Below are positions 1 through 64,000 of a stretch of 64,000 bases of DNA, piece after piece (the stretch's first letter is position 1; each line of letters begins with the position of its first letter). The stretch lies in the IMG/VR virus record IMGVR_UViG_3300032236_001858, one strand, 5' to 3'. Position numbers and translations under genes: made by a program. The notes beneath the pieces were generated by a model, which saw nothing but the letters and a program-made list of their open reading frames with translations, did not search any database and had not been told where the DNA came from. The DNA comes from a virus. Lineage: Duplodnaviria; Heunggongvirae; Uroviricota; Caudoviricetes.

Positions 1-2
1 AT

Positions 3-893
3 TCTTATATTGATGGTAATGTTAATTACAGTAATGGTTATAGATATGGTGGATTATATTTAGATAGTTCATCAATTATAGCTAGTGTTGATTTTAATGA
101 TGTTGGATTCCCTAATTGGAATGATAGTGAAAATGGTATCTACTTACATAACTCATCTTTTACTAATATATCTTGGAATGATGCTTATACTCAAAGAGTT
201 GTAGCTACTTCTTCTAATATTGATTCACTTACGTTATTAAGTAACTCTTATTTGGGATATGTTAATTTAAGTGATTCTAATATATATGCTAGTGAGTTAA
301 AAATATCATCATTGGATACAATATCTCTTAATAATGCTACCTGGTTTGGTTTATTCTTGAAACAATCTACTATATATGATTATAGACCATCGAGTGGGTT
401 AGATATTTACAATCTTGATATGACTGGTTCAGAATTTAACTTAGGTAATACATCAGATACTTATGATTTTAACGAAACATTTGCTCAATATAACACTATA
501 AAACATCAGTTCGAGTTTAATTTTAGTGGTTCAACTGGTAATGGTGCGGTTGGCTTAGTTGATATTCCAAGAGTTCTAGTACCTGGTGATTATTGGTATA
601 TAGAAAAAGTAATATTAGACTCAACTAACTTAACAACTTCTGGCACAGCTTCTTTAAGTTTAGGTATTCAAGATACCGATTCTGATTGTGGAGTTGACCA
701 TGCTCTTGTTAGTGATTTGAATAATAGAGTTAGAGTTTTTGATTTATCAAATGGCTTGGCGAATGGTGCTAAATCTTATTCACATGCTATTGACCAAATA
801 TCAATGAATGTTCACACTGCTAACATAACAGGTGGAAATATTAAGGTAGAAGTTACCCTTAAAAATACAAATTATTATAACAGCAATGACTAA
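3..893 (+). CDS. 3'-part of a tail-fibre-like structural protein (5' end lies upstream of the window)
   Basis: Frame 3 is open from position 3 with no upstream start in the window. The product is rich in Asn/Ser/Thr/Gly, like the other fibre proteins here. Its stop overlaps the next ATG (ATGACTAA), which suggests translational coupling. Confidence 0.5.
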   Translation, partial: SYIDGNVNYSNGYRYGGLYLDSSSIIASVDFNDVGFPNWNDSENGIYLHNSSFTNISWNDAYTQRVVATSSNIDSLTLLSNSYLGYVNLSDSNIYASELKISSLDTISLNNATWFGLFLKQSTIYDYRPSSGLDIYNLDMTGSEFNLGNTSDTYDFNETFAQYNTIKHQFEFNFSGSTGNGAVGLVDIPRVLVPGDYWYIEKVILDSTNLTTSGTASLSLGIQDTDSDCGVDHALVSDLNNRVRVFDLSNGLANGAKSYSHAIDQISMNVHTANITGGNIKVEVTLKNTNYYNSND

Positions 894-1647
894 TAAACAA
901 AACAAAGGTTCAAGAGGAACCCAGAGTATCAGCAAAAATTATAGTTTGACTACATCAGACTCAGCTACATTTAGTTATGAACAAGGTAATAACTTATTTA
1001 GTCAACAATTAGCTAGTAAAGGTATTACATTTAGTTCAATGACTGAATCTGTACCTAGAACACCTAAAGGTAAAACTCAAAGTGATTACAAGGGTTCTAC
1101 ATTCTCATATGATAAGAATTTATATTTGAGAACTAAGGAAAATACACCTCAAACTTTTACTTATAGTTTACAAAAAGGAACTCAAAGTCATGGTGTTACA
1201 CCAAGTCATAATCCTTTAAATTTTACTAAAAATACTTTATCATTTAGTAAGAAAACTACAACTACTGGTTATAGAGCATTCAGAGAAGGAGTGGGTACTC
1301 AAAGTCATTTTGAAGTTAAAACTCAAATGCTTAGAAGTACACCAAGTAACTTTTATGTAGCTGGAACCGTAAGTGCTGCTTTTAGTAGACCAAGTATTAA
1401 GAAGTTTTATATAAAAACTACAGATACAACACCTAAGTTAGATGCTAAATCTCTTGCTGAATTTGTTTCAACTTTATCTAAAACAACAACTGAAGAAGCC
1501 ACTAAATCAATAAAACTAAATAAAGTAACGGTTAATGGGAATTTAGTTACAGATCCTAATCACACGCTTGTTTCGGGTGATGTTGTTAGAGTTGGTTCGG
1601 TAGGACACTATGTAAATAACAATGAAGGGATAGCAATAGTAAAATAA
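886..1647 (+). CDS. Ser/Thr-rich hypothetical structural protein
   Basis: 253-aa ORF, translationally coupled to the upstream fibre-like gene and followed by a rho-independent terminator. Confidence 0.5.
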   Translation: MTNKQNKGSRGTQSISKNYSLTTSDSATFSYEQGNNLFSQQLASKGITFSSMTESVPRTPKGKTQSDYKGSTFSYDKNLYLRTKENTPQTFTYSLQKGTQSHGVTPSHNPLNFTKNTLSFSKKTTTTGYRAFREGVGTQSHFEVKTQMLRSTPSNFYVAGTVSAAFSRPSIKKFYIKTTDTTPKLDAKSLAEFVSTLSKTTTEEATKSIKLNKVTVNGNLVTDPNHTLVSGDVVRVGSVGHYVNNNEGIAIVK

Positions 1648-1650
1648 CAA

Positions 1651-1680
1651 AAAAAGAGAGTTTTTAACTCTCTTTTTTAT
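1651..1680. terminator. bidirectional rho-independent terminator
   Basis: Hairpin GAGAGTTTTTAACTCTC flanked by an A-run and a T-run, lying between convergent genes. Confidence 0.6.
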
Positions 1681-2741
1681 TTTACCAATGAAACAAATTC
1701 TTCAAACTTATAATTTGGAAAATCATTAACATATTTAATACTTACATTAATTTCCACACCAAGTGCCGATTTTATTGTTGATATTAATGACTCTTCTTTT
1801 TCCAATAAAGGTTTTGATATTACTTCTACAATTAAATCTTCAATTGAAGTTTGAGTCATCTTAAACCTTTTTATACCATATTCTTCATGAATATCTCTTG
1901 TTCCAAGTAAAGGCCATTTTTTATCACCATTTGGTAGTACAAACATATTTCTTACTCTACCTTTTATTTCGGTTATTGTTTGTAAAGTTCTACCACAATT
2001 ACATTCACCTAATTCAATATGGTCACCATGTTTATATCTTTTAATATAAGGATTAGTTAAACTGGTTACAATTAATCCGCCATCTTCATCAACCTCACAA
2101 ATTATATTTTCCATAACATGTTTTACATTTGGATTATCTGGGCACTCAATAGCTATTGTACCACATTCTTCAGATGAGTATAAAGACCCACCCATTTCAC
2201 CACTTCCTTTAATATCAATAATATTTAATTTACTTAAATCCAATTGTTTTACAATTGAAGGGTTACAATGTAAGTAATCAGGATTCTTTTCTTCCAACCA
2301 TTTTTGTATAACTGAAATAGGTTCATAACCTATCTTAAATGTTTTGCCTTGTATTGGTTCTATATTTCTTGGTATACCCCAATCATTGGTATCTATTGTT
2401 TTAGAACCAGGTCTTATAATAGCTATGTTTTTAGTAACATCCCATTTACGCCATCTTATTTCTCTTATATTTGTAGCTAAATACCATACATAATCTAAAT
2501 AAGACTTTTGTATAGTAACTGGTTCACCGGTGGACCCAGATGTTTTAGACATGTAATAACCTTTTTCCATTTCAATCTTTCTAAGATCCTGTCTGGATAT
2601 AATAGGCATTTTATTTATTAGAAAAAAGTTTGGTTTATGCCTCCATTGAGTTTTTTCAAAACCGTCTAAAACCCTTTTAACATCAATATCTAACTTAGAA
2701 TTCCCAGACATAGAATGTATATTCGTTGAAGACTTCAACAT
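1677..2741 (-). CDS. adenylate-forming enzyme (ANL superfamily, phenylacetate-CoA ligase / CapK-like)
   Basis: Carries the YMSKTSGSTGEPV AMP-binding P-loop motif typical of the PaaK / coenzyme F390 synthetase family. 354 aa. Confidence 0.5.
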   Translation of the reverse strand: MLKSSTNIHSMSGNSKLDIDVKRVLDGFEKTQWRHKPNFFLINKMPIISRQDLRKIEMEKGYYMSKTSGSTGEPVTIQKSYLDYVWYLATNIREIRWRKWDVTKNIAIIRPGSKTIDTNDWGIPRNIEPIQGKTFKIGYEPISVIQKWLEEKNPDYLHCNPSIVKQLDLSKLNIIDIKGSGEMGGSLYSSEECGTIAIECPDNPNVKHVMENIICEVDEDGGLIVTSLTNPYIKRYKHGDHIELGECNCGRTLQTITEIKGRVRNMFVLPNGDKKWPLLGTRDIHEEYGIKRFKMTQTSIEDLIVEVISKPLLEKEESLISTIKSALGVEINVSIKYVNDFPNYKFEEFVSLVK

Positions 2742-3141
2742 GATTTGGTTTTATTGAGAAGTCTGATTCTTTTGGAAAATTAGCAGCTATTCTCATTTTA
2801 TCTAATTTATAATTAAATGACCTAACTATAAATCTTTTACAATATTTAGAAGCCATTTTTAATAAATTTTCTTGTAGCTCTTTTGTAAAATTAACAACAC
2901 CATCACCTATTATATTATCATAGTAGGTTTTATTATCAGACCAATCACCTATTATCATAGTATCTGATTTATACATAGGGTCTATATCCATCTGATTATC
3001 GGTAAATGGTATAAGTTTTTTGGTATAACCTAATAGTAATGTAGTACCATTAGTCATATACTTTCTATAAGTATTAACATTCTCTTCAGATGGGCCGTAT
3101 GGATAAGGAAATTCTTGAGCCCAATAACTATTTTCTATCAT
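2695..3141 (-). CDS. hypothetical protein (operon partner of the adenylating enzyme)
   Basis: 148-aa ORF whose stop overlaps the downstream gene start. Confidence 0.45.
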   Translation of the reverse strand: MIENSYWAQEFPYPYGPSEENVNTYRKYMTNGTTLLLGYTKKLIPFTDNQMDIDPMYKSDTMIIGDWSDNKTYYDNIIGDGVVNFTKELQENLLKMASKYCKRFIVRSFNYKLDKMRIAANFPKESDFSIKPNHVEVFNEYTFYVWEF

Positions 3142-3171
3142 TAAATTTATAAAACTAAAAGTATTAAAAGT

Positions 3172-3906
3172 TTACTTAAATTTAGATTTGATATCATCAA
3201 GATCTTTCATTCTACTTTCATGTGTAGCACTTAACAAAGTATAACTACTTGAGTAAGTACCAGCTGAATATGTTCCGTGTGTATTACCATAAATATCAAT
3301 AACTTCATAATTATCAATAATAATAGCATAACCACCTCTATCAAGAGTTAATGGCGCACTTAAAGTATTCATTCTATTAAAAGGTCTAGAAGTTGAATCT
3401 GGACTAAACCAATTAGGTAAAACATAATCAGACAAACCAACCTTAATATTACCTGCTAATGTATAAACTATTAAATTACTTTCAACTGGGTCACAAAGTT
3501 CAGCCGCCCAGAAAATACCATTATTATCTAAACACCATTTATTAACTACATTATTACCCATCATCTCTAATAACTCATGACATACACATTGAGCAACGGT
3601 AAATGTTGAATTATCTTTATAAAGAACAGCACCACCATAATTCAATATTGTTTTAGCAAATACTTTAGCATAAGCTCTGCCAGATGTTTCATCATGATAA
3701 CCTAAAGCACCTGGGTAATCAGTAAGATCCATTAAAAATATACTATTGTTTGGATAGTTTCTACCAGTACCTATAACTAATTGTGTAGGTGCCAATCCCC
3801 AATCATTACAAACATTTGTAAGAAATGAATTTATAGCTTTAACCATATTTTGTAGATTAGTTGTATTAACAACCGTGCTTTGATTGAATATTGTATAGTT
3901 TATCAT
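3172..3906 (-). CDS. hypothetical protein
   Basis: 244-aa ORF, first gene of a three-gene minus-strand operon. A TTAATATATACAAT motif lies about 20 nt upstream. Confidence 0.5.
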   Translation of the reverse strand: MINYTIFNQSTVVNTTNLQNMVKAINSFLTNVCNDWGLAPTQLVIGTGRNYPNNSIFLMDLTDYPGALGYHDETSGRAYAKVFAKTILNYGGAVLYKDNSTFTVAQCVCHELLEMMGNNVVNKWCLDNNGIFWAAELCDPVESNLIVYTLAGNIKVGLSDYVLPNWFSPDSTSRPFNRMNTLSAPLTLDRGGYAIIIDNYEVIDIYGNTHGTYSAGTYSSSYTLLSATHESRMKDLDDIKSKFK

Positions 3907-3961
3907 AATAGTTTTTTATTTATTGTATATATTAATAGTAAAAAATTTAATATATACAATT

Positions 3962-4930
3962 ATGATTAAAAGATATTTAGAGTTTATAAAAGAATCAAAT
4001 TATAATGGCTTTAACTCACTTGGTGAGTGGGTTGAAACTCTTATGGATGATGAGTATGTTAGAAACATAATCGCTCGTTATACAAAAGATTCTGATGCTT
4101 CTATTAATTTATCAAATGCTATTAATATCTTAGATGAGAAAGCTCAATCTGAAATTAAATCACAAATTGATAATTATTTACAAAATGGTATTGAAGAAAA
4201 AGAACCTCAGTTTTTAGTTTCAACTGATTTAGAAGAGTTAACAGAAGCACTTGCTGAAGAAATAACAATGGCTGGAAAAGGCATATTTACTTCTTTCTTA
4301 AAGGCTTTAACATCTTTAGGTCAAAAAGAAGTTGGACCAAATTGGTCTAAATGTCCAGATGACTTTTTACTATACTATTATTATCCTAATTTACAATCAG
4401 AACATGTAAAACAAGTATTTTCAAGATTTAAATCTTTAAGTAGATATTTGGACCACGTTGATTATCAAAAGAATGAAGTTGATTTATACTTTGGTATTAA
4501 ATGTGACGGCAATTTTGAATATGGTTTACATTATGATGAACCAACACCAATTGGTCAATTTAAACTAAATCAATCTGTTATTAAATGGATTTGTCAGATT
4601 GAATCTAAATCCGCTCATTCATTAAAGAAGGAATTAGTTAATTTAAGTTTAGCTGATGTAATGACATTGAGTAAGATTAAATTAGATATGAAAGACTTTA
4701 ATCCTGGGTTCCACGAGTCAAAAGATGTTGTGAAAATTCAAGATAAGATAATCTCTTTTGGTTACAAAGGTTTAGGTAAATGGGATAATGGTAAATTTGA
4801 TGAAGGTGAATTTATGAATATTAAAAATAACTTTACAACTTGGTTACTTACGAAGAAATGGGGTAGTAGAGTTTTAATTAGTGTTAAACCAACATCATAC
4901 TATGTTTACATACATATAAAATTAAAATAA
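3962..4930 (+). CDS. hypothetical protein
   Basis: The ORF track starts it at a TTG at 3923, placed inside the promoter-like motif. The first ATG is at 3962 (MIKRYLEF...). Confidence 0.5.
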   Translation: MIKRYLEFIKESNYNGFNSLGEWVETLMDDEYVRNIIARYTKDSDASINLSNAINILDEKAQSEIKSQIDNYLQNGIEEKEPQFLVSTDLEELTEALAEEITMAGKGIFTSFLKALTSLGQKEVGPNWSKCPDDFLLYYYYPNLQSEHVKQVFSRFKSLSRYLDHVDYQKNEVDLYFGIKCDGNFEYGLHYDEPTPIGQFKLNQSVIKWICQIESKSAHSLKKELVNLSLADVMTLSKIKLDMKDFNPGFHESKDVVKIQDKIISFGYKGLGKWDNGKFDEGEFMNIKNNFTTWLLTKKWGSRVLISVKPTSYYVYIHIKLK

Positions 4931-4933
4931 GAT

Positions 4934-5245
4934 ATGAAATACTTAAAGAAATATAACGAGAATGTAGAACAACAAGACCCTGAGTTTGCTATTGCTAAGA
5001 TTAAAGGTAGATATCCTGAAGATATGGCTAAAGAAATGTTAGACAAAGAAGTTAAACAATGGATTCCAGATGATAAGGATCCTGATTTCTACTCCACTTC
5101 AGGAAATGGTGAAGCAGAAGATGTTATTATTGATCAAATGATTGGTTGGTTTGAGAAAAAGTATTATGCTTTATCTGAAGAAAACTTTCAAAAGGTAAAA
5201 GAACTGATTCTAAAAGAGTATGAATTCTTAAACTTCAACTACTAA
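4934..5245 (+). CDS. hypothetical protein
   Basis: 103-aa ORF, tightly packed after the upstream gene. Confidence 0.45.
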   Translation: MKYLKKYNENVEQQDPEFAIAKIKGRYPEDMAKEMLDKEVKQWIPDDKDPDFYSTSGNGEAEDVIIDQMIGWFEKKYYALSEENFQKVKELILKEYEFLNFNY

Positions 5246-5290
5246 ACTAATAAAAAAAAATTTTCTATAACAAGAAAAGTTTTTTTGTTT

Positions 5291-5725
5291 ATGGAAAAAC
5301 CAAGTAAAGAAGATATAATGAAAAAATGGGCTCCTGTTTTAGAGTCTATGGGTATGACTGGATCTCAATTGGATAATTTATCACAACTAACCGAAAATCA
5401 ACCAAATCAAATATTAGAAGAAACTAAAACTGAAGAGTTTCCAAGTTTATTACCAATAGCTATGAGGGTAGCCGCTAGAACAATATCAAATGATTTAATA
5501 TTTGCTTCACAAGAAGAAATTGACCAAGTTAAAAAGAAAGTTCAATCTGAAAATCGTGATGGTAAGATTGAAGCCATTATAGAAGATAAAGAATTTACTG
5601 AGAAGAAATTAGAAGATGATGAAGAGTATAAGGAATTGATGAAAAAAGGTGTTAAACCTATGTCGGCACCTTCAGGAACTTTATTCTATTTAGATTATAA
5701 GTATGGAGGAGACAAAGATGAGTAA
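5291..5725 (+). CDS. hypothetical acidic protein
   Basis: The ORF track starts it at a TTG at 5285. The first ATG is at 5291. Confidence 0.45.
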   Translation: MEKPSKEDIMKKWAPVLESMGMTGSQLDNLSQLTENQPNQILEETKTEEFPSLLPIAMRVAARTISNDLIFASQEEIDQVKKKVQSENRDGKIEAIIEDKEFTEKKLEDDEEYKELMKKGVKPMSAPSGTLFYLDYKYGGDKDE

Positions 5726-5903
5726 ATATGTAAGTCCTGGAGTTTATATTAAAGAAACTGATTGGAGTGGTATTTATCCAGTATTTCAAAGAAATCTTTT
5801 AAGAAAGAATAAAATAGCTAAAATCTTTGGTTTAGATGTTAGATCGCTTATTATAACTTCAACTCCAAAAGGTCCAAATAATTTTCCAATTATTGCTTGG
5901 TGA
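5718..5903 (+). CDS. hypothetical small protein
   Basis: A GGAGGA Shine-Dalgarno-like sequence sits in front of the ATG at 5718. The ORF-track start at 5703 lies inside the upstream gene. Confidence 0.35.
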   Translation: MSKYVSPGVYIKETDWSGIYPVFQRNLLRKNKIAKIFGLDVRSLIITSTPKGPNNFPIIAW

Positions 5904-5932
5904 GGAACATGAGTGTATAATATATACTCATA

Positions 5933-6265
5933 ATGATTACCGTTTATCTTATATGTGCTGAATTTGACGGCACAAGATTATTTAAAATAGGACATACTCG
6001 TAGAAGAGTAGAAGAAAGAATGAAAGAGTTTAGAACGGGAAATGGCTCTGATCTTTATATAGTCAATCAGTTTAAATCTAAATGGGGCACTAAAATAGAA
6101 GCTCAACTTCATAGAAGATTCAATTCAAAAAAAGCTAATGGTGAGTGGTTCGCCTTAGATGATGATGATGTGATGGAATTTAAACCTTATTGTGAACTAG
6201 CACATAATAACTTTGAATTAATAACTACACAAAATAGTTGGTACTTAGAAAGAGGTAAATTCTAA
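5933..6265 (+). CDS. T5orf172 / MUG113 (GIY-YIG-like) domain protein
   Basis: FKIGHTRRRVEERMKEF ... LHRRF ... ANGEWF matches the T5orf172 domain signature. Confidence 0.5.
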   Translation: MITVYLICAEFDGTRLFKIGHTRRRVEERMKEFRTGNGSDLYIVNQFKSKWGTKIEAQLHRRFNSKKANGEWFALDDDDVMEFKPYCELAHNNFELITTQNSWYLERGKF

Positions 6266-6305
6266 ACAATCTAAGTTTTTAATATATAAAAATAAAAACA
6301 TTAAT

Positions 6306-6572
6306 ATGGGTTCAATGAAAGAAATAGCAATTAGAGATTATATTTCTAAAATAGACTTCAAGCACGATGATTGGAAGCTTTCTCAATTAAAAGAAGACAT
6401 GCGTAGATTCTTAGGTGAAGAACCAGGAATTGAAGTTGTTTATAAAAAAGATGTAATGGTGAATGAAGTATCCGGAGAATCTAAAGAATTCTTAGATATT
6501 GATAAAATTCAAATTGTATTCACTGATACAGATGACAGATTTAAAAAAATAGAATTTACATTAGGTGTTTAA
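6306..6572 (+). CDS. hypothetical protein
   Basis: 88-aa ORF with a TTTTTAATATATAAAAAT promoter-like motif at 6276-6293. Confidence 0.45.
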   Translation: MGSMKEIAIRDYISKIDFKHDDWKLSQLKEDMRRFLGEEPGIEVVYKKDVMVNEVSGESKEFLDIDKIQIVFTDTDDRFKKIEFTLGV

Positions 6573-6573
6573 T

Positions 6574-6795
6574 ATGAATTTTGAAAATTACTACTTAGAT
6601 ATACAAAAAATATCTCAAATACCTTCACTTGAAGATAGGGACCAAATACATAGATACTATATGGATATGCTTATTTTTTTTACTGATGGTTCTGGTAGAG
6701 AAAAAGTATCACAATCAATTATGAAAACACTTATCAAATCTGGGTATTTAATTGATTCTCGTGATGAAAAATTAGGTGAATTGTTAAATGGATAA
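6574..6795 (+). CDS. hypothetical protein
   Basis: The ORF track uses a GTG at 6565. The first ATG is at 6574. Confidence 0.4.
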   Translation: MNFENYYLDIQKISQIPSLEDRDQIHRYYMDMLIFFTDGSGREKVSQSIMKTLIKSGYLIDSRDEKLGELLNG

Positions 6796-7141
6796 CCAAA
6801 TAACCGCTGATATTATTGACTATCTAGGTAAATACGAGAATGGTGTTCTTGTTTTACTATCTATAAACTATAAAGATAACTTTACAGAAGGTACTATTTA
6901 TTATTCTGATAAAGCATTGGCTTTAACCGTTGATGAGAGTATAGAAGAAGACTTAGGTATGCGAATTGAATTTTGGCCTGGCTATAGAGATTTACTAATC
7001 TCAATTCTTAGAAGAGTTGTACCTTATAATGAAATTATTAATCGTTTAGATGAGATTGATGTTTCTAAATACTCTGATGTTAATATAGAATCAAAAGAAG
7101 CTGAAGATGTAAACGAAGACGATATTAAGAAGTCAGAATAA
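6788..7141 (+). CDS. hypothetical acidic protein
   Basis: 117-aa ORF. Confidence 0.45.
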   Translation: MDNQITADIIDYLGKYENGVLVLLSINYKDNFTEGTIYYSDKALALTVDESIEEDLGMRIEFWPGYRDLLISILRRVVPYNEIINRLDEIDVSKYSDVNIESKEAEDVNEDDIKKSE

Positions 7142-7186
7142 ACTATTTTTGATTATTTTGATATAAATAAAAAATAATCATTATGA

Positions 7187-8935
7187 ATGTTAATTAGTGA
7201 ATTAGGAATTAGAGGATTCAAGTCTTATGGCAATAACGAACAAGTATTAAAATTAAACACAGAAAAAGGAGAATTAATTCTCCTTGTTGGAAATAATGGA
7301 GCTGGTAAATCATCTCTTTTAGATTCCTTCGATTACACACTTTATGGTAAAGTTAGAGGTCGTAAAAAGAAATGGGCCACTTTATCAACACTTCCAAACA
7401 GAATTAACGGTGAATTACTTAATAGAATTAAATTTAATTCTTTAGGTACCGACGTTGAAATCAAACGTGGTATTTCACCAAGCGTATTAGAACTCATTGA
7501 AAATGGAGTAACCAATGAAAGAGCTGGTAAAGGAAACATTGATGAAAAGATTGAAAAGTATATCGGTATGGATATTGAAACTTTCAAATCATTTATCTCA
7601 ATGTCTATCAATGACTTCAAAAACTTTATCTCTTTATCAAATGAAGAAAAACAACTTCTTTTAGACAAGTTATTTAACTTAGAAGTTATCAATATATTAA
7701 ATGGTATCTTAAAAGATATTGCTAAGAGTAATAAAACCAAAGCCGCTTCTTTTGATGCTGAAATTAGAACTTTAGATGACTCTATAGCTTCTATTCAAAG
7801 GTCTATTGATAAAGCCATTGAAAGACAAAAAGAAGAAGCCAGACTAGCCTTAGAACGTGAAAAAGAAGATATTCAATCAGAGATTGATAGAATCACAAAT
7901 GAGATGAATTCCAGAAAAGATGATTATAAGTCTTTGAAAGAAAAGATGGATAAAATCAAAGAAAAAGATTCTGAACTTTCTGATGAGATGGATAAAGAAA
8001 AAAGACAACTTATCAACTGTCAGAATGATATTAAGAATGTTCAAAAAGAATTAGATTTGTATGATTCTGGTAAATGTCCAACTTGTAAAACAGATTTTGA
8101 TTCAGTTCACTTTGCTAATTTAAGAACGGCTTTAGAAGAAAAGAAATTAGGCTTTGAAAATATCAAAGCTGAAATTGAAGCCAATGTTACTAAAGTAAGA
8201 GAAAGGCAAGCTAAGTTAAAATCTTTATCAGAAACTACAACAACTACTTTTAATGATTTAAGTTATTTATTGAAGAATTATAAATCAGAGATTGATAAAT
8301 TAACTCAAAAGAAAGCTAGTCAAACTGCACCGGTTAATACTACACCTTCTGTCGATATTCAAGAGTTTAAAAATACAATTGATGAACTTGAAGAAAAGAA
8401 AGTCATCAGTACTGATAAAATTACTGAGTGTAAAGAAAAAGATCTTTACTACAAAGAGTTAAATAGAATTTTTGGTGAAGATGGTGTTAAGAAATCTATC
8501 ATTTCTGGTATTATCAAACCAATCAATCACTTTATTGCTGAGAATATCAAAAAGATGGGTTTACCATTTGAAGTTAAGTTAGATGAGACTTTTACAGCTG
8601 AGATTAAACAATTAGGTTCTCAAATTGAACACGATTCTTTATCAACTGGTGAAACTAAAAAAGTAAATATTAGTATCTTAATTGCTTACTTGAAATTGAT
8701 TAGAACTAAACGTCATATCAATATTCTCTTCTTAGACGAGGTTTTCTCATCTATTGATATAGAAGGTATAGATTCTATTTTAGCACTCTTAAAATCGTTT
8801 GCAAACGATTATAACATCAATATCTTTGTTGTTCACCATGCTATTTTGAATCAAGAGATGTTTGATAGAATATTGAAGATTAACAAAGAAGTCTTTTCTT
8901 CAATAGAAGAAGTAAATCTTAACTATGGAAATTAA
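7187..8935 (+). CDS. SbcC/Rad50-like recombination ATPase (T4 gp46-like)
   Basis: N-terminal Walker A motif GNNGAGKSS, a long coiled coil containing a CPTCK zinc hook, and a C-terminal LFLDEVFSS Walker B/D-loop. Confidence 0.7.
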   Translation: MLISELGIRGFKSYGNNEQVLKLNTEKGELILLVGNNGAGKSSLLDSFDYTLYGKVRGRKKKWATLSTLPNRINGELLNRIKFNSLGTDVEIKRGISPSVLELIENGVTNERAGKGNIDEKIEKYIGMDIETFKSFISMSINDFKNFISLSNEEKQLLLDKLFNLEVINILNGILKDIAKSNKTKAASFDAEIRTLDDSIASIQRSIDKAIERQKEEARLALEREKEDIQSEIDRITNEMNSRKDDYKSLKEKMDKIKEKDSELSDEMDKEKRQLINCQNDIKNVQKELDLYDSGKCPTCKTDFDSVHFANLRTALEEKKLGFENIKAEIEANVTKVRERQAKLKSLSETTTTTFNDLSYLLKNYKSEIDKLTQKKASQTAPVNTTPSVDIQEFKNTIDELEEKKVISTDKITECKEKDLYYKELNRIFGEDGVKKSIISGIIKPINHFIAENIKKMGLPFEVKLDETFTAEIKQLGSQIEHDSLSTGETKKVNISILIAYLKLIRTKRHINILFLDEVFSSIDIEGIDSILALLKSFANDYNINIFVVHHAILNQEMFDRILKINKEVFSSIEEVNLNYGN

Positions 8936-9212
8936 TAATCTAATAATTGAATATTTAGAAACAAGATATAATAAAGTTATTAATATCAAGCGTCAAAATT
9001 ATGATATGGCGGCTAATTTTAGAGATCTAGAAAGAGAGTTGTCTATTAAGATATTTAGAATTATTAAAGGTGATTATAATGATTTGAATTATAAACAATC
9101 AGAAGATGAAATTGGTAATTATTGCTTAAAAGAATTTAATTGTAGTATTTATGATTATAATTGTATAAAAGCGATTAAGCGACATATAAAATTAAAGGAT
9201 TTAGGAATATAA
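8925..9212 (+). CDS. hypothetical protein
   Basis: 95-aa ORF that overlaps the stop of the sbcC-like gene. Confidence 0.4.
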   Translation: MEINNLIIEYLETRYNKVINIKRQNYDMAANFRDLERELSIKIFRIIKGDYNDLNYKQSEDEIGNYCLKEFNCSIYDYNCIKAIKRHIKLKDLGI

Positions 9213-9245
9213 AAAAGCCTCTGATTTCTCAGAGGCTTTTCTTTT
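9211..9245. terminator. bidirectional rho-independent terminator
   Basis: Hairpin GCCTCTGATTTCTCAGAGGC flanked by an A-run and a T-run, between convergent genes. Confidence 0.65.
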
Positions 9246-9255
9246 AATATATTTT

Positions 9256-10665
9256 TTAGCAGTCGTAACAATCTACTGTTCCTCTACCACTACAATTATC
9301 ACATTCTACTGTACCATCTCCGTTACATTCTGGACAATCTGTTTCATTTCCCTCTTCATCTTCAATGTGACCTAATCCTTCACAATTTGAACAATCAACA
9401 CTTCCATCTCCACCACAATCGTCACATTCCATTCTACCCGTTCCGCCGCAAGTATCACAAGGTCTAACATAGTCACCACCTGTATCTTCTAAGAAATAAC
9501 AACCACCAGTATCTTCACTTGAAATAGTTTTTTTACGAGGATTGAAATATTTAAGTGTATCTAAGTAAGGGAAATTATCCATACTAGCATCAGTTAAATT
9601 AACCGTTAAATCTAAATTAACTCTACTTCCATCCGGTGCTACAGCTTGATTACTATCTGAACTATTATTATATTCTTTATAATACCAACCATTTTCTTTA
9701 GCATAATCTCTGAATAATTGAACATCTGAATCATTTACCGTATAAACTCTGTCTAAGAATTCTTTACCATCTCTTAACTTCCAAAGTAAAGCTCTACCAA
9801 CAATTTTTTCAGTATCATCCATTGATTTGTAAATAACTAAACCAACTTCTGGATTAGCAGTGTAAACTTCTAACCAACTATCTGGAGCACCAGCCATACA
9901 AGACGAACCTAAAGTCCCACTTCTTTGATAATAATTTGAGTTATGATACCAGTGAGCAATATCAGAACCCCTAACAACTTCAAAGTAAGAGAATTTATCA
10001 TTCATCTTATCAATAGTAGCTTTATATAAATTTACAAATTGTTCAAAATCTCTATCAGCAAATGTAGTAATACCAGCAGCTCTTAAAAGTGCTCTCATAG
10101 CTCTACCTACTTTTACTTCTTGTCTGTTTGTTGACCAAACTTTTTTAATTCTCTCATCAACAGCTCTTATCTTTTCAACATTATAAACACCTTGACCAAC
10201 ATCATTACCTGATTGGTCTTTGAATTTAACCCAAGCATAAGTTTTACCTGATTGTTCAGATGTTACTCTAGCAATAACCTCACCTAAATCTGTAGATTGT
10301 GGTTTATAAGGCTCAGAGCCTTCTTCAAATGTATAACCTAGTTGAGTAAATAATTTTGCATTTGAATCTTTGTGTTTTAACCAACCACCACCAGAACCGA
10401 TAAATCTAACTACTTCTTTAGTATCACCTAAAATCTCTTGAGCTTTTCTATCAGGAGTAAAAGTAATTGTATCGTTTTTTGTGAACTCAATATCAAGGTA
10501 ATTAGCTTGAACATTGTAGTCATTATTTTCAGCATCTAAAATAGCTTTCGCTACAGGGCTGTCAATCTTAGTCATTGCTTTTCTGAAGTTATCGGAATAA
10601 ACAACATTAGATTCTAGAATAAATTCTAGGTTTTCGTTTATAAAATCTGAATATTTTTTAATCAT
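9256..10665 (-). CDS. hypothetical protein with C-terminal DnaJ-type CxxCxGxG zinc-finger repeats
   Basis: The C-terminal 70 aa hold at least six CxxC(x)GxG units. The N-terminal 400 aa have no recognisable motif. The ORF track extends the start to a TTG at 10671. Confidence 0.55.
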   Translation of the reverse strand: MIKKYSDFINENLEFILESNVVYSDNFRKAMTKIDSPVAKAILDAENNDYNVQANYLDIEFTKNDTITFTPDRKAQEILGDTKEVVRFIGSGGGWLKHKDSNAKLFTQLGYTFEEGSEPYKPQSTDLGEVIARVTSEQSGKTYAWVKFKDQSGNDVGQGVYNVEKIRAVDERIKKVWSTNRQEVKVGRAMRALLRAAGITTFADRDFEQFVNLYKATIDKMNDKFSYFEVVRGSDIAHWYHNSNYYQRSGTLGSSCMAGAPDSWLEVYTANPEVGLVIYKSMDDTEKIVGRALLWKLRDGKEFLDRVYTVNDSDVQLFRDYAKENGWYYKEYNNSSDSNQAVAPDGSRVNLDLTVNLTDASMDNFPYLDTLKYFNPRKKTISSEDTGGCYFLEDTGGDYVRPCDTCGGTGRMECDDCGGDGSVDCSNCEGLGHIEDEEGNETDCPECNGDGTVECDNCSGRGTVDCYDC

Positions 10666-10693
10666 TTTCAACTATGTTATATTTTAAGATATA

Positions 10694-10715
10694 AGTATAT
10701 ATTAAATATATAAAC
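10694..10715. promoter_or_regulatory. TATATATTAA-type promoter-like motif in a divergent intergenic region
   Basis: AGTATATATTAAATATATAAAC lies between the divergent genes at 10665(-) and 10736(+). Confidence 0.35.
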
Positions 10716-10735
10716 TACAAAAAACAATTTTTAAT

Positions 10736-10924
10736 ATGCTAGAAATTAAAGTAGAAGGTGTTGGTATTGAAAAAGCCTTAAAAACACTTAAAAGAAAATT
10801 TGACAAAACTAAAACTCTTAGACAATTAAGAGATAGAAAAGAATTTGTTAAAAAATCAGTTAAAAGAAGAGCTGAAATAAACAAAGCTAAATATGTTCAA
10901 GAAAAGTTTGGTAACAACGATTAA
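10736..10924 (+). CDS. rpsU: ribosomal protein bS21 homologue
   Basis: 62 aa and basic. IKVEG..EKALKTLKRKFDKTKTLRQLRDRKEFVKKSVKRRAE aligns with bacterial S21 (IKVREN...ALRRFKR...R.REFYEKP..RKR). Confidence 0.65.
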   Translation: MLEIKVEGVGIEKALKTLKRKFDKTKTLRQLRDRKEFVKKSVKRRAEINKAKYVQEKFGNND

Positions 10925-11204
10925 GAATTTATTCAGTGATAATCAAAGAACATTTGATTTAGGTAAACTACAAAAGGTTGGTTTTATAAAACCTTTAGAA
11001 GATCTATCTGGTTGTCCTAATTGTAAAAGTAAAAACATATCTTGGAAGTTCTTTATACCAGTAGATGGCTCAAAACCTACACAACCATCTTTATCTATCT
11101 GTAAAGATTGTGGATATCAAGATATAAGAGGTGAATTTGAAAAAACAAACAAATCATTACTTAGAGAAAAGAAAATTAATAAGATATTAGATGGGATTCA
11201 ATAA
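10893..11204 (+). CDS. zinc-ribbon hypothetical protein
   Basis: Two CxxC pairs (CPNCKS ... CKDCGY). Confidence 0.4.
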   Translation: MFKKSLVTTIKNLFSDNQRTFDLGKLQKVGFIKPLEDLSGCPNCKSKNISWKFFIPVDGSKPTQPSLSICKDCGYQDIRGEFEKTNKSLLREKKINKILDGIQ

Positions 11205-11406
11205 GAGATATATTAATAAAGATAGTTTATTATCAGCCGCTTCTAATGGCTTAGATTATTTAATTAACTATGTAGTTAAGCCAGATGCTCTTATTATAGA
11301 GTCAGATGGTATATCACATCAAATTTGTGATATTGTTGGTCTTACAAAGGACAAAAGTGAGATGAAGAAAAAATTAAAAGAAATAGGATTCTATGAATTT
11401 GAATAA
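11191..11406 (+). CDS. hypothetical protein
   Basis: 71-aa ORF. Confidence 0.35.
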   Translation: MGFNKRYINKDSLLSAASNGLDYLINYVVKPDALIIESDGISHQICDIVGLTKDKSEMKKKLKEIGFYEFE

Positions 11407-12103
11407 AAATTATTATGCTATTCTTGGAGTTGATAATAACTCTGATGAAAAGACTATTAAAAAAGCTTATTATAAATTATCATTTACACATCACCCTGAT
11501 AAGAATGGCGATCCTATAGTTTTTGGTGAAATGACCGAGGCATATGATGTTCTTTGTTCTGATAAAAGAAAAGATTATGATGTTAAAAGTAGATTTGGTA
11601 ACAACTATAACGAATATTTTGAGTTATTTGATATTAAAATAGACTTTGACTATACTAAGGAAAAATCTAACTATGAAAAATTTAAGAAAAATGAGGTATT
11701 GGATATCTATATTAACATAGATGAGACTTTTGATGGCACCTTAGAATATGAAAGATGGGTTAAATGTAAAACTTGTGATGGTACTGGTAAGGATCTTTCC
11801 GCTAAAATTGTTATTAAAGACAATGATGGTAATATTATAAAAACTTTTGACGCTGATGATGGTTGTGATTTCTGTGAAGGTTCTGGTAAAGACTATAAAG
11901 GAGATGATTGTAATTTCTGTCAGGGTAAGGGTAAAGTAGGTTTAACACCTTGTAAAAAATGTAATGGAGAAAAAAGAATTTTAGGAAAGCAAAAGTTATC
12001 TGGTATTAAATTAACCGGAGATGAAACTAAAATAGAATCCATGGGTAATTGCTCTAAAGATATAGCTGGTATGGTTGGTTATCTTTTATTAAAAAAGAGT
12101 TAA
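11393..12103 (+). CDS. DnaJ-like co-chaperone (J domain plus CxxCxGxG zinc-finger domain)
   Basis: YYAILGV...HHPDKN is a J domain with the HPD motif. Four CxxCxGxG repeats follow. The stop overlaps the stop of the convergent gene. Confidence 0.75.
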   Translation: MNLNKNYYAILGVDNNSDEKTIKKAYYKLSFTHHPDKNGDPIVFGEMTEAYDVLCSDKRKDYDVKSRFGNNYNEYFELFDIKIDFDYTKEKSNYEKFKKNEVLDIYINIDETFDGTLEYERWVKCKTCDGTGKDLSAKIVIKDNDGNIIKTFDADDGCDFCEGSGKDYKGDDCNFCQGKGKVGLTPCKKCNGEKRILGKQKLSGIKLTGDETKIESMGNCSKDIAGMVGYLLLKKS

Positions 12104-15100
12104 AATCCTGAAGAAATTGGTCCAGTTGGAACAGAAATTGGAGTAGTATATATAGTAGTACCACCTGTTGGTGCAGAGCCAATACCAGCTCCAACCCCAC
12201 TAACTACTGTATTAGAATTTTGAGTATTAATACTATCTAATCCAATTGATATATTATCAATAAAATTAAAATTAGCATTTGAATAATCAATAAAAGGTGA
12301 TATCCCTTGGAACGGAATTTGAATACCTTGATTTATATTATCATCAGTAAAATATTGAAAGAAAGGTATCATATCTACTTCATAAAAATGTAAATTATCA
12401 ATTACATATTCCGCTGTATCTGTCAATGCTGGTGATATACCATAAAAGTGCATAGCTAAATTTCTCTTATTATAGAAATATTCTGTTTTCTTCTTTTTTG
12501 GTGTAGTTATATGATTTACATTTTGATACACCGGTAAATATGTAGCATTAACCGTCACTGATGCTGTTGAACCGTATACCGCAGATGAGAGACTAGCACT
12601 TCTATTAACATAGTTTAAATTATTAAAGTGTATAGGTGGTTCCGGTAACAAAGCATTTAATCCAATCAATTTATATGAATAAGGCGAATGTTTAAGTACG
12701 GTAAAAGCATATTTACCACTACCAACCACATCATATCTATATTGACTAATATTATTTGAATAAGTAACTAAATCAAAATCAATTTTAGTATATCTAAATC
12801 TTTGAACATCTTCATATATTTTATTCTCTACAAAAATATCACTAAATGGTGTTATGTCTAATATACCACCATTTCCAATTGATTGTACTTTTAACTCCTC
12901 ACCTATTATTGAGTTAATTCCTATATCCTCAGTTCTTGAGAATGTTAGTGATGAGTCATCCCATCTTGAGAATGTCCAGCCATATTTTACAAAAGTTGAT
13001 TCACTACTTGAACTATATGTTCCGTAGTTTGATGCCCAAGAATCTGTGAAATTACCAGAGTCACCAATAAAGTCACCAAATATTTTGTATTTTGTTCCTA
13101 ATCGGTACTTTCTAACAGTTTTTGAAAAACTATCTCTAAATGTTGAATTACTTTCAAGAACATCATTTGTTATATAACCATATAAGTTATTTTCAGAATA
13201 TGTTCTATTTGATAAATAATTTGTTAATGTTTGTGGTTTACCTATATTAGAAGCATATGAACTATTATATGTAACATCTATCCAAGAATTATAAATAAAA
13301 ACCGCATTACTTTCTAATGAGCTATTTGATGTTACACTTGATATATTGTTAGATCTAAAATCCACTCTTTGTAAAAGACCTTTAGATTTATCTATTGTTA
13401 TTTTTCCAGTTTCTGGTAAAAGATCATTACCATAATCAACATCTATAACTACTTGATAGTTATTAACCACTGATGTAACATAGTGATCCCCATCATATTG
13501 AGGATTTACTAGTTTATTATCTTTATTTACTGTTATTAAATCACCAACCACTAAGCCATGTGGCGATGAGAATGTTAGTCCTAAACTACCAGACTGATAT
13601 AATGTTCCAGAGAAATTAGGAACTGTATATAGTGTTGTATTAAAGTGACCACCATCAAATATACCATCTATCCAATGAGAGTCATACATCTCTGTAATTA
13701 AAGGGTAACCCTTAAATAAACCATAGTTCCAAATTCCGGTAAAGTAACCGTTCAGGAATCCACCAGATAACCAAACATTTTTAGTTACATAAATTCTATG
13801 ATTGTCCGAATCTTTCTCAATTCTTCTAATAGGGAAGTTATTATCAAACTCAACAACAATTGTAGTATCTGTTTTATTAATAATTGTATAATATCCTTTC
13901 AACAATTTTCTTTCCTCATTTATATCAATTGCAACAATATTACCTATTGACACATTGTCACCAATATTAAAATTAGCAACTGAAGATGTCGGACCAGATA
14001 TTTGAACTCTCCATCTCTTATCTTTATTATAACCAAAAAACTGATAAATATTATAGAAGGTGTGCATTTGATTATCAACTCTCCAACCACTATTCCAAAC
14101 ACCATTTTCCCATATACCTGCTTTGAAAGTACCGTTTCCTATTTTTGCATATATCTTACTAATACCTGGATTAATAAGAGAGGATGTCGCATTAACTGTA
14201 TTACCAGCTCCAACAAAAGTTGTATATGTCGCACCAGTTAAGCCAGTTATTGTTGAATATGTTACATAATTAGACATAACATATTGTCTATTATTACCTG
14301 GATGATAACCACCTTCAATTCTAAGATTTCTTAAATATACTGATGAGTATGTTGTTCCTGATGCAGATGCACCCACAAATGGACCAACAATATATAAGTA
14401 TTGATTTCCTCTTAGACTATAAAAAGACTCAGGTATATAATAGTTATATGATGAATATGTTCCTGAAAAACTTTGTGTCAAAGAAGCTATTAATACCGCA
14501 TCAGATGGAGGTGTAAATGTATTAGTTACTATAGTTGCCCAATCAGAAGCAGCATTACTAGGTTGTGTATAAGATGTGTATATTTTTAATGGAAAATTAC
14601 TTATGTTTTGATAATCAAAGTACAAATTAAAATAAGAATAAGGAATAAATTTTATTAAAAAGTTATTTAATCTATACCCTACACTTTGCCCTTTACTATT
14701 GTTCTGACCACCAACTGGTAGATAACCAGCAGATGTTGCATCTGATATTAAAGATGGTGAACCAGTAACTCTATCATACCAGTTATAAACATCAGCCGAC
14801 TTATCATAATACCAACCAAGTGAGTTTGATGTAATTGGTTGTAATTCACTACCGGTTACTTTATAATAAGAAAATCCTTGTAAACCAAAATCTATTTCAT
14901 TTACTGAAATATCTGTTATACCTGGTAAATGTGATGCCGTATTACCGAAATCACCATTAGCCTTATAAGTAACTTGTGCAGTTGAACTTACAGGTGATGT
15001 TGGTGTTGAGTAGTGGAAAAAACTTTGAGTAGTAGAAGGTGCTGTAGAAGAAGCAGTCAAACCATTAGAATAGTTTAACTGATCTGTCCAAGACCCAGGA

Positions 15101-15324
15101 CTAACCGAAAATGAGCCATGTGCTGAATATAAATTCCAAGTATGTGTTACAAATTGATATGTCTTTTTAGTACTATATGAATAATTAGTACCATAGTGTG
15201 TAATTGGATAAATTGATGATACTGCCGCTGCTCCTATTGCTGAAGTATTTACTTGCATTCTGCCTGGAGCAGGTGATGCTGAGTAAATCCAATAATTATA
15301 ACCTGTTGGTATTGGTGCTGGCAT
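12100..15324 (-). CDS. large tail-fibre / baseplate structural protein
   Basis: 1074 aa, rich in Ser/Thr/Asn/Gly/Tyr. A promoter-like motif in gene orientation (TTAATATATAAAAT) lies 15-30 nt upstream. Confidence 0.6.
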   Translation of the reverse strand: MPAPIPTGYNYWIYSASPAPGRMQVNTSAIGAAAVSSIYPITHYGTNYSYSTKKTYQFVTHTWNLYSAHGSFSVSPGSWTDQLNYSNGLTASSTAPSTTQSFFHYSTPTSPVSSTAQVTYKANGDFGNTASHLPGITDISVNEIDFGLQGFSYYKVTGSELQPITSNSLGWYYDKSADVYNWYDRVTGSPSLISDATSAGYLPVGGQNNSKGQSVGYRLNNFLIKFIPYSYFNLYFDYQNISNFPLKIYTSYTQPSNAASDWATIVTNTFTPPSDAVLIASLTQSFSGTYSSYNYYIPESFYSLRGNQYLYIVGPFVGASASGTTYSSVYLRNLRIEGGYHPGNNRQYVMSNYVTYSTITGLTGATYTTFVGAGNTVNATSSLINPGISKIYAKIGNGTFKAGIWENGVWNSGWRVDNQMHTFYNIYQFFGYNKDKRWRVQISGPTSSVANFNIGDNVSIGNIVAIDINEERKLLKGYYTIINKTDTTIVVEFDNNFPIRRIEKDSDNHRIYVTKNVWLSGGFLNGYFTGIWNYGLFKGYPLITEMYDSHWIDGIFDGGHFNTTLYTVPNFSGTLYQSGSLGLTFSSPHGLVVGDLITVNKDNKLVNPQYDGDHYVTSVVNNYQVVIDVDYGNDLLPETGKITIDKSKGLLQRVDFRSNNISSVTSNSSLESNAVFIYNSWIDVTYNSSYASNIGKPQTLTNYLSNRTYSENNLYGYITNDVLESNSTFRDSFSKTVRKYRLGTKYKIFGDFIGDSGNFTDSWASNYGTYSSSSESTFVKYGWTFSRWDDSSLTFSRTEDIGINSIIGEELKVQSIGNGGILDITPFSDIFVENKIYEDVQRFRYTKIDFDLVTYSNNISQYRYDVVGSGKYAFTVLKHSPYSYKLIGLNALLPEPPIHFNNLNYVNRSASLSSAVYGSTASVTVNATYLPVYQNVNHITTPKKKKTEYFYNKRNLAMHFYGISPALTDTAEYVIDNLHFYEVDMIPFFQYFTDDNINQGIQIPFQGISPFIDYSNANFNFIDNISIGLDSINTQNSNTVVSGVGAGIGSAPTGGTTIYTTPISVPTGPISSGF

Positions 15325-15337
15325 ATTTAATTTTTTA

Positions 15338-15353
15338 TTTTATATATTAATTT
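15338..15353 (-). promoter_or_regulatory. putative late promoter (TTAATATATA motif)
   Basis: In gene orientation, AAATTAATATATAAAAT ends about 15 nt before the ATG at 15324. Confidence 0.4.
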
Positions 15354-15368
15354 TTTTAATATAGCTTG

Positions 15369-18300
15369 TTAGAAAGGCGTAAGTAATACCAAGTCATTAG
15401 AATTTCCAAAAACCCAACCACTACTTGTAGAAGCAGTTGCGTTTACTATTGATACTTCCTGACCACTTGAATCTAAGAATATATTCCAAACATGGCAAGA
15501 TGAAGTGCCACTCCAAGACATACCTCTGTGTAATATCTGTAAAACATAGTCATTTGTTACAGAGCCATTAAATTCAAACGATGAACCATACCAGTTACCA
15601 TTTCTCCAATCACCATTTTCCCAGAAGATATTAAAAGCATTCATATAGTTTGCTGTACCATTCTTCCAAATCATACCAGATGCGGTTCCTATATTAAAAG
15701 TACCATTTCTCCATTGTGATATGTAAAACTCACTCTGGTCTAAATAACCATTCTCCCAATAGCAAGTACTATCATTTAGATTAAATGATGATTGAGTTGA
15801 TCCATTTCTTTTAACATAAGGATTAAATGAACTTCCAATGAATTTACCTTTTTCAAAAGCACCATCTAACCAAACCGACCCATTCATTTCACCATTTGGG
15901 TGACTAAACGTACCAGATAACCATAAGCTATTTTTAAATTTAGCTGTTTTAGGCGGCTTATTACTTAATTCTAAGTTTATTGCTCTAACCGGTGTTGTGT
16001 AGAATTTTTGATCTTTAATGAATCTATCTTTTGTATTAGTAAATATACCATTTCTCCAAAGACCCCAATATGATTGACTATATGAATCAACAAAAGCACT
16101 AGCGTTTGAACAAGTTAGACCAGATACTGGACTACTTGTACCACTACCTTGTAATTCACCATAAGAGAAAACACCATTGTTCCAAACTCTACCCTTAAAT
16201 ATACCACCATCAAATTCACCAGTGAACCAAGTTGAATTAGTTAATCCATTTGCATTACCAAATTCACCACCATTAAATGTACCACTTTCCCAACCATAAT
16301 CAGATTGAGTAGCAGAACTACTTTGAGTCCAACCATATGCTGATAGAAACTTGCCACCATTGAAAGTACCATTTTTCCATCTACCCATACTTATAAATTG
16401 ACCTCCGTTAAATGAACCATTGTACCAAATTGCGGAATTTTTAGCTGTTTGTGATATATTAGAACCAAAAACACCATTATTAAACACACCGTTTAACCAG
16501 TTTATATTTTGATTTATATTACCACTATAACTTGTATCAGATGCGTATAAAGTAGCATTATCAACAGTTGTATAACTTACTGTACCGTTATAGATTCTAG
16601 TATCGGTTGTAGATACTTGATTACTTCCTATAACACCACCAATAATATTACCGTTGTAAAAATTAGAATAGTAAAATCTACCACCTGAGAAAGTACCACT
16701 TTCCCAATCGCCTTTATAAAAATCACCGTTTATGAAAATACCATCTTGCCATGAATTTCTATTATTAGGTAATGTACCACTCTTATAATAAGAGTTTATA
16801 TTTTCTGAATAATAATAAGGATTTGAAGTAGTAGCATAACCATTAAATGTTTTTGAGTTATAAAACCAACCATTTAAGAATGTACCATTTACCCATCTTG
16901 AATCTCTAATAACACCATTACTGAATGTACCATTTATCCATATTGAGTTTTGTATAATACCACTATTCCAAATATCTGAACCATTATTTAAGAAGAACGA
17001 GTTTTCATAAGTTGCATTCGATAGTATATTTCCATTATTTGAAAATATAGAATCTGAAACTACCAAACCTCTAATATTATCTAAGTTGGATAAGTCCTTG
17101 TCTAAATAATTCAAATCTAAATTTTGTATTAATGAACCGTTTATATAAGATCTTCTTAAAAATCCAGATTTAATATTTGATTTATCTATTTTTAGTTTTT
17201 TAATATGACCATATCTATTTTGAGCACCATTTGTATAAAAATAACCATTTGAAGCTGATAAGCTAATCAACTGACTAACAGTTCCTATTTCTTTTAATTG
17301 ATAAACACCACTTGTATTTGAAACAACTTTATAAGTATCTGGTATTCTTGATACAGAACCATAATTAAAATCAACTGAGTCTAAGAATACAATATCTCCT
17401 ACACTTATTAAATTAGATTCATAATTAGCTGAATCATATGATGTAGTAGCCACAATATAATTTGAGCTATTAATTGATAAGTTATAAGTGCCTCCTGATA
17501 TTGATGGTATTGTTATATTATTATCATTATTTGATTCTATATGAGACCCGCTATTCCAGTCAGAATTTTCAATTAAACCACTATCAAAATCAGAGTCAAC
17601 AATGTAAGCAGATGTTACATCAATTACATTTCCTATAGTATTAGGACCTTGTAAAGTAGTAGCATCATAAACCGATGTATCGGTGTTAAAGTTTAAGTTT
17701 TCACTTGTTATATTATCATTTATATCAAATCTACTAACCCATAAATCAATTGAGTAGTAACTACTATTCGGATTAACAACATAGTTTATTGTTTGATATT
17801 TAATACCTGAGTATGAAAATGTAGCACTCGTAAACTTATAAGAATTATCTAATGGAGTTGATAAAAAGGCTGAATATTGATAGCCTCTTTTACCACTTGC
17901 TGTTAATCCAGCATACTCTTCTGTATATTCTACCCAAGATCCTATTTTAAACTTTTTATCAAAATAGTTAATTACATTTTTGGTTTTATCATTTATTCTA
18001 AGACCTTTTATGTAAAAAACATCACCTAACTGAAGTCTCTCATATCCATTTTTGTCTATGTAAAATTTATAGACCTTCTGTACAACATCATTTACATTAC
18101 TATATGTTTGACCAACAATACTAGGATGTTCTGAGGCTGTTAATTCATCATAAGCAAATATTTTAATGATATTATCACTATTATAACTTGAGTTCTTTAA
18201 AACAGATTTTGTAAAGTAAGAATTTATTGATTTTGTTTGTTCAAATTTAGAGTTATTAGCTACCGTGTTTTTTAATTCAACATTAATTAAATGAGAGTTA

Positions 18301-19661
18301 TTAAATTCACAATTATTAAAAAATGCTTGTTTAACAATATTTGAAAAAGGCGAATCATATCCTAATAATTCATTTTCTACTATTGAGTATGTAGCGGATT
18401 GTGTACCAAATGTTGTTGTATAAATAGAACCATTAGCAATCGTTGACTGATTCATATTAGAATTTACTACAAAGTTATAACCTCTACCTGCGTTGTTAGG
18501 TGAGTTAGCTTTTTGATAAGGTAAACCATAACTATCAAAGCTAGCAAAATAACTTTGAGATGCTGTATATAGCGAATTTAAAGTACCTTTTTTCCAATTA
18601 GTATTAATAAGTGTTCCTATATTCCAAACAGAACCATTACCATCCCAGTTTATTTTGTTATAATATTGGCCAAATATACCAGAATTCCATTTACCGTTAA
18701 AAACACCTCCTCTAAAGTTACTTTTACTTAAATATGGTGGAAAATAAGTTACATCAACAATCCAACTTGATTGTGTTGGTCCAATATTCCACTTATAAAT
18801 AAATCCTTCTTTGTAATCTACTCCATTATATGTGAAGTCACCATTCATTATTTTTATTCTATTAGTAATAGAAGCGGTTGCATATGAATAAGAGCCTGTT
18901 GTTGTAAAATCTGATGTAATATTTGTCCAACTTGCTGTTGAGCTTCTAACATAAAATCCAGTACCAGAAACACCACTATTTTTACCCCAGTTTTGAGTAG
19001 TTACATAAATGTTATCAACATATATAATATTATTTTGATAATAACTAAACTTATTGTCAAAGTAACCACTTTTTGTTGTTATAGACCTATTGGCATGTAA
19101 AAACTCAGAATTGTTTCTTATGTAGTATATTTTAATAAAATCATCATCAGTATGTGATAAATAAGGTAAAACTCCTTTATAATCTATATCTAGTGTAACC
19201 TTACATTTATCTATAGCTAATACTTTATAACCATCTCTTCCTTTTTTATACTTATTCTTTTGAATTAGTAAATCACTATCATAAGTACCATTTAGTATAA
19301 ATACTTTATCACCTACTTTTAATTCTGAGTTAACCTCTGTATAAAAAGTTGTTTTATATGTGCCGTCGTTATTATCATAAGGTTCTACCCAATTTAATAA
19401 TTTAGGACTAAATGTTTTATTTGAGTTTGAAATAAGACCTGCTAGTGGGTCATAGCCTACAAGATTAATATTATTACCAAGATTATTAAGTTCAGCCTTT
19501 GTTATTAATTGAGGTTTTGAAGATATTACATTAGCAACGGTGTTAATACTTGAGTTTGTTAAAGTAGGAACATTACTAGTAGAATAATTAACACTTATAG
19601 GATCTGCTGGAATATCAAATATTTTTTTTCTAATATTTGGATCTACTGAATATGTTGCCAT
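15369..19661 (-). CDS. giant tail-fibre-like protein with tandem W-x-N-G-x-F beta-helix-type repeats
   Basis: 1430 aa with dozens of degenerate repeats such as WNSGIF, WVNGTFLNGWF and WYNGSFNGGQF. There is an A8 tract near the 5' end. Confidence 0.6.
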   Translation of the reverse strand: MATYSVDPNIRKKIFDIPADPISVNYSTSNVPTLTNSSINTVANVISSKPQLITKAELNNLGNNINLVGYDPLAGLISNSNKTFSPKLLNWVEPYDNNDGTYKTTFYTEVNSELKVGDKVFILNGTYDSDLLIQKNKYKKGRDGYKVLAIDKCKVTLDIDYKGVLPYLSHTDDDFIKIYYIRNNSEFLHANRSITTKSGYFDNKFSYYQNNIIYVDNIYVTTQNWGKNSGVSGTGFYVRSSTASWTNITSDFTTTGSYSYATASITNRIKIMNGDFTYNGVDYKEGFIYKWNIGPTQSSWIVDVTYFPPYLSKSNFRGGVFNGKWNSGIFGQYYNKINWDGNGSVWNIGTLINTNWKKGTLNSLYTASQSYFASFDSYGLPYQKANSPNNAGRGYNFVVNSNMNQSTIANGSIYTTTFGTQSATYSIVENELLGYDSPFSNIVKQAFFNNCEFNNSHLINVELKNTVANNSKFEQTKSINSYFTKSVLKNSSYNSDNIIKIFAYDELTASEHPSIVGQTYSNVNDVVQKVYKFYIDKNGYERLQLGDVFYIKGLRINDKTKNVINYFDKKFKIGSWVEYTEEYAGLTASGKRGYQYSAFLSTPLDNSYKFTSATFSYSGIKYQTINYVVNPNSSYYSIDLWVSRFDINDNITSENLNFNTDTSVYDATTLQGPNTIGNVIDVTSAYIVDSDFDSGLIENSDWNSGSHIESNNDNNITIPSISGGTYNLSINSSNYIVATTSYDSANYESNLISVGDIVFLDSVDFNYGSVSRIPDTYKVVSNTSGVYQLKEIGTVSQLISLSASNGYFYTNGAQNRYGHIKKLKIDKSNIKSGFLRRSYINGSLIQNLDLNYLDKDLSNLDNIRGLVVSDSIFSNNGNILSNATYENSFFLNNGSDIWNSGIIQNSIWINGTFSNGVIRDSRWVNGTFLNGWFYNSKTFNGYATTSNPYYYSENINSYYKSGTLPNNRNSWQDGIFINGDFYKGDWESGTFSGGRFYYSNFYNGNIIGGVIGSNQVSTTDTRIYNGTVSYTTVDNATLYASDTSYSGNINQNINWLNGVFNNGVFGSNISQTAKNSAIWYNGSFNGGQFISMGRWKNGTFNGGKFLSAYGWTQSSSATQSDYGWESGTFNGGEFGNANGLTNSTWFTGEFDGGIFKGRVWNNGVFSYGELQGSGTSSPVSGLTCSNASAFVDSYSQSYWGLWRNGIFTNTKDRFIKDQKFYTTPVRAINLELSNKPPKTAKFKNSLWLSGTFSHPNGEMNGSVWLDGAFEKGKFIGSSFNPYVKRNGSTQSSFNLNDSTCYWENGYLDQSEFYISQWRNGTFNIGTASGMIWKNGTANYMNAFNIFWENGDWRNGNWYGSSFEFNGSVTNDYVLQILHRGMSWSGTSSCHVWNIFLDSSGQEVSIVNATASTSSGWVFGNSNDLVLLTPF

Positions 19662-19681
19662 CTATTTAACAAAAGAATTTT

Positions 19682-19696
19682 ATGTATATATTATTT
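19682..19696 (-). promoter_or_regulatory. putative late promoter (TAATATATACAT)
   Basis: In gene orientation, AAATAATATATACATAAAAT lies about 20-35 nt upstream of the ATG at 19661. Confidence 0.4.
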
Positions 19697-19708
19697 ATTA
19701 AGACTTTC

Positions 19709-19739
19709 TTTGGTATTAAACTTTATTTGATTATATTTG
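19709..19739 (+). promoter_or_regulatory. Bacteroidetes-type sigma-A promoter (TTTG-N19-TATATTTG)
   Basis: TTTG at 19709-12 and TATATTTG at 19732-39 are separated by 19 nt. The ATG of the Sir2 gene is about 10 nt downstream, so the transcript is short-leadered. Confidence 0.45.
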
Positions 19740-19748
19740 TAAAATAAT

Positions 19749-20483
19749 ATGCAAAAGAAAAAGATATTGATTTTTACCGGAGCTGGAGTTTCTGCTGAAA
19801 GTGGCGTTGCTACTTTTAGAACAGGAGATGATGGGCTTTGGTATAATCACAAAGTAGAAGATGTTGCCACACCTGGTGGATGGCGTAGAGATAGAGAAAA
19901 AGTTCTTAATTTCTACAATATGAGACGTGCTCAACTTAAAGATGTTGAGCCAAACATAGCGCATAAAATAATTACCGATTTAGAAAAAGATTATGATGTT
20001 ACTGTTGTAACTCAGAATGTTGATGATTTACATGAAAGAGCTGGTTCAACAAATATAATTCATCTACACGGTGAATTAACAAAAGCAAGAGGTTGTATGT
20101 ATGAACATAAATCATCTGCTTTAGATAGTATTATTGATATAGGTTACGAACCGATTAAAATTGGTGATAAGTGTCCAACAACTGGTTCACAATTAAGACC
20201 TCATATTGTTTGGTTTGGAGAAGGATTAGATCAATCTGATATAGACAGAGCATCAGCAGCTGCTAATGATTGTAATATTTGTATTATTGTTGGTACTTCA
20301 ATGCAAGTAGCACCGGCTAATACTATTCCATTTTTAACAAAAGAATCAACTAACATTTACTATGTAGATCCATCTGATGCTGATTTTTATGTAGCAGAAT
20401 ATAGAAAAGAACTCTTCCACCACTATCAAGAACTAGCATCAACTGGAATGGTAAAAGTTATAGAAGATATAAAAAAATTATAA
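19749..20483 (+). CDS. Sir2-family NAD-dependent deacetylase / ADP-ribosyltransferase
   Basis: GAGVSAESGVATFR, QNVDDLHERAG and LHG motifs are present. 244 aa. Confidence 0.7.
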   Translation: MQKKKILIFTGAGVSAESGVATFRTGDDGLWYNHKVEDVATPGGWRRDREKVLNFYNMRRAQLKDVEPNIAHKIITDLEKDYDVTVVTQNVDDLHERAGSTNIIHLHGELTKARGCMYEHKSSALDSIIDIGYEPIKIGDKCPTTGSQLRPHIVWFGEGLDQSDIDRASAAANDCNICIIVGTSMQVAPANTIPFLTKESTNIYYVDPSDADFYVAEYRKELFHHYQELASTGMVKVIEDIKKL

Positions 20484-20485
20484 TT

Positions 20486-20758
20486 ATGAAAAAGGAATAT
20501 TACAGTTACGATTGTTACAAGTCCGCTTCATCATATGGTGATTTTATTAAGTCATTAGGCACATATACCTATGATGATGAAACTGACTCTATCGAATATA
20601 ATGGTTATATTGATAGTTCTAGTGTTTATTCAGATTTAACAAGTCAAATAATGAAGTACTATAAAGATAGAGAAACACCTGAACAAAAAGCTATCCGTGA
20701 AGCTAAAGAAAAAGCTGAAAAAAGAAATAATACTATTAATCAAATTTTAGGTGAATAA
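20486..20758 (+). CDS. hypothetical protein
   Basis: 90-aa ORF coupled to the Sir2 gene. Confidence 0.4.
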   Translation: MKKEYYSYDCYKSASSYGDFIKSLGTYTYDDETDSIEYNGYIDSSSVYSDLTSQIMKYYKDRETPEQKAIREAKEKAEKRNNTINQILGE

Positions 20759-21321
20759 TGTCACATATATCAATTATTGATTGGATTACGGCTTTACTAA
20801 TAGCATTGCCTTTATTTACTTTGTTTATTTCAATTCCAAGTTTTGTTGCTATGTATAAACTTGGTTTCAAAGCTTATCGTCAACAACTTCGTGTTTTGAA
20901 AATTATGAATCGTAAGATATCAAGTGGTTATAAAGTCATACATAATCAAGTTTATACATATGCTGGAACGGGTTATAATGTGCCAAATACAGTAACTAGA
21001 GTTGAAACTAATCATTTTTTCCCAATTGTTATTGATAAAGACCATTTAATAATCTTAACAAAGAAGGAAGGACCTTTCAATACACTTTATATGCAATATT
21101 GTGAATTTAAAAATAAAGAATGGTCAAATGACAATATTGAAATAAAAACTTCAACTTGTTTATTTACTCAACTTCTTAATGATAGATTTCAAAAAAAAGT
21201 TGATAATCTTATGAAAGAATCTGTTCAAATTGAAGGTGTTGAAAATCTAAACGAGTTATTAAATAGCCAAATAACTTCTATCAAAAGAGAAGAAGTATTA
21301 AATTCTATATTAAATGGATAA
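20758..21321 (+). CDS. hypothetical membrane protein
   Basis: Hydrophobic N-terminal helix (WITALLIALPLFTLFISIPSFVAMY). Confidence 0.45.
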   Translation: MSHISIIDWITALLIALPLFTLFISIPSFVAMYKLGFKAYRQQLRVLKIMNRKISSGYKVIHNQVYTYAGTGYNVPNTVTRVETNHFFPIVIDKDHLIILTKKEGPFNTLYMQYCEFKNKEWSNDNIEIKTSTCLFTQLLNDRFQKKVDNLMKESVQIEGVENLNELLNSQITSIKREEVLNSILNG

Positions 21322-21487
21322 GAAAGATATTGTTATAGTAGATTATTTTACTAAACTAACAACTACTGAGCTTTCTGATGATGGTATTGAGGCATTTCGG
21401 AAATTAAACTTTCGTGTTTTAAATATTCGCAAGTGGAGAGGAAAAATAGAAAGACGAAAAGAAAAAATTAAAAGAATCTATGGATAA
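21314..21487 (+). CDS. small basic hypothetical protein (57 aa, below the ORF-track cutoff)
   Basis: MDKKDIVIVDYF...RKWRGKIERRKEKIKRIYG fills an otherwise empty 160-nt gap. Confidence 0.25.
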   Translation: MDKKDIVIVDYFTKLTTTELSDDGIEAFRKLNFRVLNIRKWRGKIERRKEKIKRIYG

Positions 21488-21668
21488 CAGAGACGTTATT
21501 GAAATCTTTGGTCAATTACTTAATAGTAATAAAGAAATTATGATGTTGAATTCTAGACAAACTGGTAAATCATCATCAGCGGCTCTTGTTAACTGGAGAA
21601 AAACATTTGATAAGTATAATCGTGCTCAAGATAGAAAAGAAACCATAAAACGACTTTTTAATATATAA
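21480..21668 (+). CDS. hypothetical protein
   Basis: 62-aa ORF. Confidence 0.35.
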   Translation: MDNRDVIEIFGQLLNSNKEIMMLNSRQTGKSSSAALVNWRKTFDKYNRAQDRKETIKRLFNI

Positions 21669-21681
21669 TTAATAAAAAGAA

Positions 21682-22248
21682 ATGAATATTATGAATTTAC
21701 AAGAATTATTAAATAAATGGGGTATCAAATGTGATGTTAATACTTTGCTTGCTATGTGGAATGAATCTCATAGATCTTATCACACTTTAACTCACTTAAA
21801 TGATTTAATTGAACAAATTAACGAAAGTAAGTCAAAGTACTCTGAAAAAGAATATGAGAAGTTGATGTTAGCCGCACTTTTTCATGATTGTGTTTACGAT
21901 CCAATGAAAAGTGATAATGAGGAAAAATCAGCTGACTTCTTTATGGAATGTTGCTCTGATAAATCAAATCCAGACGTTTTAGAAGTAAAACAAATGATTC
22001 TTGATACAAAGACTCACGAAGCTACAACAAACCTTTCAGAGTCGTTTAATCATTATGATATGAGTATTGTAGAAAGAGATTTTGACCAATTATTAGATTG
22101 GGAAAATGGTATTCACGAAGAGTATAAAGCTTATGGTGAAGCTTACAAAGAAGGTAGATTGAAATTTTTAGAATCTGTTTTAGATAAATACCCTCATAAT
22201 ACAGAAAACTTACTTAAATTAATTGAGTGGGTAAAAAATAATTATTAA
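21682..22248 (+). CDS. HD-domain-like phosphohydrolase
   Basis: HTLTH ... LAALFHDCVYDP matches the H..H...HD metal-binding pattern. Confidence 0.35.
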   Translation: MNIMNLQELLNKWGIKCDVNTLLAMWNESHRSYHTLTHLNDLIEQINESKSKYSEKEYEKLMLAALFHDCVYDPMKSDNEEKSADFFMECCSDKSNPDVLEVKQMILDTKTHEATTNLSESFNHYDMSIVERDFDQLLDWENGIHEEYKAYGEAYKEGRLKFLESVLDKYPHNTENLLKLIEWVKNNY

Positions 22249-22249
22249 A

Positions 22250-23140
22250 ATGTTTATTAAAAAATTTGAAGATTTTAATCAGTTTAATTTAATTATAGAA
22301 AGACTACATATAAATAAAGAAATTGATGAATATTCTGATAAAATTTATCCTATAATATCCGATTCTGATAAATTTTATTTTGAATTTACCGATATACCCA
22401 GTAAATTAAATATATCTAAACTGGTTATAAATATTAAAGATATGGAACCTGGTTTATCTGGTCAATTAGATTTAAATAAATCTAAAGAGACTAAAAACGG
22501 ATGGATTATCTATGTAGATTTGAAGAAAAAATTTCATTTATATACACTTAAACATGAGTTGAATCATGCTCTTAGACTTACTTTAATTGGTAAGGATAAA
22601 ATGATTAAAAACCTAAACTATATAAAATCTCAAAATATATTCATATCTAAAGATAATGAAATGGAATACTTTTTCTATTTAATATATCTGGCAAATGATG
22701 AGGAAATAAACTCAAAGATTATGGAAACTAATGGGTTTATAAGAGAAGTTATGACTAAATGGGAAGTTAATAAATTAACAAAAGAACAATTTGATTATAT
22801 AATAAAAAGTACTCATGCTTTTAAACAATCTAATGAATTAATTAATTTTAAATGTGATGATTTGTTTAAGAATTATGATGAAAATAAATTAAATAAGTTA
22901 TTTTGTATATTAGAGGAAAATAAATCCGAACTGGACAGAATACAAGATAGTAAATTTTATAAATTAAAATTGATAATTAAGATATTTAAAGATATATTTA
23001 ACAATAAGACCGGTTTTAATCAAGATGATAAAAATATCTATAAACCTAAAAAGGGTAAAAAATTTTATGATACTTGGATACCATCACAAGGAGATAAACT
23101 AAAAAAAAGAATCTATTCATTATATGAACACTACCAATAA
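22250..23140 (+). CDS. hypothetical protein with HExxH motif (possible metallopeptidase)
   Basis: LKHELNHAL motif. 296 aa. Confidence 0.3.
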   Translation: MFIKKFEDFNQFNLIIERLHINKEIDEYSDKIYPIISDSDKFYFEFTDIPSKLNISKLVINIKDMEPGLSGQLDLNKSKETKNGWIIYVDLKKKFHLYTLKHELNHALRLTLIGKDKMIKNLNYIKSQNIFISKDNEMEYFFYLIYLANDEEINSKIMETNGFIREVMTKWEVNKLTKEQFDYIIKSTHAFKQSNELINFKCDDLFKNYDENKLNKLFCILEENKSELDRIQDSKFYKLKLIIKIFKDIFNNKTGFNQDDKNIYKPKKGKKFYDTWIPSQGDKLKKRIYSLYEHYQ

Positions 23141-23573
23141 CATGCAATATGGAGTAATTTATATTAAAATTTGCCCTAAGGGTTCTGGTGCTTGGATAAA
23201 ACATTGTCATATCTTATCAGCAACACCAATGTCATTTCAAAAAAATGTAGTTGATATTAAGAATAATATTAACTCAAAATACTCAGATGATATTGTGATT
23301 AAAATGGATCTTAGTATTCACCCCGGTTGTACTACAACGGCTGAAAGTGTTGAAAAGGTAGCAACTGATATGTATAATCAATTTTGTGAATTAGCCGAAA
23401 GACAAGGTATTCCTAATTCAATTAGATGTGTTTATTCAGTTGGTGAAATTAAAGATGTTAGTGTAGATTCAACACATCATATAATGCCGGTAAATGGTAA
23501 ATATGATGATGTTATGATTAGAGTTGGTCACTTCTTAGACGAATTTGATGAACCTGGATTATTTAAAATATAA
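23124..23573 (+). CDS. hypothetical protein
   Basis: 149-aa ORF followed by a terminator. Confidence 0.45.
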   Translation: MNTTNNMQYGVIYIKICPKGSGAWIKHCHILSATPMSFQKNVVDIKNNINSKYSDDIVIKMDLSIHPGCTTTAESVEKVATDMYNQFCELAERQGIPNSIRCVYSVGEIKDVSVDSTHHIMPVNGKYDDVMIRVGHFLDEFDEPGLFKI

Positions 23574-23602
23574 AAACCTCTCAATTGAGAGGTTTTTTTT
23601 AT
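23572..23602. terminator. bidirectional rho-independent terminator
   Basis: Hairpin ACCTCTCAATTGAGAGGT followed by a T-run, between convergent genes. Confidence 0.65.
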
Positions 23603-23943
23603 TTCTTTCTAATTATCATTTTATAAACTTTATCATTATTGATAAAATATTCACCACTTTTCTGTTCAAATTCTGGTCCTATTGTTTTTGCAATCTCACT
23701 TCCTAAATCTTTGATTTTATCTTTAATTGCAAATGCCCAAATATTAATTGTTAATATACCATCTTTTATAATCAGTGCTGAATTATTAGATTTATCTAAC
23801 TTTACATTATCAGAAAAGTAGTTTGGATTCAAACCGTATTTTTTCAAGATAGAAAATATATTTTTTGATATTGATTTTAATTCTAAATCTGTATTGGCAT
23901 CTTCATTTATCGACCAATTTTCAAATAATTTTAAATATTTCAT
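23599..23943 (-). CDS. hypothetical protein
   Basis: 114-aa ORF. AATTAATATATACATTAAT lies about 30 nt upstream in gene orientation. Confidence 0.45.
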   Translation of the reverse strand: MKYLKLFENWSINEDANTDLELKSISKNIFSILKKYGLNPNYFSDNVKLDKSNNSALIIKDGILTINIWAFAIKDKIKDLGSEIAKTIGPEFEQKSGEYFINNDKVYKMIIRKK

Positions 23944-23961
23944 AATGATTATTTTTTTATT

Positions 23962-23978
23962 AATGTATATATTAATTT
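23962..23978 (-). promoter_or_regulatory. putative promoter (TTAATATATACATT)
   Basis: Recurrent motif in the orientation of the gene at 23599..23943. Confidence 0.35.
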
Positions 23979-24699
23979 AAAAATTCATAATTATTAATTC
24001 TGTACCCATAATTGTTATTTTAGAATCAAATTTACAATTAGGATAAAGCTCTTCTATTCCATCAAAGTAGTAATAGCTTAGTAAAAATCTACCTTTAATA
24101 TTATTTAGAACTTCAGCAAGTTCTTTATGAGTTTCTTTATTGAAATCGTGATTGATGTAATATTCTTCTTTACCAAAATAAGGAGGATCTACATAAAAGA
24201 ATGTTGATTCAGAATCATACATCTCAATTACTTTTTTATAATCGTAGTTGTGTATTTTATTTATTTTATACAAGTGATACTCATAAGCTCGATATTTCAT
24301 TTTAAGTATATTGAACTCACTATTATCTCTCCAAGAGTCTTTTCCTATTTCATATGGTGATGAGCAGCAAAGTACAACTAACCAGTAAAGAGAAAGTAAC
24401 ATTTCATCCTTTTCGGTTATCATGTTTTTCAAGCAACTTCTGTAGTATTCTTCATCTACTTCAGTTTTTTTGAATATCTCAATAAAGTCAGGATTTTTTA
24501 GATTTTTGAATAGTAAATAGTTTAGATTGTTTTTATCATTATAGATAAAATTAACATCCTTAAACTTAGTAAAATCTAGTGCAAAAAAAATACCAAACAT
24601 TCCACCAAATGGTTCCACATAAGTGGAAATATTCGTAGGTATGTTTGGTATTATGAAATTCGCAAATTTAGATTTTTCTCCTAAGTAGGGTATTAGCAT
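23977..24699 (-). CDS. DNA N6-adenine methyltransferase (Dam / D12 class)
   Basis: N-terminal YLGEKSK...FGGMFGI and a DPPY catalytic motif (FFYVDPPYF). Confidence 0.7.
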   Translation of the reverse strand: MLIPYLGEKSKFANFIIPNIPTNISTYVEPFGGMFGIFFALDFTKFKDVNFIYNDKNNLNYLLFKNLKNPDFIEIFKKTEVDEEYYRSCLKNMITEKDEMLLSLYWLVVLCCSSPYEIGKDSWRDNSEFNILKMKYRAYEYHLYKINKIHNYDYKKVIEMYDSESTFFYVDPPYFGKEEYYINHDFNKETHKELAEVLNNIKGRFLLSYYYFDGIEELYPNCKFDSKITIMGTELIIMNF

Positions 24700-24708
24700 C
24701 TAAACTTA

Positions 24709-24942
24709 TTAATTTTTTGACTTCACAGATTTCTTAATTTCTTTGTGAAGTTGCTTGAAGATAGATTTAACTTCTCCAAATTTCATTTCCCCACTAATTG
24801 CTGCCATATAATCAGTTTCTAATTTACTAATTTTTTCATGAACAGGATAAACGGTTATAGCTTTTGTAGCTCTTGGTTTTCTTGTCTTTACATTAGAATT
24901 TGCTTCGGCTTTCATAGAAGGAGTTGTTTTTGAATTTTCCAT
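24709..24942 (-). CDS. hypothetical basic protein
   Basis: 77-aa ORF, 9 nt upstream of the Dam gene in the same operon. Confidence 0.4.
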   Translation of the reverse strand: MENSKTTPSMKAEANSNVKTRKPRATKAITVYPVHEKISKLETDYMAAISGEMKFGEVKSIFKQLHKEIKKSVKSKN

Positions 24943-24987
24943 ATGTTTTTATGTTATAAAAGTTATATTAAAAAAATGTTATTTGTT

Positions 24988-26097
24988 TTATTTTTTAAAT
25001 TCTTTTTTATCATTAGAAACATAAAAGTTATCAAAGTTGTAATATTTTTTATAGACTTCTTTAATCTTTTTCATATTAACATCATCTAGGATATCATAAA
25101 CTGACCAACCTTCTGGATTAATATATTGATTAACATTCTTATATCTAAGAATCTCGTCTTTTTCCATTCTTACTTTATAATAATCTTTAACAAGATTGAA
25201 TCTTTCTTTTGTTAAATACTTATCAGGATTTGTAATTACCTCTTTAACTGAATCAACTACACCATTAAAGTTTTTGTTAGAAGTTTGAGTTGAAATAGTA
25301 TTAATACCTTGATTATTAACTCTTGATAAATAACAATGTACATAATAAACTAAGCCTCTTTTTTCTCTAATTTCTTGATAAAGAGGAGATTTTAATCCTA
25401 ATGATAACATAGCATTAATAAAGTGAACATAAGCAAAATCCTCTTCAATTATTGGAGAAAGAATAGCAATAGATGTTTTATCTTTGAATTCATTACTTAA
25501 TTCCAAATCAACATCATGATTTCCAAATTCTAAAGTTTTCTTAATTTCTCTTTTAGCAAAATCAATAGTGTTGTTTTTATAAGGCTTGTTCTTAGAAACA
25601 TTAATGATTTTTGTTGGCTTAGCATATTGAAGTTCAAAAAAGTTCAAACAATCCATATACTTTAAGTTTTCCAAATCTTCTTTCAATCCAATTGGGTCAA
25701 AGTCACCAAATAATTTACGAGAAAGATTTAACATATGTGTTTGAGTTTGGTCATTAAAACAATCCATATACTCTTCAAGTACGATATTTCTTTCATTCTC
25801 AAATTGTTCCTTAGTAACATTAAATTCACCAAGTAAGTCCATAAACTCACCTTTCCACTTATTTACTTTTTCATCTAAACCTGTTAGATAGAAAACGATT
25901 TCATTTGAACTCGTGTAAGCATTCCAATCAATACCATCTTTATCAAAATCTTCTTGAAGATGATCAAAGTTTTTACACATTAAATGTTCCATTAAATGGC
26001 TAATACCATACCAACCTTTTTTCTCAAGGTTTGTTGAACCTTCATAAACTACATAAAAACCAGAAAGGTCTGTTTGAGATTTTAAATTTATTATCAT
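24988..26097 (-). CDS. M16 (pitrilysin/insulinase)-like zinc peptidase
   Basis: GISHLMEHLMCKNF carries the inverted HxxEH zinc-binding motif of the M16 family. Confidence 0.45.
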   Translation of the reverse strand: MIINLKSQTDLSGFYVVYEGSTNLEKKGWYGISHLMEHLMCKNFDHLQEDFDKDGIDWNAYTSSNEIVFYLTGLDEKVNKWKGEFMDLLGEFNVTKEQFENERNIVLEEYMDCFNDQTQTHMLNLSRKLFGDFDPIGLKEDLENLKYMDCLNFFELQYAKPTKIINVSKNKPYKNNTIDFAKREIKKTLEFGNHDVDLELSNEFKDKTSIAILSPIIEEDFAYVHFINAMLSLGLKSPLYQEIREKRGLVYYVHCYLSRVNNQGINTISTQTSNKNFNGVVDSVKEVITNPDKYLTKERFNLVKDYYKVRMEKDEILRYKNVNQYINPEGWSVYDILDDVNMKKIKEVYKKYYNFDNFYVSNDKKEFKK

Positions 26098-26147
26098 TTA
26101 TACACACTTTTATTTAGTGTTATATATTTAGTAAGTAAGAATGTTTA

Positions 26148-27077
26148 TTATTTATTAATGTCAAATTTAGACCAAATAACAAGGTCACCATCTACATACT
26201 GTACTTCAGTAGGAACCCACTTTAAGTAAACAATAAATCTAGAAGATATTTCTTCACTAGTAATCTTAGTTCCAAATTTTGAATTTATTTTATCAGCAAT
26301 ACCTTGACAGAAAATAATTAATCTATCTTCTTCAACTACTGAAAATTCATTTATTGTTATAAATTGTTCAACATAGCTTTTTACCGATTTATTATAGTTT
26401 GCGGTTGTTGGATTATCTGTTAGGTTTTTAGTAATTATTTTTGACCAGTTTTCTTTTAAGTCATCTTGTAAATAAGTAAGAGCTACTTCATGGTATTTTT
26501 CCATTAAACCAGGAATTTCGTTAATATAAAGCTGACCATAAGGTGTTTGATGATATCCATATTTATATCTAATTATGATTTCATCAACACCATTAAATAA
26601 AGCCCAACCATCACCACCAAGAAAAATTTTATTTTTATCAAGTCCTAATTTATCGGCTGTAAAGTAAAGATAAACATCACAAAAACCATTTGTGCTATCT
26701 AATCTTGTTGACTTATACCACTCAAAGAAATCCCTACCTGTTATTTTATTTGCTTCCTCTGAGAAGATAAGTTTAATAATTTCAAAAGTCCAACCTTTTT
26801 TCTCAAGTTCTGATTGTAGATATTGATAATCTTCTTCTGGTTTTGCATTTTCTCTTTTACAAAGGTCAGAAAAAGACAAAGTACTAAAATTTTCAGTTAC
26901 TCCAATAATATCATCAGAAAAAGTATCTCTTAATTCTATAAGTTCCTGTCTTTTATTATCAGCAATCATTTTTTTAACATCTGATTCTGATATAACAATT
27001 TGTTTTCCATTAACATCATAAACTACAATGTCTTCCTTAATGAATTCATTATACTTCTTCAACAACTTCTTCTTCAT
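26148..27077 (-). CDS. hypothetical protein
   Basis: 309-aa ORF. Confidence 0.5.
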   Translation of the reverse strand: MKKKLLKKYNEFIKEDIVVYDVNGKQIVISESDVKKMIADNKRQELIELRDTFSDDIIGVTENFSTLSFSDLCKRENAKPEEDYQYLQSELEKKGWTFEIIKLIFSEEANKITGRDFFEWYKSTRLDSTNGFCDVYLYFTADKLGLDKNKIFLGGDGWALFNGVDEIIIRYKYGYHQTPYGQLYINEIPGLMEKYHEVALTYLQDDLKENWSKIITKNLTDNPTTANYNKSVKSYVEQFITINEFSVVEEDRLIIFCQGIADKINSKFGTKITSEEISSRFIVYLKWVPTEVQYVDGDLVIWSKFDINK

Positions 27078-27206
27078 GTAAAATTTGTTCTTTTTCTAAT
27101 TCTTTTTTTGCAACTTCAGCAACATAATTAGCCCACTCTTCATCCATATAGCCGATGTCGCTATTGTTATAAAATGATATTGGTTCTTTTTTCATAAGAG
27201 TATATA

Positions 27207-28190
27207 TTAAGAAATTTTTCTGTTTTTTAAGTAATTTAAAAAATCAAAAGAGTTATCTTGATAAGTATTTAATATTTCTTTATTGATATTTATTTCTAAA
27301 ATATCATCTAAATATTGGTTCTTTTGGAAGTAGTGTTCAGCCGGATCTTTAGCGACTTTACTGATAACAGTTTTAGTTTTAATATTATTGAGTTCAAAAA
27401 AATCTTTTAGAATAGCTGATGATCTTAACCCTACTTCATCTTTATCGGAAAAGATAACAATTGAAGAAGGTTTCTTTTTTATTACTTGATAAAGTTGAAT
27501 ACCTGACCACATTGCACTTGAACAAGTAATCGCATTTTTACTTAAATTGACTAATGCCATTGTGTCAAAAATACCTTCTGTAATCCATATTTCTTTATCT
27601 TGTCCAAACCTATCAAGACCCCAAACTGAAATATCAGGACAAGCTAATGAATATTTTAATGTTCTTGTAAAACCATTACTCTCGATTCCAATTTTTCTAA
27701 TGGCGCAATTTATTAATCTATCATTTTCATCAAATAAAGGTATTAATATACCACCTTGTTCAATAGCATCTTGTAAAATTGGACTTAATATAGGATGTAT
27801 AGTAGCTCCTAAAATCTCAAGATGTCTTTTGTCATTAAAAGCAGACAAACCAACAATATCCCAATCAAGTATTGTTTTTTCGCCAAGACCTCTATTTTCT
27901 AAATAGTTATATTCATCTGCACTTAGTAATCCACAATTTTCTCTAACAATCTCAGTTAAACTATATAAATCTTCTTTAGTAATAATAACATCTTCAGCTT
28001 TGGTGTTTAACTCTTTTGAATTCACTTCAACCATTCTGTTATCATCTTGCCAGATAGATTTACATTCTTTTAATTGGTTTTCAATCCTTACTAAAGTAAC
28101 TGGATTAAGCTCAGGTAGGAAATTTGAGACAACACCCTTAACCGATCGATTATTATAAAGGATATAACCGAGTTCTTCATTTGTGTACAT
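27207..28190 (-). CDS. TOPRIM-domain protein (DnaG-like primase candidate)
   Basis: IWITEGIFDTMAL ... IVIFSDKDEVGLRSS matches the TOPRIM E..D and DxD pattern. No N-terminal zinc finger is seen. Confidence 0.45.
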   Translation of the reverse strand: MYTNEELGYILYNNRSVKGVVSNFLPELNPVTLVRIENQLKECKSIWQDDNRMVEVNSKELNTKAEDVIITKEDLYSLTEIVRENCGLLSADEYNYLENRGLGEKTILDWDIVGLSAFNDKRHLEILGATIHPILSPILQDAIEQGGILIPLFDENDRLINCAIRKIGIESNGFTRTLKYSLACPDISVWGLDRFGQDKEIWITEGIFDTMALVNLSKNAITCSSAMWSGIQLYQVIKKKPSSIVIFSDKDEVGLRSSAILKDFFELNNIKTKTVISKVAKDPAEHYFQKNQYLDDILEININKEILNTYQDNSFDFLNYLKNRKIS

Positions 28191-28265
28191 AAAATATTAT
28201 AATTTAAAATAGTTGTCTCGTTTGAATATATTTACTATATTTGTAGAAATTATATATTAAAACAA

Positions 28266-28883
28266 ATGATAAAAGTTGGACTTTCTGGTAATAGATATTC
28301 AGGTACTGATGAAATATGTAGTATATTTAGGCAGTATTCAATTCCTGTTTTTGAAGTCGATACTATATTGAAATTTATCATAAACCATGATATAACGGTT
28401 AGTTCTGATATTCGTTCAAAATTAAAATCTATTCATAATGGCGCTGGTTATATTGACCCAAGGTTGATAAGAACAAAGACAGAGGCTGAGGCTGTTATTA
28501 ACTCTGCTAAACATGAATTGATGTCAGCTTATAATAAATTTTCTGAAAAACATAGACAATCAATTTATACAATATTTCATTCATCTATACTATTTGAAAC
28601 AGGTTGGCAAAAAGAAATGAATTTTAATATAAATGTTTTTTGTCCAAAATCAACAAGAATAGAAAGGTGTAAACAAAATTTAAAAATTCCTATTTCAAGT
28701 GCAGCTGATTTGCTAAGAAATGAAATTGATGATTTGGATAAAAATAAAATGGCTAACTTTGTAATTCATAATTACAAAGGAAATAAAAGCCATTTAGATC
28801 AAGTTAATAAAATTGACCAGTATATAATTGATGAGTATTTAGATAGAAAACATAAAAATACTATTATTGAAACACACTTTTAA
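28266..28883 (+). CDS. hypothetical protein (degenerate dephospho-CoA-kinase-like N-terminus)
   Basis: MIKVGLSGNRYSGTDE resembles the start of a P-loop kinase, but the GK[ST] residues are missing. Confidence 0.35.
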   Translation: MIKVGLSGNRYSGTDEICSIFRQYSIPVFEVDTILKFIINHDITVSSDIRSKLKSIHNGAGYIDPRLIRTKTEAEAVINSAKHELMSAYNKFSEKHRQSIYTIFHSSILFETGWQKEMNFNINVFCPKSTRIERCKQNLKIPISSAADLLRNEIDDLDKNKMANFVIHNYKGNKSHLDQVNKIDQYIIDEYLDRKHKNTIIETHF

Positions 28884-28887
28884 ACTT

Positions 28888-29370
28888 ATGGTCCTAAGCA
28901 AAGCGTTGAAAACTATTAAAATAAAGTTAGTCGAACCAACTCCAAATAAGTTAGCTTTTGTCAAATTGATAAAAGATTGCAGTGGCCTTGGTTTAAGAGA
29001 GGCAAAAGATTTATGTGATAATATACATGGTAATCCTGAAAAAGTACATGAGATGCCTATTCGTGACTGGGAAAGCATGGATTATAATACCGGTAAAACA
29101 ACACCTGCAATTACTGATTTTAGAAAAAAGTTCAACACTGAGATTAAAAATGTTGGTGGTAGATTTATTGTTAATGGTGGTGTTCAATGGGATAGAAATG
29201 TAAAAATGTTGACACTTGGGATAGCTGAAAAATCTGATTATATCGAATTTATGAAAGATTATATTTTAAATAAATTTGGTAATTCAGAAGATTTACTTAC
29301 CTTTGTACTCGATAAAATTTCTAAAGAAGATTTACAAGAAATTTTTAATAAAACTAATATAGAATTATAA
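28888..29370 (+). CDS. protein with ribosomal bL12 (L7/L12) C-terminal-domain-like N-terminus
   Basis: KTIKIKLVEPTPNKLAFVKLIKDCSGLGLREAKDL matches the bL12 C-terminal-domain core ([23 protein letters not shown]). The ORF-track start is a TTG at 28867, and the first ATG is at 28888. Confidence 0.5.
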   Translation: MVLSKALKTIKIKLVEPTPNKLAFVKLIKDCSGLGLREAKDLCDNIHGNPEKVHEMPIRDWESMDYNTGKTTPAITDFRKKFNTEIKNVGGRFIVNGGVQWDRNVKMLTLGIAEKSDYIEFMKDYILNKFGNSEDLLTFVLDKISKEDLQEIFNKTNIEL

Positions 29371-29766
29371 ATGGCTAACGCTTATATTCACTCAAAGTCC
29401 TCTGCTCGAAAGTTTGGAGGCGAACCAGAAGATTATCTTTCAATCCACATGAAGATGGATTGTTCTAAAGCTTATGTTGCTGATAATAGACACAGAGCAC
29501 TAACACATACTAACTTTTGGATTCATGAAGTAATGATACCAATTTTTGGTTATACAATGACTAATTCGGCTGGTAAAGTTGTTTCTGTTAAAGATGTTTG
29601 TGAACAACACATACTTGAAGATTTTGGTATGAGATTTATTCCAACAGCTCAAGATTATCTTGAAAACATGGAATTTAAAGATTGGATGCAAAATGGAATA
29701 AAAGGTCATCCATCTTCTTTTGAGAAAATTTCACAAAAAGGAAATATTAAAGTTAATCTCGACTAA
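29371..29766 (+). CDS. hypothetical protein
   Basis: 131-aa ORF. Confidence 0.45.
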   Translation: MANAYIHSKSSARKFGGEPEDYLSIHMKMDCSKAYVADNRHRALTHTNFWIHEVMIPIFGYTMTNSAGKVVSVKDVCEQHILEDFGMRFIPTAQDYLENMEFKDWMQNGIKGHPSSFEKISQKGNIKVNLD

Positions 29767-29767
29767 T

Positions 29768-30493
29768 ATGATAGTAATTTGCAAAAGAGCAACAAAAAGA
29801 ATTGTTAAAGGAGTTCGCTACGAGACGGGTAACCTATGGAACTCTGGAAACAATGCAAAATGGAGAGAAGGCAAAGTGGAAATTTTAGGAATTGGTATAT
29901 TTGTAGTTGATAACTTCACTGATACTAATGGTAATCCATTACCTAAAATTGACATTAGTGTACCTCGTCAAGTATCTGAAATATTAAAATATGAAGATGT
30001 AAAAAAAGGTGATATCTTAGTTTGTACATCTGATATGTATAAAACCTTAGGTAAAGGTTGTATGTACCAAGTTGAATTACTAAATCAAACATCTGAACAA
30101 TTAATGGGTTGGAATAAACAACCTTATACACGAGTTGAACAAACAGTAAAGTTTGTTGGTATACCTCGCACACTTAAATTTAGTGGTTGGAGATTTAGAA
30201 AATTAACTCCACAAGAAGCTCGTGAGATTTCTCTAAATTCTGTTCTTCATGGTGAAGAACCAAAAATCACAAAGACAAAAGACATCCGTAAGATTGAAAT
30301 GGCGGCTAACAAAGATTTAGAATTAATGTCTGCCATTTCAAAGTCAATAATTGACAATAATAGACACCATTTATCTATTTTAGATTGGGCTTGTCAAAAA
30401 TCTAGTCAAAATCTAGGTATAACACCTGATGATTATGTCACTCTTTTAAATATGCCTTTAAAAGATATTCTTGAAAAAATTGAAACAAAGTAA
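29768..30493 (+). CDS. hypothetical protein
   Basis: The internal ATG at 29768 follows directly after the upstream stop. The ORF-track start at 29720 overlaps the upstream gene by 47 nt. Confidence 0.45.
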   Translation: MIVICKRATKRIVKGVRYETGNLWNSGNNAKWREGKVEILGIGIFVVDNFTDTNGNPLPKIDISVPRQVSEILKYEDVKKGDILVCTSDMYKTLGKGCMYQVELLNQTSEQLMGWNKQPYTRVEQTVKFVGIPRTLKFSGWRFRKLTPQEAREISLNSVLHGEEPKITKTKDIRKIEMAANKDLELMSAISKSIIDNNRHHLSILDWACQKSSQNLGITPDDYVTLLNMPLKDILEKIETK

Positions 30494-30513
30494 AAATTAA
30501 ATATACGATAACT

Positions 30514-31002
30514 ATGTCAAACGAAAAGTTCGCAATTCTAAAAGAAAAGCAAGCAGAGATTCAGAAATTAAAAAAAGAAATGTTAGAAGCATCTAACAAA
30601 ATCTTCACTGATTGTACAAAAACTATCTTTGAAGACCATCCAAAAGTAAAATCATTCTCTTGGACACAATATACACCTTACTTCAATGATGGTGATACTT
30701 GTACATTCTCAGCTGATACAAATTACATCACTGTAAATGATGAAAGAGTAGATGAAGCTGACTGGATGAGCCCAACAATCATCACTAAGTATGGTACTTG
30801 GAACCGTGAGAAAAGAGTGTATGAAGACCGTGAAGAGGAATTAAACCCTAAATATGATCCAGAAATGGTAAAAGCGGTTGATGAAATTAGAGATTTTCTT
30901 TCACACTTTGATGATGATTTTTTCCTAAGTCAATTTGGCGACCACGCTGAAATCACAATAACATCAGAAGGTGTTAGTATTGATGAATACGAACACGAAT
31001 AA
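30514..31002 (+). CDS. hypothetical acidic protein
   Basis: 162-aa ORF. Confidence 0.45.
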   Translation: MSNEKFAILKEKQAEIQKLKKEMLEASNKIFTDCTKTIFEDHPKVKSFSWTQYTPYFNDGDTCTFSADTNYITVNDERVDEADWMSPTIITKYGTWNREKRVYEDREEELNPKYDPEMVKAVDEIRDFLSHFDDDFFLSQFGDHAEITITSEGVSIDEYEHE

Positions 31003-31048
31003 ATTAAATAAAAAACAAATATAAATTAACAATTAAAAAAAGTAAAAA

Positions 31049-32959
31049 ATGGTAAATTTCATTAGTAATTATTGGTGGATAGGTGTTATCCTTCTTTGTG
31101 TAGTGATGTATAAATTCATCCTACGAATGTTCTTCGGGTTAGTTATTGTACCTGAAAGTAAAATTGGTCTTGTAACAAAAAAGTTTGTTCTATTTGGACC
31201 TAATAAACAGCTAAGCGGTGATCGTATTATTGCGGTTAACGGTGAAGCGGGTTTACAAGCTGAAATGCTTATGCCAGGTTTGCACTGGATGATGTGGCCT
31301 TGGCAGTATAACATTGATATGCAAGGATTCGTTGTAATCCCTGAAGGTCATATCGGTCTTGTATCATCTAAAGATGGTGCTGTTCCACAAACAGGTCGAA
31401 TCTTAGGTCGTAGAGTTGAGTGTGAAAACTTCCAAGATGCTGTTGCATTCTTAAAAAATGGTGGTCAAAAAGGTCGTCAAGCCGCCTTTATCCCAAATGG
31501 TGTTTATAAAATCAATACACACTTATTTGAAGTATCAACTGTTAAACAATCTACTATTCAAGAGAATATGGTAGGTGTTGTTACTACATTAGACGGTGAA
31601 CCATTAAGTACAGACCAGATTGCTGGTAAAAGTGTAGAAGGTCATAATAATTTCCAAGACTTTGATAAGTTCTTAGAATTAGGTGGTAATCGTGGTCTTC
31701 AACAACAAGTTATCTTAGCTGGTTCTTATAACTTAAATCCTTGGGCTGTTCAAGTTGAAGAAGTTCAAATGACAGAAATTCCTATTGGTCACGTTGGTGT
31801 TGTTATTTCCTTTGTTGGTGATGATGGTGTAGACGTTACTGGTTCTGATTTCAAACATGGTAACTTAGTTAGTAAAGGACAAAAAGGTGTTTGGGCTGAG
31901 CCATTTGGACCAGGTAAGTATCCAATCAACAAATATACTAATCGTATTGAGTTGGTACCTACAACTAACCTTGTTCTTAACTGGGCAACTGCTCGTACTG
32001 AGTCTCACAACTTAGATAAGAACTTGTCTACAATCACTGTTCGTTCTAAAGATGGTTTCCCATTCAATTTGGACGTATCTCAAATCATTCATATTCCTAT
32101 GAATGAAGCGCCAAAAGTAATTGCTCGTTTCGGTTCAATGCAAAACCTTGTATCACAAGTGTTAGAGCCAACAATTGGTAACTACTTCCGTAATAGTGCT
32201 CAAGATAGTGATGTAATTGCTTTCTTATCAACACGTCAATCTCGTCAAGATGCTGCTAAGAGTGCTATCTCTAAAGTATTGGATGAATATAACGTTCACG
32301 CTGTTGATACTTTGATTGGTGATATTACTCCACCAGAGTCTTTGATGAAAACCTTGACAGATCGTAAGATTGCTCAAGAACAAGAGGTGACTTTTGAAAC
32401 TCAAAAGAAAGCCGCTATCTCTCGTCAAACTTATGAGAAAGAAACTGCGATTGCTGACATGCAAGCAGAAGTTGTAAAAGCTGACCAAGGTGTTCAAATC
32501 TCTGAAAGACTTGCTGATGCTTCTGTTAAGAAAGCAACAGGTGAGGCTCGTTCAATCAAGATTACTGCTGAAGCTAATGCTGAATCAACTAAGTTGAAAG
32601 CAGAAGCAGATGCTACAAGAACATCACTTATTGGTAACGCTGAAGCTGAGGCCATCCTTGCAAAAGGTAAATCTACTGCTGAGGCATATAAATTAGCCGT
32701 TGAGGCGATGGGTAAAGAAAACTTTACTACATTTAAGGTCACTGAAGAGATTGGTAAAAATGGTGTGAAAATCATGCCTGACTTGTTAATCAACGGAGGT
32801 GGACAAAGCGGGAACGGTGCGATAGATGGATTATTGGGAGTTCAAATTCTTAATATGATGGGTAACCAAGTTAAGAACTTGAATGACACAACAGTGAAGT
32901 CAACTACAACTGATGCGCCTGTTGAAGACATTTCGGTCCAAACGAAAGGTAAGAAGTAA
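31049..32959 (+). CDS. SPFH/band-7 flotillin-like membrane protein (YqiK-like)
   Basis: N-terminal transmembrane helix, an SPFH core, and a long Ala/Glu-rich coiled coil (AQEQE...AEANAESTKLKAEADA...). Confidence 0.65.
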   Translation: MVNFISNYWWIGVILLCVVMYKFILRMFFGLVIVPESKIGLVTKKFVLFGPNKQLSGDRIIAVNGEAGLQAEMLMPGLHWMMWPWQYNIDMQGFVVIPEGHIGLVSSKDGAVPQTGRILGRRVECENFQDAVAFLKNGGQKGRQAAFIPNGVYKINTHLFEVSTVKQSTIQENMVGVVTTLDGEPLSTDQIAGKSVEGHNNFQDFDKFLELGGNRGLQQQVILAGSYNLNPWAVQVEEVQMTEIPIGHVGVVISFVGDDGVDVTGSDFKHGNLVSKGQKGVWAEPFGPGKYPINKYTNRIELVPTTNLVLNWATARTESHNLDKNLSTITVRSKDGFPFNLDVSQIIHIPMNEAPKVIARFGSMQNLVSQVLEPTIGNYFRNSAQDSDVIAFLSTRQSRQDAAKSAISKVLDEYNVHAVDTLIGDITPPESLMKTLTDRKIAQEQEVTFETQKKAAISRQTYEKETAIADMQAEVVKADQGVQISERLADASVKKATGEARSIKITAEANAESTKLKAEADATRTSLIGNAEAEAILAKGKSTAEAYKLAVEAMGKENFTTFKVTEEIGKNGVKIMPDLLINGGGQSGNGAIDGLLGVQILNMMGNQVKNLNDTTVKSTTTDAPVEDISVQTKGKK

Positions 32960-32975
32960 TCACTTCTATTAATAA

Positions 32976-33012
32976 GAAACCCTTTGATTAATTTCAAAGG
33001 GTTTTTTTATTT
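32976..33012 (+). terminator. rho-independent terminator
   Basis: Hairpin AACCCTTTGATTAATTTCAAAGGGTT followed by T7. Confidence 0.65.
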
Positions 33013-33038
33013 TAAAATATTTGTGTATATTTGCTTTA

Positions 33039-33277
33039 TGCCAAGATATAAAAAAGGTGATATACTAGTTTGCGTAACCGATAAAATGTATGGAATGTCA
33101 TACTCATTAAAAGTTGGTGAACAATACCAAGTTGATGATTTTATTGAAATGGCTGAAAAGAATTTAGTAAGTGTAAGTGATGTTAAAACTGGAGAACCGG
33201 TTAGTATATTTGATGATAAACACTTTATGCCATTAGATATTTGGCGTGAATTTCAACTAAGAAAGATATTAGAATAA
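33039..33277 (+). CDS. hypothetical protein
   Basis: The ORF-track start at 32984 lies inside the terminator hairpin. The ATG at 33039 (MPRYKKGD) is more plausible. Confidence 0.4.
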
Positions 33278-33813
33278 TGTTAAAAGGTAAAGACATATAC
33301 ACATTTGTAAGATTCGGTGGTCTTGATTTGAAAAATCAAAAAGGTTTCTCTCAAGTTCCTGAAACTTATCATCAACCACCAGCTTCTCGTGGTTTTTATG
33401 CTATGCCTAAAATTGCCCAAGAGTTCTTTCTTATTGGCTCATTGGATTCTACTCAACCAGGTGTTTTTGCTAAATCTGGTGAAAATGTAATCAACAAAAA
33501 ATCACAAGATCCTAACTATTGGAGAAATAAACTCCGTCAAATCCGTAAAGAGTTCAAAAAAACTGATGGTGAAATCTGGCATCATCTTGAAGAATATACT
33601 GATATCAAAGATATTCTTCAAAGACACGGCTCTTGGGTTAAAACTGATATCAAAGTTTGGGCTAAAGCTTTCTCTAAAATGTCTACTATTATGAGATATG
33701 GTCGTGCTAAATATGATTTAGATAATGGTATGAATCAACATGGTGATGGTAAAGGTGTTGTTGGTTGGTATTCTAAAGACCACTGTGAAGTTTTTTTTGA
33801 TGAAAAAGTATAA
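33277..33813 (+). CDS. hypothetical protein
   Basis: 178-aa ORF. Confidence 0.45.
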   Translation: MLKGKDIYTFVRFGGLDLKNQKGFSQVPETYHQPPASRGFYAMPKIAQEFFLIGSLDSTQPGVFAKSGENVINKKSQDPNYWRNKLRQIRKEFKKTDGEIWHHLEEYTDIKDILQRHGSWVKTDIKVWAKAFSKMSTIMRYGRAKYDLDNGMNQHGDGKGVVGWYSKDHCEVFFDEKV

Positions 33814-33815
33814 TT

Positions 33816-34526
33816 ATGTATAACAAGATATATGACTTTTGTAAGGTAAGAAATCTTGGTAGTGTTTACTCAAATGGAGATGAACCTACACCAAGAGTTA
33901 AGTTCATTACTGGTTTACTAGAATCAGAAGGAATTGACTATGAATTAGATATATTTAAGTCAAGAAATCTTTCTTGTTATAATGTTATTATGAAGGGCAA
34001 TTCAACTAAAATGGTTGTTGCTCATCATGATATTAGCAACCCTAATATTGATAATGCTAATGATAACTCAGCATCTGTTATCAATGCTATTATGATTAAG
34101 AAGTTAATGCCTCATATGAACGTAGTTCTTTTAGATGGTGAAGAATGTGGCGGTTTAGGATCTCAAAGAGTCTCAGATCAAATCAATGAAGGTTACTTTG
34201 GCAAAATTGACTGGGTTCTTAATTTAGAATTGACTGGTCGTGGTGGTGATACCTTTTTCATCGGTGATTATAGAGGTGTATTATTTGACCATATTAAATC
34301 AATGTTTGATTGTGTAGTTTACAAAACTCCATTTAATGATTCTGTAGTATTCAGAAAAAATGGAATAGATTCATGTGTGATTAATCCTTTACCGACTTTA
34401 ACTAACGGAAATATGGATTATTCTATGTTATATAATTGTCATAATCAAAAGGATACATTATCAACAATCGATGTTAATGATATGCGTATTTTTGTTGAAA
34501 AAGTTTTATGTAAAATACTACAATAA
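33816..34526 (+). CDS. M28/M20-like zinc-exopeptidase-fold protein
   Basis: VVAHHD ... NDNSAS ... LLDGEECGGLGS resembles the HxD...DD...EE metal-ligand order, with the Asp-Asp pair substituted. Confidence 0.35.
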   Translation: MYNKIYDFCKVRNLGSVYSNGDEPTPRVKFITGLLESEGIDYELDIFKSRNLSCYNVIMKGNSTKMVVAHHDISNPNIDNANDNSASVINAIMIKKLMPHMNVVLLDGEECGGLGSQRVSDQINEGYFGKIDWVLNLELTGRGGDTFFIGDYRGVLFDHIKSMFDCVVYKTPFNDSVVFRKNGIDSCVINPLPTLTNGNMDYSMLYNCHNQKDTLSTIDVNDMRIFVEKVLCKILQ

Positions 34527-35198
34527 CTTCCAACTCCAAAAATATCCATAACTTTTTTTAATATCACCATTACAACATTTTCTTATACATGCCCTATTGA
34601 ATCCTAATTCTCTTTCAATACTACCAGTTGATATCCACTCTTTAATTAGGTTTTTATTAATATCATATTGATAAACACTTTTTTTATTTTGTTGAGACAA
34701 TGATAGTTTTATTTTAGTTTCATCACTTCTTTTTACTCTAAGTTTATTTTTAGTCTCTTCAGTTTGTTTTTTTCTACTAAATTTTTCTTTAAGATGTCCT
34801 TGTAGAATATCTTTTTCATCTTTGTATTTCCAAACATATCCTCCAGATGTTTTATATTTACCACTAGCAGCATTGCCTATGTTGATAATACCAGTTGATG
34901 AAATAGCCTCTTTTATCGAATTAAACTCACATATTAAAATATTATCCTTAAATTGCATGACAGGCTTAGACATTAGTTCGATTCTTTCTTTACTCTTATC
35001 TTTTCTACCCTCACCACCATCTGTTAAATTAACTAATGGACCAAGTTTCATATCTCTTCTACCTATTTCATTTATTACGAGAGATTCTAATTCAAAAGCT
35101 TTTTTCTCATCTAGCTTCTCATAAACTTTTATTATAATTGGATATTTTAATTTAAAATATGATGGATATGATGAAGGTGACGTGCCTGATAGATTCAA
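34518..35198 (-). mobile_element. freestanding GIY-YIG homing endonuclease with NUMOD3 repeats
   Basis: The ...NLTDGGEG end of a GIY-YIG domain is followed by repeated ETKNKL / ETKIKLS NUMOD3-type DNA-binding motifs. Confidence 0.55.
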
Positions 35199-35221
35199 TA
35201 TAGTACTAAGTTTATATAAAT

Positions 35222-35256
35222 AAAAAAAACCTCAGATTTCTCTGAGGTTTTTTCTT
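35222..35256. terminator. bidirectional rho-independent terminator
   Basis: Hairpin AACCTCAGATTTCTCTGAGGTT between an A8 run and a T6 run. Confidence 0.6.
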
Positions 35257-35270
35257 TCTGTAAAAATCTA

Positions 35271-36368
35271 TTAACCAATAGTTAAGAAGATTTTACGAGA
35301 CATTCTATCCACTGATAAAACTTTCACTTTAATTGCTTGACCAGCACTGAATTTTCTACCAAGTTTCTCCATTTCTGAAGTGTGGATAAGACCAACTGTC
35401 TCATCATCAAGGTTTACTAAAGTACCAAATGCTTTGGTGTCTTTAACGGTACCTTCAATGATTTGACCGTTTTTGATGTTGTCCCAAAGAGTTTCTCTCA
35501 AGATTTGAGTCAAGATAATTTTATCTTTAATCACTTCTTTGATATAGAACTCAATTTGGAATCCTGGTTGGATTTGAGTTAATTTCTCAGCCCATTCTGG
35601 ATTAACGTTTGCCTTGTGAATCATTCCTGTAAGACATTCGTTGAACTCTACGAACACACCAAATGGTGTAGTTCCTGTAACGTGACCGTTATAGATTTTG
35701 TTGTATTCCAGTTGTTTAACAGCATCTGGGATAAGTGTTTGAAGATACTTACGTCTTGAAACGATATAAGTTCCTTCACTCTTTGAGTAAGATTCAATCA
35801 TTACATTGAATGTTTCACCTACTATTGACATAGGGTCGTGAAGTTTGTTGATTCCGGCTAAAGTATTTGGCATAAATCCTGGAAGTGTAACACCACCGTG
35901 ATTTAATTCAACATCATAACCAGCTGGGTTAAGACTCTTAACAGTAACCATAACTGATTCACCTTCAACAAGAGATTTAAGGTTAGCGTGAGCTCTTGAT
36001 TCATAAAGAGAAGCAACGCTTCCTTTAATCATAAAAGCGTCTTGGTTTACTTCAGTTATCAAAACATCAATAGCATCACCAATGTTTAAGTTTTTGAAGT
36101 ATTTAGATTCACTAACTCGGTTATCCACTCTAACGTCATCTTTGTATCCTACTACACTGAATACATATTGGTCTGCTGACATGCCAATATATTTAGCGGA
36201 TACTACTTGATTTTCCTCAGGGATATTGATTACATCAAGGTTATAAAGTTTAATCATTTCTTGATACTCTTTTGTGCTTCTATTGCGAGTACCTTTTCGA
36301 GTAAATACTGATTCATCAAAGATGTCCAATAATTCCTCATTTCCAATTGTGTTGTTATTCATATTCAT
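35271..36368 (-). CDS. multi-S1-domain RNA-binding protein (ribosomal bS1-like)
   Basis: At least three S1-like OB-fold modules, for example GHVTGTTPFGVFVEF...GMIHKANV and IEGTVKDTKAFGTLVNL...GLIHTSEM...AIKVKVLSVDRMSRKIFLT. Confidence 0.55.
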   Translation of the reverse strand: MNMNNNTIGNEELLDIFDESVFTRKGTRNRSTKEYQEMIKLYNLDVINIPEENQVVSAKYIGMSADQYVFSVVGYKDDVRVDNRVSESKYFKNLNIGDAIDVLITEVNQDAFMIKGSVASLYESRAHANLKSLVEGESVMVTVKSLNPAGYDVELNHGGVTLPGFMPNTLAGINKLHDPMSIVGETFNVMIESYSKSEGTYIVSRRKYLQTLIPDAVKQLEYNKIYNGHVTGTTPFGVFVEFNECLTGMIHKANVNPEWAEKLTQIQPGFQIEFYIKEVIKDKIILTQILRETLWDNIKNGQIIEGTVKDTKAFGTLVNLDDETVGLIHTSEMEKLGRKFSAGQAIKVKVLSVDRMSRKIFLTIG

Positions 36369-36426
36369 ATTTTTTAGAGTTACAAAGTAATATATTCAAA
36401 TCGACTTTAATAGTTTAGAAAAAAAA

Positions 36427-36834
36427 TTAATATCTTTTAATATTATTTCTATTCATATAGTCACGAACTCTTGCCGCTTCTTCATACTTCTCTTTTCTGA
36501 TTAAGTCGTCAAGCTTTTTGTTTAATTCCTTAGTGACTTCTTCTATTCCTTTTTGCTTAGAAAGTTGTTGAATATCATCAATAAAAGAATTATAAAAATT
36601 TTCCATTTGAGAGATGTCTACAAAGTAGACAGGTACTGGAACAGGTAAGAGTTTTTGTTCAGAAGATTTTTCATCTTCATTTAACTCTTTTAATCTATCA
36701 CTGTTTTTAATTTTTCTAATAAACTCATCAGTAAGTGCTGAATTTTCAACCAGATACTTAGCTAAGTGATAAGGTCTATTTTTGAACATTTTGAGTAGAA
36801 TAACTAAACTACGATATAATTCCTCATTTTCCAT
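36427..36834 (-). CDS. small protein with C-terminal UVR-like motif
   Basis: KYEEAARVRDYMNR resembles the UvrB/UvrC/McsA UVR motif. Confidence 0.3.
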   Translation of the reverse strand: MENEELYRSLVILLKMFKNRPYHLAKYLVENSALTDEFIRKIKNSDRLKELNEDEKSSEQKLLPVPVPVYFVDISQMENFYNSFIDDIQQLSKQKGIEEVTKELNKKLDDLIRKEKYEEAARVRDYMNRNNIKRY

Positions 36835-36864
36835 ACAACTTTTATGTAGGAAATGGTAACTTGT

Positions 36865-37554
36865 TTAGATCCTTTCGAAGAAAATATTAAAGTAATAATC
36901 AAAGTTATATTGAGATGATGACTTCTCTTGACTGAAGTAAACTTTTATTTGAGAATCATCATATGCCAAATCCTTTTGAATTTTTGTTAGTAAGTTAGAA
37001 TTTGATATGATATTTGGATTCCAAGTATTTACATATCTTAATACATTTTGATTCATTAAGTCTTTATAAGAAAGATATAAATCTATTCTACTAAACTTAT
37101 ATTTATTTAACACATTATTAGATATGTATTCTTTTAAAGCAGTATTTACATCATTATTCTTTGTTATTGAGTTACTAACTCCTTCAAAACTTCTATATCT
37201 TTTCATAATAGCAAATAAGTAATCGGATAAAATCGATTTTAAGTCAATATTTAATATCCATTTAGTATTGCCATCTTTTTGGTAGGATAATTGAGACGGA
37301 TCAATCGTGATTGTTTGATGACTTTTCATATTATCCGATGCAGAATAAACTTGTGTTGGTAAAGATGACTCAATTGATAAATCTAATTGCTCACCTGTAG
37401 CTTTTTGATAATAGATAATATTTTGATTTGAAATATAAATACTATCTTCAATATACAACATTTTAGCACTAAAGAAGTTACTTTCTTCAACCATGTTATA
37501 AGTTCCGTATATTGACGAATTAATGAATTCTGGTGATATGTAATTTCTTCTCAT
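36865..37554 (-). CDS. hypothetical structural-module protein
   Basis: 229-aa ORF upstream of the large structural genes. Confidence 0.45.
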   Translation of the reverse strand: MRRNYISPEFINSSIYGTYNMVEESNFFSAKMLYIEDSIYISNQNIIYYQKATGEQLDLSIESSLPTQVYSASDNMKSHQTITIDPSQLSYQKDGNTKWILNIDLKSILSDYLFAIMKRYRSFEGVSNSITKNNDVNTALKEYISNNVLNKYKFSRIDLYLSYKDLMNQNVLRYVNTWNPNIISNSNLLTKIQKDLAYDDSQIKVYFSQEKSSSQYNFDYYFNIFFERI

Positions 37555-37555
37555 G

Positions 37556-40500
37556 TTATAAACTTATATTTTTAATTGGTGTTTGAATACCTCTTAAACC
37601 AACATCTTGTATAAGTGTTGATTTAGATTCTAATGATGTGGCAACAGAAGGGTTATTAGCTGTTAAATAATGATAGTTCAAATCCCAAGTTGACTTAAAT
37701 ATAAATGAGTCTAATATAGTATAACCAAACTCATCAAGCATAGGATAAATTGACTTTTCACTAGTTACATTATTTAATTTAAGAACTGAGTTAACATGAT
37801 TTATTTTTCTTACCTTTCTTTCCTTTACAATACCGAATTCAGTTAAAGTTGTATCAAATTTATAATTGCTTAAAACCTGATATTGTGTTGATGTTGGTTC
37901 TTTAGGTGATTCAAATAATTGTATATCATAAAAAATAGGCATATAAAAACCACTAAATCTATAAATAACATCTTGTGTTATGTTAACATTGCCATTATAA
38001 TTAGCAATTGGCTCTGGAACATCATTATTAGGTATTATCTCAGCCGCAACAGATACATTGTTATAATAATTTAAATTACTCAAATCAGCCGCAATGGATG
38101 TTAAAACTTTAGAAGCTTTAAGTTGTTTAGGTGTGTCTATAGCATTTGTTGTAATAGAATTGTGTTTCATCATAACTTCATCCGGTGTTTCACAAATTAT
38201 ATAGTGAGGCAATCCTTGAATATTGTCATAATTATATCTTTTAATACTACCATCTTCTCCTATTATTATATAATTGATAAAATCAGTAAATCCATACTTA
38301 TTTGATAAATCATTTATACTTTGAATAAAATTATGAGCTGTTAGCTTTTTATTTAATTCATTGTATAAGGTATCTCTATCAACATTGCTTAAATTTGGAA
38401 CCGTATTGTCAGATATATTTACATTGATAAGAATATTCTTCCACATTTTATTTATGTAGATATTAATACCGTTTTCCAATGTTGAGTTAGATGTATTACT
38501 ATTTATCATATAGTATGAGTTATTCATCTCAATTATTGGATTTGTTGTTGAGTTATAGACAATAGAAGTATCTGGTAGTAAACTATATTGTCTTGTCCAA
38601 TCTTTTGAAACGCCTGGTTCGTTACCCGCCATTGAAGATGTACAATAGTAAACTACTTCGTTATGAACAATATATGTATTTGTGTATGAAACACTAGGAT
38701 TCCAAATACTTATAGTTGACCATTTTGGACTATTTGATTGAGTTGCTACCCAGTAGTAACTACCTGTGTTGTCATATACAACTGTGCCTTCTAATTGACT
38801 TCTAAGTGGGTTATAAGATGTTGTTATATTATAAGGTTGTTGATAATCTGGTCTATGATGGTTTGATGAAGTCATAGACATATAATATTGACCTTTGAAT
38901 AAAACAGTTGAACCATAAGAATATCCGGGTGTATCAGATTGTGTTGGACTCCAGAAATCATCCGTACCACCAACATAGTAATAATAATCACCATGATTAT
39001 AAACTATATCATTGTTAAAACCAACTCCAGATCCTGGGTAAGTACCTATTGGACTCCAAAAAACTGACTTACCACTTACTGTTGTGTATGGTAACCAACC
39101 AACTTGATTATATGGTGCAGATATTACTCTTTTCATTGATGTGTAATCCTTACTAGGAACTGTAACAATATTATTGATTATCGTAGATTGATATAAAATA
39201 TCATCTTTAACTACAATGTCTCCAAGATTGTATGTTTTGTCCATTTTCCAGTTATCAAAAATAGTCCAACTCATTTGGTTTTGTGATTGAGTTAAAGCAC
39301 CAATGTTGTTACCAAGTGGTGAATCAATAACTGACCAGTCATTATCTGATAATAATATAGAAAACTTATACCCATCAAATGTATTTGATGTTTTTAGGTT
39401 CAACATACTTATTTTACCAGTTTGGTCTTTTTTAATATCATCAATATCATAGATTAAAAACTTAATACCTTTGAAAACCGACATATTTGGTATAGAAGTA
39501 TCTCCTGTGTTGAATAAAGAATACTTTTTAACATTTTTAGATACTTTATAGTTATCAAAATTAGCTGTTCTATTAAAGAAATAAGAAAAATAATCAAAAC
39601 TATAAGTAGCAGAAGATCCAGTTGCTGTTGTATAAGTAGTTAAATTCAAATACTTATCAAGTTCAAAGTTAAATGATGTGTCTATACCAGACGATGTTTG
39701 ATTCTCAACATGTAAAGTATGATGTATATAAGATGATGTTGAAGAATTAATAGTATAGAAATAGTCTAAATTTCTTTCAATTCTTCGTGTGTCGGGATCG
39801 AAAGGATTAGCCGTTCTATTGTAATCTTCAAACATCAAAGAGTTATTCAATAAATAAGGAACATCATTTGCTGATAGTGAATTTTGAAATCCCCATCTAC
39901 AATAAGTAGCATTTTTTCTCCATATCTCAGAAAGACTACCGTTATCTATCTTAAATGTTTCATAATTAGCCGTATATTCAGATGATACAGGTATATTAAC
40001 TACTTCTGAGTTATATACAAAGTCATCATAATGCTTTGGAAAAGTGTTGCTATTTAAATTTGTAAGATACATCTTAGTCTCATCTGTGTTAGTTAAGCTG
40101 AACTTATTTTCATATTCATATTTAGAATATTCAGTATCAATAATTTTATCATCAAAGTCTTTAATATCCGTAAATTTAAGTTTATAAATATTAAACTTTT
40201 TAGGTGGATTATTAGCATCAACAACAAAGCTTACTTTTTTAGTATAGCTAGGATCATTTTTATTAATCCAATATTGATAATCATTTTGATTAACCTTAAA
40301 AGAATAATCTGTATTGATTCTAATTCTTGTTGTAACGGTTTTAACCCCATTAACTAATTCTGGACCAGTTTCTCTAACTAAATTATGTAAAACGCCATCA
40401 ATTTCAATTAACCAAATATCAGCAGAATCCCACTCATCAAATAAGTAGTTACTATTATCATAGTTTAATAATCTATTAGGATATATTGAGTCATCAGCAC

Positions 40501-41668
40501 CTATAGTACCAAAACCTTTGTTTAACATAGATTGTTTACCAGATAAATCAATATCCGATATAATTCTATACTTATTAGTTACTTTATCTGTATATTGTTG
40601 AGTAACAACATTTCCAGTTTTAACTGGTTGTAAAACATTTGGTGTTGTTTGAGTGAACATTTCTACCTTATAATATTCTCCATTATATTCTACATAATAA
40701 ATCTTATTATCTAAGAATCCTTCTACAAATGGGTCACCTGATGGTGAATATAATATATTACCTGGTTGAATAACAGCATCTGATTTAATAAATGGTGTGA
40801 TATAAGGTGAAATAGCTTTTACCTTAACCATATCTTCTAAATAAAAACCATAATATCTATTAATAGACCATTTTCTAATAGAATCAGAATCAGCAGGCAT
40901 GTCGTTAAAAAGAAAAGACATATTGATTATATTAGGGAAAACAACTTTGTGGTTTTTATAACCATCAAAAACGAATTTTTCAAATTCGTATATTTCTTTT
41001 TCGTTTTCATAAACTGACTCTAAAAATTGAGACTTACTTATATAACCACCTGTTTCATAATCTATACCATTCCATTTAGTAAACTCTAAGTTTTGAAAAC
41101 TCATTTCAAATGGAGTTAAAGGAAAAAAAGAATTATTATTGAAATTTAAATCCAACCATTCACCTAACACGCTATTTTTAGTTAAATCAAATACCTTAAC
41201 CGTTTTGAATTTATTAAGTATGTTAGATTTAAAATTATCTTTAGTAACTGATTCAATGCCTGTTCCATCTACTCTAAAAATAATAAACTTCTTAGGTAAA
41301 TTATTTGGTGAAATATAAAGTGGAGAAAAATATTCAAATTCTTCTTGATAGTTTTTATTATCAGATATATTTCTAGCACCATACTGATAAAGTTCATCAT
41401 ATTGAGCAGAATAATCTTTACTCATAGAATCAACATCATTATCATACTTTATGTAAAAAGCTGTATCAGCTGGTAAGCCATCATAAAAATAAGTTACTAA
41501 TTCATCATAGTAATTCTTTTTAATAAAATCAACTTTTTTGAATTTAGTATTTGACAGCTCTTCTTTTGATTCAATACTATCAAGTGATAAATTATAGCTA
41601 CTATCCACCATTATTTTGATGTTAGTAGTTAATCCGACATTAGTTCTTAATATAGCAAAGCTCTTCAA
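37556..41668 (-). CDS. very large structural protein (baseplate or tail-fibre)
   Basis: 1370 aa, Asn/Ser/Tyr-rich, located in the minus-strand structural operon. Confidence 0.6.
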   Translation of the reverse strand: MKSFAILRTNVGLTTNIKIMVDSSYNLSLDSIESKEELSNTKFKKVDFIKKNYYDELVTYFYDGLPADTAFYIKYDNDVDSMSKDYSAQYDELYQYGARNISDNKNYQEEFEYFSPLYISPNNLPKKFIIFRVDGTGIESVTKDNFKSNILNKFKTVKVFDLTKNSVLGEWLDLNFNNNSFFPLTPFEMSFQNLEFTKWNGIDYETGGYISKSQFLESVYENEKEIYEFEKFVFDGYKNHKVVFPNIINMSFLFNDMPADSDSIRKWSINRYYGFYLEDMVKVKAISPYITPFIKSDAVIQPGNILYSPSGDPFVEGFLDNKIYYVEYNGEYYKVEMFTQTTPNVLQPVKTGNVVTQQYTDKVTNKYRIISDIDLSGKQSMLNKGFGTIGADDSIYPNRLLNYDNSNYLFDEWDSADIWLIEIDGVLHNLVRETGPELVNGVKTVTTRIRINTDYSFKVNQNDYQYWINKNDPSYTKKVSFVVDANNPPKKFNIYKLKFTDIKDFDDKIIDTEYSKYEYENKFSLTNTDETKMYLTNLNSNTFPKHYDDFVYNSEVVNIPVSSEYTANYETFKIDNGSLSEIWRKNATYCRWGFQNSLSANDVPYLLNNSLMFEDYNRTANPFDPDTRRIERNLDYFYTINSSTSSYIHHTLHVENQTSSGIDTSFNFELDKYLNLTTYTTATGSSATYSFDYFSYFFNRTANFDNYKVSKNVKKYSLFNTGDTSIPNMSVFKGIKFLIYDIDDIKKDQTGKISMLNLKTSNTFDGYKFSILLSDNDWSVIDSPLGNNIGALTQSQNQMSWTIFDNWKMDKTYNLGDIVVKDDILYQSTIINNIVTVPSKDYTSMKRVISAPYNQVGWLPYTTVSGKSVFWSPIGTYPGSGVGFNNDIVYNHGDYYYYVGGTDDFWSPTQSDTPGYSYGSTVLFKGQYYMSMTSSNHHRPDYQQPYNITTSYNPLRSQLEGTVVYDNTGSYYWVATQSNSPKWSTISIWNPSVSYTNTYIVHNEVVYYCTSSMAGNEPGVSKDWTRQYSLLPDTSIVYNSTTNPIIEMNNSYYMINSNTSNSTLENGINIYINKMWKNILINVNISDNTVPNLSNVDRDTLYNELNKKLTAHNFIQSINDLSNKYGFTDFINYIIIGEDGSIKRYNYDNIQGLPHYIICETPDEVMMKHNSITTNAIDTPKQLKASKVLTSIAADLSNLNYYNNVSVAAEIIPNNDVPEPIANYNGNVNITQDVIYRFSGFYMPIFYDIQLFESPKEPTSTQYQVLSNYKFDTTLTEFGIVKERKVRKINHVNSVLKLNNVTSEKSIYPMLDEFGYTILDSFIFKSTWDLNYHYLTANNPSVATSLESKSTLIQDVGLRGIQTPIKNISL

Positions 41669-41683
41669 TTTTTAAAAATTATT

Positions 41684-44600
41684 TTATCTGATAGAAGTGT
41701 TAATTGCATTAGTTACTTTTCTAACGATTACTTTACTTCTATTTATATTAAACTTGATACTGAATACAAATGGTCTGTTTTCTGCCTCATTTTCTAAGAA
41801 GAATTTAACCTTCTTAACATGTTGTACCGTCTGTCTAGATGAATTTAGATTAATGTATTTATAGTTTAATCCACTTTGATTATTGTCTAAAGAATTCATT
41901 TTGAAGTAAATATTCAAAGGAATAACGGTAGAATTAGCATCACCAGTATCAATTGTTTTTATTTTATCTGAGTTTGTTTCTACAATTGTTTCTAAGTTAT
42001 GAACAACTGGATGTATAGTTGTTAATAATTTAGCCGTAGATGATACAGAAACATTCGTATCTATCCACTTTGAAGGATCTAATAAAGATTTATTATTACC
42101 AACAAATGATAAAATAGCTGTTTCATTAAATCCTACATTATATTCATTAGAAGATAAAACATTAGTAATAGAGTTTGATGCGTTTGTTGTAAATAAATTT
42201 CCTACATTTTCTGTTAACTTAGTAACAGATGTGTCTAAAACAGAATCATAATTTATCATCCAAACATATTGGTTATCTAATTGTGTTCTGGTTTGACCTG
42301 AAATATCTGAAGTTATTAACTCATCGTGGTCATTAACCCAGAATGTTTGAGGAACACCTGTGTTATAAACACTTGGGTTTTGTAAATAAGTTCTATTAGA
42401 AAGTAATCCTAATGGAGAACTTGTTGACTTATTTCTAATCTTAACAACATAGTCTTTAATAACATAGATATTATTAGCATAAACTCTACCAGTTGGTATT
42501 CCAGAACCAGTATATGGATCAAGATAATCTTCACACTCAACATTAAATGTTGTTTCACTTCCATTAGCAACTGCAAACTCTTGGTTATTTCTAAGAATAA
42601 CAACTTCAAGTTCACCTTTAACCATTTTAATTTTCTCTTCAAGAGTAGCAATTCTATCTTGTAAGGATTTTAAGTAAGTAAATAAGTCTAAAGCAACACC
42701 ATTGGCATCCTTAAATCCAGATAATATCTTAGTTGCATCATGATGAAAAGTAACATTATTTACAACAATAGTATCTGATAAGTGATCATCTAAACCTTTA
42801 GCTGATAACTCTTGATTTACCTTAACTTTTAAGTCTTCAGATGTTGCTGCTTGTAATATAAAGTCATTTTCATTTAAAACATTATTTAAATCATTTGGAA
42901 ACTCAATAGTTAAAATATCAGACCAATCTGATTCTACTGGAGACTCAGGCCAACCTACTTCAGATATAGATTTAATTCTAACATCTATTTTTTCATTAGC
43001 TTGAATATCTAAGTCTAATTGGTTAATATTAGGAGTATCAGCACTTTCAATATTTTGGATCTCCCAAGTATATTCACCAGTACCTTGATTATAAACTCTT
43101 TTTCTAGCATCTGTTTTAAATTCATTCCAGTTAGAGAATGCTGCTTTTGTTTGAGTATTATCAACTGCAAATGTTTCAACTGGTGGTTCAGTACCATCTT
43201 TACTTAAATATCTATATTGAACTCTAAATTGAACAATCTCTTGTGGTCTTGTACCTCTTGTAACAACAGCAGACGGTATAGTCCAGAAACCTCTAATTCT
43301 AAACTTAGGTTGTACCTTTGTTTGAGGACTATTTGATAACTGAATAATTTCTTGAGTTGTAGTAGCAAGTAATTTAGACTTACTATCTTTTTTTCTTGTA
43401 AGCTCTTCAATTTCAAGATTTGCTTGTTTTTTATCAGATTCAGATTTGAATTTGACAAATTTAGCTTTAGCATTTTTATCAACAATAGCATCAGAAATTT
43501 GTTGTATCTCAGATTGTAACGTAAGATGATAATTATGCTTTTGTTTAATTAAATTAGAATCAGGAGTATCTGTTAAGTGTTTATTAATTTGAACAACTTT
43601 AAAGTTAGCCGAATTCAATGTTGGTGCAACTGGTGTGCCAGCTAAAGAATTAGGAGTCTTTTTGGCAACCAAGTCTTTCAATACCGTACCATAGTCATAT
43701 ACATAGTCTGTATAGAATTGCTCCATTGTAAGACCATTTTGAGGTGATGTTGAATCTAATGTTAAATCATTAGTCCAATATCCTGTACCTAAGCTCCAAT
43801 TTCTTGCCAATAGATTAACATCGGCATTTAATGGTTTAATAAAAACTACATTTCTCTCGTTATAACCAACACTTACTTTTACTGTTTTAGTGTAAAGAAC
43901 TGGTGAGTAAATTTTAAGAGTTCCAATTCCAACAGGAATTGCTTCAACACCTTCAACTCTTTCAAATCTAACTCTTGGGCTAGATTCTGCAGTAGATACT
44001 TCAATTACTTTATATCTTGTTGAAGTTTGAGCTGAATTAATAATAACTTCACTACCAACAGATAATTGAGCTGTTTGATTGGATGCTCTAACTAAATATG
44101 TTAAAGTATCTAAAACATACCAAAGTTTTCTATTAATTCTATCTTCTTGAATTCTAAGAACTGAAAACTGACCATCATATAACAAATCTTGAGGGTCTAA
44201 ATCAAATACTTGCTCATCAAATTGAGGATTAGTAGGATAAAGAACACCTGGTGTTGTACTATGCCAGTTTTCAAAATCAGTTATAACAATTGAAGAATTA
44301 CCTCTAAATAAAGTATTAAAGCTATTCAAAGCTGATTGTCCAAGTGCTGTTAAGTTACCTGAAGCATCAGTTGCAAAATCTACAATGTATCTTCTACTTA
44401 AAACCTTTCTTACATTATCTTCTACTTTTCCAGTTAGATCTAATTCAATAGAAACAATTGGACTCATAAGTCCATCAAAAAACCAATTATTAACCGCCTT
44501 AAATTTAGTAAGTGTACCAAGTGTTCCGACAGCATTTGGTTCTCTATTTAAGTCAACTGTAATTATTTTTTTATATTTATTCTGGCTTGATGTTGATATC

Positions 44601-44851
44601 ATCGAACCAGCAGTATCAATACTATAAAGTGAATTGATGTTGTTATTCAATCTATCTATATCAGCTTTTAATGAACTGAAAGAAGGAACTGCAAAATTTC
44701 TTAAAACTCCATTTTCATCATAAATTTGAATATTTACAGATGGGTCTTGCGTTGTTGTTAAAGTATTAATCTGACCTAGTATTTCTATAATATTTTTATT
44801 AGAGGAAATGACCTGGTCAGCTACCGTCGGAAATGAACTTTGAATTGGCAT
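41684..44851 (-). CDS. large structural protein (baseplate or tail-fibre)
   Basis: 1055 aa. A TTAATATATAAG motif lies about 17-34 nt upstream. Confidence 0.6.
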   Translation of the reverse strand: MPIQSSFPTVADQVISSNKNIIEILGQINTLTTTQDPSVNIQIYDENGVLRNFAVPSFSSLKADIDRLNNNINSLYSIDTAGSMISTSSQNKYKKIITVDLNREPNAVGTLGTLTKFKAVNNWFFDGLMSPIVSIELDLTGKVEDNVRKVLSRRYIVDFATDASGNLTALGQSALNSFNTLFRGNSSIVITDFENWHSTTPGVLYPTNPQFDEQVFDLDPQDLLYDGQFSVLRIQEDRINRKLWYVLDTLTYLVRASNQTAQLSVGSEVIINSAQTSTRYKVIEVSTAESSPRVRFERVEGVEAIPVGIGTLKIYSPVLYTKTVKVSVGYNERNVVFIKPLNADVNLLARNWSLGTGYWTNDLTLDSTSPQNGLTMEQFYTDYVYDYGTVLKDLVAKKTPNSLAGTPVAPTLNSANFKVVQINKHLTDTPDSNLIKQKHNYHLTLQSEIQQISDAIVDKNAKAKFVKFKSESDKKQANLEIEELTRKKDSKSKLLATTTQEIIQLSNSPQTKVQPKFRIRGFWTIPSAVVTRGTRPQEIVQFRVQYRYLSKDGTEPPVETFAVDNTQTKAAFSNWNEFKTDARKRVYNQGTGEYTWEIQNIESADTPNINQLDLDIQANEKIDVRIKSISEVGWPESPVESDWSDILTIEFPNDLNNVLNENDFILQAATSEDLKVKVNQELSAKGLDDHLSDTIVVNNVTFHHDATKILSGFKDANGVALDLFTYLKSLQDRIATLEEKIKMVKGELEVVILRNNQEFAVANGSETTFNVECEDYLDPYTGSGIPTGRVYANNIYVIKDYVVKIRNKSTSSPLGLLSNRTYLQNPSVYNTGVPQTFWVNDHDELITSDISGQTRTQLDNQYVWMINYDSVLDTSVTKLTENVGNLFTTNASNSITNVLSSNEYNVGFNETAILSFVGNNKSLLDPSKWIDTNVSVSSTAKLLTTIHPVVHNLETIVETNSDKIKTIDTGDANSTVIPLNIYFKMNSLDNNQSGLNYKYINLNSSRQTVQHVKKVKFFLENEAENRPFVFSIKFNINRSKVIVRKVTNAINTSIR

Positions 44852-44871
44852 TTTTTAATCTATTGATTTTT

Positions 44872-44887
44872 CTTATATATTAAATTC
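44872..44887 (-). promoter_or_regulatory. putative late promoter (TTAATATATAAG)
   Basis: Recurrent motif oriented toward the ATG at 44851. Confidence 0.4.
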
Positions 44888-44904
44888 TACTCATTTCTTT
44901 AATA

Positions 44905-44936
44905 TTTGTTTTTGTTAAATTATTTCCTTAATTTTG
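44905..44936 (+). promoter_or_regulatory. Bacteroidetes-type promoter (TTTG-N20-TAATTTTG)
   Basis: TTTG at 44905-08 and TAATTTTG at 44929-36 with a 20-nt spacer, just upstream of the ATG at 44940. Confidence 0.45.
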
Positions 44937-44939
44937 TTT

Positions 44940-45179
44940 ATGATGAAGATTTACAAAGTAACATTTAATGATGGTGGTTGGCATAGTGGACCACTACCTA
45001 GTACAACAATAGTTGCTGAATCTGGTGATGATGCAAAGGAAAAGGCACTATTATTAAACCCAATGTATAAAAATAGGTATGATGTTTGGGTCTCTGAATT
45101 CAAAATAGAAGGCTATGTAATAGAGGTTTATGATGAAAAAACATATAACCGTGAAAAGAATCTTAACAAAATTCTTTAA
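44940..45179 (+). CDS. hypothetical protein
   Basis: The ORF track starts it at a TTG at 44934. The first ATG is at 44940. Confidence 0.4.
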   Translation: MMKIYKVTFNDGGWHSGPLPSTTIVAESGDDAKEKALLLNPMYKNRYDVWVSEFKIEGYVIEVYDEKTYNREKNLNKIL

Positions 45180-45208
45180 TTAATAAAAAAATTAACTATC
45201 TTTGTAAA

Positions 45209-47038
45209 ATGATTGAACAATTAAAAGCGCAAATTATTAAGGCTAATGATGCCTATAGATTGGGTAAGCCAATCATATCCGATGCTAAATACGACCAATT
45301 AGTTGAGGAACTTCAAATGTTATCACCATCTGATGAAATACTTTCTAAAGTAGGTCATACAGTTGCTGATGAATCCCGCAAATCTCGTCTTCCTATAGAA
45401 ATGGCTTCAATGAATAAAATCAAGTCAATGGAAGATATCGAAGATTGGTCACGTCTTAAAGGTATTTCAAAATACGAATATGTTATTATTACTCCTAAGT
45501 TTGATGGTCTTTCATTATGTGTTAATGAAACAACATCCGAAGCTTGGACTCGTGGTGATGGTGTATTCGGCCAAAAATCAAATGAACACTACTCATTAAT
45601 TCAAAATCATCTTAACCTACAAGAAGATTCATTTAGCTTTACCTATGGTGAAGTTATGATGCCTAAACAAGTATTTGTTGATAAATACTCAGCAGACTTT
45701 GCTAATCCTCGTAATCTTGTTGCTGGTCTTTTAAATTCAAAAGATCCAAGTAATATTCTTAAAGATTGTCAGTATATTAAGTACGGTGCTATTTGTAAAA
45801 GAAACTTCTTTACTAAACAAAATGTTATTAATGAACTTAATAAAGGACAAGCATCAAAAGTACAATATCATATTTGTCAACTATCTGACTTATCAGAAGA
45901 CTTACTAATTGAACTATTCCATAAATTCTCTACTGAATATGAAATCGATGGTTTGATTATAGAATTAAACCGTCTTGAATTACAAGATCAGTTAGGTCGT
46001 GAAACATCTTCAAACAATCCTGTTTGGGCTCGTGCTTTCAAGCATCCAAGTTTTGAACAATCTGCTGAAACTGATGTTATTGGTATTTCTTGGAATATAT
46101 CTAAACAAGGCTTATTAAAGCCAATTCTACATATTAATCCTGTTAAACTAGATGGTGTAACCGTGTCTAATGTTACTGGTAACAACGCCAGATTCGTAAA
46201 AGACTTAGGACTTGGTATTGGTGCTAAAGTAGTCGTAAAACGCTCCGGAATGGTTATTCCAATCATTGCTGATGTTATCACCCCAGTTGAATTTGTTCAA
46301 CCTACAATTGAAGGTGTTGAAGTAGATTGGAATGAAGCTGGTATTGAGTTAATTACTTTAACTGAAACTGACGATCAAAAATTAAAAAAGATTGTTGCTT
46401 TCTTTGAAATCTTAGAAGCTGACAATGTGTCAGAAGGAGTTATCACTCAATTATGGGAAGCTGGTTACAAAACAATTAAAGATGTTCTTAATCTTAAAAA
46501 AGAAGATTTAGAGAAAATTGACCGTTTTGGTAAGAGAAAAGCTGAGATTGTTTTTAACTCTATTCAAAAGTCTGTTAGTGGTGTTCAGTTGTCTAAACTA
46601 CAACACGCAACAGGTATCTTCAAAGGATTAGGTTCTAAGAAATTAGTTCTTTTAGAAGATTTCAAAACTAAACCAACATTAGACCAAGTAATGTCAATTG
46701 AAGGATTTGCTGAAGTATCAGCTCAATCTTATATTGATTCATATGACACGTTCTTTGATTTCATTAAAGATTTACCTGTCACAATTATAGAAAAAGTAGA
46801 GGCGGTTAAAGTTGGCACAGACCTTGAAGGTAAATCATTTGTCTTTACCGGAGTTCGTAGACCAGATTTAGAATCTGTGATTGAATCTCGTGGTGGTAAA
46901 ATTGGTTCTGGTGTGTCTAAAACAACTACTCACCTTGTGATGAAGGCGATTGGTAGTGGCTCTTCTAAAGAAAAGAAAGCTATTGAGTTAGGTGTTGAAG
47001 TGATTACAATTGAACAATTAGAAAAAATGTTATCATAA
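45209..47038 (+). CDS. ligA: NAD-dependent DNA ligase (LigA-like)
   Basis: KxDG adenylation motif (ITPKFDGLSL), OB/HhH region, and a C-terminal BRCT (GKSFVFTGVRRPDLE...). Confidence 0.85.
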   Translation: MIEQLKAQIIKANDAYRLGKPIISDAKYDQLVEELQMLSPSDEILSKVGHTVADESRKSRLPIEMASMNKIKSMEDIEDWSRLKGISKYEYVIITPKFDGLSLCVNETTSEAWTRGDGVFGQKSNEHYSLIQNHLNLQEDSFSFTYGEVMMPKQVFVDKYSADFANPRNLVAGLLNSKDPSNILKDCQYIKYGAICKRNFFTKQNVINELNKGQASKVQYHICQLSDLSEDLLIELFHKFSTEYEIDGLIIELNRLELQDQLGRETSSNNPVWARAFKHPSFEQSAETDVIGISWNISKQGLLKPILHINPVKLDGVTVSNVTGNNARFVKDLGLGIGAKVVVKRSGMVIPIIADVITPVEFVQPTIEGVEVDWNEAGIELITLTETDDQKLKKIVAFFEILEADNVSEGVITQLWEAGYKTIKDVLNLKKEDLEKIDRFGKRKAEIVFNSIQKSVSGVQLSKLQHATGIFKGLGSKKLVLLEDFKTKPTLDQVMSIEGFAEVSAQSYIDSYDTFFDFIKDLPVTIIEKVEAVKVGTDLEGKSFVFTGVRRPDLESVIESRGGKIGSGVSKTTTHLVMKAIGSGSSKEKKAIELGVEVITIEQLEKMLS

Positions 47039-47039
47039 T

Positions 47040-47387
47040 ATGTCACTAATATACCATTTAGGAAAAGCTGAGACTTCTCAAGAAGGGGTAAAGGATTTAG
47101 TAAAAGATTTAGAAACTTGTGTACAAACACTTGAGAATATTAATAGTATTCTAAAAGGTTCAAAATATGGAAGGTCATATGCGGAAACCGAAGTCAATAA
47201 AAAGATTGAAGATGGTATTTTAGATTCAATTCACAATGCTAATAATCACCAATTAAGTGTTATATTAAATGGTGGATATAGATTCAGATTCTATACTGAA
47301 TTGAACGATAAAGAATTATTAAGAAACGAAATACAAAAAAGATTAAGACATAACAAATTAAAAGAATTACTAAATGACAGAATTTAA
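47040..47387 (+). CDS. hypothetical protein
   Basis: 115-aa ORF. Confidence 0.45.
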   Translation: MSLIYHLGKAETSQEGVKDLVKDLETCVQTLENINSILKGSKYGRSYAETEVNKKIEDGILDSIHNANNHQLSVILNGGYRFRFYTELNDKELLRNEIQKRLRHNKLKELLNDRI

Positions 47388-47784
47388 TTATAACCCAACA
47401 ATAACTGATAGAGTTATTAAGACAAAAGAAGAACAATTTGATAAGTTTTTTTATCAAGGGCATCCTAAGTTTTTAATTCCGGATTTTAATCAAAATCCTG
47501 AGGATATTTGGTTATCATATATGGACTTCTTGGAAAATAATCATTCTTGTGAGATATATGATCAAGATGGTGGTGAAGTTCACTCAATTGAAATCATTGA
47601 TGAAGATTCTGGTTTGACAAAATGTATCTATACTGCTTGTGGTATAACGCTTGATGAAAGTGATGAACCGCAAGATGTAGATGTCGAGATAGAAGGTTAT
47701 GTTGTTGAAATTCCAGAAAATGGATTTAATGACTATGTATTTGTTGCTAAAAAAGTTTTTGAAAATTATAAAATGTCAATTTAA
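47374..47784 (+). CDS. hypothetical acidic protein
   Basis: 136-aa ORF. Confidence 0.45.
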   Translation: MTEFNYNPTITDRVIKTKEEQFDKFFYQGHPKFLIPDFNQNPEDIWLSYMDFLENNHSCEIYDQDGGEVHSIEIIDEDSGLTKCIYTACGITLDESDEPQDVDVEIEGYVVEIPENGFNDYVFVAKKVFENYKMSI

Positions 47785-47786
47785 TT

Positions 47787-48164
47787 ATGATTTGGTTAGG
47801 AATTTTAATAGGATTTATATTAGGTCTTCCAATTGGATTTATCAAGTGGAAGAAAAAGCCTGTTGTTGAAAAGTATTCAAGAAGAGGTTTATTAAAAAAG
47901 AACTTTTCTGTTACTGACAATCTTTCTAATAGAAAAAGTTCAGTTGATGTTATGTATGAGATTGGTGAGTTAGAATCAACTGATAAGTTATCAAAGATTG
48001 AAGTTATTGATCTTAAATCTGACCAATCTGAATACAATACAGATTATAATAAAAAGAGATTAACCGATATGGTTAATAAAACCTGGCTTGGATCTGATGA
48101 AATTACTTGGATTACAACTGCTGCTGATGTGAGAAATAAAAAAATCGACAAAATATTAAATTAA
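47787..48164 (+). CDS. hypothetical membrane-anchored protein
   Basis: N-terminal hydrophobic helix MIWLGILIGFILGLPIGFI. Confidence 0.45.
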   Translation: MIWLGILIGFILGLPIGFIKWKKKPVVEKYSRRGLLKKNFSVTDNLSNRKSSVDVMYEIGELESTDKLSKIEVIDLKSDQSEYNTDYNKKRLTDMVNKTWLGSDEITWITTAADVRNKKIDKILN

Positions 48165-48165
48165 T

Positions 48166-48618
48166 ATGGATAATCAAAAACTAGAGAAGATATTTAGTTA
48201 TCTACCACCTTCACTTGATAAAGTTAAAAATAACTTGAGTGAGAATGGTCAGAAAATTGGTCTAAAAACAGGATATGAACCTTACATTCAACACATTCCA
48301 GAAATGATTGAAGAAGCTCAAAGTGTTTTCATTGAGCTATGTGTTCAAGAAGGTATTTTAGACAAAAAGTTTTTAAGTGGTAAAGTTCATCGTCAAGGTA
48401 TTATTGGTAGATATTTAGATGATTCTGGTTCTGGTATTTATAAGTATTGGAATAGATTTATGTGTATTGATGAAAAATATCGTGAGTGGGAACAACCATA
48501 TTACGCAATCAACTTTGAAAAAGAAGGTAAAGATTTTCATGGCTGTTGTATAAACACTATGTCTCCAGAATTGATTTCTTTTTTTAGAGACCAAAAAATT
48601 AATGAAGTATTATCATGA
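48166..48618 (+). CDS. hypothetical protein
   Basis: 150-aa ORF. Confidence 0.45.
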   Translation: MDNQKLEKIFSYLPPSLDKVKNNLSENGQKIGLKTGYEPYIQHIPEMIEEAQSVFIELCVQEGILDKKFLSGKVHRQGIIGRYLDDSGSGIYKYWNRFMCIDEKYREWEQPYYAINFEKEGKDFHGCCINTMSPELISFFRDQKINEVLS

Positions 48619-48923
48619 ACGGATTTGAAAGTTTAAGAATACCACATATAAAGTATATTTCTGAAACTCAATCAAAGAGTAAAGGAGAAAGAACTTTATA
48701 TTATTTAGGTGGAGAACCAGAAGAAAATCATTCAAGATTAACCATAGGTAAACAATATGTAGTTAGAACTGCTTCTTACTCACCAAGTGCTGATATTGAG
48801 CGAGTTAGTGTATGGTTATGTTCTGATGATGAAAATAAAGGTAGATTATGTAGGGTAAATCTAAATAATTTCGGTACCTTTGCAGATGTGCGTGATAGAA
48901 AAATAGACCAGATAATTAAGTAA
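48615..48923 (+). CDS. hypothetical protein
   Basis: 102-aa ORF. Confidence 0.4.
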   Translation: MNGFESLRIPHIKYISETQSKSKGERTLYYLGGEPEENHSRLTIGKQYVVRTASYSPSADIERVSVWLCSDDENKGRLCRVNLNNFGTFADVRDRKIDQIIK

Positions 48924-48938
48924 AAACAAACCAAATAT

Positions 48939-49727
48939 ATGACTATTGAACCCCATGAAGAATTAAAAATTTCCCAAAATTATGATGAAAAAAATCTCTC
49001 AGGAGAGCCAACTTTTGCTGATATATATAATATAAATTTAGGTGAGCAATCACCATTAACGGCAGAAAAAGGCAATACCATTGAGGATGAATTAATGACT
49101 CCTCAAACAAAAAATGAACGGCAAATTATGGAATCGAAGGCGATTTTATTCAGTGATCAAGAAAAACTATTTAGAGAAAGAACGGGTAAAGATTTCTCTA
49201 CACTCTACACAAAGTATTACCCAAAATTAGTATATTTTACATCTAAAATATGCAATGACCCTCAAAAGGCAGAAGATATCTCAACAGATTCATTCATGGC
49301 AGCTTTTGAGAAGATTGAGAAATATGAAAAGGAAAAATCTCAATTCTCTACATGGCTATTCACAATAGCAAAAAACTTAGCACTTCAAGACCTTAAAAGC
49401 AACAAAAAAACAATGTCTTTAGATATTGAGTTTGATGATGAAGGTACAACAATGAAAGACTTTATTCAAGAAGAAGATGGTGATAATCTTATTCATGAAA
49501 TTCATGCCAAAAAAGCTGAAATTATGAAGAAGCACATTCAAAACTTGAAAAATCCTTATCGTGATGTAATTGAAATGCGTGAGTTAAAAAGAATGTCTTA
49601 TAAAGATATTTCTGACCAACTTAATCTTAACCTATCAACGGTTAAGTCACAAATTCGTAATGGAAGAGCTATCTTAGTTCGTGAAACTAAGAAAGAGTTT
49701 GATGCGATTGATGAAATGTTAATGTAA
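48939..49727 (+). CDS. ECF-type sigma-70 family RNA polymerase sigma factor
   Basis: Region 2 (YYPKLVYFTSKI...AEDISTDSFMAAFEKI...FSTWLFTIAKNLALQ) and a region-4 helix-turn-helix (MSYKDISDQLNLNLSTVKSQIRNGR). Confidence 0.65.
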   Translation: MTIEPHEELKISQNYDEKNLSGEPTFADIYNINLGEQSPLTAEKGNTIEDELMTPQTKNERQIMESKAILFSDQEKLFRERTGKDFSTLYTKYYPKLVYFTSKICNDPQKAEDISTDSFMAAFEKIEKYEKEKSQFSTWLFTIAKNLALQDLKSNKKTMSLDIEFDDEGTTMKDFIQEEDGDNLIHEIHAKKAEIMKKHIQNLKNPYRDVIEMRELKRMSYKDISDQLNLNLSTVKSQIRNGRAILVRETKKEFDAIDEMLM

Positions 49728-49731
49728 TTAT

Positions 49732-51027
49732 ATGAACATAGAATCTCTAGGAAGACAGGCTATAGATAGAATCAAGTCTGAATGGGGCTTGCCCTTACAC
49801 GGATTTGTCGCTGGAGGTGCCATCGCAAACATTGTTTGGGAATTGGTATCAGGCAACAAAGCAGTGGTCAATGATATTGACATCTTTGTTTTTGATGGTA
49901 TTGAAAAAGAAATAGATTCAAATAAAAATTCTCTTTTCAATTACCAAGAAAAAGAAACAAAGTATTATGAAGACTATAATGGTATGAATTTTAATAATTA
50001 TACCAAGGATTTCTATTCTATAGTTGAGTCTGAGAGAGACGATATGTTTAATACTATTAAATATAAATCAAACACATCAGATCCTTCTTTAATTATTAAA
50101 TCATTTGATATTAATGCCACCCGCATCGGTTACGATATTGATAATGATAAAATCTATTGGACTTCTGAGTTTGAAGACTTCTTAAAAACTGGTGAACTAA
50201 AGATTACAAATCTTATGACACCTTCTCACACCGCAATTCGCATTGCTAAAAAGAATAAAGAGTTAAATGCTAAACTTGATGAATTTGAATTCAAATTAAT
50301 TCAATATGCTCTTTCTTATAGATTTATAGATAGAATCAAACTAAGATTTAGAGAAAGATATTTAGAAATGTGTAGAGAGTATAAAGATGTACTAACTAAG
50401 TATTTTCAAATGTCAAGAGATTTAGAATCTGAGGAATGGGTTTTAAGAGAAAAAGGCGAAAAAGTAGAACTTTATTATCTAGTAGCTAGAGATTATGAAC
50501 TGGAGAAAATTACTGATGAGTTTGAAAAAATTGTTTACAGTAGTTTACCTAAAATCTTTGATGATGAGAATATTAATAAGATATTCAAGTCAACCGACTT
50601 CTTATTCTATATGAGAAATATCTATAATAAAGAACAAAATATTAAAGATATGTGGTCTAAGCTATACTACTTCTTTAATGATGTTCACTATATAGATAGA
50701 GAAATTAACCAAGAAGATATGCAACTCTTAGAAAGATTTGCTAAATACGCTCCAGATTCTATTGAAAATCTTAAAGGTCTAAAAATCTCTGAGCAAATAG
50801 AAATTATTAAAAAGTTTTTAGATACATTTAAGGAAGATCCATTAATAGCAATTTCAATTTTAGAAAATACTAGAGTTGATAAGAACATTGTTTTAGATGA
50901 GCAAACTATGTTACTTTTAGAACTTTCTGTAAGAAAAAAAATTATTAATGATACTCGTGGTAAAGTCAATAAAATCTTGAATATTGAGGAAGCTGTTGAA
51001 AGTAAACCAGGTGATATCATCTGGTAA
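49732..51027 (+). CDS. Pol-beta-superfamily nucleotidyltransferase, CCA-adding / poly(A)-polymerase-like
   Basis: GFVAGGAIANIVW...NDIDIFV matches the GGxVRDxLLG...DxD head motif. FDINATRIGYD resembles RDFTINA motif B. 431 aa. Confidence 0.4.
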   Translation: MNIESLGRQAIDRIKSEWGLPLHGFVAGGAIANIVWELVSGNKAVVNDIDIFVFDGIEKEIDSNKNSLFNYQEKETKYYEDYNGMNFNNYTKDFYSIVESERDDMFNTIKYKSNTSDPSLIIKSFDINATRIGYDIDNDKIYWTSEFEDFLKTGELKITNLMTPSHTAIRIAKKNKELNAKLDEFEFKLIQYALSYRFIDRIKLRFRERYLEMCREYKDVLTKYFQMSRDLESEEWVLREKGEKVELYYLVARDYELEKITDEFEKIVYSSLPKIFDDENINKIFKSTDFLFYMRNIYNKEQNIKDMWSKLYYFFNDVHYIDREINQEDMQLLERFAKYAPDSIENLKGLKISEQIEIIKKFLDTFKEDPLIAISILENTRVDKNIVLDEQTMLLLELSVRKKIINDTRGKVNKILNIEEAVESKPGDIIW

Positions 51028-51077
51028 TTCTAAACTTTCTTGATATATAAAATATAAAATAAAAAATAATAAGAAAT

Positions 51078-51401
51078 ATGGTAGCATATATAACAGAATT
51101 AAATGCAGATAACTATGACAACTTTGTTAAAGAAGGATTAGTACTTGTTGACATTTGGGCGGCTTGGTGCGGTCCTTGTAAAATGATTTCACCTATTGTA
51201 GATGAAATCTCATCAGACTATGTTGATAGACTTAAAGTTGGTAAATGTGACGCTGATGCAAATAGAGATAAAGTTATGGAACTTGGTGTTAGAAATATTC
51301 CTACACTTTTCCTTTACAAAGATGGCCAAATTGTTGAAACTACAAAAGGTGCTATAACAAAAAAGGCAATAACTGAACTCATTGATAAACACTTATCATA
51401 A
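51078..51401 (+). CDS. trxA: thioredoxin
   Basis: WAAWCGPCK active site. 107 aa. Confidence 0.85.
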   Translation: MVAYITELNADNYDNFVKEGLVLVDIWAAWCGPCKMISPIVDEISSDYVDRLKVGKCDADANRDKVMELGVRNIPTLFLYKDGQIVETTKGAITKKAITELIDKHLS

Positions 51402-51976
51402 TGAAAGATATTGGTTACCTTTTTGACCTATTGAAAAAATCTAACATATCTCTATTGGGATATAAATTTAATCAAGAAAGGCTTAAAGATGAGATTATTT
51501 CAAAACTACCTCACTTGGTGGTTCATGAAATAAACTCGTCTTTTTCTTTTAAATCTTTTTTAAGAGATTTGAAACTTCAATCAATTTTAGAAACTAGTGA
51601 GACTATAAAAAATCCAGAGTATCTTGTTTTAGATTTGAATGATATTAGATTTAAATCAGATGATTTAGGTGATAGACAAAGACAAATATCTAATATTCTA
51701 AATAGGCTTAGAGAAGATATGTACTCTGGTTCTGATGTGCCTTATAAACTTTTGATACTCACCTCACTATACAGTAGTGGAAAGAACGTCGATGATGTTA
51801 ATATTACAAATTTTTCTGGCGGTAGCAAACCAATCTTTATGAGTGACGTAGTATTTGTAATGCAAGAAGAATCAATGAAAGTAATAAAGAATAGATTTGA
51901 TGAAAACAACATTGATATTTCTTACAATAAATTAAAAGATTATAACTATATTTGCAACTATGAAAATAACAACTAA
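51401..51976 (+). CDS. hypothetical protein
   Basis: 191-aa ORF between trx and smpB. Confidence 0.45.
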   Translation: MKDIGYLFDLLKKSNISLLGYKFNQERLKDEIISKLPHLVVHEINSSFSFKSFLRDLKLQSILETSETIKNPEYLVLDLNDIRFKSDDLGDRQRQISNILNRLREDMYSGSDVPYKLLILTSLYSSGKNVDDVNITNFSGGSKPIFMSDVVFVMQEESMKVIKNRFDENNIDISYNKLKDYNYICNYENNN

Positions 51977-52406
51977 CAAAAAAGCTTATTACGAATACTT
52001 TGTCATTGAAGACTTTGATGCTGGTATTATGCTTTTAGGAAGTGAAGTAAAGTCAATCAGAGAAGGTAACTTGAGTTTAATTGATTGTTTTGCTTACATT
52101 TCAGATGGTGAACTTTGGTTAAAAAATATGAAAGTGGCTCGATATAAACAAGTCCATGTTGCTGAAAAACATGAAGAAAATCGAGACAAAAAATTACTTC
52201 TCAATAGAAAAGAAATAAATAAAATTGAAAAGTTACTTCAAGATAATGGAACAACTATGGTTCCTTTAGAAGTATTCACAGCACATAATCGAATTAAAGT
52301 TAAGATTGGTGTTGTTAAAGGTAAGAAGCTATATGATAAAAGATCCACTATTAAAGAGAGAGATATAAAAAGAGAGATAAACAGAGAAAGTAATTTTAAT
52401 ATATAA
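51960..52406 (+). CDS. smpB: SsrA-binding protein SmpB
   Basis: KKAYYEYFVIEDFDAGIMLLGSEVKSIREG ... RDKKLLLNRKEI ... KIGVVKGKKLYDKRSTIKERD aligns along the full length with bacterial SmpB. Confidence 0.8.
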   Translation: MKITTNKKAYYEYFVIEDFDAGIMLLGSEVKSIREGNLSLIDCFAYISDGELWLKNMKVARYKQVHVAEKHEENRDKKLLLNRKEINKIEKLLQDNGTTMVPLEVFTAHNRIKVKIGVVKGKKLYDKRSTIKERDIKREINRESNFNI

Positions 52407-52425
52407 GTAAATATATTTATGTATT

Positions 52426-53298
52426 ATGTTAAACAATAAAGAAAAATCAATAAAATATTTATTGGAGAATTACTCAGTTAAATCAAAGGTTGAAATACAA
52501 AATGATTTAAATTTATCTTGGTCTTATATACAAAAATTAGCATGTCTTAATGGTATTAAAAGAACATCAAATGAGTCACCAAATGATTGGAGATATAAAA
52601 AGTTAATAAACTATAATGATAATATCTCTATGTATTGGATAGGATTTATGATAGCAGACGGTCATATTTCTAAAAAGAAGAATATACAGATTAATATATC
52701 TATAAAAGATAAACTACATCTGTTAAAAATAACAGAACATATTGGTAATATTTCTATAAATCTAACTGATAGTCAAATAAGAGCTACTATAAACGATAGA
52801 AGAACTACGAGTGTTTTATCAAATGATTTTAAATGGCTTTCTAATAAGACAAAAAATCCAATAGAAATACCAAAAATTATTTCTGAGGATTCTTTATTTA
52901 GTTTAATTATTGGATTTATAGATGGTGATGGTACCATAAATAAAAAAGGACATATTTTTGTTAAGTGTGATGGTTCTTGGAAGAATAATTTGGAATATTT
53001 TTATTATATATTAACAGGTGAAAAAAAAGTATTTAATCTAACAAGTGATGGTTTATCCATAATCTATATTCTTAAATTTAAGAATTTAATTCAAATTAAA
53101 GAAAGAGCTAAATTATTAAATTTACCAATAATGAGTAGAAAGTGGGATAGAATAGAAAATAAAGTTTTCAAGAGTGATAAATATGAGATTGTTAAAACTC
53201 TACTTAAAGAAGGTAATTCTATTAAAGAGACAATTGATAAAACAAACTTTGGACAAACTCTTGTTTATAAAGTTTATAAAGAAATTAATAAAATTTAA
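52426..53298 (+). mobile_element. freestanding LAGLIDADG homing endonuclease
   Basis: Two LAGLIDADG motifs, WIGFMIADGHI and LIIGFIDGDGTI. Confidence 0.65.
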
Positions 53299-53299
53299 A

Positions 53300-53662
53300 A
53301 TGGCTCGTAAACCTAAAGATATAAATCCTCTTTTGGACAAACTCAGTAAATCACTTACTGAAGAAGAAATTCTTAAACATCTTGTTAAATTGGTAAAATC
53401 ATTTGATCCTTACCAGTATAAAGAAGTCATATATAATAACCCTTATTACAAGTCTTTAATTCCAGATATTCAAGTTGATATAATCAAAGATTTAGAAAAT
53501 GTTAAAGATTCTTTAGTAAAAGAAATTGAAAAGATAGAGTCAGATCTTAAAAAGATTGGAAATAAAGACTCTGCGGAACAATTAAAAAATCTTAAAAGAG
53601 ATTGTTTGGCTTTAATCTATGAAATTGATGAACGTAAAAGAGAGATAGATAGTTTATCTTAA
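53300..53662 (+). CDS. hypothetical coiled-coil protein
   Basis: The ORF-track start at 53174 overlaps the endonuclease gene. The ATG at 53300 (MARKPKD) follows its stop. Confidence 0.4.
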   Translation: MARKPKDINPLLDKLSKSLTEEEILKHLVKLVKSFDPYQYKEVIYNNPYYKSLIPDIQVDIIKDLENVKDSLVKEIEKIESDLKKIGNKDSAEQLKNLKRDCLALIYEIDERKREIDSLS

Positions 53663-55300
53663 TAAAGAGTCAACATATCTTTCAATGTGTTTAGCTTTCT
53701 TAATGTCTTCTATAATTTCTTCTTCCCTTCTTTTATCAATTCTATCAATATAATACTCAGTATCACCAGAATACTGAAATTCATTTAAAATATTTCTGGT
53801 ATAAAAAAACGTAAGTCCTCTTTCATTAGATAAACTTTTAATAGATTTTAATTTAGCTATAACCATTGATAAATCTTCAATAGTTTGAATATTCTGAGAA
53901 AGTAAATAATTTTTGATCTTTTTACCAATTTCCATAAATATTTTAAATATTTCCTTAATTGCCTCATTATTAGAATTATTAACTATGTTAAGAGACTTAA
54001 TATATAGCTTTATATAGTCCTCATTATAAGAATTTAGTGATTTGAAACTACTAACAATATTTGATAAGTAATAATGTCTATCTGATTCATCAGCTTTCAT
54101 TATTTCATAAATATTATTAGACATACTATCTAAAGTGTCAAATCCTGGTCTACTTTTATAAATTGAAATAAAAGCAAAATCACTACAAACTGATTTTATA
54201 ACTAATTTTTGAAGATTTTTAAGTTCAGTAATATCTTGTTTAATACCCATTTTACCAACTAATGCAGACATGTATCTTTCAATGTTAGCCTTTTTTATTT
54301 CAGAATCACTTACTAATCTAGTAGCACCTTCTCTTGATTCAGTTCTACTTTTTCTTACATCACTAACTTTAGTTCCAACAGATTTAAGTACATCACCAAT
54401 CATTAAAACAATAGCAAAGTCTGATCTATCAACTGATTTATAATCATATATTGACCAATCTGTTTCACCCCACTCTCTTAAATTATAATTTTTATTTACT
54501 GGAAGATTGAAATCAAATGGATTTGATTCTTTTTTCTTTTCTTCTTCTTTTATTTTTCCTACTACATGTATAGGTTCATCTGATGGTGTATAAATATGTA
54601 GTTTACCATGGTCACTAGCTGGTGAATCCACATCACCCATTGTCCAAGAATCTATAAATCTTGAATCTTGATTTCTCCATTCTCTCCAATTTACTCCATC
54701 TACCGCACGGTCAGGTGTTCCACCATTAGCAACATTTTGAATGGCGTTAAGATGATCATTGTCATCTCTCCATATTTTAGCTAACGACAATCTATTTAAA
54801 TCTTCATAATCTTCAGACCAAACACCAATAACTAATTGGCCATGTTGTAATTCATTATAATCTTTAACCGGTGTTAATTTACCTGTTTTTATATCTAATG
54901 TGTTTTTTATGTAATCTAATTCTTCATTACTAAATGGTTCATTCTGATTTGTTTTTGCATAACCTTTAAGATACTTATTAAAATCCATTGTAAGATCACC
55001 TGTACCTGTGAATCCTAAATATCCCTCATCCATTGAGAACCAGAATTTCAAACAGTATAGACCTCTTTCATCTTCCTCAGTTGATTTTATTTTAAGTGCT
55101 TGATTTTTATTAAGATACTTAACATTATCATCTTTGATTTTATCAATAGGAATATCTAATTTAGCTATCATAGTTTTTAATTTATCACGGAATCTTTCTT
55201 TGGAATTATTATCTACTTTACTTTTCAAAAATTTCATCATTTTTGACAAAGCATTAGATTCAAAAGCCTCAAATAACATTAGATATTTCATGTCTGACAT
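53654..55300 (-). CDS. hypothetical protein (548 aa)
   Basis: Long ORF with no recognisable motif. Confidence 0.55.
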   Translation of the reverse strand: MSDMKYLMLFEAFESNALSKMMKFLKSKVDNNSKERFRDKLKTMIAKLDIPIDKIKDDNVKYLNKNQALKIKSTEEDERGLYCLKFWFSMDEGYLGFTGTGDLTMDFNKYLKGYAKTNQNEPFSNEELDYIKNTLDIKTGKLTPVKDYNELQHGQLVIGVWSEDYEDLNRLSLAKIWRDDNDHLNAIQNVANGGTPDRAVDGVNWREWRNQDSRFIDSWTMGDVDSPASDHGKLHIYTPSDEPIHVVGKIKEEEKKKESNPFDFNLPVNKNYNLREWGETDWSIYDYKSVDRSDFAIVLMIGDVLKSVGTKVSDVRKSRTESREGATRLVSDSEIKKANIERYMSALVGKMGIKQDITELKNLQKLVIKSVCSDFAFISIYKSRPGFDTLDSMSNNIYEIMKADESDRHYYLSNIVSSFKSLNSYNEDYIKLYIKSLNIVNNSNNEAIKEIFKIFMEIGKKIKNYLLSQNIQTIEDLSMVIAKLKSIKSLSNERGLTFFYTRNILNEFQYSGDTEYYIDRIDKRREEEIIEDIKKAKHIERYVDSLLR

Positions 55301-55320
55301 ACTCTATATATTAAAAAATA

Positions 55321-55352
55321 TTTGGTAAAATAAAACTTTATTCTTAATTTTG
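55321..55352 (+). promoter_or_regulatory. Bacteroidetes-type promoter P1 (TTTG-N20-TAATTTTG)
   Basis: TTTGGTAAAATAAAACTTTATTCTTAATTTTG is about 80% identical over 40 nt to the promoter at 57882. Confidence 0.5.
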
Positions 55353-55787
55353 TATAACAAACAAAGAGTCGTTAAGACAAAAGTTAAGAAATTAACAAGT
55401 TGAAAGACTTCACATTATAAACAATTTAGAAGATAAGTGTGAGTCTTAACGAAATTATGGTAGTAAGTAGCTGTTAAATATGTTAACACCCTTGTTAAAG
55501 CCAGTGAACTACCTTGTATTATATTATATGATAATAGTAAGGGTGTAGATATCAAAGTCGTGTTGGTGATAGATGTCTCAAATATAACTAAATGAATAAA
55601 CCCAACTCAAAGAAGATTAAACCGAGCAGAATGGTAACACTGCTCAACCGAGGCGAAAGCATATTAAAAGGTAATCCTAAGTGATGAGGTCACTAAAAGT
55701 TAAGGTAAGGTTCTCGGATTTCGACCATACTTAGCAGGCGTTCCAAACATCTTCTTTTTTTATTAAAAATTATTAAAAACAAAGTAT
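55353..55787 (+). ncRNA. candidate structured non-coding RNA or long structured leader
   Basis: A 435-nt ORF-free stretch downstream of promoter P1. GC content is locally raised, with several hairpins (GAGCAG..CTGCTC, GTGATGAGGTCAC) and a tmRNA-5'-like TTCTCGGATTTCGAC element. Confidence 0.3.
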
Positions 55788-56195
55788 ATGACACTGAAAG
55801 AAAAAATTAACGCAGACTTCATTACAGCTTTTAAATCTAAAAACGCTGTTGCTAAAAGTATTTTATCCGTAGTAAAGGGTGAAATTCAAAATATTGAAAA
55901 GAACGTAGGCTCTGATAATCTTTCAGATGTTGAAGTAACTAAGATTTTAACAAAGACTGTTAAATCTCTTAAAGAAACTATTGCATTAAGCAATGACGAA
56001 AAATCTAAGCTTGAATTAGCTATTGTTGAAGTTTATCTTCCAAAGCAAATGTCTAAAGAAGAAGTTACTGCTAAAGTAACAGAACTTGTAAATTCTGGTA
56101 TCACTCAAATTGGTGCCATCATGAAAGAATTTGCAACTCTTCCAGCTGACAAGAAAATGGTCTCTGAATCAATCAAAGAAGTTACTAAACAGTAA
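55788..56195 (+). CDS. GatB/YqeY-domain protein
   Basis: VYLPKQMSKEEVTAKVTELVNSGITQIGAIMKEF aligns with YqeY (YLPEQLSEEEL...GA.S..DMGKVMG). Confidence 0.6.
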   Translation: MTLKEKINADFITAFKSKNAVAKSILSVVKGEIQNIEKNVGSDNLSDVEVTKILTKTVKSLKETIALSNDEKSKLELAIVEVYLPKQMSKEEVTAKVTELVNSGITQIGAIMKEFATLPADKKMVSESIKEVTKQ

Positions 56196-57084
56196 TTTTT
56201 GTTGTAGATGATGATGCACCAGCAACATTAACTGCATTCAAGGTAATAGTATATGTGTGACCGGTGTAAGCATAATTATAGTTATAGCTTCCACCGTTCA
56301 CTACTGTTGTAGTTATTTGACTTGGGTTAAAATTCTGATTGTTATAAAGTTGGGTTCCTAATTCTGAGTATATTATACCACCTTCTGAAATAATCACTTG
56401 ATAAGCATCAACACCCGATAATTGATTCCAAGAGATATTTAATATTACATTATTATTCATTGGATTTATAGAACTACAAGTAAGACCTAAAGAGCCGGAA
56501 GGAATAGCAAAAGAGGCAGCTCTTTCACTCCACTTTGATATATTTCCATAAGAGCCATTAGCCCATTTAACAGTTTCAACTGTTCCAGAGACTGTAACTT
56601 TTTTAATAGACCAAGTATTATCAGTATCAGCAGCATTCATATCATATGAATATCCATAATAAGTAACTGGTGGATTAATATCTCTTCTTATCCAATTTAT
56701 AGCATTATAAGAACTAATAACTTTTTCTTCAACAATCATATATAATTGACCTGACTCGCTATATCTAGCTGACATACCACTACTACGAACTATTTTAACA
56801 GAATATGTATATGTACCTGCAACTGGTGTATCAATAACCGACATAGCAACTGTCATATTTAATCCACCTGTTGGAGTTTCAATGTGTAAAACCTCACCAA
56901 TAGCTGTTGAATCTCTAAATATTTGCAATTCATGCCATCCAGATCCACCTGGCTCAGCATCACCTGTAACAGTTACTTGAACTGGAAATCCACTCGTTGT
57001 TATAGAAGCGGTTTGTATAGTACTACCCGTAGCACTTAACGTTACTTGTCCATTGTTACCAATTGTATAATTTAAATCTATCAT
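56185..57084 (-). CDS. structural protein with Ig/FN3-like repeats
   Basis: 299-aa beta-rich Thr/Ser/Val ORF. TTTTAATATATACAAT lies about 18-32 nt upstream. Confidence 0.5.
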   Translation of the reverse strand: MIDLNYTIGNNGQVTLSATGSTIQTASITTSGFPVQVTVTGDAEPGGSGWHELQIFRDSTAIGEVLHIETPTGGLNMTVAMSVIDTPVAGTYTYSVKIVRSSGMSARYSESGQLYMIVEEKVISSYNAINWIRRDINPPVTYYGYSYDMNAADTDNTWSIKKVTVSGTVETVKWANGSYGNISKWSERAASFAIPSGSLGLTCSSINPMNNNVILNISWNQLSGVDAYQVIISEGGIIYSELGTQLYNNQNFNPSQITTTVVNGGSYNYNYAYTGHTYTITLNAVNVAGASSSTTKITV

Positions 57085-57102
57085 TTTGAAGTTTTATAGT
57101 TT

Positions 57103-57119
57103 ATTGTATATATTAAAAG
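57103..57119 (-). promoter_or_regulatory. putative late promoter (TTAATATATACAAT)
   Basis: Recurrent motif oriented toward the ATG at 57084. Confidence 0.4.
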
Positions 57120-57185
57120 TTTTTGTTTTAATTTCAGAAAAAACAAATTAATAAGTTTTCTATATAAAAAATAAAAATAAAAATT

Positions 57186-57398
57186 ATGGCTTATTTAAGA
57201 GATGGTGGAATTATCACTGAAAGAGATTATGTTGGGAAAACATTAGAAGAAGCAACACAATATGCTGAAAGTGGTGGGTTTGAAGTAAGAGTTGTTGAGG
57301 TTGATGGTCAATCTAAAATGCTTACTATGGATACTAAATCAAATAGAATTAATTTCAGAGTTCGTGGTGGTTATGTAACTGCGGCTTTTGGAGGATAA
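57186..57398 (+). CDS. hypothetical protein
   Basis: 70-aa ORF. Confidence 0.35.
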   Translation: MAYLRDGGIITERDYVGKTLEEATQYAESGGFEVRVVEVDGQSKMLTMDTKSNRINFRVRGGYVTAAFGG

Positions 57399-57412
57399 AA
57401 ATTTAAAATAAT

Positions 57413-57444
57413 TTGGTGAATTAAAAATGTCACCGTATATTTGT
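57413..57444 (+). promoter_or_regulatory. Bacteroidetes-type promoter P2 (TTTG-N20-TATATTTG)
   Basis: TTTGGTGAATTAAAAATGTCACCGTATATTTG, about 95 nt upstream of the gene at 57538. Confidence 0.45.
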
Positions 57445-57537
57445 ATTCACAAAACAGAACTGATAACTGTAAATAATCAGTGGAGCCGTTATTGAAATTC
57501 ACGTTAGAAATTTCCTTAAAATTAAAAAGGAAAATCT

Positions 57538-57879
57538 ATGAAGTCATTATGGCAATGGGAAAAACACGATGTTGTTAATTACCTAAGAGCAAATTTTTTA
57601 GAGACAGATGTTGAGTTTACAACAGAATCTCTAATTAAAAAGATTAACAAATCAAAATCAAAATCTTACGGTTTTGGTTATATTGATAAGATAATATCAA
57701 AGCACTTATCTGATTTGGCAACAGACGGATATCTAACAGTTAGATATGTTTCTGTTAAAATGGAACCAAATGAAGAATACTGGTATTCTGAAAAATGTAA
57801 AAAAAGATTTGGTTCAAAGACAGTATCAGTCTATAAAATGGTAGGAAGAGAGGAAAAAATAAAAAAAATATTGAAATAA
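57538..57879 (+). CDS. hypothetical protein
   Basis: 113-aa ORF. Confidence 0.45.
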   Translation: MKSLWQWEKHDVVNYLRANFLETDVEFTTESLIKKINKSKSKSYGFGYIDKIISKHLSDLATDGYLTVRYVSVKMEPNEEYWYSEKCKKRFGSKTVSVYKMVGREEKIKKILK

Positions 57880-57881
57880 AT

Positions 57882-57913
57882 TTGGTAGAATTAAAACTTT
57901 TTACTAATTTTGT
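57882..57913 (+). promoter_or_regulatory. Bacteroidetes-type promoter P3 (TTTG-N20-TAATTTTG), candidate tRNA-island promoter
   Basis: TTTGGTAGAATTAAAACTTTTTACTAATTTTG, a paralogue of P1. Confidence 0.45.
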
Positions 57914-58097
57914 ATAAAATAAGAACAAAAATAACAAAAGAGACAATAACTTTTTAATATATAAAGAAATGAGAACAAATAATACACATAAACATTTTAG
58001 TAAATCGAATAAGTGGTTTAGCAACCAGTTCGGTACTGAAAGTGTATTGCTCTCAAATAAGATGTTAAAAGTCTAATTTTAGATAAACAATATTCAA

Positions 58098-58131
58098 AAG
58101 TCCGAACTTCAAAAAAGTTCGGACTTTTTTG
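58098..58131 (+). terminator. rho-independent terminator-like hairpin
   Basis: AGTCCGAACTTCAAAAAAGTTCGGACT followed by T6, immediately 5' of the first tRNA-like gene. Confidence 0.5.
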
Positions 58132-58139
58132 TTTTATAT

Positions 58140-58225
58140 GGTGTCGTTATTGTTAACGGAGAGTCGAAAGACGAGCATCTGGCTCTGTGAAAGCCAGGGT
58201 ACGGGTTCAAATCCCGTACGACACC
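58140..58225 (+). tRNA. tRNA-like, His anticodon GTG with a G-1:C73 pair, atypical (about 10 extra nt in the D region)
   Basis: Acceptor GTGTCGT/ACGACAC, anticodon stem TGGCT/AGCCA with loop CTGTGAA, T arm ACGGG-TTCAAAT-CCCGT. The D region runs 58150-58178. Confidence 0.35.
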
Positions 58226-58231
58226 CAAGAA

Positions 58232-58304
58232 GGAACCTAAGCTAATCAGGTGAAAGCACTGGACTGAAAATCCAGGGAGCCCGGATCGTTACCGGGAGGT
58301 TCCA
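58232..58304 (+). tRNA. tRNA-Phe(GAA) variant with a non-canonical T-loop (ATCGTTA), encoded CCA
   Basis: Acceptor GGAACCT/AGGTTCC, anticodon stem CTGGA/TCCAG with loop CTGAAAA, T arm CCCGG-ATCGTTA-CCGGG, then A-CCA. Confidence 0.45.
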
Positions 58305-58315
58305 CCAAAATAAAT

Positions 58316-58389
58316 GGTGTATGTAGCTCAATCGGTAGAGCGTCGGTTTGTGGAGCCGAAGGTAGCGGGATCGTAACCCGTCATTCACC
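58316..58389 (+). tRNA. tRNA-His(GTG) with G-1:C73, non-canonical T-loop (ATCGTAA)
   Basis: G-1 precedes acceptor GTGTATG/CATTCAC (one mismatch). D arm GCTC-AATCGGTA-GAGC. Anticodon stem TCGGT/GCCGA with loop TTGTGGA. Confidence 0.5.
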
Positions 58390-58394
58390 CAAAA

Positions 58395-58466
58395 GGAGAC
58401 TTAGCTGAGACGGTTTAGCGTTTGGTTGAAGCCCAAAAGAGGTCGGTTCGATTCCGGCAGTCTCCA
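58395..58466 (+). tRNA. tRNA-Phe(GAA), canonical
   Basis: Acceptor GGAGACT/AGTCTCC, D arm GCTG..TAGC, anticodon stem TTTGG/CCAAA with loop TTGAAGC, T arm GTCGG-TTCGATT-CCGGC. Confidence 0.6.
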
Positions 58467-58472
58467 CAACAT

Positions 58473-58543
58473 ACGTCATACAGACAAGGTGTCGGTCAGG
58501 TCTCCAAAACCTCGACGGTGGGGTTCGATTCCTCAATGGCGTG
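58473..58543 (+). tRNA. tRNA-like, Trp anticodon CCA, atypical short D arm (71 nt)
   Basis: Acceptor ACGTCAT/ATGGCGT (one G-U pair). Anticodon stem CAGGT/ACCTC (one mismatch) with loop CTCCAAA. T arm TGGGG-TTCGATT-CCTCA. Confidence 0.35.
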
Positions 58544-58549
58544 CTAAAT

Positions 58550-63783: not shown

Positions 63784-64000
63784 AAATAAAATTAATCCTA
63801 GCAATACCAATGCTTCTTTTAGCTACTCTAATATTTAATGAGGTTATCAACAAAGATTATGATATTTGGTATAAAATAATAATTTCAATATTTGGTGCAT
63901 TTTTTATCTATGAACCAATTAGAATTCTTTTACATAAAACAAAGTAAATTAGTAATATGAAAATAAACGAGCAGTTTTTAGAGAGCTATCTTAATAGCAA

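What the first reader, a model, noticed from the sequence alone, without database searches (positions are those of the whole stretch)
55353..55787. 435-nt ORF-free structured region downstream of a host-type promoter: candidate ncRNA
Intergenic spaces in this genome are typically 10-60 nt, but here a 470-nt gap separates divergent genes. It begins with a strong Bacteroidetes promoter (P1) and holds a GC-enriched segment (55440-55745) with several stable hairpins. It also carries TTCTCGGATTTCGAC, which resembles the conserved 5' UCUGGAUUCGAC element of tmRNA. I could not assemble a complete tmRNA (no tRNA-like 3' end, no tag frame). It could be a novel ncRNA, a degenerate or two-piece tmRNA, or a regulatory leader for the YqeY-domain gene.
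Basis: seen in the sequence. Interest (0 to 1): 0.6.

Follow-up and report, generated by a model that had tools for sequence, protein, structure and literature searches.

The report
New ornate RNA in huge phages
The gap holds a gene for a roughly 405-base, heavily knotted non-coding RNA of a family absent from Rfam 15, conserved in giant water-borne phages of Bacteroidota, and sitting among the phage's own translation genes (SmpB, YqeY, tRNAs).

Summary
Window 55301-55787 is a 487-nt gap with no conserved ORF, and a Bacteroidota-type promoter (TTTG-N20-TAATTTTG, 55321-55352) precedes it. It encodes a structured RNA of about 405 nt (about 55357-55761, + strand).

I found 66 homologous loci (62 distinct) in freshwater and marine metagenomes and in huge-phage contigs of up to 635 kb. 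None turned up in the 185,579 cellular genomes scanned.

Covariation supports 13 helices. These include the pseudoknots PK-A and PK-B firmly, and PK-C on one compensated pair. Of 91 counted pairs, 50 show changes on both sides, and 93-99% of cells are paired against 30-47% in slid controls.

No Rfam 15 family matches, and ARAGORN finds no tmRNA. There is no acceptor stem, no CCA end and no tag frame, so the tmRNA reading fails. The "tmRNA-like" 15-mer is the loop of hairpin P11.

A canonical smpB lies 3 kb upstream in conserved synteny, yqeY follows the RNA, and a tRNA island lies 2.4 kb downstream. A complete relative, LR745206, has SmpB, no detectable tmRNA, and a separate GOLLD RNA.

The RNA survives where yqeY is displaced, is separated from it by a tRNA, or has its own promoter. 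I therefore read it as a stand-alone RNA gene, not a leader. Its function is unknown and is probably translation-related.

The parts
55321..55352 (+). Bacteroidota-type promoter: -33 TTTG (55321-24), 20-nt spacer, -7 TAATTTTG (55345-52). The inferred start is about 55357.
   Evidence: Read from the sequence. TAnnTTTG is conserved at this position in 39 of 41 distinct homologues. The start site is inferred from the published Bacteroides promoter geometry, not measured.
55357..55761 (+). The whole RNA, about 405 nt. The ends are inferred from the promoter and from the last paired base plus the U-tail.
   Evidence: 66 homologous loci. Conserved G.U pairs fix the strand.
55369..55452 (+). P1 domain: a 10-bp closing helix (55369-78 with 55443-52) around variable hairpins P1a (55383-87/55392-96) and P1b (55397-400/55407-10). 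It is a peripheral domain, rebuilt or missing in some lineages.
   Evidence: Alignment A7: 9 of 10 P1 pairs have changes on both sides, and 93.8% of cells pair against 30-47% in slid controls.
55459..55513 (+). P2: P2a (55459-63/55509-13) and P2b (55470-73/55502-05), separated by an invariant internal loop UAAGUA/GAA (55464-69/55506-08). That loop has the sequence signature of a loop-E/sarcin-ricin module.
   Evidence: P2a has 2 pairs and P2b 3 pairs with changes on both sides. The loop-E assignment is by sequence pattern only (my own knowledge).
55486..55546 (+). Pseudoknot PK-A: ACACCCUU in the P2b loop (55486-93) pairs with AAGGGUGU (55539-46). It spans the variable AU-rich hairpin P4 (about 55517-37).
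   Evidence: 6 of 8 pairs have changes on both sides, and 96-100% of cells pair.
55547..55608 (+). P5 hairpin (55547-53/55572-78). Its loop GUGUUGG (55560-66) pairs with CCAACUC (55602-08) to form pseudoknot PK-B, across a variable A-rich linker (55579-601).
   Evidence: P5 has 6 of 7 pairs and PK-B 4 of 7 pairs with changes on both sides. L070 restores a perfect 7-bp PK-B.
55609..55757 (+). 3' domain closed by the long-range helix P6 (55609-17 with 55749-57). It is a multi-helix junction carrying P7, P8, P9 and P10/P11.
   Evidence: Model R1 and alignment A5: 8 of 9 P6 pairs have changes on both sides. RNAalifold predicts the same helices independently.
55624..55645 (+). P7 hairpin (55624-29/55640-45) with the near-invariant loop AAUGGUAACA. 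AAUGGUA equals the tRNA D-loop consensus. GG.AAC (55633-38) may pair with GUUCC (55740-44) as PK-D; this is unproven because both sides are invariant.
   Evidence: one covarying pair in P7, and all five PK-D pairs invariant. The tRNA consensus is visible in the alignment.
55650..55662 (+). P8, a small hairpin of variable length (GC-GAAA-GC in the window). A G.U / A.C wobble covariation links 55650 and 55662.
   Evidence: This pair has the highest corrected mutual information in the whole alignment: GU in 31 sequences, AC in 26. A longer P8 is seen in L070 and L001.
55673..55720 (+). PK-C: AAUCC (55673-77) pairs with GGAUU (55716-20) in the P11 loop. It crosses P9 (55680-85/55689-94, invariant) and the 5' strand of P10.
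   Evidence: the pair at alignment columns 91/160 is U.G in 43, U-A in 18 and G-C in 1 sequence (L070). The alternative is two local mini-hairpins. Support is moderate.
55699..55735 (+). P10 (55699-704/55730-35) enclosing P11 (55709-12/55723-26). Some relatives carry an extra hairpin between P10 and P11.
   Evidence: 4 of 6 P10 pairs have changes on both sides. Inserted hairpins are seen.
55788..56195 (+). yqeY (135 aa), the gene that follows the RNA in nearly all loci. It probably shares the RNA's transcript in the window.
   Evidence: Pfam YqeY 1.4e-15. PHROG 1460. Synteny. No terminator-like site between the RNA and yqeY.
51960..52406 (+). smpB (148 aa, full length with C-terminal tail), in conserved synteny 1.85-2.47 kb upstream of the RNA's conserved GGTAACAC motif (P7 loop) in relatives. 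The distance is 3.2 kb here because a LAGLIDADG gene is inserted.
   Evidence: Pfam SmpB 4.2e-52. Synteny in 24 loci plus L161-L164.

Best explanation
Window 55357-55761 (+) is a stand-alone gene for a large, highly structured non-coding RNA of a family absent from Rfam 15. It is carried by a clade of huge, AT-rich aquatic phages that use Bacteroidota-type promoters.

Shown:
- It has its own conserved promoter.
- It folds into two parts. The 5' part has a variable P1 domain, a P2 stem with a loop-E-like internal loop, and two hairpin-type pseudoknots. The 3' part is a multi-helix junction closed by the long-range helix P6. That junction carries nearly invariant loops and at least one further probable pseudoknot.
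- It is single-copy per genome.
- It sits in a translation-gene island in the order smpB, an ORFan on the opposite strand, the RNA, yqeY, and then a tRNA island.

Inferred:
- The RNA acts in trans as a folded scaffold or mimic during infection.
- Its invariant loops include a tRNA D-loop-like AAUGGUA, a T-loop-like GUUCCAAA next to the closing helix, and the P11 loop. These would bind a conserved partner from the translation apparatus.
- The phage YqeY is the prime candidate partner. YqeY is homologous to the tRNA-binding tail of GatB, and preliminary work names it as a partner of OLE RNA.
- The nearest analogues are the ornate phage RNAs GOLLD and ROOL, which also lie beside tRNA islands and whose function is still unknown.
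For: Conservation:
- 73.5% identity over 474 nt with the 634,780-bp phage LR745206.
- 7 IMG/VR loci and 59 metagenome loci.
- 66 matches at 118-190 bits to model R1.
- Blocks of up to 38 invariant nt lie beside indels that are not multiples of three.
- Median identity to the window is 81% (nt) for the 3' domain, against 69% (aa) for YqeY and about 37% (aa) for the upstream ORFan.

Structure:
- 3' domain: 98.9% of cells paired, 14 of 41 pairs with changes on both sides.
- 5' core: 92.6% paired, 21 of 31 pairs.
- P1 domain: 93.8% paired, 15 of 19 pairs.
- Controls with the 3' partner slid by 1-3 columns pair only 30-47%.
- RNAalifold recovers the 3' helices independently.
- Conserved G.U pairs fix the + strand.

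Autonomy:
- The promoter is conserved in 39 of 41.
- The RNA is kept where yqeY is absent or displaced (L053, L060, L040).
- A tRNA-Met lies between the RNA and yqeY in L026 and L064.
- A separate TTTG-N20-TAnnTTTG promoter for yqeY exists in the divergent subgroup.

Context:
- YqeY, SmpB, and tRNA islands 1-3 kb away in 22 of 30 loci scanned.
- The window's own island is at 58232-61388.

Not a known family:
- Rfam at gathering threshold and at E<=10 on the window, and at E<=5 on 12 homologous loci.

Phage-only:
- 0 hits in 185,579 cellular genomes.
- Nothing upstream of 65 cellular yqeY genes.

Literature:
- YqeY as a candidate OLE RNA partner, and the rpsU-yqeY operon (PMC12054373, PMC13374519).
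- GOLLD and ROOL 'often near tRNA islands' (PMC12286853).
Against: - There is no expression data, so the transcript ends are inferred.
- In most loci, including the window, only 34-53 AU-rich nt with no terminator separate the RNA from yqeY. The RNA is therefore physically the 5' part of the yqeY transcript, at least at first.
- No partner has been shown. The tRNA-like features are short sequence resemblances in invariant positions and cannot be tested by covariation.
- PK-D is unproven, and PK-C rests on one fully compensated sequence.
- The homologues were collected with exact sequence patterns, which inflates the apparent invariance of the pattern blocks.
Confidence: 0.6

Rival explanations
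1. It is a cis-acting 5' leader of yqeY: a riboswitch-like, tRNA-sensing or protein-binding autoregulatory element. It would control read-through or translation of YqeY, with P6 and the U-rich tail, or an alternative hairpin, serving as the expression platform.
For: - It has the same orientation as yqeY and lies directly upstream of it in nearly all loci.
- There is no terminator or second promoter in the 30-nt spacer of the window.
- In L001, L014, L046, L052 and L055 a downstream hairpin re-uses the 3' strand of P6 (UCUUCAUAUU..AAUAUGAGAAGA), so it is mutually exclusive with P6. This looks like a switch.
- In bacteria the rpsU-yqeY leader is autoregulated (PMC13374519).
Against: - The RNA is retained where yqeY is missing (L053, L060) or 1.4 kb away (L040).
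- A tRNA-Met is inserted between the two in two lineages.
- The divergent subgroup has a separate promoter, and a hairpin, between the RNA and yqeY.
- The implied switch logic is opposite in different groups.
- Other phages and Bacteroidota carry yqeY without any such leader.
- 405 nt with several pseudoknots, conserved at least as well as the 135-aa protein it would regulate, is out of scale for a leader.
Confidence: 0.2
2. It is a very divergent or non-canonical tmRNA, or a non-chargeable mimic of the tmRNA tRNA-like domain that partners with the phage SmpB.
For: - A canonical smpB lies in conserved synteny 1.85-3.2 kb upstream.
- The complete relative LR745206 has smpB but no tmRNA by ARAGORN over the whole genome, nor by Rfam over positions 1-594,500.
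- The size (about 400 nt) and the richness in pseudoknots resemble tmRNA.
- The P11 loop UCU(C)GGAUU(U)CGAC matches the tmRNA 5' consensus ucuGGaUUCGAC with two single-nt insertions (consensus shown).
- That loop probably pairs with a T-arm-like AAUCC.
Against: - ARAGORN finds no tmRNA, and no Rfam tmRNA model scores even at E<=10.
- The 5' and 3' ends do not pair.
- No helix is followed by NCCA, and no helix has G3.U70. Position 3:70 of P6 is A-U in 55 of 60 sequences.
- There is no canonical T-arm.
- There is no conserved reading frame. The only long single-stranded stretch is full of stops and indels.
- The motif sits in a hairpin near the 3' end, not after an acceptor strand.
- The phage SmpB looks entirely canonical, so it can use the host tmRNA.
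- 12 other phage smpB loci have neither a tmRNA nor this RNA nearby.
- The divergent subgroup lacks smpB within at least 4 kb.
Confidence: 0.08
3. It is a remote member or fragment of a known ornate phage RNA family (GOLLD or ROOL).
For: It shares their lifestyle: phage-encoded, next to tRNA islands, with many pseudoknots and no associated ORF (PMC12286853).
Against: - The Rfam GOLLD and ROOL models do not match at E<=10.
- LR745206 carries a bona fide GOLLD (287 bits) 85 kb away in addition to this RNA.
- The two show no similarity by blastn or nhmmer.
Confidence: 0.03
4. It is a DNA-level element (origin, packaging or recombination site) or an unrecognised protein-coding gene, not an RNA.
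For: It is a large conserved intergenic block between divergent genes.
Against: - Strand-specific G.U pairs and compensatory changes in 50 of 91 counted pairs point to RNA.
- Indels are not multiples of three, and stops occur in all frames.
- A conserved promoter is aimed into the region.
- The region holds no ORF of 50 aa or more in any frame, and the tandem- and inverted-repeat finders were not run.
Confidence: 0.02

Closest known systems
GOLLD and ROOL RNAs (Rfam RF02032; ROOL family)
   Same: They are large, ornate, pseudoknotted RNAs encoded by phages and prophages, typically beside tRNA islands, with no known protein partner or function (PMC12286853). The same huge-phage genome, LR745206, carries both a GOLLD and this RNA.
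   Different: There is no sequence or covariance-model similarity. This RNA is shorter (about 405 nt, against about 580 nt for ROOL from my own knowledge and over 800 nt for many GOLLD members per PMC12286853). It is tied to yqeY and smpB. Whether it forms RNA-only multimers is untested.
OLE RNA ribonucleoprotein
   Same: It is a large ornate ncRNA linked to translation-related moonlighting proteins. bS21 binds OLE, and YqeY is reported as a preliminary binding partner (PMC12054373). Here the RNA is genetically linked to a yqeY gene, and the phage also encodes bS21.
   Different: OLE is a roughly 600-nt RNA of Bacillota, with the partners OapA, OapB and OapC. There is no Rfam match here, none of those partner genes was looked for, and the host phylum is different.
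tmRNA / SmpB
   Same: smpB is in the neighbourhood. The size is similar, there are several H-type pseudoknots, and a 12-nt resemblance to the tmRNA D-loop-analogue motif exists.
   Different: There is no acceptor stem, CCA, G3.U70, T-arm or tag reading frame. The ends do not pair, and the tmRNA detectors are negative.
Structured 5' leaders (T-box, ribosomal-protein and rpsU-yqeY leaders)
   Same: It lies upstream of, and is co-oriented with, a translation-related gene. It has an S-turn-like loop and pseudoknots. In one subgroup an alternative hairpin overlaps P6.
   Different: There is no T-box or other Rfam leader match. It is far larger, it is retained without yqeY, and in several lineages it is separated from yqeY by a tRNA or a promoter.

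Membership tests
tmRNA (one-piece) | tRNA-like domain: the 5' and 3' ends pair into an acceptor stem with G3.U70, followed by a 3' NCCA | tested here: not met
   The ends do not pair: P1 is local and P6 is internal. No covariation-supported helix is followed by CCA. Position 3:70 of P6 is A-U in 55 of 60 sequences. I searched by hand for partners of the ...GACCA and ...GUUCCA ends and found none.
tmRNA (one-piece) | T-arm plus D-loop analogue recognised by tmRNA detectors | tested here: not met
   ARAGORN finds no tmRNA in the window or in the 46 related loci scanned. Rfam tmRNA-clan models give no match at E<=10 on 55200-55900, nor at E<=5 on 12 homologous loci within the RNA.
tmRNA (one-piece) | Tag reading frame (resume codon to stop) in a single-stranded region after PK1 | tested here: not met
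   The only + strand ORF is 30 aa (55592-55684). It spans the variable linker and conserved helices and is broken by indels in relatives. The linkers contain stops in all frames.
tmRNA (one-piece) | Co-occurrence with SmpB | tested here: met
   smpB lies at 51960-52406 and is syntenic in 24 loci plus L161-L164. It is not present in the divergent subgroup.
Two-piece (permuted) tmRNA | T-arm, acceptor 3' strand and CCA lie upstream; an intervening segment follows; then come the acceptor 5' strand, the D-analogue, PK1 and the tag frame | tested here: not met
   The D-analogue-like motif lies about 45 nt from the 3' end, with no room for a coding piece. The nearest upstream hairpin (P9) has a 3-nt loop, no CCA and no G.U at position 3:70. 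To my knowledge ARAGORN also looks for permuted tmRNA genes; it found nothing.
GOLLD RNA | Match to the conserved 3' domain (Rfam RF02032) | tested here: not met
   No match at E<=10. The same model scores 287 bits on a different locus of LR745206. nhmmer and blastn between the two RNAs give only chance hits.
ROOL RNA | Match to the Rfam ROOL model | tested here: not met
   No match at gathering threshold or at E<=10 or E<=5.
GOLLD/ROOL-like (functional analogy) | Phage-encoded, beside a tRNA island, with extensive pseudoknotted structure and no ORF | tested here: met
GOLLD/ROOL-like (functional analogy) | RNA-only homo-oligomeric cage | not testable with these tools
   This needs cryo-EM or native gels of the in vitro transcript.
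T-box / riboswitch leader | Conserved aptamer plus a mutually exclusive terminator and antiterminator directly controlling the downstream gene | tested here: inconclusive
   There is no Rfam riboswitch or T-box match and no terminator in the window. An alternative hairpin overlaps P6 in only one subgroup. The RNA occurs without yqeY.
RNase P RNA | P4 pseudoknot with the conserved regions CR-I and CR-V, and a match to the RNase P models | tested here: not met
   No Rfam RNase P match at E<=10. The GACAGAA resemblance to J2/4 is present in only a subset of sequences. The helix topology is different.

The most novel reading that the evidence does not exclude
The RNA is the RNA subunit of a phage-specific translation-takeover particle. 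Its 3' junction would be a non-chargeable tRNA-like or tmRNA-TLD-like mimic, built from a D-loop-type AAUGGUA loop, a T-loop-type GUUCCAAA and the tmRNA-like P11 loop. The neighbouring phage proteins YqeY and/or SmpB would bind it. In phages that carry smpB but no tmRNA, it would take over or redirect ribosome rescue or tRNA handling. Alternatively, like GOLLD and ROOL, it could assemble into an RNA-only cage around tRNAs.
Probability: 0.12. Interest if true: 0.92.

Novelty: categorically new. Interest (0 to 1): 0.8.

Why it matters
Large, intricately folded bacterial and phage RNAs of unknown function are rare. GOLLD, ROOL, OLE and raiA are the main examples, and each has led to unexpected biology, most recently RNA-only nanocages.

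This RNA is a further such family. It has 62 distinct sequences, a secondary structure well supported by covariation, and an unusually informative neighbourhood: SmpB, YqeY, bS21 elsewhere in the window, and tRNA islands.

The neighbourhood gives concrete, testable partners. That bears on two open questions:
- What does YqeY do?
- Why do huge phages carry SmpB without a tmRNA?

The RNA is also a ready target for cryo-EM, and a marker for a widespread clade of freshwater and marine megaphages.

Tried and rejected
- **Known RNA families.** Rfam found only tRNAs in the window at gathering threshold, nothing relevant at E<=10 on 55200-55900, and nothing consistent at E<=5 on 12 homologous loci.
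- **tmRNA by ARAGORN.** Negative on the window, on 46 related loci and on the whole LR745206 genome.
- **Hidden coding gene or recoded stops.** Rejected because of the indel pattern and stops in all frames.
- **Single-sequence folding as evidence.** Not significant.
- **Mimicry of E. coli RNAs.** blastn against 5,426 E. coli genomes gave only chance hits of 25-34 nt. The resemblances I noted by eye to 16S h44/h45, RNase P J2/4 and the T-box sequence were not conserved across the family or were not detected by models, so I dropped them.
- **Cellular homologues.** A pattern scan of 185,579 genomes gave 0 hits. 65 cellular yqeY loci gave no R1 match.
- **RNA upstream of other phage yqeY or smpB genes.** Absent outside the clade.
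- **Pairing of ACCUUGUA (55511-18) with CAAGG/CGAGG, or with AAGGGU.** Not supported by covariation.
- **A partner for the variable dinucleotide 55738-39.** None found by mutual information.
- **The upstream 548-aa ORFan as a clue.** No Pfam, PHROG, NCBIfam or PDB-sequence hit, and no significant Foldseek PDB match for a model with pLDDT 80.
- **Weak second R1 hits.** Window 9185-9290 and L155 14421-14556 are low-complexity noise.
- **Source contig.** Looking it up through the identical protein failed.
Full report
**1. The observation**

The stretch between the divergent 548-aa gene (53654-55300, - strand) and yqeY (55788-56195, + strand) is 487 nt. It contains only three short ORFs of 30-46 aa.

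A promoter of the Bacteroides/Bacteroidota type lies directly upstream: TTTG at 55321-24, 20 nt, then TAATTTTG at 55345-52. G+C rises from about 0.2 in the flanks to 0.30-0.41 inside. The 15-mer TTCTCGGATTTCGAC is at 55711-25.

Thermodynamic folding of the single sequence is not better than shuffles, with z = -1.49 on the + strand and -0.90 on the - strand.

**2. Relatives**

- blastn against 50,697 GenBank phage records finds one hit. It is LR745206.1, an uncultured 634,780-bp phage, at 73.5% identity over 474 nt.
- That genome belongs to the data set of Al-Shayeb et al. In that study the genomes above 634 kb were assigned to Bacteroidetes hosts and to the 'Mahaphage' clade (PMC7162821).
- Three independent exact-pattern scans of IMG/VR each return the same 7 contigs, of 75-483 kb.
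- One scan of JGI and ENA metagenomes returns 59 loci. By their record names these are mostly aquatic samples; two records are titled 'marine metagenome' and one is from the AACY marine survey.
- A covariance model of the 3' domain (R1) recovers 66 loci at 118-190 bits, 62 of them distinct.
- This includes a more divergent lineage (L070 and L162-L164, 118 bits) that none of the patterns would have found.
- The RNA is single-copy in the window and in the complete LR745206 genome.
- No match exists in one genome from each of 185,579 bacterial and archaeal species.
- No match exists upstream of 65 cellular yqeY genes. These are mostly Bacteroidota, at 30-35% identity to the phage protein.

**3. 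It is a structured RNA**

The alignments show the classic mosaic. Invariant blocks of up to 38 nt are interrupted by variable stretches with indels of 1, 2, 4, 10 and 17 nt, which excludes coding. I derived a structure by eye and with a pair-scan, then counted it on three alignments.

| Region | Alignment | Cells paired | Pairs with changes on both sides | Slid controls |
|---|---|---|---|---|
| 3' domain | A5, model-aligned, 62 distinct rows | 98.9% | 14 of 41 | 30-44% |
| 5' core | A6, MAFFT, 53 distinct rows | 92.6% | 21 of 31 | 38-46% |
| P1 domain | A7, 38 distinct rows | 93.8% | 15 of 19 | 30-47% |

Helix by helix, the pairs with changes on both sides are:
- 3' domain: 8 of 9 in P6, 4 of 6 in P10, and one each in P7 and PK-C.
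- 5' core: P2a, P2b, PK-A, P5 and PK-B all covary.
- P1 domain: 9 of 10 in P1.

In every case 0 to 3 of 500 column shuffles reached the observed values for percentage paired, pairs and cells changed on both sides, and covariation score. The 'further pair types' measure did not differ from the shuffles for A5 and A6. The tool warns that the shuffle control ignores phylogeny, so the slid-partner control is the stricter one.

RNAalifold, run without my structure, finds P6, P7, P9, P10 and P11 again. Invariant G.U pairs occur in P2b, P9 and P11, and a G.U/A.C wobble covariation links 55650 and 55662. These fix the RNA to the + strand, in line with the promoter.

Caveats: A5 is fitted to the model's structure. 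The family was gathered with patterns from the P7 loop and the J8/9 block, so the invariance of those two blocks is partly by selection. L070, which was found through its neighbouring protein gene, shows that they do vary slightly.

**4. Anatomy (window coordinates)**

- **P1:** 55369-78/55443-52, closing a variable insert. The insert is reduced to a plain hairpin in L019, L025, L038 and L043, and is replaced in a divergent subgroup of 11 loci.
- **P2a and P2b:** 55459-63/55509-13 and 55470-73/55502-05. They are separated by the invariant loop UAAGUA/GAA, a loop-E/sarcin-ricin signature by sequence only.
- **PK-A:** 55486-93/55539-46.
- **P4:** a variable AU-rich hairpin.
- **P5 and PK-B:** P5 is 55547-53/55572-78. 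Its loop forms PK-B (55560-66/55602-08) across an A-rich linker of variable length.
- **P6:** 55609-17/55749-57. It closes a junction with P7, P8, P9 and P10/P11.
- **P7:** loop AAUGGUAACA.
- **P8:** variable length.
- **P9:** invariant.
- **P10 and P11:** 55699-704/55730-35 and 55709-12/55723-26.
- **PK-C:** AAUCC (55673-77) can pair with GGRUU in the P11 loop. The middle pair is U.G, U-A or, in L070, G-C.
- **PK-D:** GG.AAC in the P7 loop with GUUCC (55740-44). It is possible, but both sides never vary.

**5. What it is not**

- Rfam 15 (4,227 families) gives only tRNAs in the window at gathering threshold. It gives nothing relevant at E<=10 on the region, and nothing consistent at E<=5 on 12 homologous loci.
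- This covers tmRNA (all clan members), RNase P, SRP, 6S, T-box, riboswitches, GOLLD, ROOL, OLE, HEARO and raiA.
- LR745206 carries a genuine GOLLD RNA (287 bits) at 420,875-421,280, between tRNA genes and 85 kb from this RNA. The two share no similarity.

**6. The neighbourhood, and the tmRNA question**

A full-length, canonical smpB lies at 51960-52406 (Pfam 4.2e-52). A bS21 gene lies at about 10754-10900.

The order is smpB (+), the 548-aa ORFan (-), the RNA (+), then yqeY (+).
- It is conserved in 24 main-group loci and in the L070 lineage.
- The window has an extra LAGLIDADG gene inserted after smpB.
- A tRNA island follows 1-3 kb downstream in 22 of 30 loci scanned, and at 58232-61388 in the window.
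- LR745206 has 59 tRNAs and smpB. It has no tmRNA by ARAGORN over the whole genome, nor by Rfam over positions 1-594,500.

This makes a divergent tmRNA worth a serious test, and it fails on every defining feature.
- The ends do not pair.
- No supported helix is followed by NCCA or has G3.U70.
- There is no T-arm.
- There is no conserved frame.
- The tmRNA-like motif is a hairpin loop about 45 nt from the 3' end. A permuted gene would need a coding piece after it, and there is no room for one.

The phage SmpB has all the usual conserved segments and the C-terminal tail. By inference it can work with the host tmRNA. Twelve other phage smpB loci have neither a tmRNA nor this RNA within 4 kb.

What remains is a set of short tRNA-like or TLD-like resemblances in invariant loops: AAUGGUA, GUUCCAAA and UCU.GG.UU.CGAC. 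I report these as a lead, not a finding.

**7. Leader or gene?**

In the window and most relatives only 34-53 AU-rich nt, with no terminator-like site, separate P6 from the yqeY start codon. The two are therefore co-transcribed. Several observations argue against a leader:

| Observation | Loci |
|---|---|
| RNA present with no adjacent yqeY | L053, L060 |
| A 435-aa gene inserted between the RNA and yqeY | L040 |
| A tRNA-Met sits about 6 nt after the U-tail and before yqeY. RNase P processing (inferred) would release the RNA. | L026, L064 |
| A hairpin and a full TTTG-N20-TAnnTTTG promoter between the RNA and yqeY | divergent subgroup |
| yqeY without the RNA | other phages and Bacteroidota |

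One subgroup has a downstream hairpin that competes with P6. This is the only switch-like feature, and its logic does not carry over to the other groups. I therefore favour an autonomous RNA gene that shares a transcription unit with yqeY.

**8. Mechanism**

Shown: a conserved promoter, a conserved compact fold with pseudoknots and near-invariant loops, restriction to phages, and a position in a translation-gene island.

Inferred: the RNA acts in trans through its invariant loops on a conserved partner.

YqeY is the obvious candidate partner, for three reasons.
- It is homologous to the tRNA-binding tail of GatB and to the appended domain of Deinococcus GlnRS (PMC1865053).
- Its gene usually travels with rpsU in bacteria (PMC13374519).
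- It is reported, preliminarily, to bind OLE RNA (PMC12054373).

SmpB, tRNAs and the ribosome are alternatives. I put about 0.6 on 'stand-alone trans-acting RNA', 0.2 on 'cis leader', under 0.1 on a tmRNA-type role, and a few percent on the rest.

**9. Novelty and value**

No Rfam family matches, and three of my literature searches were positioned to find a description of this RNA and found none. It adds a well-supported member to the very short list of large ornate phage and bacterial RNAs. Unlike GOLLD and ROOL, it comes with specific candidate protein partners.

**10. Limits**

There is no expression data and no 3D information. PK-C and PK-D are weakly supported. Homologue collection was pattern-biased. 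The Rfam scan of LR745206 lacks the last 40 kb. Host assignment rests on the promoter type, on the nearest cellular YqeY relatives and on the cited paper.

Noticed in passing
window 51960-52406 (+): A full-length SmpB gene (Pfam 4.2e-52) sits in a phage with no detectable tmRNA in the window. The complete relative LR745206 also has smpB but no tmRNA by ARAGORN or Rfam.
   Followed up: yes
window 52426-53298 (+): A LAGLIDADG-type homing-endonuclease-like ORF (Pfam LAGLIDADG_3, 2.1e-06) lies between smpB and the 548-aa ORFan. It is absent from relatives whose smpB-to-RNA distance is about 1 kb shorter, so it is probably a recent free-standing insertion. A related partial ORF appears in L060.
   Followed up: partly
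window 58232-61388 (+): A tRNA island of 12 genes. Three tRNA-Lys genes are 84-88 nt long, with an insertion of about 12-14 nt in the variable region. Similarly long tRNA-Lys genes recur in L015, L021, L028, L036, L048, L054 and L055. Class-II-like Lys tRNAs are unusual.
   Followed up: no
window ~10754-10900 (+): A ribosomal protein bS21 homologue (Pfam 5.8e-12). Together with yqeY, this means the phage carries both genes of the bacterial rpsU-yqeY pair, but 45 kb apart.
   Followed up: partly
window 48939-49727 (+): An ECF-like sigma factor (Sigma70 r2 and r4) lies a few kb upstream of a host-type promoter region. A thioredoxin gene is at 51078-51401.
   Followed up: no
window 53654-55300 (-): A 548-aa ORFan is transcribed divergently from the RNA. 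It has 193 metagenomic homologues at E<=1e-5 among the candidates scored and no Pfam, PHROG, NCBIfam or PDB match. The AlphaFold model (pLDDT 80: beta-rich N-terminal half, helical C-terminal half) has no significant Foldseek hit in the PDB. A few JGI records name homologues 'RimP' or 'Jag', which I could not confirm.
   Followed up: partly
LR745206 genome 420,875-421,280 (L156:24875-25280): A bona fide GOLLD RNA (Rfam 287 bits) lies between tRNA-Met and tRNA-Pro in the same huge phage that carries the new RNA.
   Followed up: partly
window 57186-57398 (+); L070:1926-2135; L053 (reverse-complement orientation) 1187-1399: A conserved 70-aa protein with a weak PASTA-like hit stays next to yqeY or the RNA across lineages, including the one that lost yqeY. 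To my eye it resembles an I78-family peptidase inhibitor.
   Followed up: no
L148:17639-17673 (LR745206): A DUF805b RNA motif scores just above its Rfam gathering score in the huge-phage genome.
   Followed up: no
L070:2716-2805: A T-arm-containing, tRNA-like fragment scores weakly on the tmRNA model (15.6 bits, ends only). ARAGORN does not call it. It is probably a degenerate tRNA.
   Followed up: partly
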